NCBI RefSeq assembly: GCF_001194135.2
Contig: NC_068984.1
Span: 104,464,091 to 104,528,090 of the forward strand
DNA length: 64,000 nucleotides
Source: Octopus bimaculoides
Lineage: Eukaryota
Direction: 5' to 3'
Under the pieces are notes generated by a model that saw only the letters and a list, made by a program, of their open reading frames with translations, had not been told where the DNA came from and did not search any database. A program made the translations under genes and the position numbers. Positions 1-64,000 of the stretch are shown in pieces; position 1 is the first letter of the stretch; every line of letters starts with the position of its first letter.

Positions 1-611
1 GAGTAAAAGAGAATATTGATAAAGAACAATAAAAATTCAGTCATATTAAATGAGAAATATGTATCTGGTGAATACTAGTTATTGTATTGATATATGGTTG
101 GAAATTAGCAAATCTTAGCTTTAAACCACTATGCTCTTCAAGATTCAGTTTGTTAATAATTCAGTACCCTTAATGCCCAGAATTGTTTCCGGTGTTTATC
201 AATCCCTTGAATAGCCACATAGATCCAAGGAGTCAATATTACCACTCTGTTGATCACTAGTTTGAGCCTTATGAAATGTAAAATTTATACTTTTCCAAAT
301 GCAAACATTACAAAAGCCTGTTTGTATACCTATTTATTTTTTTTCCCACTAGTTTCAGCTTGAGAGCAGCAACCATGCAGGGGTACCACTGTTATATGTG
401 TGTGCTTGGTTTTGTAAAACTTTCAACCTTTTATGTTAAAAATCAATTTAGCCATCCAATAGAGATTGGTAAAATGACTATTAGACTGAAATAAGTTTCT
501 TTAGAGTGGTTCCCCAGCACAGTTGCAAGCCAATGACTGGAACCAGTAAAAGAATGAAAGAATGAAATGAAATTCAAATGTGATGTAAGATAGCCTGTGG
601 TAGGTTTTAAT

Positions 612-658
<47 letters not shown>

Positions 659-1194
659 NNNNNNNNNNNNNNNNNNNNNNNNNNNNNNNNNNNNNNNNNN
701 NNNNNNNNNNNNNNNNNNNNNNNNNNNNNNNNNNNNNNNNNNNNNNNNNNNNNNNNNNNNNNNNNNNNNNNNNNNNNNNNNNNNNNNNNNNNNNNNNNNN
801 NNNNNNNNNNNNNNNNNNNNNNNNNNNNNNNNNNNNNNNNNNNNNNNNNNNNNNNNNNNNNNNNNNNNNNNNNNNNNNNNNNNNNNNNNNNNNNNNNNNN
901 NNNNNNNNNNNNNNNNNNNNNNNNNNNNNNNNNNNNNNNNNNNNNNNNNNNNNNNNNNNNNNNNNNNNNNNNNNNNNNNNNNNNNNNNNNNNNNNNNNNN
1001 NNNNNNNNNNNNNNNNNNNNNNNNNNNNNNNNNNNNNNNNNNNNNNNNNNNNNNNNNNNNNNNNNNNNNNNNNNNNNNNNNNNNNNNNNNNNNNNNNNNN
1101 NNNNNNNNNNNNNNNNNNNNNNNNNNNNNNNNNNNNNNNNNNNNNNNNNNNNNNNNNNNNNNNNNNNNNNNNNNNNNNNNNNNNNNNNNNNNNN

Positions 1195-1225
<31 letters not shown>

Positions 1226-1567
1226 TAAATATAGGATAGTGGTACAACAATGCACCAATATTTACTGGAATTAGCAGTCGATAATATATGACGCTATAGT
1301 AAAGCTTCACTGTATATATATACTGGCATATATCTGTGTGTGTATGTGTGTGTCTTTGAGTCAGTTTTTTTCCCTAAATCATTGCTTGACAATCAGTGTC
1401 AGTATGTTTATGTCCCCATAACTTAGCAGTTCAGCAAAAGAAACTGATAGAATGAGTACAAGCTTTAAAAAAGTCTGGCGGTCGATTTCTTTGACTAAAA
1501 CCCTTCAAGGTGGTGCTCCTGCACGGCTGCAGTCAAATGACTGAAACAAGTAAAAGAATAAAAGAAA

Positions 1568-1603
<36 letters not shown>

Positions 1604-1959
1604 TATATACATTTATAAAACAAATTTTACAAAATATATAGTATCTGTTAACAGTCTTAGCAAAAAGCTCACAGTTGAGTTTTTGTATATATATATGTAT
1701 ACATGTCTCTTAAAGGATAGAGCTCAAAATCAATGCATTGAAGATACTTTATTGCAGCAACAATTACAATAACAGAAACAACCACAAAAGCCAAACCTAT
1801 GCACATTTCAATAGGGTATCCCGGATAAATAAACCACATCATAAGATGTCTCGTAAAATATTGTAACAAATTACAACATATTACAAATTTCTGGATACTC
1901 CATCTCTTCAGGGTCGCATTATTGCCACCACCAATACTATTATTAGCAAAACACACAAA

Positions 1960-2042
1960 ATAAATAAAGAAATGGAGTCAAATGCAGGTTTTATTCAAAT
2001 CATTTGAATAACACCTGCGTTTGACTCCATTTCTTTATTTAT
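1960..2042. repeat. 83-bp near-perfect palindrome
   Basis: 41-bp arms around C2001, with 39 of 41 positions complementary. Confidence 0.95.
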
Positions 2043-2511
2043 CCATGTTATACAAAAACATTTCACTTAACCCAGGAATTTCTACTGTTATAAGTAGGCT
2101 GTAATATCCTTGGCACTTATGTGAATTTTTGCTACCCTGGTAACTATTTATTTATTTATTTTTTCTTTGTTATTTGTATACATTGAAAAACACACGTACA
2201 TTTATATATATATAAATATATATACATATATAAAAGTACACACACAGTTGTGTGTGTGTGTGTGTGTGTGTGTGTATTCTATTGTTCTATCATCAGTTTC
2301 AGCCAGTGGCTATGGTTGTGCTAGGGCATCACCACTATTCAATTTTTATTTTTTTCCCTTGTTGGTGACAGTTGTGTTAAAGACATTCTTACAAGAAATA
2401 GAGAATAAGACTACAGATTGCTTGCAGACTGTTACAGAAAATAAATTGGAGAGAGAAAAGAAGAGAGAAAGAAGTATTGAAGAAAAACTATTAGTTCCTA
2501 TGGTGATCAGT

Positions 2512-2855
2512 CTATTTTTTGGTGTGTTCATCATAACCCTTCTTCTATCAGCATTTCATCTCACTAGGGAATTTCTCAAAACATGTCTTGCAGACAGGCT
2601 TCATGTCAAATTCAGAGAATTTGGTTTTCTGGCTCATCTTCCTGTCATAGACAGATCAAGCAAAATGTCTGACACAACAGTCTTTGTTAAAGGCAGTAAA
2701 GGCATCTCCAGCTACAATATTGTTACAAAGCAAATATTTCCAAAAAGCTGGTGATAATGTGTCTCACAGTAAGCTATATTCTTCTCATAATATCTGGTGC
2801 TCAGAAATGGTTTCTCACATTTGGCACAGACAAAGTACTCAACATGCCAGTATTT
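2512..2855 (-). pseudogene. LIMS1: PINCH/LIMS (LIM4-LIM5) processed pseudogene fragment
   Basis: Minus strand reads [43 protein letters not shown], then after a frameshift [68 protein letters not shown]. This matches the PINCH C-terminus ([17 protein letters not shown]...LAYCETHYNQLFG...KFVEFDMKPVCKKCYEKFP). No introns; frameshift and in-frame stops. Confidence 0.9.
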
Positions 2856-3420
2856 TTTATGTTTTATCTTTTACTTGTTTCAGTCATTAGATTGTGGCCA
2901 TGCTGGAGCACCACATTGAAGAGTTTTTAGTTAAATGAATTGACCCAAGTACTTCTTTTAAAGCCTGGTACTTAAAACTATCAGTATGTTCCAAACCACT
3001 CTTGGTGTGTTTACATCCTTATACCTTAGTGGTTTGGCAAAAGAGACCAATAGGATAACTACTAGGCTTAAAAAACAATAAATACTGCGGTCAATTCATT
3101 TGGCTGAAAACTCTTCAAGGTGGTGCCCCAGCATGGCTCAGTCTAATGACTGAAACAAGTAAAAGCTAAAAGATATTCTTTTATTCTTTTACATGTTTTC
3201 CTCATTTGACTGTGGCCATGCTGGAGTATCACCTTAAAAAGCTTTAGTTGAAGAAATTGACCCTAGGACTTATTCTTTGTAAGCCTTGTACTTATTCTAT
3301 CAGTCTCTTTTTACTGAAACACTAACTTATCAGTTGTCAAGTGATGGTGAGGGGGACAAATAAAGACACACACATAAATATACATATATATATATATGGC
3401 TGTGTGGTAAGTAGCTGGGC

Positions 3421-3822
3421 GCAGGAGTGGCTGTGTGATAAGTAGCTTGCTTACCAACCACATGAATCTGGGTTCATTCCCACTGCGTGGCACCTTGGGC
3501 AAGTGTCTTCTACTATAGCCTTGGGCCGACCAATGCCTTGTGAGTGGATTTGGTCGATGTAAACTGAAGGAAGTCCGTCGGATATATGTATATATATATA
3601 TGTGTGTGTATATGTTTGTATGTCTGTGTTTGTCCCCCCCCCCCCNNNNNNNNNNCATCGCTTGACAACTGATGGTGGTGTGTTTACATCCCCGTAACCT
3701 AGCAGTTCGGCAAAAGAGACTGATAGAATAGCATACAAAGAATAAATCCTGAGGTCGATTTGCTCGACTAAAGGCGGTGCTCCAGCATGGCTGCAGTCAA
3801 ATGACTGAAACAAGTAAAAGAG
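3421..3822 (+). mobile_element. Octopus OR-type tRNA-derived SINE, full-length
   Basis: Head gcaggagtggctgtgtgataagtagc...gggttcattccc, core ccttgggcaagtgtctt, internal microsatellite, tail cagtcaaatgactgaaacaagtaaaaga. Partial copies at ~1337-1567, 2866-3360, 6470-6600, 11590-11720, 12665-12840, 17780-17940 and 39495-39740. Confidence 0.85.
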
Positions 3823-4086
3823 TATATATATATATATATATATATAGTTTTATATATATATATATATTTATATATATATGTTTTATCCCTAGTACTGCCT
3901 GACTGGCCTTCGTGTGGGTGACATGTAAAAGCACCCACTACACTCTCTGAGTGGTTGGCGTTAGGAAGGGCATCCAGCTGTAGAAACTCTGCCAGATCAG
4001 ATTGGAGCCTGGTGTTGCCATCCGGTTTCACCAGTCCTCAGTCAAATTGTCCAACCCATGCTAGCATGGAAAGTGGATGTTAAACA

Positions 4087-4118
<32 letters not shown>

Positions 4119-4126
4119 ATATATAG

Positions 4127-5984
4127 TTGAAATTTACAGAAAAACAAAAGACGAAGACAGGTGTATTAGTTTGATGCTTGGGATGGTGAGAAATTTTTAT
4201 ACATTTCAAGCCTACACTCTTCAAGAGAAAGGAACATGAGGAAATAAACAGAGAGAGAATAAAAAAAAAAATTGTGGATTTAGCAGGCAATCATGGTGAT
4301 TGGTTAGAAAAGGTAGTTAGATAGGAAAGCTAGGAAGAAGGGGTGATAATAAAGTACTGGTGATCTCAAAACGAAGGTGTGCATGTGTGTGTGGATGGGG
4401 GCTGGTGACTTTAACGTGTGGATGAGTGTGTGTGGAAGTGCGTGCGTCAGTAATGTGTGGGTGTGTGGATGATGGTGCGAGTACTGGTAAGTGGTTAGTG
4501 CTAGAGTGCGGAGTAGTATGGGGTGGTGTGATGTGGTGTGGCAGTGTGGGGATGCGGGTTTGGCGTGAGGATGTGGGGGTGAGGATGTGGAGGTGTGGGG
4601 GTATGGGTGGATTATGTGGGAGTGTGTGGATAGGGGTATCAATGAAGGGAGAAAGTGGGTAGGAGTGAAGAGAGGAAGTAAATGTCAGGGCACGAGAGGA
4701 GAGGTGGGTAGGAGTGAAAAGAGGAAGTAGGTGTCAGATGAAGAGAAGAGAGGAGGGGAGTCAGATGAAAAGGAGAGGAGAGTCGAGCCCATGTGGCGCA
4801 AAGGAGCGAAAAGAGAAGATTAATTCCTGTTCATGACAAAGGTGGGAGTCTGGATAGCTCCTGAGCAAAGACAATCCAAACACAGACAGGTGTTGTAATG
4901 AATGACCAGTAGAGCGGAAATGGCATGAAACTGGGGCGTCATTGCCAAGTCTAACGTCTCGGAGGTGCTCTGCGAACCAGTCAGCCAAGTGGCACCCCGT
5001 TTGACCGATGTACAGAAAAGGGCAGAAAGAGCAGGAGATGCAGTAAATGACGTTGCTATAAGTGCAGGTAAAGGAGTCAATGATATGACAGGGATGATGA
5101 CAGGTGTCTGTGAGAATAGTGGTGTTGGAGAGGTAGGGGCAAGTGCAGCAGTATGGGTGGGAGCAGGGTAACGAGCCAGGTTTGGAGGTGGGGTAGGGAA
5201 GAAACAGTGGACCAGGAGGTCATGTAGGTTGTGGGCTCATTTGAAGGAGGGAAGGGGTAGGTTGAGGAAGATGTGCAAAGTGGAGGAGTCGGATTGGAGT
5301 CACCGGAAGGCTCAGGGAATGGTGTCTTGGAGGGGCAGGGTGAAGGAGTGGTAGGTGAGGGGAAACGGGAGATGGGCAACAGCGGAACAGGTGTGAGGAG
5401 AGAGAGCAGAGGCATGGTCCATGGAATGTGCTCTGGCATATCCACGAAGGATGAAGTAGCAAACCATGAGTTCAGACTGAGTCTCAAAGTCATGGAGAGC
5501 TTGGTGTGGGTAGGGTGGGAGGAGGAGAAGTTGAGGTATGAGTGTGAGTTGGAGTGTTTATAGTGGATGGAGGTAGTGAGATCAGAGTTGTGTATGTTGA
5601 CCGATATGTCGAGAAAGGTGATGGAAGTGTTGGAAATGGTGCAGGAGAATTCGAGGGCAGGATGAAAGGATTGGACAAAAGAGAGGAAGGAGTCTAGTTG
5701 TTTGTGAGAGACCAAGGTAGCACGAATACAGTCATCAATATAACAACCGTATAGTGAGAATTTACAAAAAAAAAAAAAAAAGACGAAGATGGGTGTGTAA
5801 ACAACAAACAGATATATTAGTTTAACGCTCGGGAAGTGAGAAAGTCTTTTACATTTCAAGCTTATGCTCTTCGAAGGAAAGGAACATGGGACTAGTGAAT
5901 CTTGAAAATATTTGGGCCTCAACATAGCCAATGAACAGGTTCACATAGTTGGAGCCCATTCTCATTACCATGGCCACTTCCGAG
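4127..5984 (-). mobile_element. Penelope-like retroelement (Poseidon/Neptune-like), decayed, with two pLTR-like repeats
   Basis: RT motifs VAMVMRMGSNYVNLFIGYVE (5890-5984) and YGCYIDDC...SFHPALEFSCTISNTSITFLDI...YLNFSSSHP (5490-5750). GIY-YIG-type C-terminus at 4761-5080 (WFAEHLRDVRL...PVSCHFRSTGHS...EQELIF). Related ~130-bp repeats at ~4127-4260 and ~5755-5889. Confidence 0.8.
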
Positions 5985-6432
5985 NNNNNNNNNNNNNNNN
6001 NNNNNNNNNNNNNNNNNNNNNNNNNNNNNNNNNNNNNNNNNNNNNNNNNNNNNNNNNNNNNNNNNNNNNNNNNNNNNNNNNNNNNNNNNNNNNNNNNNNN
6101 NNNNNNNNNNNNNNNNNNNNNNNNNNNNNNNNNNNNNNNNNNNNNNNNNNNNNNNNNNNNNNNNNNNNNNNNNNNNNNNNNNNNNNNNNNNNNNNNNNNN
6201 NNNNNNNNNNNNNNNNNNNNNNNNNNNNNNNNNNNNNNNNNNNNNNNNNNNNNNNNNNNNNNNNNNNNNNNNNNNNNNNNNNNNNNNNNNNNNNNNNNNN
6301 NNNNNNNNNNNNNNNNNNNNNNNNNNNNNNNNNNNNNNNNNNNNNNNNNNNNNNNNNNNNNNNNNNNNNNNNNNNNNNNNNNNNNNNNNNNNNNNNNNNN
6401 NNNNNNNNNNNNNNNNNNNNNNNNNNNNNNNN

Positions 6433-6476
<44 letters not shown>

Positions 6477-7394
6477 ATGGGCTATTGTTCAGTCCCACTG
6501 CATGGCACTTTGGGAAAGTATCTTCTACTGCAGACCCAGGTTAATGAAAGCCTTGTTGGTGGATTTGACAGGAGGAAACTGAAAACGAACTTCACTGTAT
6601 GTGTGTGTCTGTGTGACTACATGTGCACGTGTGTGTGCATGTATATTTATGTATACACACACACACACGGCAAAGGCCTAGTGGTTAGGCTGTTGCACTC
6701 ATGATTGTTAGATTGTGGGTTCAATTGCTAGAACAGGCAGCACATTGTATTCTTGAGCAAAACACTTCATTTCAGATTGCTCCAGTCCCCTTTCGATCAA
6801 GGGGGAATTTTGGCTTGGTCAATTAACCAGTGGAGTTACCTCATTTGGTGGCTAAGATGATGCAAAATGCATTGTGACCAGCGATGTGTAACAACGTCTG
6901 ATAGTCTAGTCGGTCACGTGGTCATATACATACACACACATACAATATAATTGATAGGCTCCGATTTCTAGTTCTTGTGTGGGCTTGAATCAGCTATTTT
7001 TGCACATGTGGTTTACATAGGTTTTTAGTTATAAGGGTAGGCGTTTTCCCCAAACTTTCATTTCATATTTCAAAAAATATTCAGACGGTGGATATTTCCA
7101 AAGAAAATCAGGTTCAGTTTACCAACTGATGATCAGAAATAAGTAACTGTGAGTACTGGAAATTGGAGCCTTTCAGATATAGTGTATTAAAGAATACTCT
7201 ACATTTATCTTCAGTCTAGTGTGTGTTTTTGCATGTGTGTGTATGTTGTTTTTCTGAATAGGTAAGCATCTGTATGTATGTGTGCATGTGTGTTCCCACA
7301 TATGTGTGTGCATATCTATGTGTTCGTTTGTGCGTGCATGTGTGTGTGTGTGTGTGTGCGTGCGTGCGTATGTTTGCGTGTATGCAAGTGTGAT

Positions 7395-8520
7395 TGTGTG
7401 TCCTTGAAGAACTACATAGTCAAGTTCAATAAGAAATTATATAGGAACGTCCAAGAAGCAGTTGTTGGTGCCAGTGTAGCTCGGGATGTGGCTGGCCTTT
7501 TCATGACCTGGTGGGACAAAAAAACATAGGCAATCCCTAGATGAATACTCTGTAGCTGTAATACTATACTGTAGATATGTAGGTAATATTAACATTATTG
7601 TTAGGACAATTCCAGGTAGTGATACTAAGGAAGCTGAGAGGAATACAATGGAAAACGTCCAGTGCATAGCTAACTCCATCCACCAGAGTATCAAGGTAAT
7701 GATAGACTACCCCTCTAAGGACACTAACAATAGACTCCCTGTCCGTGATACTGAAGTTTCGTTAGAGACTACAAACTACAAGGTTCAACTCCTCCCCTTA
7801 TTTATATGAAATCCATAACTTCAAAATATGTTATTCATAAGAACTCAGCTTTATCACACAATGATAAGATAAACATACTTATAGCAGATTTAGTTAGGAT
7901 AATGAATAACTTATGCCCTGTGTGCAAACCTTGTGAAATAAAAGAGACATGCACAGGACTTAATGTACCACATTCAGTCCTCTAGCTACAGCCAAAGTGT
8001 ACAGTGGAGTAGGAAGAAGTTAGATGACATTATAAGAAAGGAAACCAGTGGAACGTTGCTTCGATATTGAGGCAAATAATGTAAAAGAATAAAAAGAATT
8101 AGTGATAAAGCAAACAGAATAAATACATGGTACAACAAAGATATTTCAAGGGATAATGTTTGTAGATGCTATGCTACATGGGGAGTTATCCCTAGGTTTA
8201 GGAAGATTATGAAGGAAGTTAAACTCAATATTGAAGTTGTAGAAAAACCAGGGTGGTCCATCAGATTACAATTATGTAAGATATACTCCTTTGCAAAGAG
8301 CACATATCCTGATAGGAACTGCATTGTGTGTATTTTCAGCCCTAGTATTAACTGTAAGACCAGGAATGTAGTCTACTGTATAAAATGCATGGAGGATGAT
8401 GGTATGAACTGGAATAAGGCATATTTTGGGGAGATTTCTAGGAGTTTAGCTGAGAGGCTAAATGAACACTGGCAGGAGTATAATGACAGGATACTCTACC
8501 AACATGTCAAAGATCAACAA
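7395..8520 (+). mobile_element. Penelope-like (Naiad-like) element fragment: RT core plus GIY-YIG
   Basis: LKNYIVKFNKKLY...VGASVARDVAGLFMTWWD...RYVGNINIIV...IANSIHQSIKVMIDYPSK (RT). NCIVC...NCKTRNVVYCIKC...YFGEISRSLAERLNEH (GIY-YIG, ORF 8209-8613). Stops and frameshifts present. Confidence 0.8.
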
Positions 8521-8770
8521 ACACACACTGACCATTTTTGCACTCTCTTGCCTTCAAAAACCACATTCTCTATCTCTCTCTGTCTGCCAGTCAGTTATTT
8601 TTTGGCCATATAACAACATATGTGCTTTTCTCTGGACTATTTGCTCCTCTCTCCTTTACCTCTTCTCTGGACCTTTCCTTTTATCCGGCAAAGTGCCATG
8701 CTCGAAATGCCATTTCTACTCTTATTTTTCCATCTAAAACTTTCACTGAGCATTTATCTAATATACTCAC

Positions 8771-8826
8771 TGTGTATGTCCAACTGACTTTTGTTATTTT
8801 TCCTGTTTTTTTGTTCATGAATTTGC
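8771..8826 (-). CDS. Candidate next exon of the repeat-containing gene ((S)KFMNKKTGKITKVSWTYT)
   Basis: gtgtag|GC acceptor and ACA|GTGAGT donor. Phase 1 start matches the phase 1 end of the large exon across a 166-nt intron, and the frame is open. No homology support. Confidence 0.4.
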
Positions 8827-8992
8827 CTACACACACACACAGATATACACACACACCTTAAAGACGTCTAATGAAATATTTATAAGAAAATAACAGGCAA
8901 TATAAGAACAATTTGAACAAAAGAATTCCATGTTATGGATTGAATATTGTGTTAACTTTGATATAAAAATAAATAAAACTGAAAATATTTAC

Positions 8993-10969
8993 TGATATAT
9001 TCATATTCTGTATCATTGACTGTTTCATTATCACCAAAGGATTCTTCTTTTCTATTTGGAAACCCCTCATTTTTATCTACTTTTATTTCTCTTGATGCTT
9101 TCATTCTCTTGATATCCTCATAGTCATCTTCAGTAACATAACTGTATGTTTCCTCAGGGGCAGTATTTAGTGAATCTAGAGCTGTGTATACTGGTTCTTT
9201 ATTTTGGACACTTCTTATACTAGCATATAGTGGTTCGCTTCCTATTTTTGTCCAGTTACTATCATCATGTATTTTTTCATCTTTAATATTTAGAACATCC
9301 TCATATACTTCATTCGTATTATCAGGTGGTACTGTAGGCTGAATGCTTAAGATATCCTCGTACACTTTATTCATATTATCAGGTGGTACTGTAGGCTGAA
9401 TGCTTAAGATATCCTCATACACTTTATTCATATCATCAGGTGTTACTGTAGGCTGAGTGTTTAAGACATCGTCATATACTTCATTCATAATAGCAGGTGT
9501 TACTTTAGGTTGATTGTTTAAGATATCGTCATATATTTCATTCATATTAGCAGGTGTTACTTTAGGCTGAGTGTTTAAGACATCATCATATACTGGTGTT
9601 ATATCTACATCTGTTGACTTAGTGTTAAAGAATGCCAGTTCAGTATCAGATTTTTGTGTTAAAATATCATGAGATATTTTAGTGTCAGACTCATTTCTTG
9701 TTCCAATGCTGGCATGGGCTACTCCAACATTTGTCTTTCTTATGAAGTTCTCAGACATTCTGCTATCACTATCAGAGGTTCCAAGGGATATTTTAGTGTC
9801 AAACTCATTTCTTGTTCCAATGCTGGAATGGGCTACTCCAACATTTGTCTTTCTTATGAAGTTCTCAGACATTCTGCTATCACTATCAGAGGTTCCAAGG
9901 GATATTTTAGTGTCAGACTCATTTCTTGTTCCAATGCTGGCATGGGCTACTCCAACATTTGTCTTTGTTATGAAGTTCTCAGACATTCTGTTATCACTAT
10001 CAGAGGTTCCAAGCNNNNNNNNNNNNNNNNNNNNNNNNNNNNNNNNNNNNNNNNNNNNNNNNNNNNNNNNNNNNNNNNNNNNNNNNNNNNNNNNNNNNNN
10101 NNNNNNNNNNNNNNNNNNNNNNNNNNNNNNNNNNNNNNNNNNNNNNNNNNNNNNNNNNNNNNNNNNNNNNNNNNNNNNNNNNNNNNNNNNNNNNNNNNNN
10201 NNNNNNNNNNNNNNNNNNNNNNNNNNNNNNNNNNNNNNNNNNNNNNNNNNNNNNNNNNNNNNNNNNNNNNNNNNNNNNNNNNNNNNNNNAGATATTTTAG
10301 TGTCAGACTCATTTCTTGTTCCAATGCTGGCATGGGCTACTCCAACATTTGTCTTTGTTATGAAGTTCTCAGACATTCTGTTATCACTATCAGAGGTTCC
10401 AAGCGATATTTTAGTGTCAGACTCATTTCTTGTTCTAATGCTGGAATGGGCTACTCCAACATTTGTCTTTCTTATGAAGTTCTCAGACATTCTGCTATCA
10501 CTATCAGAGGTTCCAAGGGATATTTTAGTGTCAAACTCATTTCTTGTTCCAATGCTGGAAGGGGCTACTCCAACATCTGTTTTTGTTATGAAGTTCTCAG
10601 ACATTCTGCTATCACTATNNNNNNNNNNGTTCCAAGGGATATTTTAGTGTCAAACTCATTTCTTGTTCCAATGCTGGAAGGGGCTACTCCAACATCTGTT
10701 TTTGTTATGAAGTTCTCAGACATTCTGCTATCACTATCATAGGTTCCAAGGGATATTTTAGTGTCAGACTCATTTCTTGTTCCAATGCTGGAATGGGCTA
10801 CTCCAACATCTGTCTTTGTTATGAAGTTCTCAGACATTCTGCTATCTCTGCCAGAGATTCCAGGACCCTCTCGTTCATCTATAGTAAAATATTCTGCTTC
10901 TGTACTGGAAGAGAGGATTTCAACTCCAGGCATCTTTTTTGCTCCATCAACAGGCATAAAAACTGGATC
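8993..10969 (-). CDS. Large internal coding exon of an unidentified gene: 38-aa tandem repeats followed by a tyrosine-motif array (signalling adaptor or receptor cytoplasmic tail)
   Basis: Acceptor tattttttTAG|GAT CCA GTT TTT ATG at 10969 (phase 0); donor ATC A|GTAAAT at 8993/8992 (phase 1). ORFs 10586-10957 and 8952-10604 form one frame: the 10 Ns at 10619-10628 stand where other repeat units have 5 bases. The non-repetitive 680 bp (8993-9670) is stop-free on this strand despite high AT content. Confidence 0.8.
9277..9605 (-). repeat. Coding 57-bp (19-aa) repeat, six copies, each with Y-[DE]-D-[VI]
   Basis: Translation VYDDVLNTQPKVTPAN-MNEIYDDILNNQPKVTPAI-MNEVYDDVLNTQPTVTPDD-MNKVYEDILSIQPTVPPDN (x2)-TNEVYEDVLNI. 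Confidence 0.92.
9673..10847 (-). repeat. Coding minisatellite, 114-bp unit (38 aa, MSENFITKTNVGVAHSSIGTRNESDTKISLGTSDSDSR)
   Basis: Unit starts (gatattttagtgtca on +) at 9673, 9787, 9901, 10291, 10405, 10519, 10638 and 10752, spaced 114 bp wherever no gap intervenes. Units differ by a few substitutions and show no indels. Confidence 0.95.
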
Positions 10970-11834
10970 CTAAAAAAATATTAATAAAAAGAGAAACAGT
11001 AGAGAGCTATTGAATATTAAATCAATTGGAGTGAAAAAAAATGTGTCAAAATATATGTTAGATAATACTCTTTTCCCAAAATAAAATTTTAAGGAATATA
11101 GTTTAGTGATATATAAACAAAAATAATGGATTAATAATATCAAACTTGAGACTTCAGGTCGATCAAATTTGGCAGTTTAGGTTGTGAAATTCAAAAATTA
11201 GCATATGTTTTAAAGGAGAATTAATCAGAAATGTATATATTTATCTCCACATGGTGGGTTCTGGTCTTACATACAGTTACTGAAATTCAAATGTTTAATT
11301 CACATGATTGAACCTCATTGAATGTTTAATTCACATGATTGAAAAGTTCAACCCAAAGTGACTGTTGAATAGATTTTAGTTAACAAATGTTCTGTATTTG
11401 ATGACTGAAGAGATTATCAAAACATCCAATTATACAAGGGGTTCACCATTAATTCTGCTGATTGTGCTTAAGCTCTTAACAAATGAAATATTTCAAAGAT
11501 AAAAAGTAGAATGATCCTTGACTGGTTCAGTCATGTTCTATAGCAGTAAGGTTCTCTTTTTTTGTTCCTGAAACAAAATTCTTTCTTTTACTTGTCTCTA
11601 GCCATGTGGTCTTGAGTTTGGTCCCAGTGTATGGCACCTTGGGCAAGTGGTTTCTAATATAGCTTTGGGTTGACCAGAACTGTGCGAATGGATTTAGTTA
11701 TGTGGAAACTGAAAGAAGTCCATTGTATATATATATATGTATGTATCTCTGTGTGTAGAATGCGTGTATGCGCACGTGTGTGTGCATATATATATATACA
11801 TATATATGCACACATACACACATGTATATATATA

Positions 11835-11892
<58 letters not shown>

Positions 11893-12633
11893 CTTGTTTG
11901 ACACCATGTGGTGTTTGTAAATTAGCCTCACTATCATACAAATAATGTTGTTTGTTTCCTGCCTTCATGGTGAAATATTATATTGTTTGGAAACAGATGA
12001 GATTTGGCAACTGGAAGAGCTTTTAGGTGGAGAAGATCTATTTCAACAAATTGTGTCTGATCCATGCAAGCATGGATAAGTTGATGATAAGTGATGATAA
12101 TGATGATGATGATGATGATGAATGTTTCATTCATTATATTGCAGCCATACTGGGGCATTGCTTGAAAAATAGGTAAGTACTAGCATCAGGAAGTGCATAC
12201 TGTAAAACAGTGCCTTGATGATATAATCACCTAATCCATGCCAGCATGTAAAAACGAATGAATGAAAAGAAAGATGAATGAGAAATGAAAACTGGAAATA
12301 TTTGATGAGTAATTACAAACTACTCAGTATTAATATTCACCACAAGCAGGTGAGAACATGCAAATCATTATCATCATCATCATTCCATGTTTTTGTGGGT
12401 CAGGTGGAGTTCTTTGAACTAGATTTTCTATGGTTGGATGCCTTTCTCTGTCACCAACCTTTTATCTGTTTCAAAGTAAGGTCTATATTTCACTATGGCC
12501 AGACAAGTTTTTTCATGGAAGATTAAAAATGAACAATACTGCTTGTATGATGGTGACACTCATTTATAACTCTCATGTTATGCCTAGACAAAGAAGCACA
12601 AGTACACACACTCACACCCATGCATAAATACAT

Positions 12634-12671
<38 letters not shown>

Positions 12672-13425
12672 AATAGGCTTCTTTTAGTTTCCGTTTACCT
12701 AATCCACTCACAAGGCTTTGGTCAGCCTGGAACTGTAGTAGAAGGCACTTACTGAAGGTGCTGCACAGTAGGACTAAACCTCAAACTAAGCCACTGGAAG
12801 GTGAACTTCTTAACCACACAGCTAACTATACCTGTGCCTGTAGAAACAAAATCATGTCTTTTTATAAGAAAGAAGAGAAGCCAGCATCTTCATATTCTTT
12901 CTCATTTTGCTTCTTCTTGGACAAAATCCTCATAACTTTTTATGAGACAATGCTGTTATTGATTTCTGTTCAATAATTTTTCTATTCAGGAAATTATTAA
13001 TGCATTTACTAGTTTTATGCAACAAACAAAAAAGTCTTTTGTTTAAGGAGTTACAGAAAATGACTGTGTGGAAGTTAAATTCTGTGTTTTATAACTTTTG
13101 ATATTTCATTTACCTAAATAATTAATATTTAAAAGACTAGCAACAATAAAACTTTCATTATCCTTTCTTGTGTATTTTCTTGTAGCAAAGATAAAAAATA
13201 GAGAAAAATCATGAAATAAACAGCTGCCATAAATGACCTGTGTTTTGCAAGTAAAGCTGATATTGCAACATTGTTTGAAGTTCAAGAGTTACAAGACAAA
13301 AATGGTGACAGTAAGAATAACATGTTCTATGTATTGTGATAGAAAGATATACTGAACTGTGTAGTGCAGGGTGGAAGAAATCATTTGAAACTAAATTTGC
13401 ATTTTGTCTAGAAGATTGTAATAGT

Positions 13426-13652
13426 TTAACCTTTTGCTATCATATTTCTGGTGAAATATATTGCCTTTGTTTCAATTAATTCCGAAAATAATGAAGAATT
13501 TGTTGAAATTACTGTTGTTGTTAAGCTGGTGTTTGGAACACAAATTAACTTGAAATTTTGATGGAAACCTTTAATTTAATTAACTTTAAAGCAGGGAATT
13601 TGTATCTTAAAACTATGGGTGGTCTCCGATGGGTTGATATCAAAAGGGTTAA
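13426..13652. mobile_element. piggyBac-like MITE
   Basis: TTAAccttttgctatca ... tgatatcaaaagggTTAA termini. Related pieces near 42320-42538 and 59610-59760. Confidence 0.7.
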
Positions 13653-15666
13653 AAAAAAATGATTCAAAGATCTGGTAAGGGGACATATTGATAGCATTTA
13701 ATGTCACTGAACAATTGCTTCCATAGTATTCAATAAAAACTTCTTATGGCTGGTTTCAGAACCATTTTTGGGAAGAATGATATATGAATATCAATGTATA
13801 AGTGATTCTTTATCAATATCAGAGCCGTATGCAAAAATAGAACTCAAGCCTTTACTGAACTAGATAATAATATTACTTCCAATTCAGTTAAATTTAATAC
13901 ATTTAATAATATTTACTAAACATTACTGATTATAATAGGAATGATGTTACATCAATAGTGAGTTAATAGACAGACAAGGGTGTTGGAATATATGCATTAT
14001 AGCATTTAGTTACCACCCTCTACATTCAAAGTTCAAATCCTGAATGAAGCACCAGTCCATCACAGGGTTACTCATTTAAAGCTGAGTGTGAAATGAAATA
14101 TTTTTCTCAAGAACACAACACATGCTGTCTTGGAATTGAAACCACAATTTTGCAGTTATGAGTGCAACATCCTGATCACAAGTCTGTGTGTATATGTATG
14201 ATTGTGAGAATGTTCATATTTTGCAATCACATATGTTACAGTCAGTGTTTTCTGTTGCCACTTTTCTGTCAACAAATCATCTGATCAACCTGTGCTTTGA
14301 AAGAAATGTAGATAGACAATTTTTCTTGCTTGGTTAATGACAGAAAGGGCATTTGGCCATAAAACAATGATTCAGTAATATGTATTCATCTAATGCATGC
14401 AAGCATGGGAAAATGGACAATAAAATGAACAAACAATATGATATCAATGGTATATTATCAATATAATATCAGTTTTATATTTTTCATATACTATTATTTT
14501 AATACATCTATTTTAGTCATGGAATTATAGGAAAGTATACTTCATCCAGTTGACTCAGCATAATATGCTGAGCCAAAGTGCATAATACTTTGGCTTATCA
14601 TGTGAAATGTGGACTTAGATTTTAGTAGCCATTTTCCCAATATTCCACATGTTATTCTCCACATCAACAGAATCAGCTTCTGAGATCTTTTTCAGAGATG
14701 AAAGGAAACGGAACTTGCTTTTTTCTCTTCTAAAATGTAAATGTCTTACTGAACAAATATATCCATGGATTTTTAGTCACATATCTTGGGTTTGCTTTAC
14801 CAAAAAATAGTTTTCAAGTTGTCATGATATTTCCTTTCAAATAAAAGTCTCAGCTGTTTCTCCAGTAATAACAACAACAACAAGAATAAAAATAAGTGTA
14901 ATGATAATAATAATAATAATAATAATAAGTGTAGTAGTAATAATAATGATAATATTAATGTAGGGAAATGGCAGATTTATGTGTGAATTAATATTTCCTA
15001 ATGATTTAAATATGAAAACAGATGAAGAAATAAGAAGTATCAGTTTTGCAAGAATGTACAAACAATATTAAAAATAACCTAGAATCAGTCAATGTGGGTA
15101 CATTTGATCAGTTTCATGAATACTCAATTAATGCTTGATATATAAATTAAAACATATTACAAAATACTAAAGCCAGGTTTCCTCTCAGCAAGTGTTCTAG
15201 ATTTTTCTCAATTGAAACAGAGAAACAAAAACAAACAAATAACAACATGAGTTTTCTGAGTAAGTACTACATAGTATTGAAAACTATGACATGCCTTAAA
15301 CGAATTAAAGAGATCGTTTCATTTGGTTGCACTGTCAATGATTTAGTGTTTGATGTTGATATGATGAAGGTAAAAGTGTGAAAGAAATGTTCAAGCAGTG
15401 ACTTTCGTTTCACATTACAAATTATAACACCCACCACGAAACCTCACAAGAGTTAAAGTTCTGATTTCACTGCACTGTTGGCACATTGACTTGTATGGGC
15501 ACTTAAGTATGCCTGGGAAAAGGATGTTAAATGATGATGACAACACACACACACATACCTATGTGTATATGTATGTACGTATATATGTGTATGAGTGGGA
15601 TTGGCTATGAGTGCTCTGTCATGCGAGCCCTTCTCATACTTCCTCACCCTGTCATGAATTTACTCA

Positions 15667-15734
<68 letters not shown>

Positions 15735-16162
15735 CACACATATGTATGTATATGCTAATACATACATACATATATATGTACATATATAAGTAAATACATA
15801 CATATATAAATTTATGTAAATATGTATAAACATAGACATTTCTGTGTGTATGTATCAAGCACCCTTTGCAAAATACACAAAATATTCAAAAGACCATTGC
15901 ATGAATGAATTATCTATTTGTGAGTTGATACAGTGTACATTTCCCATGGATGGGAGGGATAATATTTTGTTGGGTCACTTCTCTGGTTGATTCCATTACC
16001 GTAATGCACAATTAGGCGAACAGAGTGAGCATGGTATAGGCATAGTTATATGGTGAAGGGGTTTATTTTGCAACCACATCCTTCCAGGTCCAGTCTCATT
16101 GCAAGGCATTTGACTCATACATTGTGAAGGGAATTCTGTAGACAGAAACTGTACAGAAGCTT

Positions 16163-16217
<55 letters not shown>

Positions 16218-17444
16218 CCCAGAGTGATATACAAAGCCTTGTGATTGGTTTTGTGGATTTGGTAGAGAGAAAATAGAAGGTACCCATCATATATNNNNNN
16301 NNNNNNNNNATATATATATATATATATATACATACACACATGTATAAACTAGCACTATGGCCATGAGAGTTGCAATTGATCCAATCAATGGAACAGCCTG
16401 CTTGTAAAATTAATGTGCAAGTGGCAGAGCACTCCACGTACATGCATACCAAAAATGTAGTGCTTAGGGAGATTCAGCATGACAGAATGTGACAAGAATA
16501 GCCCTTTTAATTATAGGTACAATTCATTTTCACCAGCTGAGTAGACTGGAACAACATGAAATAAAGTGTTTTACTCAAGTACATAATGAACTGTTGGGAA
16601 TCAATCTCATGACCTCATGACTGTGAGCCAGATACCCCTAACCACAGAACCATGTGCCTTCACACATGTATATATATATATCATGCAGGTGGCACATAAA
16701 ATACACCATTTTGAGCATGGCCGTTGCCAGTACCGCCTGACTGGCCTTCGTGCCGGTGGCACATAAAAGCACCCACTACACTCTCAGAGTGGTTGGCATT
16801 AGGAAGGGCATCCAGCTGTAGAAACTCTGCCAAATTAGATTGGAGCCTGGCGTAGCCATCTGGTTCGCCAGTCCTCAGTCAAATCGTCCAACCCATGCCA
16901 GCATGGAAAGCGGACGTTAAACGATGATGATGATGATGATTCACAATTTAGGTTAGTTGAAATATGTTTGTCACGTATTTCAGCTGCTAAAGGCAAATAC
17001 ACTGCAGTTACCGAGGAGAAAAAAATCTCTCTTGGGGTAAAAAGGTGTGAAAACATCCAATTCGTTCAGGGTCGCCATCTCTCAGAAATCTCAGACATCG
17101 ATATTTTGAGTTTATTGACTCTTGTTGATGAGATGTACCTAACGAACTAAATAAAGCTTATAGCTTTATATATAATTCAGCCAAGACAGTGACTGATTTA
17201 TGCTAGTAGATCACCCAATTGAGAAATATATCAGAGTAATGACGCAAAGCAGTGTTAACGTATAATCACTTGAATCCCTAGTGCAAAAGGGATTGGTAAG
17301 ATTATAATGGATATATAATACTGTACACCTTGGATAATATACCCACTCCATTGACAGATATACAAGTGCATTTTTTCCCTGACTTATGGACTTTTAGATG
17401 ACTTACACGCATATAATATAATTTATATTTTATATATATGTATA

Positions 17445-17475
<31 letters not shown>

Positions 17476-18131
17476 TATATGTATATAATATATATTCTGT
17501 ATATATATATAATATTTGACAGGAAGGACAACAAAAGAAAGAAAGAGACCTCGATATTATGCAAATAGAGGAATTTATCTGTAAAAATATGTGACACATA
17601 TTTTTACAGATATATATATTATATATATAATACATATTATATANNNNNNNNNNNNNNNNNNNNNNNNNNNNNNNNNNNNNNNNNNNNNNNNNNNNNNNNN
17701 NNNNNNNNNNNNNNNNNNNNNNNNNNNNNNNNNNNNNNNNNNNNNNNNNNNNNNNNTATATATATATATATATATCCACAATGGGATTCTTTCAGTTTGT
17801 GTCTACCAACTTCGCTCACAAGGCTTTGGTTGGACTAAGGCTATAGTAGAAGATACCTGTCCAAGGTGTCATGCAATTGTACTGAATCCAGAATCATGTG
17901 GTTGAGAATCAAGCTTCGTACCTCACAGCCACACCTGTATGTGTGTATATATATATGTATATATATATATTAATTTATGCATATATTAATATTATTTTGG
18001 TTTAAAAAACCTTGACAATGCAAATATGTTAATAGTTACCATGGGTAGCAAAAATCACACAAAAAAACCAGGATATCACACTCATTTTATAGGTGGAGAT
18101 ACCAAGATAAAGTGATGCATTTTGAGTAGAT

Positions 18132-18292
18132 ATGAATAATAATAATAATAATAAATGGAGCAAAACGCATATAATGCACCTCTTACTTCTTTGGAGTAGA
18201 GTGCACATATATTTTGAAACATATGTAGAATTAAAGGAACTTTTGTTTATATGCATTTTGCTCCATTTATTATTATTATTATTATTATTCAT
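18132..18292. repeat. Inverted repeat related to the 1960-2042 palindrome
   Basis: atgaat(aat)nAAATGGAGCAAAACGCATATA ... TATATGCATTTTGCTCCATTT(att)n cat. Confidence 0.85.
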
Positions 18293-20469
18293 ATATATAT
18301 ATATATATATTATACATACACACACATATATATGTATGTATCAATATATATTAGTATACATGCGTGTCTGTGTGTGTATAAGTATATATATGTATAATCC
18401 ATTGAAGAAGATGAAGCATGAATTTAGCACATTGTTTTTACTAGAGATGTAAATGAATTTTCTGCACCAGTGGGCTTTCAATAATCCTCTCTAATTAGAG
18501 ATTTCAGGTAGTCAAGGGCTTGCATTGCTTGCTGAATTGGAAATACACCAACTTTCTACCTTATCAGGACCTACACACACACACACACACATTTATACAC
18601 ATCTTTTATCTCTTACTTGTTTCATATGTATCACAACAAACTCTCCTGTTGTTAAATGACGTATGAGGCTTCATAATTTCTTACCAATCAACCACACACA
18701 TGATTTGTTTATAGTGATCAAATATTTTTGTACACATAAGCTCACTCCCTCCATCAAATCAACATTACCTGTACATGTGCACTATGTGCCACAAGTCTGA
18801 TGATAAAATGATTGCAGAGCAATATGAAATGAAGTGCTTTGCTCAAGAACACAACGCAATGCCAGGTCTGGGAACTGAACCCATGATCTCACAATTGCGA
18901 GTACAACACTCTAACCATTAAACCATGCACCTTCACAATACAAGCCATGTGCCTTCATATATGTACATGTATATATAAGTGTACACATGTATATATGTAC
19001 ATCAGTATACACATATGTATGTGTGTGTGTATGCATGTATGTGTGTGTATGCATATATATATGTATGCGTATGTGTACGTTTGTATGTATGTATGTATTC
19101 TGCATATTCATGTGTTTGTGTGTTTATGCTTGTGTGTTTATGTTTGTGTGTTTATGTTTGTATGTTTGTATATGTGTGTGTGTGTATGTGTGTGTGTATA
19201 TCTGTCTCTTTGTGTGTGCAAGTTTGAGTGTGTCTATGTGTATGGGTTTGTGTTACTATGTACATGCGTCTGTTATGTACACCACATAAACTAGGCCCTT
19301 TTATTGTAACGCCAATACCAGTGAAGTCACCAAACAACTTCTAAGACTGCAAACCATGAGGGTTAAAAATATGGGAGAAGAGGCCAGAACAGAACAGGTT
19401 TCTTGCTGTAGAAGAGCTACATGACTACTAACAAACACTTAGACACACACATACATATGTTCACTGCATGGAAACTTCTGATCACAAAAAAATAAGAAAA
19501 AAGAACAACAAACAAAAAATAAAACAAGAACAAATAATCTAGTTTCAAGTGAACTATTCCTCATAACATTGGGAAATTTGGCAAAAAGTTTACTAAAGAC
19601 TGAGAATGCCGAAGAAGTCCAGAATGACTAATAAGAACAAATCATCTGCATATATTTGAATTTTGTAAAATAATTGAATAACTTTTTCAGAATATTTCGT
19701 TTTTCTATTTGGTTTGTAAGATTCTTCATGTGAATTCGTGAGTTGAAGCATATTTTATTGTCTGGGGAAGAGTCATTTTCTTTTAATGCCTTATTTCTTA
19801 ACACACTCACCGGTTCAATTTCCACTCATTTACTTATTTCTTTTTTCTAAAATGTTCATTGCATCTTGCAACTTTTTCAATAGTCGTTGACTCTGTCTGT
19901 TATCAGAGTTGCATTCATTTTGCTTGTTTGTTTGTGTGCATGTGTGTGCATTAGTGTGCATGTGTATACACATATGTATGCATGTGTGTGTTTATGCATG
20001 TATGTGTGTGTGTATGCATATATATGTATGCGTGTGTGTATGTTTGTATGTATGTATTCTGCATATTAATGTGTATGTGTGTGTATGTGTGTGTGTGTGT
20101 GTGTGTATTTGTGTGTACCTCTGTCTTCTTGTGTGTGCATGTTTGAATGTGTCTATGTGTATGGGTTTGTGTGACTATGTACGTGCGTCTGTTATGTATG
20201 GATGTGTGTCTCCATATGTGTCCTTGTGAGTGTGTGTGAAGTGTGCATGTGTGTATATGGTCATGTGTTTCAGTCTTCATTTGTGTATGTATATGTGTAT
20301 GTGTTTGTCTGTTCATATTACCTATGTACCTATCTATCTATTTATCTATCTGTTTACTTACATATCCATTTAACTACACACACATATATATATATATGTC
20401 TACATAACAGCCTACTAACAACTTTGCCTGTGTATATATAAACTGTGGGTATTGGGGTTTGACTACCTT

Positions 20470-22255
20470 CTATGTACATTTCCTATTTAGTACTGGGGAT
20501 ATTTCATTTATGAGGATGCACTCCTGTATTTGTCTGAGTGTTGGGTCCTCCGGGTACTTGGATAAAATGCAGATCTCAAGTTGACCCAGTGTGCCTCCAT
20601 GCTGGTCTTTGGCATGTTGGCAGAGTATGGAGGACTGTTTCTTGTCGTCATATTGTCTCAAATGTTCATTTAGTTTCTCCACAATGCTTCTAGATGTCTC
20701 CACCCATGTATATTATGTACTCATCTTTACAAGCACCCTCTATGCACCTTATGCAGTAGACTACATTTTTACTTCTACAGTTAATGCCAGGGTTAATCTT
20801 ACATATCATGCAGTTGTCATTGGTGCATATGATATTCTCAAAGGAGTACATCCTACATAGTTGTGGTCTGATAGAACTACCTGGCTTTTCAACGATCTTA
20901 AAGTTGAGTGTGGCCTCCTTCAGATCTTTCTTAAATCTTTGGGTTAGTTCTCCATAGGGCTGTGGCCTCCACAAACATCATGCCTTGATATTTGTTGGTC
21001 TTGTATCACGTGTTCATCCTGTTTGCGTTGTCACAAAATCTCTGTATCATATTCCAGTCTTTACTTCTATATCTAGGGCAGGTAAACTTTACCATGTGAT
21101 TCTTCAAGGTGGTTCTTATGCTAGCCCCTATTGCATGCGCAATCATTTTTTTCACCTGACTGTTGTTCTCAGGGCCCTGGATGGGTATGGTCCAGCCACT
21201 CCAGTGCTCTGTGGTGCTTTTCTTCACTGCCAAGGTGATGGTGGTTGGTCTTCCCCTCTGTGACCTGGTGGGGCAGAATCTACTAATGTCATGGTTGTCT
21301 AGGTAGTTATAGTCATAGCTTAGTTTAAGGAGGTCCAGTTCCCTCATGTTGACTTCATGGAACTCTACTTCACTCTCACTGATAATCTCAATGTATTTTT
21401 CCACAGTAAAATCTATCTATAGATTGGTAGAGTGAAACTACATCCATACTACCCACTAGACAACATGTGAGGTCGTTGGAGTAGTTGCAACTACTGATTC
21501 TACTGAGAAGCTCACACAGACATCTGGGGACATTTCAATGAGTGGTTGTAACTATAATTGCAGCAGATATTTACTTTATAAACTGACCAGGAGGCTCCAT
21601 AACAGGGTTTATGTAGGGTTTATGGTCCTTACATAACCCATATAGTGTAAGAACATCGTTGTTGAATGCTTGAAAATTTTGTGCAATCCATTTCTTGGGT
21701 TGGAGTATATTGTACTACATTCCTATGTGTGCATTGAGGAGTTTTTCCACTCTTTCATGTTCTTGTGGTGCAACTTCTCTCATGCTACTGATGTGTTGTT
21801 GCATGGTCTGGACATAGTTCTGTGGGTTGTTTATCAACAGTTTGCCAGACCTGTCCATAGGGAGGCACACTAATTCCCTGTTTCAGTTTTTGTAGGCAAC
21901 AGATGAACTGAGTTGGTGGATCTCGCCCTGATTATAATTTTTAGTGGTTTTGTTGTACCAGTCTAAGATGTGTCGGAGTGTATTTCTAGCTAAGGAAATC
22001 TTTGCCTCTGTCTCACTGTCAATCTGTGGTGGGATATGTACCCTTTTGTTGAAGGGTAAGTCTGTGGGGTAGATCCTCATCATGTCGTATGATTTGTTGT
22101 TGGGGTTATAGAAGACAGAGTGTAGGGTGCTATTGGTGTTACTATTGTTGTGGTTGTTGTTGTTATGGTTGCTGGCATTGTTGTTGCTGGTGGTAGTGGT
22201 AGTGCTTGTGTTGTGTTCATTGTTGATAATATTTTTATTTGATATCCTCAAACAC
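20470..22255 (-). mobile_element. Penelope-like (Naiad-like) element, internally deleted
   Basis: LYGLCKDHK (~21620-21645); ELDLLKLS...RFCPTRSQRGRPTTIT...LKNHMVKF (21006-21404); CTNDNCMICKINPGINCRSKNVVYCIRC / ETSRSIVEKLNEH...DPTLRQIQECILI (20470-20974). The RT catalytic core is absent. Confidence 0.8.
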
Positions 22256-22697
22256 AATCATACGTTTATAATCAACAAATACATTATCTGCCTATATTGA
22301 TTTCAAAATGTGTTTGTTTCATAGAAAGAGTACAATTTTTAGTAAGCAAATAATTTCCTGAAGTAAGACCAGAGTGGCTAAACCCACTCATAATTTTATG
22401 ACTCTATAAATGAGGAGAATAGCTAAAAAATTAAACTTAAAATATACACAGGAGACTTAGTTTGTTTTTAATTTACCAAAACATAATTGAATATAACGAC
22501 TAACTAAAGGATATTTGCTTAGCTACAAATTTACCAGTTCGTGAAATTATATCTGGAAACAATCCTCAAAGAATGTTAATACTTTCATCATAAAATCTCT
22601 CTCTCCTTAAGATTTCCTTCCGTTCCTGAGTATACTTAGATTTGATTTCATTTTATTCTTTTTTAAGGATTTAATAGAGAGCTCATTTAATATACAA

Positions 22698-22742
<45 letters not shown>

Positions 22743-22752
22743 CATATATATA

Positions 22753-23190
22753 CAGGCATGGCTGTGTAGTAAGTAGTTTGCTTCCCAACTACTTTGTCCC
22801 GGGTTCAGTCCCACTGTGTGGCACCTTGGGCATGTGTTTTCTACTATAGCCTCAGGCCAACCAAAGCCTTGTGAGTGGATTTGGTAGGCGGAAACTGAAA
22901 GAAGCCTGTCGTATATATATATATATATANNNNNNNNNNNNNNNNNTGTGTGTGTGTGTGTGTATATGTATGTGTGTGCTTGTTATTTGTGTCTGTGTTT
23001 GTCCCCTCACCGTGGCTTGACAACCAATGTTGGTGTGTTTACGTCCCTGTAACTTAGCAGTTCGGTAAAAGAAACCGATAGAATAAGTACTAGGCTTACA
23101 AAGAATAAGTCCTGGGGGTGATTTGTTCGATTAAAGGTGGTGCTCCAGCATGGCTGCAGTCAAATGACTAAAACAAGTAAAAGAATAAAT
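22753..23190 (+). mobile_element. Octopus OR-type SINE, full-length
   Basis: Same head, core and tail as 3421-3822. Confidence 0.85.
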
Positions 23191-23450
23191 GAACATGTAT
23201 GTATGTATGCATACACACACATGCACAGACACACACACACACATGTATTATATGTACTCATTGGTTATGGTTGGTCAGAAAGTTACCATTGGTTTCATGT
23301 CTATAATTGCACTTAACAATATAGGTGACTCATCAGACCTACTGACCTGAGGCATCAAAAACATTTTCTAGAGTTGAATGCATTTTATTCAGACTTATGA
23401 ATAACTAGACAATCATATATATATATATATATATATATATCTATATATAT

Positions 23451-23490
<40 letters not shown>

Positions 23491-23499
23491 ATATATATA

Positions 23500-24271
23500 T
23501 ATACGGCAAATAAGAAAATGGAGAGGATGCAAAAATGACATACATCAGCCGGTAGACATTCTAGTATGTCTATTTATTCCAAAGTATTAGAAAGTATTAG
23601 AAGAATACATACACATGTAATAACTATGTGTTACATACACATGTACTAATATTATAGAATATTACACTAATATTACAGAAAAGAGCAAAAGAGTAAAAGA
23701 TCAGAGTGTCAGTAGGTTCTAGTTCCTTACGGCTGTTTCTGCCAAGTGGCAACAAAATTCTCCATGTCATCTCCATCTCCTCAGTGTTCTGCAGGGATGG
23801 GCAGATAAAGTTTGGATGATGCATGTACCTCTAGGCTTCTTCAGAGGGTTTAAGTGATTGGGAGGGTTAATACATATAAGAAACAGTTAACAATAGGTAC
23901 AGTGTGTTTGTCTTATATGTTTCTTATATATATTAACCCTCTCAACCACTTAGACCCTCTGAAGAAGCCTAGAGGCACATTCATGAATCCAAACTTTATC
24001 TGCCCACCCCTGCAGAACACTGAGGAGATGGAGATGCCATGGAGAATTTTGTCGTCACTTGGCAGAAACAGCCGTAAGGAACTAGAACCTACTGACAAAC
24101 TGATCTTTTACTCTTTTCTGTAATATTAGTATATGTGTAACACATAGTTATTACATGTGTACATATTCTTCTAATACTTTCTAATACTTTGGAATAAATA
24201 GACATAGTAGAATGTCTACTGGCTGATGTATGTCGTTTTTGCATCCTCTCCATTTTCTTATTTGCTGTATA
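23500..24271. repeat. Long inverted repeat (arms ~385 and ~353 bp, 34-bp spacer), probably Penelope-type terminal repeats
   Basis: 23500-23884 is the reverse complement of 23919-24271, with scattered substitutions and one ~30-bp indel. Confidence 0.9.
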
Positions 24272-25999
24272 AATTAAAGGTAAACCACTTTTTACCCCAC
24301 CCATATATAACACAGCCTCTCATTTCATTGTAATCCAAAAGTATATTTTTGTTTTGCAGGCATTTTCCTCTGAATTCTTCAGTAGAATATAGCTGTTGTG
24401 GAAGAATTATCAAAAAGGATAAAAACAAAAGAAAAAAGAAACAATAACAATGAAAACAACATTTAAAGGATTTTAAAGCAAAATTACTTAAATGTGAACT
24501 CTGAAAATAAGTTTGGTCTTTGCTGACACGTCAAAACTGACAGCAACTTGATATCTTTTAAAGTGACTGATTAAAAGACTGAAAGCTGTAATAGTTGTCA
24601 GTCAGGAATAACATAAAATGCTAATGAGAATGTTGAAGAGAAACTAAAATTGTTGGAGGATTAATGAGAAAAATAAATAATCTATTTAATGACTTTACAT
24701 GAAGAAAAAGTGTATTAACTTAATTATTTCCTTCTGTGAGGATGGTTCATCCATTCCTCTTTATATTATCTAACTTATAAATGAATTGCTTTACTATAAT
24801 TGCTAGCAGACAATATTTCATCAATTTTAGAAGCTACTATATGACCTCTTAAAAGTTAACTTGCATGAAAGCTGTATGAGATTTCAATGCTAAGAATCTG
24901 ATGTAGCTGCTTGTGAAATTTTTGCAAGATAGTTTAGACAAAAGAAAAAAGATCTGTAAATTCTTTAGACACACAGCTGTTTTCCACAAATAAGTAAAAG
25001 TGATAAAGAGAATTTAATAATACTGAGAATAAAAATCTAAGCAGCTATAACCGGATCTTCTGTGTGAAAAGGTTGTTTATTAAAGAGATGCCACAAAAAA
25101 AAAACTTTGACAAGAATTATCGAGTGAAATAAAAGTGTTTCTAATGTGCACAATGAATAAACGTAGTACTTTTTAAAATAAATTTCAGTAACAAGACTCT
25201 ATAGCAGTAGAAGTAATAGTAATAATAATGGTTGCAAATTTTGGTACAAGGGTAGTGGTTTTGAGGATGGGGCTAAGTCAGTTACATTGATCCCAGTTTT
25301 CAACTGGTACTTATTTTATCGACTGCAAAAGAATTAAAAGCAAAGTTGACCTTGGTGGAATTTGAACTCAGAATGTAAAGACAGATAAAATGCTGCTAAG
25401 CATTTTGCCTGGTGAAGAAACAATTCTGCCAGCTTGCTGCCTTAACAGCAAAACAACAATAATAGTTTCTTTTGGCACAAGACCAGCAATTTCAGGGCAG
25501 GGAATAAATTGATTACATCGACCCTATTGCTCAAATGGTACTTATTTAATTGGAACCCCTCCCCCCCACCAAAACAAAAAAAAAAAGGAGGAAAGACAAA
25601 TTTGACCTCAGCAAAATTTGAACACAGAATGTAAAGATAGATGAAATGCCACTAAGCACTTTGCCTAACTTGCTAACAATAGATTCTTTCTTTATTGGCC
25701 ACAAGGGATGAATAAAAAAAAAAGAAAAGATGATACAAAACAAGGGATAGTAGGGGTTCACCAAAGACATATGTAAACAATAAAACAGTAACAACAATAA
25801 AATTATAAATGATGAAATTTCTCAATGGGTGGAAGTACCACCCAGGGGTGCCTAAGGAATCCCACAGATCCCTGCTCACTAGATGCACCATGATAAGTAC
25901 TTCTCTCTCCTCTGTAAATTCCAGCCTACAAGCATATGCTAAGAGTATGGCCATTTATTCAGATCCTTCTTACTACAATAACTCTCCTTTTAACAAATT

Positions 26000-28900
26000 T
26001 ACCAGAAAATAGCACCTCCCTCTTCACTTTCACTTTCCTTTCCAAGTGAAACCTGAAAAAGTTGATGTGGGCATGACCGAAAAGGAAAATGCCTATCTTC
26101 AGCCCTTTCAGTCATATCCACCATACAATGTCTTTTGCCATAGTCACCAGACAGAGGAAAACTGCCTGCTCTTTCTGGCCAAAGGAAGGCAGTACAGTGA
26201 TCTTCATGCTGGAGTTGGCTGATAGCTAGATCCATCCTATACACAACAACTGGTGCCCAACATAACACTGCAAGTCAGCAATGCATGAGCATTGTATGAG
26301 TGTATTCAGAACAGTTTTGTCATACTATGAGCATTTTGGACAGGTGAGGCTGAAGGTACTACCATATCTGTCGAGTTTATCTTGAACCAGCAATGCCCTA
26401 CCAGTGATATTACCAGCCCAAAGATTTCTGGAACTTAGTTATCTATGAGCCTTAACTTGAAAGTCCTTCAGTAACAAAAACAAAAATCAGCCTGGTAATT
26501 TCTATTGATGCCCAAAGCTTCCTTGAGAATGTTGTGGCTCTTGTCACTAATCCTATGTTGAATGCCAATGACCACAGTACCCAGCTAGCAAGATCAAGCA
26601 TTCACAACTAGAGGGCTGTGAACACCTGTGGTACTCAAGGTGCCAGATGCCCTACTCTGGTCTACATTTGATCCAGGGATGCAGCCCAGTCAAAGAGACA
26701 AGCTACAGAAGAGCTCATCTAACAAATGATGGTCACACCTGTTCTTCATCAAGGAAACACCAGAGAGGTTGCAGCCTCAGTGCACACCTTCACATCATTA
26801 GCCACAGCATGCTCAGTTCTCCACTCAGTGAATGTTGTCAGCAAATGAACTGTCTGACCAACAGAACACTTCCCTACTACAGAAAGCAGAAAAGTAGGCA
26901 CTCCAATCTGGTCAGCTGTAAAGTGGGACAGGCTACAACAGTGAGGTGATAATGGATGCAATGTAAGCATTCACAAACAACTCCACCTGGCATTCAGGAA
27001 TAGTTTCCTATCAGCCCATTTCTGAGTGGGACTAGCCACCCCGCTCATCACCTCTTCCCAGTTCTTGTTCACCTGGAGGTCTGGAACAAATTAACCTCCA
27101 AGCAATTTAACTGGTCCATTTGTCCAGTACCCCACGATGCTGTTGGACAGCATGCACTTGCTTCTCCAGGCATTTACCAAGATTTCATAGTTAATTTTTG
27201 CTCCTGTCACTGCTAGCTCAGAGTAATGCCAATCACCTTGATGTGTTTTGTGTCTGATACTATTACAGTGACTATTATGCATATGCAAACATGGATTTTC
27301 TCCATGCTAGTTCTTGTGGCATGCCCTTCAAAACCTCCAACTTCTGCAGTAGTGGTTTTAGAGTCAGTATGTACAGAAGTGGAGAGAGAGAAAATACTTG
27401 ATGGTCAAACATGTTACTAAATGGTTTCAACAAGTGGCCATTTACTTTGACCACTGAACAAATATCACTCTACATTGCAGAGATCCAGCTTCTGGAGATG
27501 GGCCTGAAATCATCTGCTTTGAGGACAGCTGCCAAATATAGATGGCTGTTATTGGTTTGTTACAGAGCCCCACATTTCCAACTGAGAGCCATGGCAGGCC
27601 ATCAGGGTAGGTGGTAAAGTCCAGCTTCCTATCTCCAGTCCATTATCTCCCCCATACAGCTAGAAAAGTGCCACTGGAAAGCCACACGCATCTGCTTCAA
27701 ATTGAATAGTATGTGCCCCTCCTGATCTATCAAGGGTCAAATTGTAGCTTTGTTACCATGCTGCATCTCTGCCACTCATTGAATGGATTTTGTTTTTTTA
27801 TACCTTAGAACATGCACCCTAGCTCTGACAACTCAACCTTTGTGCTTAGCATTGAAGAATCAGTGAAAAACACATCTTTCCACAAGCATGTCAGTAACAA
27901 TGCCTTTTCTAAGCACCTCTTCTGGGTTACTAATTCACCCACTGCTCTAGAATCCTTTATCACTATTTCCTTACTAAACTTTATTGATTCTAATCTAAAA
28001 GTCCTCTTCAAGGTTAACCATCACTGGTTGCTGATGATTGCCTCCATCAACTCCCTCTTAACTAGTTCTCTAATCTGGACTCTGTAAACATGCTCCGAAA
28101 AAGATGTGTTCAGTTACCTATAACTGGGTCCCTCCCTATCCAACCTATCTTACTCACTTGTACAGATCATGAATTTGTGATCTGTATAGCCAATAACTTT
28201 GTATTGTAGATAACCTACCTATGCTACCTCTATCTACTGGCCTACAATCTGGATGATGCAATGCTGTTGCCCATTTCCATATTGATACATTTGGGAAACC
28301 CAGTCAGCCAGTTGAAAATGACTGAGCAAGTTTGCAAGGCTTTTACATGACCCTTTCCTGTCAGCTAGTCTCACACAATCCAGACGTGCATCCAAGATGG
28401 CACTCCAATCACCCACTAACACTAAAGAGAAGGACATCTGTAGGAAAACTTCTAAACACTTGAGGAAATCTGACTGCCCCACCTCAATTGGGACATACAT
28501 AGCAACTAGTCTAAAGACACCACCTTCAGTACTGGTCCAATCCAGGACCACCAACTTACTGTCTAGGTTCAGGAAGATCAACCATATCTTGAGGTTGAAG
28601 GCCTTTCTGGAACAACACCACCATCCCAGATAAAATAAAAGATGCAAAGATCTCAAAGTCACCAAAAAGGGCGCCAAAGGTCATGTATCAGAAATTTTGG
28701 TCTCACTGATGGTTATCACATCCAAACCTAGCAAAATGAGGTCATTTAGCTGACAACCTTGTTTCCAGAGTGACTCTGGGCCACATACATTTATGCTACT
28801 CAGGTTATTTACCCATTTGGTGGTCCTGGAGAGATAGTGGCTCAATTTCCGTGGTATTTTGGGTTTCCTTTAGGAAGTCCTTTAAAGGTCTACTGCTGGT

Positions 28901-30810
28901 CCTTACATTTAGACTTCCTGTATCATTGGGGAAATCCTACCCTCAATATTTTACATATCTTCAAGACCAGTCATATTATTTCAAGTTATGTGGTACTTTG
29001 AAAGTGCTGGACCTCAAGACTTCAACCACTGTTTCTATTTTCTCCTTTTTGAACATCAGTTTGTTGTTTGTACTTCTTATTAGTATAAAGTTTGGGTAGG
29101 TGTGTTTTGCTAATGTTGTTGTGTTTGTGTTTCTGCCTGATGGTGCTGTTCCTCTGTGTGTTTTCTTTTTCTTGAGTTGGAGTTGTGGTTGTTGTTGTTA
29201 GTGATGGTGGTGGAGTTGCTTATGTGTATTTATGTGCTAGGTACGGGTATAGTTTCAGTGCACTGTTGTGGTTATGTAATGTATTTTTATTATTTTATTT
29301 TTTGGTTTTTGGCGTTACTAGGTTTCACCACCTCCTTGTAAGATGATATTTCCTTGTCAGAAAGATTTGATGCAGATTGGGGTCGAGGGGAAGGTATGTT
29401 TGTGTGTGCATGTGTGTGTGTGTGTGTGTGTGTTTGAAAGAGGGTGGGAAGGTGGGAGAGTAATGGGGAAGGTGTTGGGCTCATATTTTCCTGGTTGTGG
29501 CTCCTGACTTTGTTGTGTTGTTGTAGCTGTTGCTATTGTTCTTGGCATTGTTACTGTTCTTGGTGTTGTTGCTGCTATTCTCATTCCCATTACTGCTATT
29601 GCTGTTGTTGGGACTGTGGAATCACTTGTCTTTTGTTAAGAGCAGAAAACTACGAAGTGGCTTTCTACACCACATAAGTGATATTTTGACTTTCTGCCCA
29701 CAACTGCAACTTGCAGCTCCACTCCATTGGGCAGGTGGATTAGGTCTGGGATCTTTTCCACCTCTCGTTTGATCTGGAGGAGGATTCCTGTTGTGGTTCC
29801 AGACCAAAACACCCTTTCTGTTCATTTCACTTTGAGAGAGACAAACCAGCCACCACCAGATGTTAAACCCAAGTGGAACTCTTTCTATCTTAACATGACA
29901 GAGTCTTTTCCTTGAATTGGTTGGGTAGAAGGTGAAATCCCTGTCATGTATGGAAGCTATGGAGTGTTTCAATGTAAGTGCTTCACTCTTGAAGAAGACA
30001 TGGTTCCAAACTCTCTTACTTGTGGCACATGATCTACGTCTGTCCGTTTTTCTTTAAGGGCTCTTTTCACTTCGGCTTGTCTTACTGATTCAGAGTTAAG
30101 TTTTTAGCCAACACCCGACAGTAGGAGACCATTTGTTAGACAACTGCCTGTAAGTTGTCAGCTGGAATGGTAACTTGTGCCTTTCTTCCATTCAACTTCA
30201 CAAGTTGTTTCATTTCTGACAGATGTCATTCTTTACCACTCAACGAAAGTGCAAAAACCTGCTTTGATTTTGCTGTTATTCCAGTCGAAGATTGTCTGCT
30301 CTTGGATTTGCTTCAATCTCTTTTTGTGGTTTTCACTTTCCATATTGTTATTGCGATTGTTATTGATGTTGTTGCTGCTGCTGTTGTGATTGTTGTTGTT
30401 TTGTTATTGCTACTATTGCAGCTATAGTGGTTACTGTTGTTGTTGCTGCTACTATTGCAGCTATAGTGGTTACTGTTGTTGTTGCTGCTACTATTGCTCC
30501 TCCTCTTGCTGCTGCTGCTGTCATTGCTGCTTCACCTGCCACCACTGCTACTGTTGTTGTTACTGCTACACTTGTCATTTACTATTGTAGCAGTTGAACT
30601 TTGAATTGTGTTGGAAGGGTTTTCTCCTGCCCTTCCAAGAATAGAATGCTGTCTTCACCAGCATTGATGTTGTTTATTTTATTGCTATTAATGTTGTTGT
30701 TGCTATGGCTGCTATTGTTGCTGTTGTTGTTGAGCCTCTGCTCTCAAATGAAGCAGGTAGTGGTGTGAGGCCTTCCTGCTACCTCCTCATTTAAACAGCT
30801 TGTGGACATT
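26000..30810 (-). mobile_element. Tx1/L1-clade LINE, near full-length but heavily decayed
   Basis: APE endonuclease (CINVCG...DVITISETK ~28690-28797; FRLVAMYVP...LVLVGDWSAILD 28234-28677). RT (VKVNGHLLKPFS...SPLLYILTLKPLL...AYA** ~27250-27450). ORF1-like region ~28800-30100 with a low-complexity 5' part. Confidence 0.75.
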
Positions 30811-31499
30811 AACACCACCATAATTTCAAACAAAAAATAAAAAGAAACTGAACTATAACAATAGTTCTACCCTTTAGGGTACAGTATGACAGTCCTCTCT
30901 TTCATAGAGTGAAGCAGGAAGACTTAATTAACTACCAAACAAAAGTTTCCAAAAATGAACAACTTTTCCAAACAAAATTTAACAAATATCTGGAGCAAAG
31001 TAAACATGTCTGAACAAAGTGGTGATGATAACAATAATAATAATGATGGTGAAAATAATAATAATGATTTCAATGTACAAGTGTTTGAAGGAGAGGATTT
31101 AAAGAAAAAAAAAGTGAGAAAAACAAAAAAATGTGCGAAAAACATAAAACAACTTCACAAATAAAGGAACAAAGAAAACTGCATCTATTTGCGATGGATT
31201 CATGAATGTAATTCGAGCCCAAGTATGGATTTTGCAATGAAGTCATATTGGGGATACTGATGATTTTGAATTTGCCTGGGATTGGGCAAACGTGTCTGCT
31301 GATTGCAGGATATAATTTCTTTTATTGTTCTGTTTCTTCAACTCAAATTGGTTTGATGCATCATGACACATTTTATGCCATGCAGGTTAATCTAGGCAAT
31401 AACATTCTGAAGAAATCAAAGGAGGCTGTAGAGACTTTACTGATTACTTCAACTCATCCTTATACCTAAGGTCAGGTCTTCCTTTACCATGGTATCCCT

Positions 31500-32010
31500 C
31501 TACTTGTTGGCCATACAAAAGAATTTTTGGAATGCAGTCATTTTTCCTTTTAACATGTCCTACCCATCTGCACTGAATTCTCAGTAGCATACTTTTGATA
31601 ATGGAGATATCACATTTTCCTAAGATTTTGACATGTGATATCTTGCCATTTTATGTTACGGATATTGCATAGATAGCACATGTGAAAGCTTTCAAGTTTT
31701 TTTTATATACCTGTAGTAGGAAGTCTATGCTTCTGCCCCATACAAAAGTGTGCTCAAAATACAAAATTTGTATACACTTATTTTAGTTTTCAGAATGACA
31801 TGTTGATCCCACAAACGATGGGAATGTTTTCCAAAAGCACTAGTAGCCTTAGATATTCTGACATTATGTGAATCACTGAGTGAAATGCACCTGACCTTAG
31901 ACATACTGGATGCGGAAGTACATATGTCAGGCTTTGTTCTACTCAGAACTGACTACAGAATATGGAAACGAGGAGAAATAGCAATCTTTATCCAAGAAGT
32001 CGGCATACCT
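31500..32010 (+). mobile_element. LINE (CR1/L2-like) endonuclease N-terminal remnant
   Basis: LDILTLCESL...DAEVHMSGFVLLRTDYR...GEIAIFIQE at ~31845-32000 resembles the first APE motifs. Confidence 0.45.
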
Positions 32011-32039
32011 GCAGCTGCATGTGGCTGAGAAACTGTGGA

Positions 32040-34512
32040 AATATCAGCTGGTAAGGTATAAGGAACGGACATACTGACTGACCAGGTTGAGATTCAGGCT
32101 GAATTCAGCACCGAAGATTATGGCAACAATTCTCAAAAGCATCCTGGGAAAGGCTGACAAAGTGAAAAGCGCCACAACTTCCTATATTAACAACATCCTG
32201 GTGGATGAGAGCATAGTGTTGGCAAAGGAGTCATAAGCCACTTGAAGAGTTTTGGGCTAACTGCTAAACCGCTGGAGGCAATGGAAAGAGGAGCTGCACT
32301 GGGACTCAAGCTACAGAGAGATAAGGCCAGTGCATTGGTGTTTTGGAAAGGGAATGAGATCCCAGAACTGGGCTCCAAGACAAGTAGGTGAGAACTGTTT
32401 TCTGTGTGTGGGAAGCTGCTGGGACACTACCCGATTGCAGGATGGCTCCGGATGGCATGCAGCTTCATTAAGAGGCGAGCTGAAGGAGTGAGGTGGAGTG
32501 ACAATGTGGGCAAGAAGACAACTGCCATGATGCAAGAAGTCTTGGAGAGAGTGACTGCGGAGGACCCAGTAAAAGGAAACTGGTATGTGCCCAAACTGAA
32601 GAATGGGATCATGTGGTGTGATGCCAGCAGCATAGCAATGGGAATTGTCCTGGAAATTGGAGGTGTTGTGGTGGAGGATGTGGCCTGGCTCAGGAAGAAG
32701 GATGAGTGCAACCACATCAATGTGGTGGAGCTGGATGCCATGTTGAAGGGACTGAACCTGGCCCTGAGGTGGGGGCTGTGTACCATCGAGATCCGGACTG
32801 ATTCAGCCACTGTACTTAGAGGGGTGGGATCAGTGGTCACTGGCGAGCAGAAGGTGCAAACCAAAGAGGGCGCAAAGATGCTAATAAAACTCCGTTTGGG
32901 AATTCTGGGCGAGCTAGCTGCTGAGTTTGACCTGAGGCTGAGTGTGGTTTTTGTGCTCTCTGAGAGGAATAAAGTGGACGTCCTGACCAGAGTAAAGAAA
33001 GCCTGGTTGCAGGTGCCAGAAGATCTGGAGCAAGGAGTGGCTGCAGTGTGTTGACTGAGTGACTCGGAGCTGAGAAGATTACATACCATGCATCACATGG
33101 GGGTGGACAGGACCCTGTTCCTAGCCAGGAAAGTTGACTCTGATATGACCAGGCAGAGTGTGCAAAGAGTAGTTGGGAGCTGCAACAAGTGCCAGTCCAT
33201 TGACCCTGCTCCAGGTGTGCATGAGGCAGGAAGCATTCCAGTGGANNNNNNNNNNGTCCATTGACCCTGCTCCAGGTGTGCATGAGGCAGGAAGCATTCC
33301 AGTGGAACACAACTGGAAATGACTGGCAGTGGACATGACGCACTACCGGCAGGGGACATACCTCTTGATGGTTGACTGCAGACTGGGGTGGTTGGCCATA
33401 TGGAGGGAGATGAAGACGAGGACCACGGAGGAAATCACAAGAATATTAAATGAGATATTCCTAGAATGAGGCCTCATGTAGGAGCTACTTGTGGGCAATG
33501 GCACTGCATTTCGCTTGAAAGTGCTGGGGGAAATTCTCAGCAAATGGCATGTTTGCTGTTTCTTTAGGGCAGCATACTGGCCAAGTGGCAATGGGGTTGT
33601 GGAGACGCATCATCGCAGGGGACACATCTCACCCGTTTGAGGCTGTTTTTTGACCAGGTTGAGACAGGCTGAGGAGTCAGTGCCACACAAGGCAATATTC
33701 AAGTATGAGTGGAGACATCCACATACCACATTGCTGTAACCTGCAGAAGAGAAAGAGCATGCCTTTGTACAGGTTGGGGAAGAAGTCTAGGTTAACCCAC
33801 CAAATGCATGGTGCACATCACAATGGAGAAAGGGGGACAATAACCTTTGTAAATTTGAGGAACAATGTGTCTACAGATGGCATGCCACATCATGTTTTGG
33901 ATGTGCACAGGATCATCACTGTGATGGAGCATGGAGCTATCAGTAATGGATAAGAGGATAAAGCCGGCAGCAACATGCCAGGAACTGAGGCCAGTCCTGA
34001 AGTCCCACGGTGGTTGCAGATGGAGCAGTGCTCTCCTCACTGGTTGGCTGATTATGCGATAAGTTAAGGCATGTGGTCAGGGTTGAGGAGAGGGTGTGGG
34101 CAGGTTGGTTGAATGATCTTCAGATTAGGGTGTGTGTGGTGTTATGGGCCAGGCTGTGTTGTAGGGAAGGACCAGAAGTGAGGGAGTATGCATGTCCTGT
34201 TGGAAGTGGGGCCTCTGGGTCCCACCAGAAGGGCTGTAGTGGGTATGCAGGGTCAGCGAGGCACAAGCAGCCAGTTGGCGGTGGACAGTGCATGCGAGCA
34301 GATGCGTTAGATGGTGTGGTGGCAGATGGAGCACATGGATGTTGTGAATGAACCTTCCAGATCGAGACAGAACATGTGGACTTGGTGAGCGATCCTTTCC
34401 ATACCGACAGGTAAGATTACAGCAATTCTCTCTTTGCTTCCGTTTTTTTCCTCCTTCACATCACATTAAACAGATTGGTTAATGACAGATAGTAAAGAGC
34501 AGAACTAAAACA
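32040..34512 (+). mobile_element. Gypsy LTR retrotransposon remnant (RT end, RNase H, integrase, PPT, 3' LTR)
   Basis: LTRLRFRLNSAPKIM...SYINNILV (RT); WCDASS...ELDAMLKGLNLALRWG...IRTDS...NKVDVLTR (RNase H, ORF 32404-33054); HHMGVDRT...C..C and integrase core 33080-33700. Purine tract gaggagaggg at 34085-34094 is followed by TGT...CA (LTR ~34095-34512). No 5' LTR seen. Confidence 0.85.
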
Positions 34513-34853
34513 CAGTATTTAGCTTTGTCCCTCTTTCTTCTGACAAAATATCCTGTCAAGATTAACTTAAAGTTTTCTGTAATTTATAAAATCCTTTTCT
34601 TAACAAGTAAGTAAAGCTTTGTCTTAACATACTTTACAAGTTTCTTGAACATCTTTTATATGTTTATGTATCAACAGCCTAAACAATAACAAGACCAGCA
34701 ACACTGCTAACAATGACATCAATATCAATAACATACAAGGTTTTGTAGCAAATACAGAAAATATAAGAATCTGAGTTGCTGATGGCAGTAACATTTGAGA
34801 GGGTAAATAGGGTTTGCAAGAATTACAAAAAAATAATAAATAAATGCTCTTGC

Positions 34854-34970
34854 CTGTAAACTGCTGGTGATATCATCCAGTAGATTGCTCCCCTGAGACC
34901 CCTCTGAAGAATTTAGTCTTAAAGCTGATGGAGAGTGTGTTGTTGGTGTAAAACTCATATAACTTTCATA
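34854..34970 (-). CDS. Candidate coding exon (YESYMSFTPTTHSPSALRLNSSEGSQGSNLLDDITSSLQ), GC donor
   Basis: Acceptor ttcatttcacag|TAT, donor CAG|GCAAGA, 117 nt, phase 0-0, open frame. Phase-compatible with both 39867-39941 and the 10969 acceptor. Confidence 0.5.
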
Positions 34971-36878
34971 CTGTGAAATGAACCATGAAATGAGAAAGAA
35001 TAAACATTAAATGTTAAAATTAGTTAAAAGTTATCTTGTTGAACAAACTGAAGCTTCAGACTTTCTTATAATAAAGTTTATAAAGTTACAAGAGCAATGG
35101 AAACATTAATAGACATATATACACAGAGTTAAGTTTTATAATGATTCATTTGTACATCTTCAAGTATGTGTACATGTGTATGTGCATATGTATGTGTGGT
35201 GAATGTGTGAAATGTATATGGTATTATTTGTCTTAGTCAGAAAAAGATGCTTAAACTTTTGTTTTAAATATAGTAACATATGTATAGTGATAACAATAAG
35301 GAAATGGAAAACAGTTTAAACATCAGGGAAAATATATAAAGCCAGTTTTTACATTAGTCTATAATAGTTTGACAACAAACATATGTAAGCAGAAATTCAT
35401 TGAGATTATTTAACATTTTATAACAATAAACATATGGATAGGTAGATCCTTTTATACATAAAAGTAATAACAAAAGAATCCACTTCTTCAATTTTCAATG
35501 TTGAAGCACTACTGTTGAAAGTTCATCATACCTGCAGTTGATACATCCAATAAAATTTGAAAACAAAATATTATTGACTTAATATTTGAGCAGTAAGCTG
35601 AAAAATAAATACAATATCTTTGAAATGATTTTTAAAATATCCAATATCCTAATATACTGGAATATTATAAAATGCACAAAATAGTTTGTCAAGAACAAAA
35701 AAAAAAAAAAAAAATTGCTTTGACCTCAGAAAAGGTTAAGTTCTATTAGTAAGATAACAGCAAGTACATCTTCTTTCTCCAATCCTGCATCAATGATCGT
35801 CCAATGAAAACAATACATATTTAACAGAGAACATTGTCCACACGTTACTGACTCTTATATGACCTCTAGTATTTTCAGATTTCTATTTTCAGCCAGATGA
35901 GATATAGGTTTCTTTCTTAATCTCGATTTCAACTGCCTACAAGTGGTAGCCATACTCTCTCTCTCTCTCCCTCTCTCTCTCCAGAGTATTGATTTCTTCC
36001 TCATTTCAATATAATTATCTCTTAATTCTGCATAAGGATGTAGTTAACAAAGTGAAATTTTAAGGTTTTCCCATTTATTTACAAGCTAGAAAGCTTGTTT
36101 GCAAGTAATCTAGGAAAAGCAGCCACTTGTAAAGAATTAACCAGTGACTAAGGAAATTTAATTTTAAGAGAAGATAATATGCCAGATACTCTGGAATAAT
36201 AAGATCAGGTTCACTTGTAGTTTGAGGCTAAATTTTAACTTTGATTAATACTCTTTGTTCAATCAGAATCTTCAATTATTTTAAACCATTCCATGACTGT
36301 ATTCTGTAGCAACCTACAGTTGTTTTGGTTATTTTAACTGCTCTATATCCGTATTCTCTCGTAATTGGCAGTTTTTTTTTTTTTTTAATACACAAAGCTA
36401 GTTTTTTTTCTCTCCAGGTAACTAAACTTTGAAAATATCTTCTTTCACACTCTTTCTAAATGTAGATTAAATAAATATCTTAAATTTGTCTTTGAGCACC
36501 AATCATCTCTTTGCAAGATTCTTTTTGTGATAAAAATCATTAATAATTCATTACTTGTTATTAGGCATGCTCCACCTTTTTTCTGATGTTTTTTTTTTCT
36601 ACTTTATATAATTTATCCAAGTTAATAAAGATGCTATGATTTGTGGTGGAATAATGTTTTCATAACTGGATGCTCTTCTTGTTGCAAACAACTCAAACAT
36701 AACATAGGTGTGAAGTCTTTTGTTTTGCAAGTTAGGCAAACTGAAGGAAGCAGAACTACAATGGTAATTGTTAAAATTTGTAAGTATAACCATATGATAA
36801 GCAGTCACAACAATCATTTAATTTTATAGCTATTGTGCCTTTGCACAATAATATATATAAAATAATATATATATATAT

Positions 36879-38145
36879 ATGATCATCCCATAAGTTCTGT
36901 CCGATTTTACCTTTAATTTACAATTGAATGAAATTTAATAGTATTTTAGAATGTCTAATGGAATTAAAAAAATATTTTTATGCATTTGCATACATTTAAA
37001 CTAATTAAATATTATTTTACAGAATAATAGAATTAAAATTTCTTTGATTAAAACCCTTTCTAACATGGAAGTATTCAAAGAGCATTTGAGGCAAATAATG
37101 CTTTATGAGTACAAAAAGGAAACTCTGCAGCTGAAGCGATTTGAAACATACACTCAGTTTATGGGAAAGAATGCTTGAAGGAAAGAACTTGCAGAAGATG
37201 GCTTGCAAAATTCAGAAGTGGAGATTTCAGCCTTGAAGATGTAGATCGAACAGGACGTCCAGTTGAGTTTGATGATAAGCTCCTTGAGGTATTACTTGAA
37301 GAAAATCCTGCATTATNNNNNNNNNNNNNNNNNNNNNNNNNNNNNNNNNNNNNNNNNNNNNNNNNNNNNNNNNNNNNNNNNNNNNNNNNNNNNNNNNNNN
37401 NNNNNNNNNNNNNNNNNNNNNNNNNNNNNNNNNNNNNNNNNNNNNNNNNNNNNNNNNNNNNNNNNNNNNNNNNNNNNNNNNNNNNNNNNNNNNNNNNNNN
37501 NNNNNNNNNNNNNNNNNNNNNNNNNNNNNNNNNNNNNNNNNNNNNNNNNNNNNNNNNNNNNNNNNNNNNNNNNNNNNNNNNNNNNNNNNNNNNNNNNNNN
37601 NNNNNNNNNNNNNNNNNNNNNNNNNNNNNNNNNNNNNNNNNNNNNNNNNNNNNNNNNNNNNNNNNNNNNNNNNNNNNNNNNNNNNNNNNNNNNNNNNNNN
37701 NNNNNNNNNNNNNNNNNNNNNNNNNNNNNNNNNNNNNNNNNNNNNNNNNNNNNNNNNNNNNNNNNNNNNNNNNNNNNNNNNNNNNNNNNNNNNNNNATCA
37801 CATCACAGAAGATTGAAGAGCTTGGTTGGGAAAAAATTCCTCATCCACCTTAATCTCCCAAATTTGCTGCTCCTTCAGATTACCATTTGTTTCGTAGTTT
37901 ACAGAATCATTTGGGGGACATAACTTTCACAAGCCAGGAGAAGGTTGAAACTGACATTTCAGAGTTCTTCGCTTTGAAACCAAAAGAGTTTTACATTGAT
38001 GGAATTAAAAAGCTTGTAAATAGATGGAAGGAAGTCATAGATAATCAGGGAAAGTATATTGATGATTAAATTTCAATTAAATATAACATTTCATCACTTG
38101 TTTTCTTTATTCAAAATTCGGACAGAACTTATGGAATGACCTGAT
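36879..38145 (+). mobile_element. Mariner transposon (defective, gap inside)
   Basis: TIRs tcatcccataagttctgtccgatttt and aaaattcggacagaacttatggaatgacctga in TA-rich flanks. Transposase pieces ERTCRRWLAKFRSGDFSLEDVDRTGRP and WEKIPHPP*SP..APSDYHLFRSLQNHL...GKYIDD. Confidence 0.9.
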
Positions 38146-38371
38146 AAATATATATATATATAAATGTAAGATCCAGGGGTCAAGGTGTAGGAAGAAAGTT
38201 AGCTTCAAACAATCTGTAGTAAATATATAAAAACAACTTTCAGGGACAATAGTGGTTTATTGAGATGGAAGGTTATGAATATTTTTCATATTGAAGTACG
38301 TTAAACTGAAAAAAGTTCTTTTTATATTCCACAGTTGGCGACCAGGGTTGCTGGGCATGCAGGAGTTACAG

Positions 38372-38628
38372 GAGTTACAGAATGGAGTAGATAAGATCTG
38401 GGCTACATATGTTTCATAGTCAGCGGAATCTCAGAAGTGGTAAGTATCCAGGCAAACTGCATTAACATGTACCTCTTTGTGGCAATGTAAACTTTCATTT
38501 AATCAAGATATCCTTGGCCTGAAGAGTAGCCTATGGTATACACCTCACCTGGATATTTACTACTTCTGAGGACCTACTCGCTATGAAACATATGTAGCCT
38601 GGATCATATCTACTTCATTCCATAACTC
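38372..38628. repeat. Inverted repeat, ~80-bp arms, ~95-bp spacer
   Basis: 38372-38452 versus 38548-38628 (gatctgggctacatatgtttcatag... / ...ctatgaaacatatgtagcctggatc). Confidence 0.85.
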
Positions 38629-39493
38629 TTGTATATATATATATNNNNNNNNNNNNNNNNNNNNNNNNNNNNNNNNNNNNNNNNNNNNNNNNNNNNNNNN
38701 NNNNNNNNNNNNNNNNNNNNNNNNNNNNNNNNNNNNNNNNNNNNTGTGTATACAACCTTCAACAAAATAAGTCATGTATACAACTTGAACAGACACATAC
38801 CAGTATATAAACACACATTCACATGAACATACATATGTACACACACAAAGACCCATCTACACACTTACCTAAATACTCACGTACGTACATAAGTACATAC
38901 ATACATACATATATACATATACACATACATACGTACATATATATCATGAACTAACTGTTACTTTCTCAGATGCAGCACAGAATTTTATCAGTGATCAGGT
39001 CGCGGTCTCAAAGTGACGAAAATATTTTGGCAAATTAAATTTAAACGTTGAGGTGAATCTAACAGTTTTTGTGTGTTTTTAANNNNNNNNNNNNNNNNNN
39101 NNNNNNNNNNNNNNNNNNNNNNNNNNNNNNNNNNNNNNNNNNNNNNNNNNNNNNNNNNNNNNNNNNNNNNNNNNNNNNNNNNNNNNNNNNNNNNNNNNNN
39201 NNNNNNNNNNNNNNNNNNNNNNNNNNNNNNNNNNNNNNNNNNNNNNNNNNNNNNNNNNNNNNNNNNNNNNNNNNNNNNNNNNNNNNNNNNNNNNNNNNNN
39301 NNNNNNNNNNNNNNNNNNNNNNNNNNNNNNNNNNNNNNNNNNNNNNNNNNNNNNNNNNNNNNNNNNNNNNNNNNNNNNNNNNNNNNNNNNNNNNNNNNNN
39401 NNNNNNNNNNNNNNNNNNNNNNNNNNNNNNNNNNNNNNNNNNNNNNNNNNNNNNNNNNNNNNNNNNNNNNNNNNNNNNNNNNNNNNNNNNNNN

Positions 39494-39530
<37 letters not shown>

Positions 39531-39866
39531 TTGTGTGTCTGTGTTTGTCCCCCCCACCATCGCTTGACAACTGATGCTGGTGTGCTTACATCCCCGTAAC
39601 TTAGCATTTCGGCAAAAGAGACCAATAGAATAAGTACTGGGCTTACAAAGAATAAGTCCTTGGGTCGATTTGCTCGACTAAAGGCGGTGCTCCAGCATGG
39701 CCTCAGTCAAATGACTGAAACAAGTAAAAGAGTAAAGAGTAAAGAGTATATATATACCACAACAACAACAACCAAGCCACCACCACCACCATCATCATCA
39801 TTTGTTCATACTCATTTTTTCTTGCTTGCATGGGTTTGCCAAGTATCCTCTACCGTAGCATCTCAC

Positions 39867-39941
39867 CATTTGTTGCAGACTTTTGTCATCTCCTTTGTGT
39901 GATTCATAGTTTCTTCTCATGTCTTCCTTAGTCTTCCTCTT
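39867..39941 (-). CDS. Candidate coding exon (KRKTKEDMRRNYESHKGDDKSLQQM)
   Basis: Acceptor gttacatcatttgcag|AAG, donor ATG|GTGAGA, 75 nt. Phase 0 is the only open frame. Confidence 0.5.
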
Positions 39942-41944
39942 CTGCAAATGATGTAACACACATACACATTCATACACACACACACACTCCTTACACTGTA
40001 ATGACAACATAACACTGAGTGAGAGGCAGAAAACATTCTGCTTTTCTGGTACAATATTTAACACATTTAAAAGCACCAGACATGGTTTAACATCAAAAAT
40101 ATTAGGTTATTTACTGAGTTATACAATGATTTTCTGGCTTTAAATCAATATTTTTCAAATGGATTAGGAATCATTTACTTTTGGGATTTACTAATTAATT
40201 TTTATAGCTTTTGTCATCTGTCTATCCAAACTGAACAAGAACTAGCAATTTGGATATGCCAGGGATGTACCATGATTGGCATGATCCTGAAGTATGTATA
40301 CTGTTAGGTCAGAGCAGATACAGCAGATGAGACAGAGTGAAGAAACACTGTGTCTATGGTCTCATACTTGAAGTGAGTCTTTGTTACTGTTGTCTAGCTC
40401 CAGATCATCTCTGGTGGGGCAGGCTCATGTTCAAAGATGATCCAGCCATGACTACCCAACTTTTTATGGATACAGTGCACCCAAGGCCACATTACTCAAT
40501 GCAATATTTTTCTCCTAAAGATGGCTGAGTTTGATTTTAGGGATATTTGGCTGCTGTTTTTTAGCTAGTAGAAGGACTATCTAGAGTAGAGATTCCTGTT
40601 TTACTCGGTTGGACCCTCATAGCCATTCAATATTCAAAAAAATTCAATAATATTTTTATAATTAAATATTATTAGGAATTGTGTAAAAATCTTTTTAAAA
40701 TGTCTTGTATATTGAAGAAGTATAACCAATTTCTTGCACATAAACTTCAACAAAATCTCATGTCATCCCCCAAAGGTCATATGGAGCCCAGTTGAAGACC
40801 ACTGGTCTAGAGGCCCCAGTAAATTAGCCAGATGCCTCTTTTGGATATTGTACAGAATGTTTTAGTGTATGGAGTAGAAGCAACATCTTAGGCAGCAACA
40901 ACACTCTCATATGACGTGTACTTGGAGAAAAAGAGAGAGAAGGGGGAATAATTGTTCCAAGTGTCTTTTCTGCATTTTCTGGTCTTGAAGAGTAATGTTA
41001 TAGAAATGGGATCACCATGAAAGATCATCTGAAATTATGAGGCCAAGTATTTGTAGAGAATTTAATGGTTTAGCTTGTGTTGTTGGTAATGTGGTGGAAT
41101 TGTTTCTTCGATGTGTTTTAGTTCTGTTGAAAGTAACTACTGGAAGATATGTTTATTGAGGTAGTCAAAGTCTTGTATGTAGTGTCTAGGTTGGATTGTA
41201 TAATGGGATGTGCAGGAAGTGTGGTGTTGGAAGTCTTAACAGGAATGTCGGTAATATTTCAAAAGAAATATGAGGGTGGTACACCAGAGCTGACAGAATG
41301 TAGGACAAAGAGAATTATTTCCAGCATTCAGATACAAGAGATGAGAGACAACATAAGATGCCATTGGAAAGCAACTTTGTAAGAAAATCCTTATACTGGA
41401 TATAGTTGAAGTATAAACAGTTGTCAAGGAAAATAAGATTGTTTGGGCTAAAATTCTCAAAAGCAAGAGATGTAGGAAACCAAATATCTGGTATATATGG
41501 CTCTATGAGAACTATATTGATAGTTGTTAAGGAGAGGGAAAGCTACTCAAAGAGATAAAAGGAAGTTCATGACTATGTACATCAGCTTTGAAATGTTGGA
41601 AATGAGGGTGATGGACCAATAGTTGTCAGGGTTAGAAAGATTGCTTCATTTTGAGGATTAAATGTGTCTTTCAATAGTTTGAGACTAATGAGGGAAATCA
41701 AAGTTTATTGAGGATTGAAACTGTCTTAGGGACACATTGTTTGGTGTGGGTGGAGATAAAACATAGTGGAAAGTGTTATTTCAACTATGAAATTAAAATG
41801 ATGATGTATTTTATCTGGCAAAACCACATACACACCCATTTATTTTACACATAATCACTAATGGGATAGTAGATGAGTGTTTTACTTTAAAAAGTTTAGA
41901 GTTGTGAAGTCATGGGGCTGAAACAGAACATTGCTCACAGCTCT

Positions 41945-42300
41945 CTCTCTTTTACTTGTTTCAGTCATTTGACTGTGGCCATGCTGGAGCACCACCTTTA
42001 GTTGAGCAAATTGACCCCAGGACTTATTCGTTGTAAGCCTAGTACTTATTCTATCGGGGACGTAAACACACCAGCATCAGTTGTCAAGCGATGTTGGGGG
42101 GACAAACACAGACACACAAACACACATATATATATACATATACATATATACGATGGGCTTCTTTCAGTTTCCGTCTACCAAATCCACTCACAAGGCTTTG
42201 GTTGGCCTGAGGCTATAGTAGAAGACACTTGCCCAAGGTGCCACGCAGTGGGACTGAACCCGGAACCATGTGGTTGGTAAGCAAGCTACTTACCACACAG
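41945..42300 (-). mobile_element. Octopus OR-type SINE, near full-length
   Basis: Reverse complement of the same head, core and tail. Confidence 0.85.
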
Positions 42301-43446
42301 AAATTTTAACTGATCCAATTAACTAATACTTTAGCATTCAGATTACTCTGTCAAATGGAATGCTTATTTATTCACACTGTTTTGAATTCATCCTGCATTA
42401 TCTTGTTGCCTTGAGATTTCAATTATGTGACTGTTTATTTTTGTAGGGTAGGTGTGAGAGGCTGGATCAGGCCAGTTTGAACATAAAACAGGTAAATATT
42501 TTGTTCGAATATGATCAGCTTAAATGTTAAAGGGTTAAGGAATTTATCTATTTAATATGGATAATCTTTGTTAATCTCAAAGAGTATTTATTGGGGAATT
42601 GACGAAATTTTGTCAGTTGTTCTGACCAAGATTGTTTGAATGATAATTTTTGTTCTAGAGTGAAACTTTTCACCACTTACTTCTCTCAAGATTTGTTATT
42701 AATTTGTCAATATACAGTTTGTTGTCATAGTTCAGATATATGTAGCACAGATATATCTCCCCTACTAATGGTAAACTTCTGTTTTAGTGCTTATTATGTA
42801 TATTTAATTCATGAAGGCTTGAGATAAATCTACAAGTATTACATTGTTAGTGGAGGTTTACAATCATACCCACATGTTTTGTTGAAAAAAATTTCTTAAT
42901 AAAAATATAATCTTAGAAATACTTTTTGACAGAAATAATAAAATTTTCTAAAAATTCCATTACATGCATCAGATGAAAGCATTAACTCAGGGACCTTATG
43001 GTAAATATCTTAGATTTCATGATTAGCTATTTACTTTTCTATTTGATAGAAATGCTGTTGCAAAAATATATTTCATGTTAAATAAACACTCAGTATCTAT
43101 CATCACAACTTCAACATACATTTTCCCTTGTTAAGCACCCCCCCCCCCNNNNNNNNNNNNNNNNNNNNNNNNNNNNNNNNNNNNNNNNNNNNNNNNNNNN
43201 NNNNNNNNAAAAAAAACCAAAGCCAAAAAAAAAAAACAAACACTATTTTTCCTTCTCATGTTATGACCAGTGATGAATGCAGATGTTAGAAAGTTCAAAT
43301 CCTGCTGAGTTTACTTTCTTTTCAGAACACCAGTACCAGGACCAACAAAATAATTTACTAAAATTGAGTTGATTCTATGCATTGTATGTATATGCTTGCA
43401 CAACAATACACACTATATTCAGCATGTGTCATTGCAGGGGTAAATG

Positions 43447-43491
<45 letters not shown>

Positions 43492-44622
43492 GAATAGATA
43501 GGGATAAAGTATCCAGGTGAGTATCATTTGAATACTCAGTTATAATCCAGATTATGGCTAACTGTATCAAGCTGTAAGGAGTATCTAGGATTACTTAAGA
43601 TAAGCAATCCTAATGTAAATCCTGAATTCATTTTGCAGGATAATAAATATTTTACCAAGTGTATGTCCAAGACAATTACAGTGAATACGGAGATTAGTAT
43701 GTCTGCATATTTTTTTATTTCTACAGTCAATTGTACAACATATTTGATTTAAATGTGCCTGATACATGTTCCTGCTGCATAGACATTTTGAAATTGCATT
43801 TGCATCCTCTTACTTTTGACTGGTTATTAGTCTATGTAACTTTATTTAAAGCTCATCCACTGACATGGTTTGAAGCGAACTAAGTGTATGTAATTTTAGC
43901 TAGTATTATATTTGGTAAGTGACACTATAAGAGATACTGTCTGGGGAGGAATACCACAGTTAATTAGGCTATTACTGATACAGCTACTTTAAGTATGAGT
44001 ACTGTTGGTAATATGGAATTCAGTGCAACCTGTTGCATGATTGAACTGTCAATAACAAAACTGGTACCCCCACTAGGCTTGCCTGGTGAGGAGGGTTGCT
44101 AAAAACCCAACAGGACTAAAAACAAGACCTGTCAAAAGGACAGATGAACCTAGTGTAGGTTTAATAACTAACTAGCAATAGCAAGGGTCCTCAGAAATTC
44201 TGGGTTTGTGTCTGGCATGCTGGAAGATCACTAGGAATGAGGTACTCCTCAGCTTTTGTTAAAGCATGTCTATAGGAGAATATATATATAAGACCAGATA
44301 TGCAGGGAGTAGCATTGAATATTTTGGGTACCTTTTGTTTGCACTTGAAATCATGGCACGCCTACATTCCTAAGCCTGTGACCCATATTGGTAATGGATA
44401 TCTTGCCCTGGTTTGTTTCTGGATCATGTTAGTAGGGTGCAGAGAGTCTGTGAGGTGTTCTGCAAGCCTTATTGGGCCTAAAAGTTTAGGTTGTGCAATT
44501 GTCTCAAATGCAAATCCAGGTGAAGTCAACTGCAGGTGTAATAGCCTTGTGTATGGTCATTGCATGGTCATTTTGCATGGGCAGTGGTCAGTGATGGTCT
44601 TCCTTGGTCACAAGTGGACAGC

Positions 44623-44655
<33 letters not shown>

Positions 44656-44676
44656 ATGTGTACGTGTGTAAATACT

Positions 44677-44901
44677 GAGCATAATATTAATTAATGAGTG
44701 ACAAAAGAACAGGAGTGTCAAAATCACTTTCATTAGCTTACAACTGTTTCTGCTGTAAGAATCATTGTACTCAGAGCTGAGTGCTCATGCAACATTTTAT
44801 GGCTTCCTTGGAGCCATTTATATGAAATAAACGTTTATTGTGGAACCATTGTGATTACATGACTCCTGTTCTTTTCTCATTCATTAATTGATATTATGCT
44901 C
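44677..44901. repeat. Inverted repeat, ~40-bp arms
   Basis: gagcataatattaattaatgagtgacaaaagaacaggagt / actcctgttcttttctcattcattaattgatattatgctc. Confidence 0.8.
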
Positions 44902-45039
44902 TGTACTCACCTGACACTTTATTCTAAAGTATAAGTATATTGATGTATAACAAGTGGTATTTAGTATTGCTATACCTAATTGAAATCGTAATATATATCA
45001 TCCAGTCAGGCTGATTGCCCTGGTCAGCCTGACTACCTC

Positions 45040-45750
45040 TCTCCATCTCTCCTGATCTTCCATTAGTGTTTTTAGGTCTTCAACTTGGCATCCAACATCT
45101 TCTGCAAGCTGTTGTATATATGTCTTCCATGGTCTTCTAGCCGCTGTGGTACCATGATTTGGTATTCACAGCAACACTTTACTCACAAGTTCTTCTTTAC
45201 TTCTCCAGCAGGGGCCAGCAAACCTCAATCTCCGCTCTTGGATGGTTGATGAGAAAGTTGGTACATTCCCATATAATCGTTATTTTGTTGGGTGCTCCCT
45301 CCAAGAGATGTTGAGCACTGCACGTAACATTCTGGTGTAGGTACCATCCGGCATGCACCTGAGTCTCTTGGTGAGAGTCCAAGTTGGAGATCCATATACA
45401 AGCACAGTTTCAACAACTGCTCTGAAGAACTGTCTCTTCAATTTATCTGGTAGGGTTGACTTCCATATTGTTTTAAGACCGTCTATAGCTGCCCATGCTT
45501 TAACAACACGAGATTCAATATCTTTTTCAGTGGACACGATATTGCTGCCTAGGTAAGCAAACATGTTGATATTTTCAAAGGGCTTCTGTTTGAGGTCATG
45601 ATTTTGCCTATTGTGTTCAGGGTGATAAACTCTGTCTTCTTTTCATTCACATATAGTCCTATGTTAGCAGCAGCATTTTCCAGGAGATGGAGTAAATGTT
45701 CAGTATCTTTTGTGTTATCTGCTAAGAACACTATGTCATCAGCGTAATGT
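45040..45750 (-). mobile_element. RTE-clade LINE 3' RT fragment
   Basis: YADDIVFLADN...GLYVNEKKTE; FAYLGSNI...LVYGSPTWTLTK...YTRMLRAVLNISWREHPT. Confidence 0.85.
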
Positions 45751-45915
45751 TTATATTTATACTTATATTTATACCTACATGATAGTTGAGATCAGATACA
45801 TTATAATGTTTATATATAGGCATTCATGTGTGTATGTATGCGTGACTGTATGTCTGTATGTATAAATGTATGTACATATGTATGAATGTTTTTTATTTTT
45901 ATCATTTTTGTCAGC

Positions 45916-45954
<39 letters not shown>

Positions 45955-46287
45955 GCACACATATATATCTATATATATATGTATATATTCTTTGTGCAAA
46001 TGTATTACATTTACAATAATGATAAGGGAAAATGATTGGTGAATGTTATATAGGTTGGAAATAGTTATAATGTCTGGATTTTCGTGTATTTTCTATTTCA
46101 TGTTGTCTTTCACTATTGCAACATTGGCAGCAGTTTTTAATATCCGAAAACCTAACTGATTCCTACAAAAAGGTCAATGAAAACATTATAATGTGTCTGA
46201 TCTCAACTGTCATGTACATAAAAATATAAAAACAAAAGTTGAAGAAGAATGAAATAAAAGAAACAAAAAGCAAGAGAGAGAAAGATA

Positions 46288-47172
46288 TATCCGTAGTCTG
46301 ACCAATAAGTATCCGGACTGTTGCCATAGTAACGAAGCTAAAGCACTCAGAGTAAAACCACTTGGCACACATTGATCTTGAACTCTGCTGTGCATGTACA
46401 CTAAGTTTTAACATTCTAGCACACTTCTGCTGTTTACAGTAGTGCTTGGAAAGAAGGTGTGTAGCATATGATCGTCACTTTGACCATGACAAAGAAAGTT
46501 AAGCAGAGAATCTGCATCAAATTCGGCCAAAAGATTGGCAATACCTGCTCAGTGGCCTATGCAAAGTTTTCAAAAAGTTTTCATCATTCTCAACACAATC
46601 AAGGCGATCTCATGCAACTGATACCCAAGTGTCTTTTTGATTAGCTGAAGGCAGTTTTGGTACAAACTTGGCAGATACACGTCTTATACCCAAATCTTCA
46701 GTGATAATGGACTGAACTGAACTGTAACTAATCTGCACATCCTCTGATAACTCATGGGTGGTGATTCGATGATTTCCCCTCACAGCTACATGCACATCTG
46801 TGATGTTTTTCTCAGTTTTGCTGGTTGCAGATCTCCCAGAACATTCGTCAGTATCAACATTTTTTCAGAACCACTTGTACACTTGTGAGTGGCTCATACA
46901 CTCCTCTCCATACACTTTCTGCAACCTTGCGTAGGCCTCTGAGCAGGTATTACCATGACAACTTTCTCTGTCATGGTCAATAATGCAATGATCATATGCT
47001 ACACACCTCTTTTCCAAGCACTGCTGTAAACAGCTGAAGTGAGCTAGAATGTTAAAACTTAGTGTGCATGCACTGCAGAGTTCAAGGTCAATCTGTGTTG
47101 AGTGGATTCACTCTGCATGCTTTAGTTTCGTTACTATGGCAACAGTTCAGACACTTATAGATCAGACCTCAT
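46288..47172. mobile_element. Mariner-derived foldback element (two inverted 5' ends)
   Basis: Long inverted arms (gtctgaccaataagtatccggactgttgccatagtaacgaagctaaagca... / ...tgctttagtttcgttactatggcaacagttcagacacttatagatcagac). Transposase N-terminal pieces on both strands (QRICIKF on +; RITTHELSEDVQISYSSVQSIITEDLGIRRVSAKFVPK on -). Confidence 0.8.
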
Positions 47173-49003
47173 ATATATATATACATATGCTTTCGGTGCA
47201 AGTCTGTTGTTAAGGAGACCAAAGAGAAATAGGGTAATAGTGAAATAAAAGTCATTTGTGGCAAAGGAAATGAATAAGATGTATGGAACAAAATGTTGAA
47301 ATCAAAGACAGGAAGAAAAGGGGTAAGGTATGAAAGGCTAGAGTATAAAGGAGCAGAAATAACTTGAACATGGAGAGGGTGAGGAATGAAATATGAAGGT
47401 GGGAAAATGAAAAGAATAAGCAGGAGTAGCAGCAGTAGCAGAATTATTAAAATAAATAAGAAAAAAGTGACAACTTGGACTTAAAACAGCAAAGTTGAAT
47501 ATTGTACACTAAAAATGAAAGGCAAAATAACATCTTGATTCCTTACAATTAGAGTCCACATTGAGCTTTTTGATAGAAAAAGAAAAAAAGAAAAGAAAAG
47601 AAAAAGAATTTATTGCTTCAGTTAGAGTATTTTAATAGTCATCTGATCATATCTTTGAAAATCACACACTTGATAGAATAGAGTTGATAAGAGCTTAATG
47701 GATTGGTATTTCTCTTCTAGTAATATATTTTGGTTTTAGAATGTATATTGTGATTCCAGCTTTGATGCTAGTAACACCTAAATAATCATATGTAAAACAT
47801 ATAACGGATTAGTGGATACTTATGAAGAAATAAATTAGATTATGTAAATTCTGTAATCTTCAAAGAAATAATTCTCTTTCCTTTTAGATGGTAAATGCTG
47901 ATTCAATAATTCTTATGTTCTTGGGGCTTAAGAGAAACATTGGTGCCACGAGGAAGGCTTAATGCTAAGAGGACCCCCCCCCCCAAAAAAAAAACTGCTC
48001 CTCTTTCCCAAACCATCTAGCACATAGTTCTATAGAATTTCAACTGAATTGTCAGCACTGTTATTGCAGCTGCCATCATTCATGTGTCCATGACCATGAC
48101 CACCACACCTCCATAAACATTATGATCAAGATTATCTGTTGTATGTACAGGTATTATATACTGGTTCATGGGTTGAATGGCTCTGTTATACAGAAAATGC
48201 TATGCATCTTCATCTCCTAAAACTCACAACATTTGCACTGCTTCTATTAACAAGAATATTTAATCATTTAATCATTTTACCTCAAGATTCAGTTGTATAA
48301 TACAAATGTTAGATCTATTTTCAAGCAGTAGTTACATTTCAGTCAACTGCATCCAATACTCTCAAAATACCTGGAACATATTATTGCTCACTAAGTGAAA
48401 TGATGTAAAATTAAGGAATCTGCACAGAAACAGAATTAATTGCTTGTAACACAAAAGATATAGGAAATTTTATACTTTTCTCACTCAATTATTTTGAATC
48501 TACAGAACAACTATGACATTTTAATTTTTATAGAATATATTCTTATCCTCCAATGAGTTTAATTTTAAATTACAATGTTGCAGTAAAATAAACTTTAGAC
48601 TCAATTGTCACAGCTAACATTATTATTATTATTATTAAAATCTCTACACATATGGAATCAATAATACATCTCAAATAAGAAATCAGTTCAGTATTTTTAG
48701 AGCATCACTAGTTCTTATAGGCTGGCTAGGGTAATTATTGTCATTTCAACTTAATGAAGGCTCATGTTTTCTGAAGAAATATGTTTTTGATAACTGGATT
48801 CTCTGGTTTATGTACTCCCCATTTTTTTTCCTTTATGAAAAGTTTCATTCTCTTTTTAGTAAATAATTTTGTATTAATGAAAATTAAGTAAGAACTGGAC
48901 CAAAGTGAAGAATGATCAAGCATCACATCAATTTTAATCAATTTGAAAAAAAAAAAAAAACTGTCAACCAAATTTTTAATTTGAAGTCATAAATATGTAT
49001 ATA

Positions 49004-50236
49004 CAGGAGTTGGACAAAATAATGGAAACACCTGGCATCAAAGCATCATAATTTTGAAATATCTATAAAACCGTCAAAAGCATGTTTATTTTTATGTTTT
49101 TTGATATATTATTAGCGTTGTTTAATATGTTTTGCGAAAATTGCTGTTTCTTTTCAGATATCATCAGAAAAAGTTTATTAAAATTCATTAAAATGACATC
49201 TGTTGGACTTTCAAAGAGGCCAAATTGTTGGTGCTCATATGGCAGGCACTAGCGTAATGAAAACAACCAAAATGTTTGGTATATCAAGAAGTACTGTCTC
49301 GAGAGTTATGACAGCCTTTGTGAAAAGAGAGAAAAACCTACTCGCTGAAACAAAACTCTGGAAGAAAACCAAAACTTTCAGATAGGGACTGTTGGACTCT
49401 TACATGAATTGTTAGAAAGGATCACAAAAGTACAGCTCCCAAAATTACTGCAGAGCTTAGTGGCCAACTCAAGAACCCAGTTTCCACAAAAACTGTTCGC
49501 TGGGAGCTGCACAAAGCTGGATTTCATGGGAGGGCTGCAATCAGAAAACCACTACTTTCAAAAACAACTGTTGCAAAGCATTTAGAGTGGAGTAAAAACC
49601 TACAGAATTGGTCCCTAGAGCAGTTGAAGAATGTTATTTTCTTGGACATGTCATCCTTTACCTTATTTCCGACCACCGGCCAAGTATACTTGCGGAGACA
49701 GCCAAAAGAAGCATTTGACCCAGACTGCCTTCTTCCAACTGTTAAACATGGAGGAGGATCTGTGATGATCTGGTTGGCTATATCTTGGAAATCCGCTGGC
49801 CCAATGGTTTCCCTTCATGGCAGAATTAATAGTCAAGACTATTTAAGCATTTTATCTGATTAAATTCATCCTATGGTTGCAGAACTTTTACTGGAAGGAA
49901 ATGCAATCTTTCAGGATCATAATGCACCAATTCACACAACTAAAGTAGTTGCTGAATGACATGAGGAACATTCTAGTGAAGTTGAACATGAACGTTTATG
50001 GTGCATTTTAGAAAAATAAGTAAGGAGTCGATATCCTCCACTATCATCACTACAAGAACTGGAGACTGTTTTTGCTGAAGAATGGACAAAAATTCCTTTG
50101 GAAACAATTCAAACTTCATACAAGTCCATACCTCGTAGAATTCAAGCTGTAATTACTGCCAAAGATGGTTCTATCCCATATTAAAATTAATTTGCTTGAA
50201 ATTTTAAGGTGTTTCCATTATTTTGTCCAACCCCTG
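49004..50236 (+). mobile_element. Tc1 transposon, full-length 1233 bp, defective transposase
   Basis: 30-bp TIRs with 1 mismatch (CAGGAGTTGGACAAAATAATGGAAACACCT / AGGTGTTTCCATTATTTTGTCCAACCCCTG) and TA on both sides. DFQRGQIVGA...PTVKHGGGSVMIW...FQDHNAPIH, with stops and frameshifts. Confidence 0.95.
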
Positions 50237-50369
50237 TATATGTATGTGTGTATGTATGTTTTCTTCTTGATTATTTTAAGTCTTCTTGTAAGAAAAGAGT
50301 TGGTTTCTAACAAAGATACAAATCTTCACTGTTGGAATGGTGATAACAAAAACAAGCTCACATTTTGAG

Positions 50370-52460
50370 CAGGAGAAAAGTCTTGCATATTTTTACTGTT
50401 CCACATACAAATTGTATTTGTAATATGTCATCTGGTTGATTCCTTATCTTGAAAATCCCCAGTTTTTCTAGATTGTCGCTTAGGCATTTACTAACAAAAC
50501 CAAGTGCACCAATTATTGTTGGTATAAATGTTAATTTATAATCTTAGTATTGACTATTAATTCTGCCATGAAGGGAAGCCATTGGGCCAGAGGATTTTCA
50601 AGATATAGCTAATCAGATCATCACAGATCCTCCTCCATGTTTAACAGTTGGAAGAAGGCAGTCTGGGTCAAATGCTTCTTTTGGCTGTCTCCACAAGTAT
50701 ACTTGGCCGGTGGTCGGAAATAAGGTAAAGGATGACTTGTTCGAGAAAATAGCATTCTTCCACTGCTCTAGGGACCAATTCTGTAGGTTTTTATTCCACT
50801 CTAAATATTCTCTTTCACTTTGATTTTTGAAGAAATATTTATATTAGGGCAGAGATCTCTATGATGGTACATACTTTTCTTGTCTGTTCTAAACAATGAT
50901 ATACGACATGTTATGTTCGCACTTGATAGAAGTTTTGATGGGATCGTTTCACCAATATCCCTTGTGCTGATGTTTATGTATGTATTCAACAAAGTGTGTG
51001 TGTGTTTTTGTGTGCAGGGTGGGGTGGTTCACTATATTTAACCCAGGACAGTCTTTTTTGGGGATCGCATTGCATATTGTTTTAGTGACAATATCAAATT
51101 GCATGAGAGGTAGTTTAGCGATGGCATTATTGGGCAGTTGCTTATCACATGTGTGATGTCTTTCACATAAGCAAGTTCAGTTGCATTTTAGGGCTCTAAG
51201 AGCTTTACTGTCTCTTTAGTTCATGGGGTATTTTGTAGTAATTTCCTGCTTTTGGAGTGCAAAAACATAGCTTTTGAAGTGTGATATGATGTTGCAGTGC
51301 CAAGTTCAAGACAGGTTGCACTTCATGCCAATATTAATGTTGTCTTCAGGTTTTCAGGAAGTATATCCATGCATAGTGTCTTTTGATATACTGAACATTT
51401 CACATCCACGTCTCCTTTGAAGTATGTTAGCCCAGCTGTTTTGAAGTTGTATAAGAGGTCATCAGGAAGAGTGCTTCCTAAGAAGCTCATTACTTAACAC
51501 ATAGAATGGTGTTCCCTTTGCTTTTCAGCACTAGGCTTTAGGCTTATGTATTTATTTTTGCTGCTGTTGTTTAGCAGTTGCCTTCTAAGAGATACTGTTC
51601 AACATTTGAAGGCTGTCAGCACTGATCTCATGCCTCTACCTCCTTAATCTTCTCTTTGATAGAGACTGTCAATATCACTGTTTCTGTGGAAGTTTCCAGT
51701 TGTTGTCAGGATCTTGTGGATTTTAATATCTATGGAGTGGATTTCCTTTACAAACCAGTTAAGTATCCTAAATGTTGGTATCAGCACTGATGCTGCAAAT
51801 GCAGTGTGGAAAAATGTCTTTTTGTAAGAGAAGAGTTCTGACTGCTATATTTTTCTAAGACTGGTGTAATATTCTTGAGTAACTCTAGCTTTATTCACAG
51901 CACCTCAATAGAGCAGGTGAGAAGAGAAACCATTGGGGCACAAGTTTTGTGTCTGGGTAACTAATTTTCCACGTTCAACAATTAAATATCTTCTTTTGAC
52001 CAAATTGCATTCCTATATTATCTAAAACTGTTGTTATGAAGTTCAGCTGTTTTGGGGGCATTGTAAACATTTTTAGTATAATTCTTCAGTTCATCCACAT
52101 AGAAATTGTGGGTTACATTGGTATATCTAACAGTTTCAAATCCTAGCATGAGCCATTAAATTTGTGTTGCAGAAATGATAATGGATTTAATGACAAGATA
52201 AACAGAATTACAGAAAGACTATCTCCTTGAAATATTCTCTTAGAAATATTTATATCATCAGAGACAATCATTCCATTCTGAACCACAATGGATCATCAAG
52301 CAAAGGAACACTTTATTGCATTATGATACAGAGATAATTAGACATTTGATCTCTGTAATATAATGCAATTAAGTGGTTCTTAGATGATCTATTATGGTTC
52401 AGAATCCAACAGCCCTTGGAACATCCAATGCAGAAGTTGCAATTAACCACAGTGGTGAAA
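50370..52460 (-). mobile_element. R4/Dong-like non-LTR retrotransposon remnant (RT plus REL endonuclease)
   Basis: IFQGDSLSVILFILSLNPLSF...THNFYVDELKNY (RT); DIDSLY..GGRGM; VFALQKQEI; C-terminal IPTIIGALGFV...GTVKICKTFL. Interrupted by a Tc1 fragment. Confidence 0.75.
50549..50808 (-). mobile_element. Internal Tc1 transposase fragment without TIRs, inverted relative to the neighbouring Tc1
   Basis: Reverse complement of ~49578-49838, with scattered substitutions. Confidence 0.9.
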
Positions 52461-53870
52461 CATATGTAGGGAACAAATAATATAAACTTGTGCTTATCAT
52501 AATAAACCCAATATATATATATATAGGCACATAAAAAGCACCCACTACACACTCAGAATGGTTGGTGTTAGGAAGGGCATCCAGCTGTAGAAACACTGCC
52601 AGATCAGATTGGGGCCTGGTGCAGCCTCCTGGCTTCCCAGACCCCAGTCAAACCGTCCAACCCATGCCAGCATGGAAAACGGACGTAAAACGACGATGAT
52701 GATGATGATGATGATGATGATGATATATATATATATATATATCAGAAATTATCAGAAAAGCCATTTCTATTCATTTTTTTCAAATATATATATATATATC
52801 ATTCATCGAAAAATCAAAACAGGTTGAATTAAGAAATCTCTGGCTATGCTTCTTACATTTAGACTGTAGATTTGACAAAGCCACAAAATGTTTTGTGATC
52901 TATTTTTACTCTTTGAAGTATCAAAGCTGGCAATACATTGAGTTTTATCCACAAAATTACTGCCGTGCAACACCTCATTATAATCAGAAGAAACTCTTAT
53001 AGGTCTAACTTCCTCCAGAGACAAAAAGAAGCACTTCTTTTTCCTTGAATGAAGGCACATTTATGAGCACTTTTCATTATTATAATGTTTACTAATATTA
53101 AGAATGAAGTTTAGGAAAATATTAGGCAATTGGTTAGAATTCTAATCAATATAACATACATTTTCAATAGGTTTTCATTAAGAATAGAATAGATTCAAAT
53201 CTTGATTTACATCTAAAATAATATTTGAATAATGATTATTGACTATAATCCTTAAATTTCTTTAAACAACTTTACAAGATCTTTTTCAAGTTTTTCAAAT
53301 TGCTTGCTATTTGCAGAGAGTCCATCATCTATGTATAAGCCTGCCCTAATGTTAGGAAATTTTTGTATAATACTAAAATGTAAATTCTGATAATTTCACA
53401 TAATTCTCTCTCATCAAAAACTCTCATGGTGGAACATCAAACAATCCATCTCCATTTGTATTTTACCAAAAAAGAATTATCAAAAAACAAAAAAGGATTT
53501 TGTAACAAGGAAAATTATATTACTATCAGAATCACTGATGGATATGATGCTATTTGCTGAGGCTAAAACTTTGAAGAGATGATGAACATCAGTTCTATCA
53601 AACTGGGTAAATTTACATTGTTGTCTATTGTTTATATTATTAGACCGTTGGAAAAATATAACAGAGGAAAAATATAACAGAGGAAAAATATAACAGTATA
53701 ATTGAATCTAGAACATGTTGATTCTATTTCTGAGGGATTAATAAGTGTGCATTTAGGGTTACTAGAAAATTAGATTTGTGATTTGCAAGGGTGATAAAAG
53801 CAGTACAAAGTGGGTAAATATTCTAATCTCTCTCCTGTCACACATACATATACATCACATATATAAACAG

Positions 53871-53982
<112 letters not shown>

Positions 53983-55069
53983 ATGACCTGTGGGATAAAA
54001 TGTGAATACAGTGAACCACTACCCATCTCTGTGGAAGACAATATGACACCATATGATCTCCATTAAAGTTTAGCTTCTTCACTCTGACTTCGAAATGTTT
54101 ACAGTTTTAAGACGGAAATAGTATATTGTGTAACATCTATTCAAGTAGCAATTTTCTAAAAAAATATGTTTTTATACAACTGGACACTTTTCCAGTTGAT
54201 AATACTTCAGTCAGAAAATAAGATGTGAGCCTGTTAATTATTAGGGTGGTTGAGGCAGCAAGGATAATGATTCTGGTATGCATGCTTGAATTTATGACTA
54301 TGTGTTCAGTAGTCAAACATCAAAAGTTCACCTCTATTCTATTTCTCGTAATCCTATCAGTTTAGTTTTTTTTCTGTTCTAGTTTGAATTTTGGGAAGAT
54401 GATGAAGATGATGTGGATGATGGGCTATTAGAAGGGTGATTTGTAGGCCATTGGTAGGCCAATGATCAATATTAACTAATAACCATCAAGGTCACTAAAA
54501 ATTACAGCCAGTCAAACAGAATGAAATATATTGAAAAACAGGTGTAATTCATCTTTTTGTTTCTTCTACATCTACCCCTTATAGTTTCAACATATTTACA
54601 TATACGTAAGTCTATATATGTTTAATAAAGAATGGTAGACTAACAGATAATTTGATTCATTTATTCTTATGCACACAAAATTTATGTTTTTGTTTGATAA
54701 CAAAAAAACTTTCAAGTGTGACTACAATGTGAGAGGTACAATATACTTATTTATTTGTTTCTAGAGGTGTAATAAAAGGATAATTTGATCAGTTTTTCTC
54801 CAAAACAATATCAAAATGAAAAAAAAAANNNNNNNNNNNNNNNNNNNNNNNNNNNNNNNNNNNNNNNNNNNNNNNNNNNNNNNNNNNNNNNNNNNNNNNN
54901 NNNNNNNNNNNNNNNNNNNNNNNNNNNNNNNNNNNNNNNNNNNNNNNNNNNNNNNNNNNNNNNNNNNNNNNNNNNNNNNNNNNNNNNNNNNNNNNNNNNN
55001 NNNNNNNNNNNNCACCAACACCACTGTTGCTGCATCAAATAATAATAATAATAATAATAATAATCTTTT

Positions 55070-56318
55070 CTACTCTAGGCACAAGGCCCGAAATTTTGGG
55101 GAGGGGCCAGTCGATTAGATTGACCCCAGTATGCAATTGGTACTTAATTTATCAACCCTGAAAGGATGAAAGGCAAAGTCAACCTCAGCGGAATTTGAAC
55201 TCAGAACATAAAGACAGACGAAATACCACTAAACATTTCGCCCGATGTGCTAACGATTCTGCCAGCAATAATAAAAATAATAATCATAATTTTGGCACAA
55301 GGCCAGCGATTTCAAGGAGTAAATGAAATGCATCAACCCAAGTACTCAAATGTAACTTATTTTATCGATCCCCAAAGACAACCTTGGTGGAATTTGAACT
55401 CGGAACGTGAAGACGTACAAAATGCCACTAAGCATTTCACCCAGTGTGCTAACGATCCTGCCAGCTCATCACTTGATAATCTTTATTAGCCAAAAGTACA
55501 AAAGGAATATATTACAATTTTAGTTATTTAATTACTGAATGGGATTTAAAGTAAAAAGGTAGACATTCTAATCTGGTCCGTTATTTTCTGGATCAAGGCA
55601 CACTGCAGCCAGACAAGAGTACACTATTTAATACTTGAGAGAATTACAGTCAGCAGTTTAGCATAGAGTACTAGAGAGTATGAGAAGCAGAGAGTAGTAC
55701 ACTAAAAATTATGAGAATGAGAGATCTATCTTCCTACAGTTAGAGGAAAATTGGTTTACTGCTGCAGGGAATTTGTCCTGAGTATCTGGTACCTATTCTT
55801 CTCAAAGATTTAAAAGGAAGCATTTAGAATTAAGGATTTTGCACAGAGATGTTACTACTGGTAAAGAATGAAAAGTATTTCATTTGGGACTCTACTGTTT
55901 TAGCCACTCTGCCTTGGGGATAATGATGACGATGATGATGAAGATAATAATAACAATAATAATAATAATGATGCTAACAATAACAAAGAAACTAATAATA
56001 ATAAAAATAGTTTCAAATTTTGGCACAAGATCAGCAATTTTGGGGGAGGAGGCAAGTCAGTTGCATCAATCCAGGCTTCAACTGGTACTTATTTTATCAA
56101 CCCTGAAAGGATGAAAGGCAAAGTTGACCTCTATGGAATTTTAACTCAGAATGTGCAGATGGATGAATAATAATAATAAAAATAACACTAATGATAATAA
56201 TTCATAAGATAGGCACAAGATTCTAAATTGGTGAAGGGGATTAGTTAATTAATTTGACTGCAGTACTTGACTAGTACTTTAGTTCAGTTAAGTACTGGGA
56301 TTGATATGATGAAGATGA

Positions 56319-56368
<50 letters not shown>

Positions 56369-57242
56369 ATAATAATAATAATAATAAACCGTTCTACTAT
56401 AGGCACAAGTCCTGAAATTTTGGGGGAGAGGGCTAATTTATTACATCGAGCCCAGTACACTTATGGCCTTGAAAGGATGAAAGGCAAAGTTGACTTTTGT
56501 CTTTGTAAATTAGAAGTGCATGAGAACTGGTATACACACAGGATAGAGCCAGTCATGGGGAACAATAATGCTAAAATTATATAGGGTTTTAAAGTACAAA
56601 TGGGTAGAATGATTGAGCGTTGTTGACTGGTCATCATTTTGGTAGTCAAAGAGGCCCACAATATTTTCATAATTGTTATAGCAGTCCCAGGTGTTCATAA
56701 TGTAACAGCTAAAGAAGTTGAATAGATTACCAGTTATGTAAGCTTGGAGGTGGAACTAGAAAGAATGTGAAACACCACTACTAGAGTTATTCCTGTAGTG
56801 GCAGGAGGTCTATTTCAAAGAAACTGCTACAATTCCTTAACCAATTTAGAATCAGATATGAAATTGGCACTTTACAAAAAAAAAAAACCCCCAAAAAAAC
56901 TGCCTTATAAAGCACTGCTTATATCCTGCAAAAGGTTCTCTCTTTCAGAAATCTCAGACCTGATGGAAAGACCTTAAAAGAAAATCAAGTTAATTTTTAG
57001 AAACTGAGAAGCAGAAGAAAAATAATAATAAAGGTTTCAAATTTTGGCAGAAGGCCAGAAATATTGGAGGATGGGGTAAGTTGATTGCATAGCCCCTAGT
57101 GCTCAACCGGTACTTATTTTATCAACCCCAAAAGGATGAAAAGTGAACCTTAGCAGAATTTGAACTCAGAATGTAAAGATGGACGAAATGCTGCTAAGCA
57201 TTTTGCCTGGCATTCTAACAACTCTGTCAGTTTACTGCCTTG

Positions 57243-57287
<45 letters not shown>

Positions 57288-57620
57288 TAATAATAATAAT
57301 TTCAAACATAGACACAAGACTCTAAATTAGGGAGGAGGGGTAGTCAATTAAATTGAATCTAGTACTGGACTAGTACTTTAATTCAATGTAATCTGGAGTT
57401 ATTTAATAATAATAATTCTTTCTAATTTTACCACTAGGCCAGTAATTTTGAGGTGGGAGAGAGTCAACTACACTAACCCCAGTACTTGACTGGTACTTAT
57501 TTTATCAACCCCGAAAGGGTGGAAGGCAAAGTCAACCTTGGTAGTATTTAAACTCTGAAATTGAAACCAGAAGAAATGCCATTAAACGTTTTGTCTAGCA
57601 CAGTAACAATTTTGCCAGCT
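55070..57620 (+). mobile_element. Cluster of a second SINE-like family among TAA/CTA microsatellites
   Basis: Motif gaccccagt..actggtacttattttatc.accc.gaaaggatgaaaggcaaagt.gacct..g.gaatttgaactcagaa at ~55070, 55290, 56020, 56390, 57040 and 57420; also at 25210-25680. Confidence 0.75.
56515..56995 (+). mobile_element. R4/Dong-like REL endonuclease 3' fragment
   Basis: WYTHRIEPVMGNNNAKII...IAVPGVHNVTAKEVE*ITSY...ERM*NTTTRVIPVVAGGL. Confidence 0.65.
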
Positions 57621-59879
57621 CACAGCTTTAATGATAATAAGGATGATGATGATGGTGATGATGATGATGTTGATAGTAATATTTATGTTTCTCAAGAGAT
57701 AACAAATAACTATAATAATGTTTTTCCTCCCCAGATCTTTGTCTCGCTGGAATTTCATCTCCGTGCATGTTTTCTGTGCAAGCATCAATTCCTAAGTGTT
57801 CAAGAGAAATAAATGCTAACCATGCTGTTGTCACTGGGGCTGAAGGGGCTGAAGACGAAGTTAATGAATTATGTAAAAAAGAGAACAGGTGTATTTATTA
57901 ATAGGTAAGGTCTTAGAACAAATTAAACTAAGTTGTGTGAGTGAAACAAACTTAAAACAACAACAACAATAAACAAAAAAGCCCTGCTTTTAAATAGATT
58001 AAACTTATAACAAGAACTGAGAGAAATTTGACATCACGACAGATCAATATCTATCTGCAGCTGCATTTCTTTTTCCAAGCTTGTATTCCTTAATTTCACA
58101 ATGTATTGCTATTGAACAATAACAATAGTAATACCATCTATACAGAAGAGAAGCCTGGAAGATTAAATTAAAATTTAGGAGAGTAGTCATGTTAAAAGTA
58201 GATGGTTGGTGGAATCATTACAGATGGTATTTGTTCTAACTTTCAGTGTTTTGAGTTTAAATCTCACTCAAATCAAGTTTTCCTTTTATCCTTCTGGAAG
58301 CAATAAAATAAAATACCAGTCAAGTACTAGGATCAACTTCTCTCTTTCTCAGAATAGGCTGCACTATGAGAATGACATGGGTGGGGGAACCATTACGACA
58401 TCACTTTCTTCCTATAAGACAATTACTTTTACTTTGTCTATATTAGAAGAATGTAATTACTAAAATTCTGGAAAATGAATGATGATAATTGACACATTAC
58501 ATAACAAAAAAGGGCAGATGACTCAGATGGCACTGATTAATCATTTCAGAAAATTTAAGAACATGTCTGGTATGAATACCAGATAAATAATAAGCACAAA
58601 TTTGAACACTGGAGACCTTAAAACAAAAGTTATTGATTGGAAATGATAGATTAAAAGATATAGTATTAGAGAAAATCAGATCAATAATGCTTTTTAAAAT
58701 GTTCCCTAAAATTCTTTTATAGAAAGATACACAGAGGTAGATAAAATATATACCAAAGAAAAGTCAGAGATAGTTTGAAAACCTTTTAAAAGTGATAAAA
58801 ATTACAGTTGGTCAGCAGTTTCTGAGCAAGTGTTATTTTAGATGCTTTTTTTATTGACACTGCTTGTATGACAGTGACTCAAGTATTCATGTGATATCAA
58901 GACTAGGAGACACAAACACACATATTCAGACATACATATATTAAAAGCACTCTTCCTAAGACATTATAGTATTTGAGTCAAAGTTTGGCAACTGAAAATG
59001 CTCTGAAATTGTATGCATCTTAAATATTTTGGAAACTGTTATTTAATGTATGCCACAAACTTTCAATATCCTCTTATATCAATAGGGAATAGTTGCTTAG
59101 AAGGCTTTGAGAGCAAAAATGGTCTCAAAAAGAGACTAAAAGATGACCTATTTAACTAGTCCTTATTGTTACTAGTAATTATCTTATAAACTGCTCTCAA
59201 AAAATATTATCTAATACGAAGATGGAACATTTAAAAAATAATAAGTTAGTCCTGACCTCATAATCATATGGATTAATTAACCAGCTATTTATTAACAAAT
59301 GCTTTAATAGCAAGATGGCCCACTGATGCAAATATATGCAAGACGAAATTGTCAAGTGCTTAAATTGATTACTAGAAAACCTCTTTGATTCAGTAATGCA
59401 AGAACTAAAATAATGGCACTTCACAAATTTAATGAGACTATGATCATCTTCAAAATAGTAATATCTGACAGATCTTATTGTCTCTAGGATGTGTCATAGT
59501 GGTAGTACATCTGGCCTCAATGTTATTCTCTACTTGAGGTGAGCCTAACTCTTTTGATACATTTCTGCCTGAGACTACCCCAAGTGCTATGATACAAATT
59601 CCCTGTTTTAAAGTGATCCAAATTAAAACTTCCATCAAAATTTCATATTAATTTATGTTCTAAACACCAAAGTTAATTCAATAAATTCTTTATTATTTCC
59701 AAAATTAATTGAAACAAAAGCAGCGTATTTCGACAAAAATATGGTAACAAAAGGATTAGTGCACTGCAAAAAATAAAAAGCAACAAATGGTCAGTTTGAT
59801 AGTTTCTGTGATATTTTGAAATTCAAGTGCAAGTATTATTTCATTAAAATATCCTTTGGTCTGGAAAAATGCAAGCAGT

Positions 59880-61720
59880 TCACTGCACAATGAAACAGAC
59901 TGGTGAGTCTGTAAAAGATTTACTACAGAGGAGTTGGATATTCTACATTGAAAAGATATCTGGGTGTAGTAGTGGACTGGAATATAAATGATTTATTAAA
60001 TTAGACACAGATACTGAAATCAGAGAACTAAACCAGAACCACCCATAAAAATATTTAGGGATTCATTGAACTAATACAATGCATGAAAAGAAAAGAGAAA
60101 ATTAGTAATGAATACTATTGAAAGCCAACCAAATATTAAAAATTGAATTCCATTTTAGAAATATGATAATTAGCTATCCTAGTTATAAACTACAGTTTGA
60201 ACTTGATAAAATTAAATGAACCGGAGAACTTAGAAAACCCCATGAAACTACTTACAGTATTCTGAAGTCATCACTTCAAAGCTGATGTAAATGAAATATA
60301 TTTTCCTGCATACAGGAAAGGTGGAAAAGACTACAACAAAAATAATGACAGTGGGACAATAAATGTACTTAGAAGCAAGTAAAGAGAAACTGATTACTAT
60401 AAGAAGGAGATATGAAGGAAACACGAAGGAGACATTCACAAAGTTCCTGTGTATAAAAAGAAACAATAAAACATAAATTGGAAATGAACTACATTAAAGA
60501 AAATGATTTAGATAAGGACAGCAAAACAAAAAACAAAAAAACAAAAGACAAAAATCAAAGTAGAAATTCCAAAATATAAGAAAAATGAAGAAAAAAACTA
60601 TTTCATAACAGCATTCCAGAAGACTTAATATGTTTATTCAGACTGACAAGGAGATCAACACAACCAGCTCAGATATAATTATCAAGGGCTAGAATCAAAA
60701 TGTTATGAAAGAACAATAAACCACCTTTTCTACATGGATAACCTCAAGTCATATATTGTAGTGATAAGCAACTAAAAACACTGCTGCAGATGGTATATGT
60801 ATTAAAGGAATTAATATGAAATTCTGATTAGAAAAATGCATCAAAGCAACCTTGAAAAGAAGAAAATTAATTAAGAAAATTAATGTCATACTAAATAAAG
60901 AAACAGAGACGAGAGAATTAGATCAACCAGAAGCTTACAAAGTGGAGGCACATGGCCTAGTGGTTAGAGCAGCAGACTCACGGTCGAGGGATCATGGGTT
61001 CGAATCTCAGACTGGGTGATGTGTGAGTTTATGAGTGAAACACCTAAGCTCCACGTGGCTCCGGCAGAAGGTAATGGCGAACTTCTGCTGACTTTTTTGC
61101 CACAACTTTCTCTCACTCTTTCCCACTGCATCTAGCAGCTCACCTGATGGACTGGCGTCCTGTCCAGGTGGGGAACCTATACGCCATTGAAACCAAGAAA
61201 CCTGCCCTTATGAGCCAGGCATGGCTCGAGAAGGAACAAACAACAACAAGCTTACAAATGCCTAGGAATCTATGAACTAGGTTACAGTACAATATACACA
61301 AATGAAGTAAAATGTTAGGAAAGGACTATTATAAATTCATTAGATATACACCTAAAATAAAGCTAAAACAAAAATAAGGTAAGAGACTTCAATATTTAAG
61401 CTATCCTTGTAGTAAGTTGTAGTTATAATATTTTCAGCTGAATGCTAAATAAATTAGCAAGACTAGACAGAAAAAAAAACTTGAAGGAAGTAATAACTGC
61501 ATTTAGAATACACCATACAAAATCTGACAGAAAAAGAGTGAATACACCATGAACCTAGTGGGGGACTGAAAAGCTCTATTTAAAAACTATCAAATATTTA
61601 GTGAAGAACAATGGGAAACTGGAACAAATAGCTACAAAACACAAACAAAAGAATTGCAATCTCTTTTCAAGAAAGCCAACAAATACAGAAAAAGTATCAG
61701 ACAGATCATTATAATTTTTA
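59880..61720 (+). mobile_element. R4/Dong-like RT fragments (at least two pieces), interrupted by a SINE
   Basis: INHLFYMDNLKSY (~60715-60755), KYLGI-like, LAI(P/L)V..YS and ADVN..Y...KGGK motifs, heavily decayed. Confidence 0.55.
60942..61247 (+). mobile_element. tRNA-derived SINE, complete, with 11-bp target-site duplication
   Basis: A box TGGCCTAGTGG, B box GGTTCGAATCT, (CAA)n tail. AAGCTTACAAA at 60931-60941 and 61248-61258. Confidence 0.9.
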
Positions 61721-62009
61721 TGTTAATTTTCCTAATTGGTATTAGTTGGGTAGCTTATAACAGTTTGAATCAGTTCTTATCTGGAGAATCTGTCCTCCTA
61801 TACAAATCAGGGACCATGTCTTGCTAGTATGTTCCATTTTATTATGGTTTCTATGGCTGGATGTCTTTGACACAAAGCAATTTACAGAGTGTACTGGGTA
61901 CATTTTATTATGGCACCAGTGGTAAAAAGTGAAAGGGCTTTGCACGTTCTCAACAAAGCTAAAGAGTTTTATATTTCTGGACATGTTCCCTGTAACAGTA
62001 AACCAATTT

Positions 62010-62240
62010 TTCTCTATGAACAGCTAAACTCCTTCCTCTCTTTTGTCCAATCCTTCCATACTGCCCTCAAATTCTCCTGCACCATTTCCAACACTTCCAT
62101 CGCCTTTCTCGACATTTCGGTCAACATACACAACTTTCACTACCTTCTTCCACTACAAACACTCAGACTCACACTCATACCTCAACTTCTCCTCCTCCCA
62201 CCCTACCCACACCAAGCTCTTGATCCACTACTTCCAATTC
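62010..62240 (+). mobile_element. Penelope-like RT fragment (same family as 4127-5984)
   Basis: QLNSFLSFVQSFHTALKFSCTISNTSIAFLDISVNIHN...HSYLNFSSSHPTHTK. Confidence 0.85.
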
Positions 62241-62244
62241 CTTT

Positions 62245-63295
62245 GTCTGTGCAGGCTGAAAATGTGCAGAAAACAGCTTCTGTCACATGCCAGGGGGAAA
62301 AACTAGAAGTAGTTGATAGCTTCCATTACCTAAGTAACCAAGTCAGTAGTGGGAGTGGATGCTCTGAGAGTGTAGCTGCTAGAATAAGAATAGCCTGGGC
62401 AAAGTTCAGAGAGGTCCTGTCTTTGCTGGTGACAAAGGGCCTCTTGCTCAGAGTAAAAGGTAGACTGTATGACGCATGTGTGTGAACAGCCATGCTACAT
62501 GGCAGTGAAACATGGGCCGTGGCTGCTGAGGACATGCATAAGCTTGCAAGGAATAAAACTAGTATGCTCTGCTGGATGTGTAATGTCAGTGTGCACACAC
62601 GATAGAGTGTATGCGCTCTGAGAGAAAAGTTGGACATAAGAAACATCAAATGTGGTGTGCAAGAGAGATGATTGTGCTGGGATAGTCATGTGCTGCATAT
62701 GGATGAGGACAGCTGTGTGAAAAAGTGTCACACCTTAGCAGTAGAGGGAACCTGTGGAAGAGGTAGACCCAAAAAGACCTGGGATGAGGTGGTGAAGCAT
62801 GACTTTCAAATGTTGGGCCTCACAGAGGCGATGACAAGTGACCAAGACCTTTGGAGATATGCTGTGCATGAGAAGACCTGGTAAGCCAAGTGAGACCATA
62901 ACCGTGGCCTATGCCAGTGCAGCATAATCAGCCCGTTTAAGAGTACCCTTCAATCATTGGGCAATAAACTGCGCTTGTGAAGACCTGTTGAGTCAAGTGA
63001 AGTCATTGTCATGGCTGATGACAGTGCCGCCTGACTTGCACATGTGCCAGTGGCATGTAAAAAGTACCATTCGAGCGTGGGCGATGTCAGTACTGCCTGA
63101 CTGGCACTCATGCCGGTGGCATATAAAAGCACCTACTACACTCTCAGAGTGATTGGAGTTAGGAAGGGCATCCAGCTGTAGAAACTTTGCCAGATCAGAT
63201 TAGATCCTGGTGCAGCCTTCTGGCTTGCCAGCCCTCAGTCAAACCGTCCAACCCATGCCAGCATGGAGAGTGGACGTTAAACGACGACGATGACG
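62245..63295 (+). mobile_element. RTE-clade LINE 3' end with 3' UTR and (GAT/GAC)n tail
   Basis: LEVVDSFHYL...RIRIAWAKFRE...KGRLYDACV*TAMLHGSETW...GRGRPKKTW. The same 3' UTR recurs alone at ~3886-4120, 16686-16940, 52526-52722 (+) and 63790-64000 (-). Confidence 0.85.
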
Positions 63296-63311
63296 GCAGT
63301 GGTGGCGGTGA

Positions 63312-63354
<43 letters not shown>

Positions 63355-64000
63355 TTTGTACATATCTTTTGGTAGTGTTTATTGGCAAAAGATGTAAACT
63401 TCAACAGGAAAATCAAAATTATAAATTCCTTTGTGATATTTGTTCCGCATGAATAATACAGACAATCCTTTGTTGCTAATGTGATTGTAGTTGTGGTGAA
63501 ACAGTGATTGACTATTTAGTAAAAAGGAGTCAACAAATTTTTTGTTTACAAAATGTTATATGGAATATAATAAATGAGAAGTAAATGAATTAAAACTGAG
63601 AAAATTAAGTTAGATTTAGACATTGAAATTAGAGAATGAGAATGAAATTACAAATATCAATACAAAGGAATTGATAGAACTGTTAATGTATGATGTAACA
63701 AAATAAGACTTAGAAAGGAGTACCACATAATAAAATAGAAGAAGAAAGGAATACATTATAGGGAATAGAAGCAACTTAGAAAGGAGTATCATCATCATCA
63801 TCATCATCGTTTAACGTCCGCTTTCCATGCTAGCATGGGTTGGACGATTTGACTGAGGACTGGTGAAACCGGATGGCAACACCAGGCTCCAGTCTGATTT
63901 GGCAGAGTTTCTACAGCTGGATGCCCTTCCTAACGCCAACCACTCAGAGAGTGTAGTGGGTGCTTTTACGTGTCACCCGCACGAAAACGGCCACGCTCGA

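Follow-up and report, generated by a model that had tools for sequence, protein, structure and literature searches.

The window, a stretch of 64,000 nucleotides from Octopus bimaculoides, carries on its minus strand a large internal coding exon that holds two tandem repeat arrays, a linker between them and a tyrosine-rich tail (Table 1). The exon is preceded by a polypyrimidine tract and an AG acceptor (ttttttag/GATCC) and ends at ATCA/gtaaat; the tblastn match of its O. vulgaris orthologue, CAI9721300.1 (P0005), spans positions 10966-8994 of the window. Since the orthologue reads on from TEYEYI into ITHK..., the donor directly after TEYEYI is the one used in the O. vulgaris gene model. The preliminary description of this DNA had proposed that the array is coding and had given the edges of its exon, and both proposals were borne out; the donor lies at 8993. 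Upstream, tblastn located a 39-codon exon of the same gene with the acceptor cacag/TAT and a GC donor (CAG/gcaaga), which ends in phase 0 and is separated from the large exon by an intron of 23.9 kb. When the window was searched by tblastn with P0005, exons for orthologue residues 1-60 and 779-1319 were absent from it, and reading all minus-strand open reading frames of the window in search of more exons yielded transposon debris, apart from the 39-codon exon. A LIM-coding open reading frame at 2715-2870 was considered as the following exon, in which case the protein would be a paxillin- or PINCH-like adaptor; this was rejected, given that the frame is interrupted shortly downstream and that no LIM domain is present in the orthologue.

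Table 1. Features of the exon and its repeat arrays (positions in the window)
Feature	Position	Strand	Remarks
Preceding 39-codon exon, YESYMSFTPTTHSPSALRLNSSEGSQGSNLLDDITSSLQ	34854-34970	minus	tblastn of P0005 residues 61-99, E 2e-14
Large internal coding exon	8993-10969	minus	O. vulgaris orthologue residues 100-778; contains 38-aa repeats, linker, 19-aa array, Tyr-rich tail
114-bp (38-aa) Ser/Thr-rich tandem repeat, LGTSDSDSRMSENFI.KT.VGVAHSSIGTRNE.DTKIS	9673-10862	minus	Tandem Repeats Finder
26-aa unique linker, HDILTQKSDTELAFFNTKSTDVDITP	9594-9671	minus	Between both repeat arrays; window and O. vulgaris (P0005) 100% identical, third species (P0001) 73%
Tyrosine-motif array	9291-9593	minus	Six motifs; U1-U5 full (9309-9593), motif 6 at 9291-9308; Tandem Repeats Finder and regular expression
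U1, VYDDVLNTQPKVTPANMNE	9537-9593	minus	
U2, IYDDILNNQPKVTPAIMNE	9480-9536	minus	
U3, VYDDVLNTQPTVTPDDMNK	9423-9479	minus	
U4, VYEDILSIQPTVPPDNMNK	9366-9422	minus	
U5, VYEDILSIQPTVPPDNTNE	9309-9365	minus	
U6	9252-9308	minus	Begins VYEDVL
ITAM-like pair YASI-x9-YTAL	9177-9227	minus	Within the exon's best-conserved block, PLYASIRSVQNKEPVYTA; regular expression
Extra single Y[DE][DE][VI] site	9111-9128	minus	Downstream of the array; DDYEDI, O. vulgaris HDYEDV, P0001 DNYEDI
TEYEYI, final residues of the exon	8994-9011	minus	Invariant in three of three species; donor gtaaat directly after, 8987-8992

Several observations establish that this frame is maintained. Firstly, the longest stretch of the window free of both stops and gaps is the frame of this exon, with 353 codons; at the base composition of the window, an open frame of 255 codons is expected by chance about 5e-10 times per position. 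Secondly, an alignment of the exon with the DNA of a relative (L001) is free of indels over 255 codons, whereas the flanks, at an equal level of substitution, have accumulated 14 indel events in about 500 nt; random substitutions at the observed density leave the frame open in only 5-6% of cases. Thirdly, the acceptor and the donor are conserved in two species, and the O. vulgaris gene model splices the exon to its neighbours. The repeat units lie head to tail, the periods of the two arrays (57 and 114 bp) are both multiples of three, and copy number depends on the species. As such, the array is a coding minisatellite; the internal exon that contains it measures 2 kb and belongs to a large multi-exon octopus gene.

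In Tandem Repeats Finder the array appears at 9297-9594 as 5.2 indel-free copies of a 57-bp unit that match at 88%; translated from the minus strand, it contains six [VI]-Y-[DE]-D-[VI]-L motifs spaced exactly 19 amino acids apart, as first described. The accompanying count of six 57-bp units needs qualification: five are full units, while U6 has in common with the others only the 18-nt motif, after which its sequence is unique. U4 and U5 are alike at all but 3 of their 57 nucleotides, in keeping with the initial remark that two units are almost identical. The acidic flanks ascribed to the motifs were overstated, in that acidity resides at +1 and +2, within the motif itself, whereas at position -2 three units have E, two have K and one has P. 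The 57-bp repeat has no further copy elsewhere within the window and is therefore not a dispersed element. By regular expression, the whole exon contains seven Y[DE][DE][VI] sites in the window, against five in P0005 and four in P0001, the protein of a third octopus species.

Upstream of the linker, eight units of the 38-aa repeat, which contains no tyrosine, are sequenced in the window, in an array broken by assembly gaps at 10015-10289 and 10619-10628. The tail beyond the 19-aa array holds five more conserved tyrosine sites. Here the YASI-x9-YTAL pair is kept, spacing included, in three of three species, and the 18-codon block around it, the best conserved of the exon, differs from L001 by three synonymous and no non-synonymous changes. 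Overlapping this pair, the pentapeptide EPLYA occurs at 9218-9232 as EPLYASI (regular expression); the third species has DPLYA.

We then considered the protein as a whole. The O. vulgaris orthologue has 1319 residues and is named 'Hypothetical predicted protein [Octopus vulgaris]', and Pfam returned no family for the exon, for the full-length orthologue or for its C-terminal end (the last searched at E up to 10), so that the initial view of an uncharacterised cephalopod protein stands. Sequence searches of the PDB gave only noise (a C/EBP leucine zipper at E 0.3, an annexin at E ~1). The C-terminus of the orthologue resembles by eye a GRIP-domain golgin, a reading rejected on the lack of any Pfam family and on a PDB search that yielded only the annexin match. 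Word-indexed homologue searches recovered only P0001 with the exon tail, only P0009 with the coiled-coil part, and nothing with the N- and C-terminal ends; because these searches overlooked P0005, which was in their collection with a 45-residue stretch identical to the query, their negatives are weak evidence of absence. An exhaustive profile search found P0005 and P0001 as the only relatives, the further matches P0006-P0008 being unrelated repeat proteins that match by composition. No transmembrane stretch or signal peptide was seen in the orthologue when its sequence was read by eye, and neither Pfam (PH, PTB, SH2, SH3) nor inspection for a hydrophobic segment revealed a domain or membrane anchor that would place the protein beside a tyrosine kinase.

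The protein is laid out as an acidic N-terminal half of about 780 residues, running from the 38-aa repeats through the 19-aa array to the tail, followed by a C-terminal part of 541 residues; the region has a net charge of -29. AlphaFold2 modelled P0001 from an alignment of three rows with a mean pLDDT of 37.4, every residue scoring below 70, placing a short low-confidence helix at each unit. The motif-bearing N-terminal half is thus predicted to be disordered and accessible, a prediction that is supportive rather than conclusive because the alignment is shallow. The model of the C-terminal part, which covers 372 residues, shows long helices (35-103 residues each) separated by disordered stretches, and these 541 residues probably form, for the most part, a long-helix rod.

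The array has turned over between octopus species. We counted six array motifs in the window, four in O. vulgaris and three in the third species, which agrees with the earlier suggestion that a recent tandem duplication multiplied the motif. Sorted into units of the type QPKV...NE, units of the type QPTV.PD..NK and the terminal motif, the arrays read 2+3+1 in the window, 3+0+1 in O. vulgaris and 1+1+1 in the third species; the two unit types and the terminal motif are evidently ancestral, and each lineage has, independently of the others, gained and lost copies of the 57-bp unit. Units from the same species resemble each other more than orthologous units from different species do, and therefore evolve in concert. 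This pattern suggests turnover via unequal crossing-over or replication slippage. The 38-aa repeat varies as well, with at least eight copies in the window, 12 in O. vulgaris and one in P0001. Four sequencing runs of the third species show three motifs each, with no length polymorphism seen within that species; the two protein-level polymorphisms in these runs are both amino-acid changes.

What might a tyrosine motif multiplied in this manner do? The array sequence has the context pY-[DE]-[DE]-[VILP] of SH2 ligands, and judged solely from motif chemistry, docking is the most likely function. We favour, at a level of confidence that falls a little short of even, the reading in which SH2 domains of the Src/Nck/SLP-76 class dock onto the phosphorylated tyrosines of the array, on a putative and probably dimeric scaffold. 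The array tyrosines would be phosphorylated by kinases of the Src, Syk or Abl type, and each pY-[DE]-[DE]-[VI] would then bind one SH2 domain of the Src-family, Nck or SLP-76 class. If the helical part dimerises, the protein would be a multivalent phosphotyrosine docking scaffold, with a valency that may depend on the species: three, four or six array sites, plus the sites of the tail.

Disordered proteins with arrays of short docking motifs are an established basis for multivalent signalling hubs. The substrate domain of p130Cas, CagA of Helicobacter and Tarp of Chlamydia likewise have a tyrosine docking motif multiplied in a disordered region, and in the bacterial effectors the copy number of the tyrosine repeats varies between strains via recombination between repeats. 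These systems differ from the octopus array in motif class (YxxP in Cas), and the octopus array is host-encoded and varies from species to species. ADAP (FYB1) is closer in its motif: this cytosolic adaptor carries multiple instances of the same [VI]-Y-D-D-[VI] core, the aliphatic residue before the tyrosine included, within a disordered stretch, and its pYDDV and the related YDDI pull down SLP-76, Nck1/2, PLCg1, p85, Crk, Gads and RasGAP (PMC2908683). Outside the motif there is no homology to ADAP; the octopus protein lacks an hSH3 domain (Pfam), and its sites are exact tandem copies that differ in number between species, whereas those of ADAP are dispersed and single. The cytoplasmic tail of nephrin, with its three YDxV sites, resembles the array in having several acidic YDxV-type sites some 17-24 residues apart in a disordered chain (17 and 24 in the printed construct sequence, as compared with 19 here), and the threshold for clustering of nephrin, Nck and N-WASP depends on the number of phosphotyrosine sites (PMC4238058). 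Nephrin, however, is a transmembrane receptor of the Ig superfamily, while the octopus protein has no Ig or FN3 domain (Pfam) and no transmembrane part (by eye), and has a C-terminal coiled coil instead. Like p140Cap (SRCIN1), the octopus protein would combine a tyrosine-rich region with a coiled coil in a cytosolic scaffold, and the two share EPLYA, which is the Csk-binding phosphosite motif of p140Cap (PMC3561454); there is no detectable homology beyond this pentapeptide (Pfam, exhaustive profile search), and a match of five residues can be due to chance. Finally, YASI-x9-YTAL, with Glu at -3 of each tyrosine, fits an extended ITAM as in Drosophila Draper, in which x6-12 separates the two halves, but the canonical x6-8 form has no match in the exon and the protein is not a receptor chain; the array motifs themselves, 15 residues apart from YxxV to the next Y, fall outside any ITAM definition.

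The strongest competitor of the docking reading holds that the array is simply a drifting coding minisatellite, which grows and shrinks because it is a tandem repeat in a disordered, fast-evolving exon; its motif would be functionless in itself, and its units would look alike owing to recent duplication and gene conversion. We regard this as unlikely, though it accounts for much of what is seen. In codon-level tests, which compared the window with L001, the whole exon has a dN/dS of about 1.0 and its differences are spread evenly over the codon positions (24/27/23), so that most of the exon is without detectable protein-level constraint; its nucleotide identity (88%) is at the level of the introns (86-88%). 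Both repeats vary freely in copy number, the tyrosine-less 38-aa unit included, the units evolve in concert within species, and the polymorphisms of the third species alter the protein. Yet the motif behaves differently from its surroundings. Equal fractions of nucleotides vary among the units in the motif (8 of 18) and in the spacer (17 of 39), but the changes in the motif are all synonymous, V/I or D/E, with no radical replacement, as against 11 radical steps out of 19 in the spacer (Fisher p=0.004, in a test on few units, kin by recent duplication, that counts minimal steps per column and not steps on a tree). Within the motif codons, TAT/TAC and TTA/CTA changes occur, and hence the tyrosine and leucine codons have mutated with the amino acid kept; the tyrosine itself is present in 13 of 13 array units across the three species. 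Drift alone would also leave unexplained the absence of indels from the maintained frame and the recurrence of the motif class at the conserved single-copy sites DDYEDI and TEYEYI. In the aligned units the core stays aliphatic-Tyr-acidic-acidic-aliphatic-Leu while the spacer drifts, a contrast that fits purifying selection on the motif relative to its surroundings.

Beyond the array the signal is fainter. The preliminary description had expected the tyrosines to be conserved more than the spacer residues. This is so in the array, where all are kept; among single-copy tyrosine columns, seven of nine are invariant as compared with 65% of all columns, a difference in the predicted direction that is not significant (p=0.33). 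Nor does the conservation of YxxPhi windows (40/50) significantly exceed that of the remaining exon (151/205; p=0.47). Twelve of the 16 tyrosines have L, I or V at +3, the background frequency of these residues being 0.19.

A less probable proposal, which we consider distinctly doubtful, is that the motif acts independently of phosphorylation, for instance as an LIR that binds Atg8/LC3, which would make the protein an autophagy receptor or adaptor that has a coiled coil and multiple LIRs; in a looser version, the unit would be an acidic amphipathic helix of the LD or transactivation type. As in the LIRs of selective autophagy receptors, the array has an aromatic-x-x-aliphatic core with acidic residues, in a predicted disordered acidic region that leads into a long coiled coil, a combination common among such receptors. 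The short helices predicted with low confidence on each unit point the same way, and the constraint on the motif fits an LIR as well as an SH2 ligand. LIRs, however, favour an acidic residue or Ser/Thr at -2, where two units have Lys, and they tolerate Trp and Phe, neither of which replaces the tyrosine in any unit of the three species. The relaxed xLIR pattern fits five of the six array motifs together with PVYTAL and DDYEDI, but gives, according to its own authors, an unacceptable fraction of false positives, and the canonical pattern matches DDYEDI and none of the six array motifs (PMC5119064). Moreover, the YxxPhi contexts in which the 12 tyrosines lie, including the non-acidic YASI and YTAL, are typical of SH2 ligands.

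The same 12 contexts could be read as YxxPhi sorting signals for the mu subunits of clathrin adaptors, but such signals act in the cytosolic tails of membrane proteins, which makes this reading very improbable for an orthologue in which no transmembrane stretch or signal peptide was seen by eye, and a six-fold array would, to our knowledge, be unprecedented among them. Equally hard to credit is the notion that the frame is open by chance, or that the exon is an artefact of annotating repetitive DNA: the pipeline behind the O. vulgaris model also uses ab initio prediction (PMC10700109) and neither Pfam, the PDB nor the profile search offered a domain or distant homologue, but the length of the open frame, its indel-free evolution beside indel-rich flanks, the conserved splice sites and the phase-matched upstream exon all speak against it.

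Whichever of these readings holds, a known motif class has been multiplied in a gene without known relatives beyond Octopus, in copies that vary by species. Should the tyrosines prove to be neither phosphorylated nor read by SH2 domains, the locus would still be a neat example of a short motif that stays constant within an otherwise near-neutral exon. The docking reading can be carried further, to an orphan scaffold of the octopus lineage whose putative docking array changes in valency among closely related species (three, four or six sites, doubled if the protein is dimeric), with slippage tuning the threshold of SH2 clusters; this more ambitious proposal is speculative and, on balance, improbable, and if it is true, octopuses would offer, outside vertebrates and pathogens, a natural experiment on condensates whose formation is controlled by valency. 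If the array is phosphorylated and read by SH2 domains, it would provide a naturally varying valency series for testing ideas on cluster thresholds, an example of how minisatellite expansion gives rise to new signalling hubs, and a first handle on a cephalopod-specific signalling scaffold.

The tyrosine-motif array lies on the minus strand, where Tandem Repeats Finder detected a 57-bp period at 9297-9594 (5.2 copies, 88% matches, no indels) and translation yields five full 19-residue units, U1 to U5, and a sixth, terminal motif. As the preliminary description had stated, each of the six motifs has the form [VI]-Y-[DE]-D-[VI]-L with 19 residues from Tyr to Tyr, and two units are near-identical (U4 and U5 are distinguished by 3 of their 57 bases). 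The acidic flanks that it also proposed hold only in part: acidic residues occupy +1 and +2 of the tyrosine, and at -2 the residue is E, K or P. No further copy of the array sequence occurs anywhere in the 64-kb window; it is therefore not a dispersed repeat. An amphipathic helix could arise on binding from the hydrophobic residues that the units place at i, i+1, i+4 and i+5. In P0001, the protein of a third octopus species, AlphaFold placed a short helix on each 19-residue unit (residues 93-139, equivalent to 9291-9593 of the window), with very low confidence (pLDDT <50).

The exon that carries the array opens directly after a polypyrimidine tract and AG (ttttttag/GATCC) at 10969 and ends at ATCA/gtaaat, 8993 being its last base; an in-frame stop follows the donor at 8952-8954. 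It encodes an array of 38-residue repeats (Ser/Thr-rich, with an SDSDS cluster, devoid of Tyr and without a Pfam match), a 26-residue linker, the 57-bp array and a 100-residue tyrosine-rich tail. Because two assembly gaps lie inside the 38-residue array, its 8 sequenced units are a lower bound; the shorter gap creates an apparent frame shift that splits the exon in two in ORF lists.

When a HMMER profile of the exon was run exhaustively against 1.84 billion representatives, it retrieved the orthologue P0005 at E 1e-237 (CAI9721300.1/A0AA36AS58, 'Hypothetical predicted protein [Octopus vulgaris]'), encoded by a gene of 218 kb in the reference genome of O. vulgaris, GCA_951406725.2 (PMC10700109). 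The large exon accounts for residues 100-778 in that gene model, with 541 further residues joined by splicing after TEYEYI. The preceding exon was located in the window; the intron after it, of about 23.9 kb, is of the GC-AG type and begins with GC at 34852-34853 (CAG/gcaaga). None of the remaining exons was found inside the window by tblastn of P0005. Judged from these sequence matches, the array exon belongs to a real multi-exon coding gene. The word-indexed protein search returned a single relative, P0001, a 251-residue ORF from genomic contigs of 1.2 kb; its cluster has four near-identical members, and two of the contigs originate from runs SRR11869390 and SRR11869391. This search missed P0005 despite its presence in the collection and a 45-residue identical stretch shared with the query; hence its negatives are not readable as absence. 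The exhaustive profile search revealed no relatives outside Octopus, Pfam and PDB searches with the exon and the orthologue gave no family match, and the literature search found no paper treating such an array in octopus. By sequence comparison, the gene lies outside every described family. The exon protein of the window is 82% identical to that of O. vulgaris and 75% to that of the third species.

Features located in the window
Feature	Positions	Strand	Basis or remark
114-bp (38-aa) repeat array	10862-9673	-	first part of exon
Assembly gap, 275 N, inside 38-aa array	10015-10289		reading of window
Assembly gap, 10 N, inside 38-aa array	10619-10628		reading of window
Preceding exon (P0005 residues 61-99)	34970-34854	-	tblastn of P0005 on window; AG acceptor, GC donor, phase matches
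Full 19-residue units U1-U5	9593 down to 9309	-	translation
Sixth motif copy, motif alone; opens unique tail	9308-9291	-	translation
Seventh Y-motif of array class, DDYEDI	9128-9111	-	downstream of array; pattern match
LIM-domain fragment	2600-2870	-	Pfam LIM match (E 8.9e-9) to only the second half of the domain
Two related ORFs, Cys-rich then GIY-YIG-like segment	8209-8613; 20473-20977	+; -	by eye
Retroelement ORF	32404-33054	+	DUF7047, RVT_3, RNase H matches
Mariner/Tc1-type transposase-like fragments (helix-turn-helix, DDE parts)	46613-47107; 50616-50843; 37175-37316	-; -; +	by eye

Among the other elements, the LIM fragment resembles, by eye, LIM3-LIM4 of PINCH/LIMS. A stop and a shift interrupt its reading frame immediately downstream, so it is probably a pseudogene remnant that has no connection with the array gene. 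The two related ORFs, one of them about 340 bp beyond the stop that follows the large exon, resemble, by eye, the endonuclease end of Penelope-like retroelements and have no Pfam match. Long opposite-strand ORFs overlap the retroelement ORF, in a GC-rich (50%) patch. Two of the three transposase-like fragments were searched against Pfam, with no match.

Compared with L001, a DNA contig of the third species, the coding sequence shows 88% identity and, over 255 aligned codons, no indels, whereas the intron flanks show 86-88% identity and their roughly 500 aligned columns contain 14 indel events; exon and introns are thus alike in nucleotide identity. The dN/dS ratio (Nei-Gojobori) is 1.0 overall (1.9 in the N-terminal part, 4.9 in the linker, 0.6 in the tail), and the differences split 24/27/23 over the codon positions. 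With random substitutions at the observed density, the frame would stay open in only 5-6% of cases. Since the exon is free of indels at a near-neutral dN/dS, its frame is protected, while most residues are free to change, as is expected of a disordered region. In agreement with disorder, AlphaFold2 gives P0001 a mean pLDDT of 37, with no residue reaching 70. Within the third species, the four cluster members all have a three-motif array and differ at two protein positions, both amino-acid changes (V3I, G156R); one additional base difference between L001 and a second contig, L002, is silent.

The array consists of two unit types and the terminal motif. The QPKV/QPAV...NE type, the QPTV.PD..NK type and the terminal motif number 2, 3 and 1 in the window (six motifs), 3, 0 and 1 in O. 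vulgaris (four) and 1, 1 and 1 in the third species (three). Because this make-up differs between species, the 57-bp unit must have been gained and lost independently in each lineage. The 38-residue repeat turns over likewise, with 1 unit in the third species, 12 in O. vulgaris and at least 8 in the window.

Such free copy number, like the dN/dS of the whole exon, agrees with a neutral minisatellite, a reading that we nevertheless consider doubtful, as motif and spacer differ in radical change. In the nine units with DNA, the two are equally variable in nucleotides (8/18 and 17/39 sites), yet 11 of 19 steps in the spacer are radical and none in the motif (Fisher p=0.004), where changes are synonymous (TAT/TAC, TTA/CTA, GTA/GTG, GAT/GAC, GTC/GTT), V/I or D/E only. 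The array tyrosine is retained in 13/13 units of the three species. At single-copy sites Tyr is the best-kept residue type among those with more than two columns, 7/9 being invariant against 65% of all columns, which is not significant (p=0.33). The block PLYASIRSVQNKEPVYTA shows three synonymous and no non-synonymous differences from L001, and L, I or V stands at +3 of Tyr in 12/16 cases (background 0.19). A phosphorylation-independent motif of the Atg8/LC3-interacting (LIR) type is improbable: the loose xLIR pattern matches five of the six array motifs, but the canonical pattern matches none, and Tyr is never swapped for Phe or Trp. Tyrosine-based sorting signals are unlikely, as P0005, judged by eye, has no membrane segment. 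A chance open frame is effectively excluded by its probability at the exon's base composition (about 5e-10 for 255 codons), the contrast in indels and the preceding exon.

The array motif fits the general ligand class of Src-family and Nck SH2 domains, and shares the chemistry of the ADAP YDDV/YDDI sites, in which Tyr is preceded by an aliphatic residue and followed by two acidic ones and V/I. When phosphorylated, these ADAP sites pull down SLP-76, Nck1/2, PLCg1, p85, Crk, Gads and RasGAP (PMC2908683). The 19-residue spacing resembles that in nephrin, whose three sites are separated by 17 and 24 residues in the published construct; the threshold for clustering with Nck and N-WASP is set by how many of these sites there are (PMC4238058). 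In the tail, pattern matches further identify an ITAM-like pair (YASI-x9-YTAL), DDYEDI, TEYEYI and an EPLYA site resembling the Csk-binding site of p140Cap (PMC3561454). Because of this motif chemistry, nephrin-like spacing and additional tail sites, we favour a multivalent phosphotyrosine docking scaffold, in which the array tyrosines would be phosphorylated and then bound by SH2 proteins, each step from the motif onward being one that we infer. P0009, 372 residues long and related to part of the orthologue's C-terminal region, is predicted to form long helices of 35, 103 and 93 residues (pLDDT 70-90), which fits a coiled-coil rod; such a rod would make the scaffold probably dimeric. The tested defining features of the ADAP, nephrin, p140Cap, ITAM-receptor and golgin families were not found, so the gene is not a member of any of them, and the likeness to known tyrosine-motif scaffolds would be in its manner of working. 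The array may be read as tandem docking motifs in a disordered scaffold, of a kind already known.
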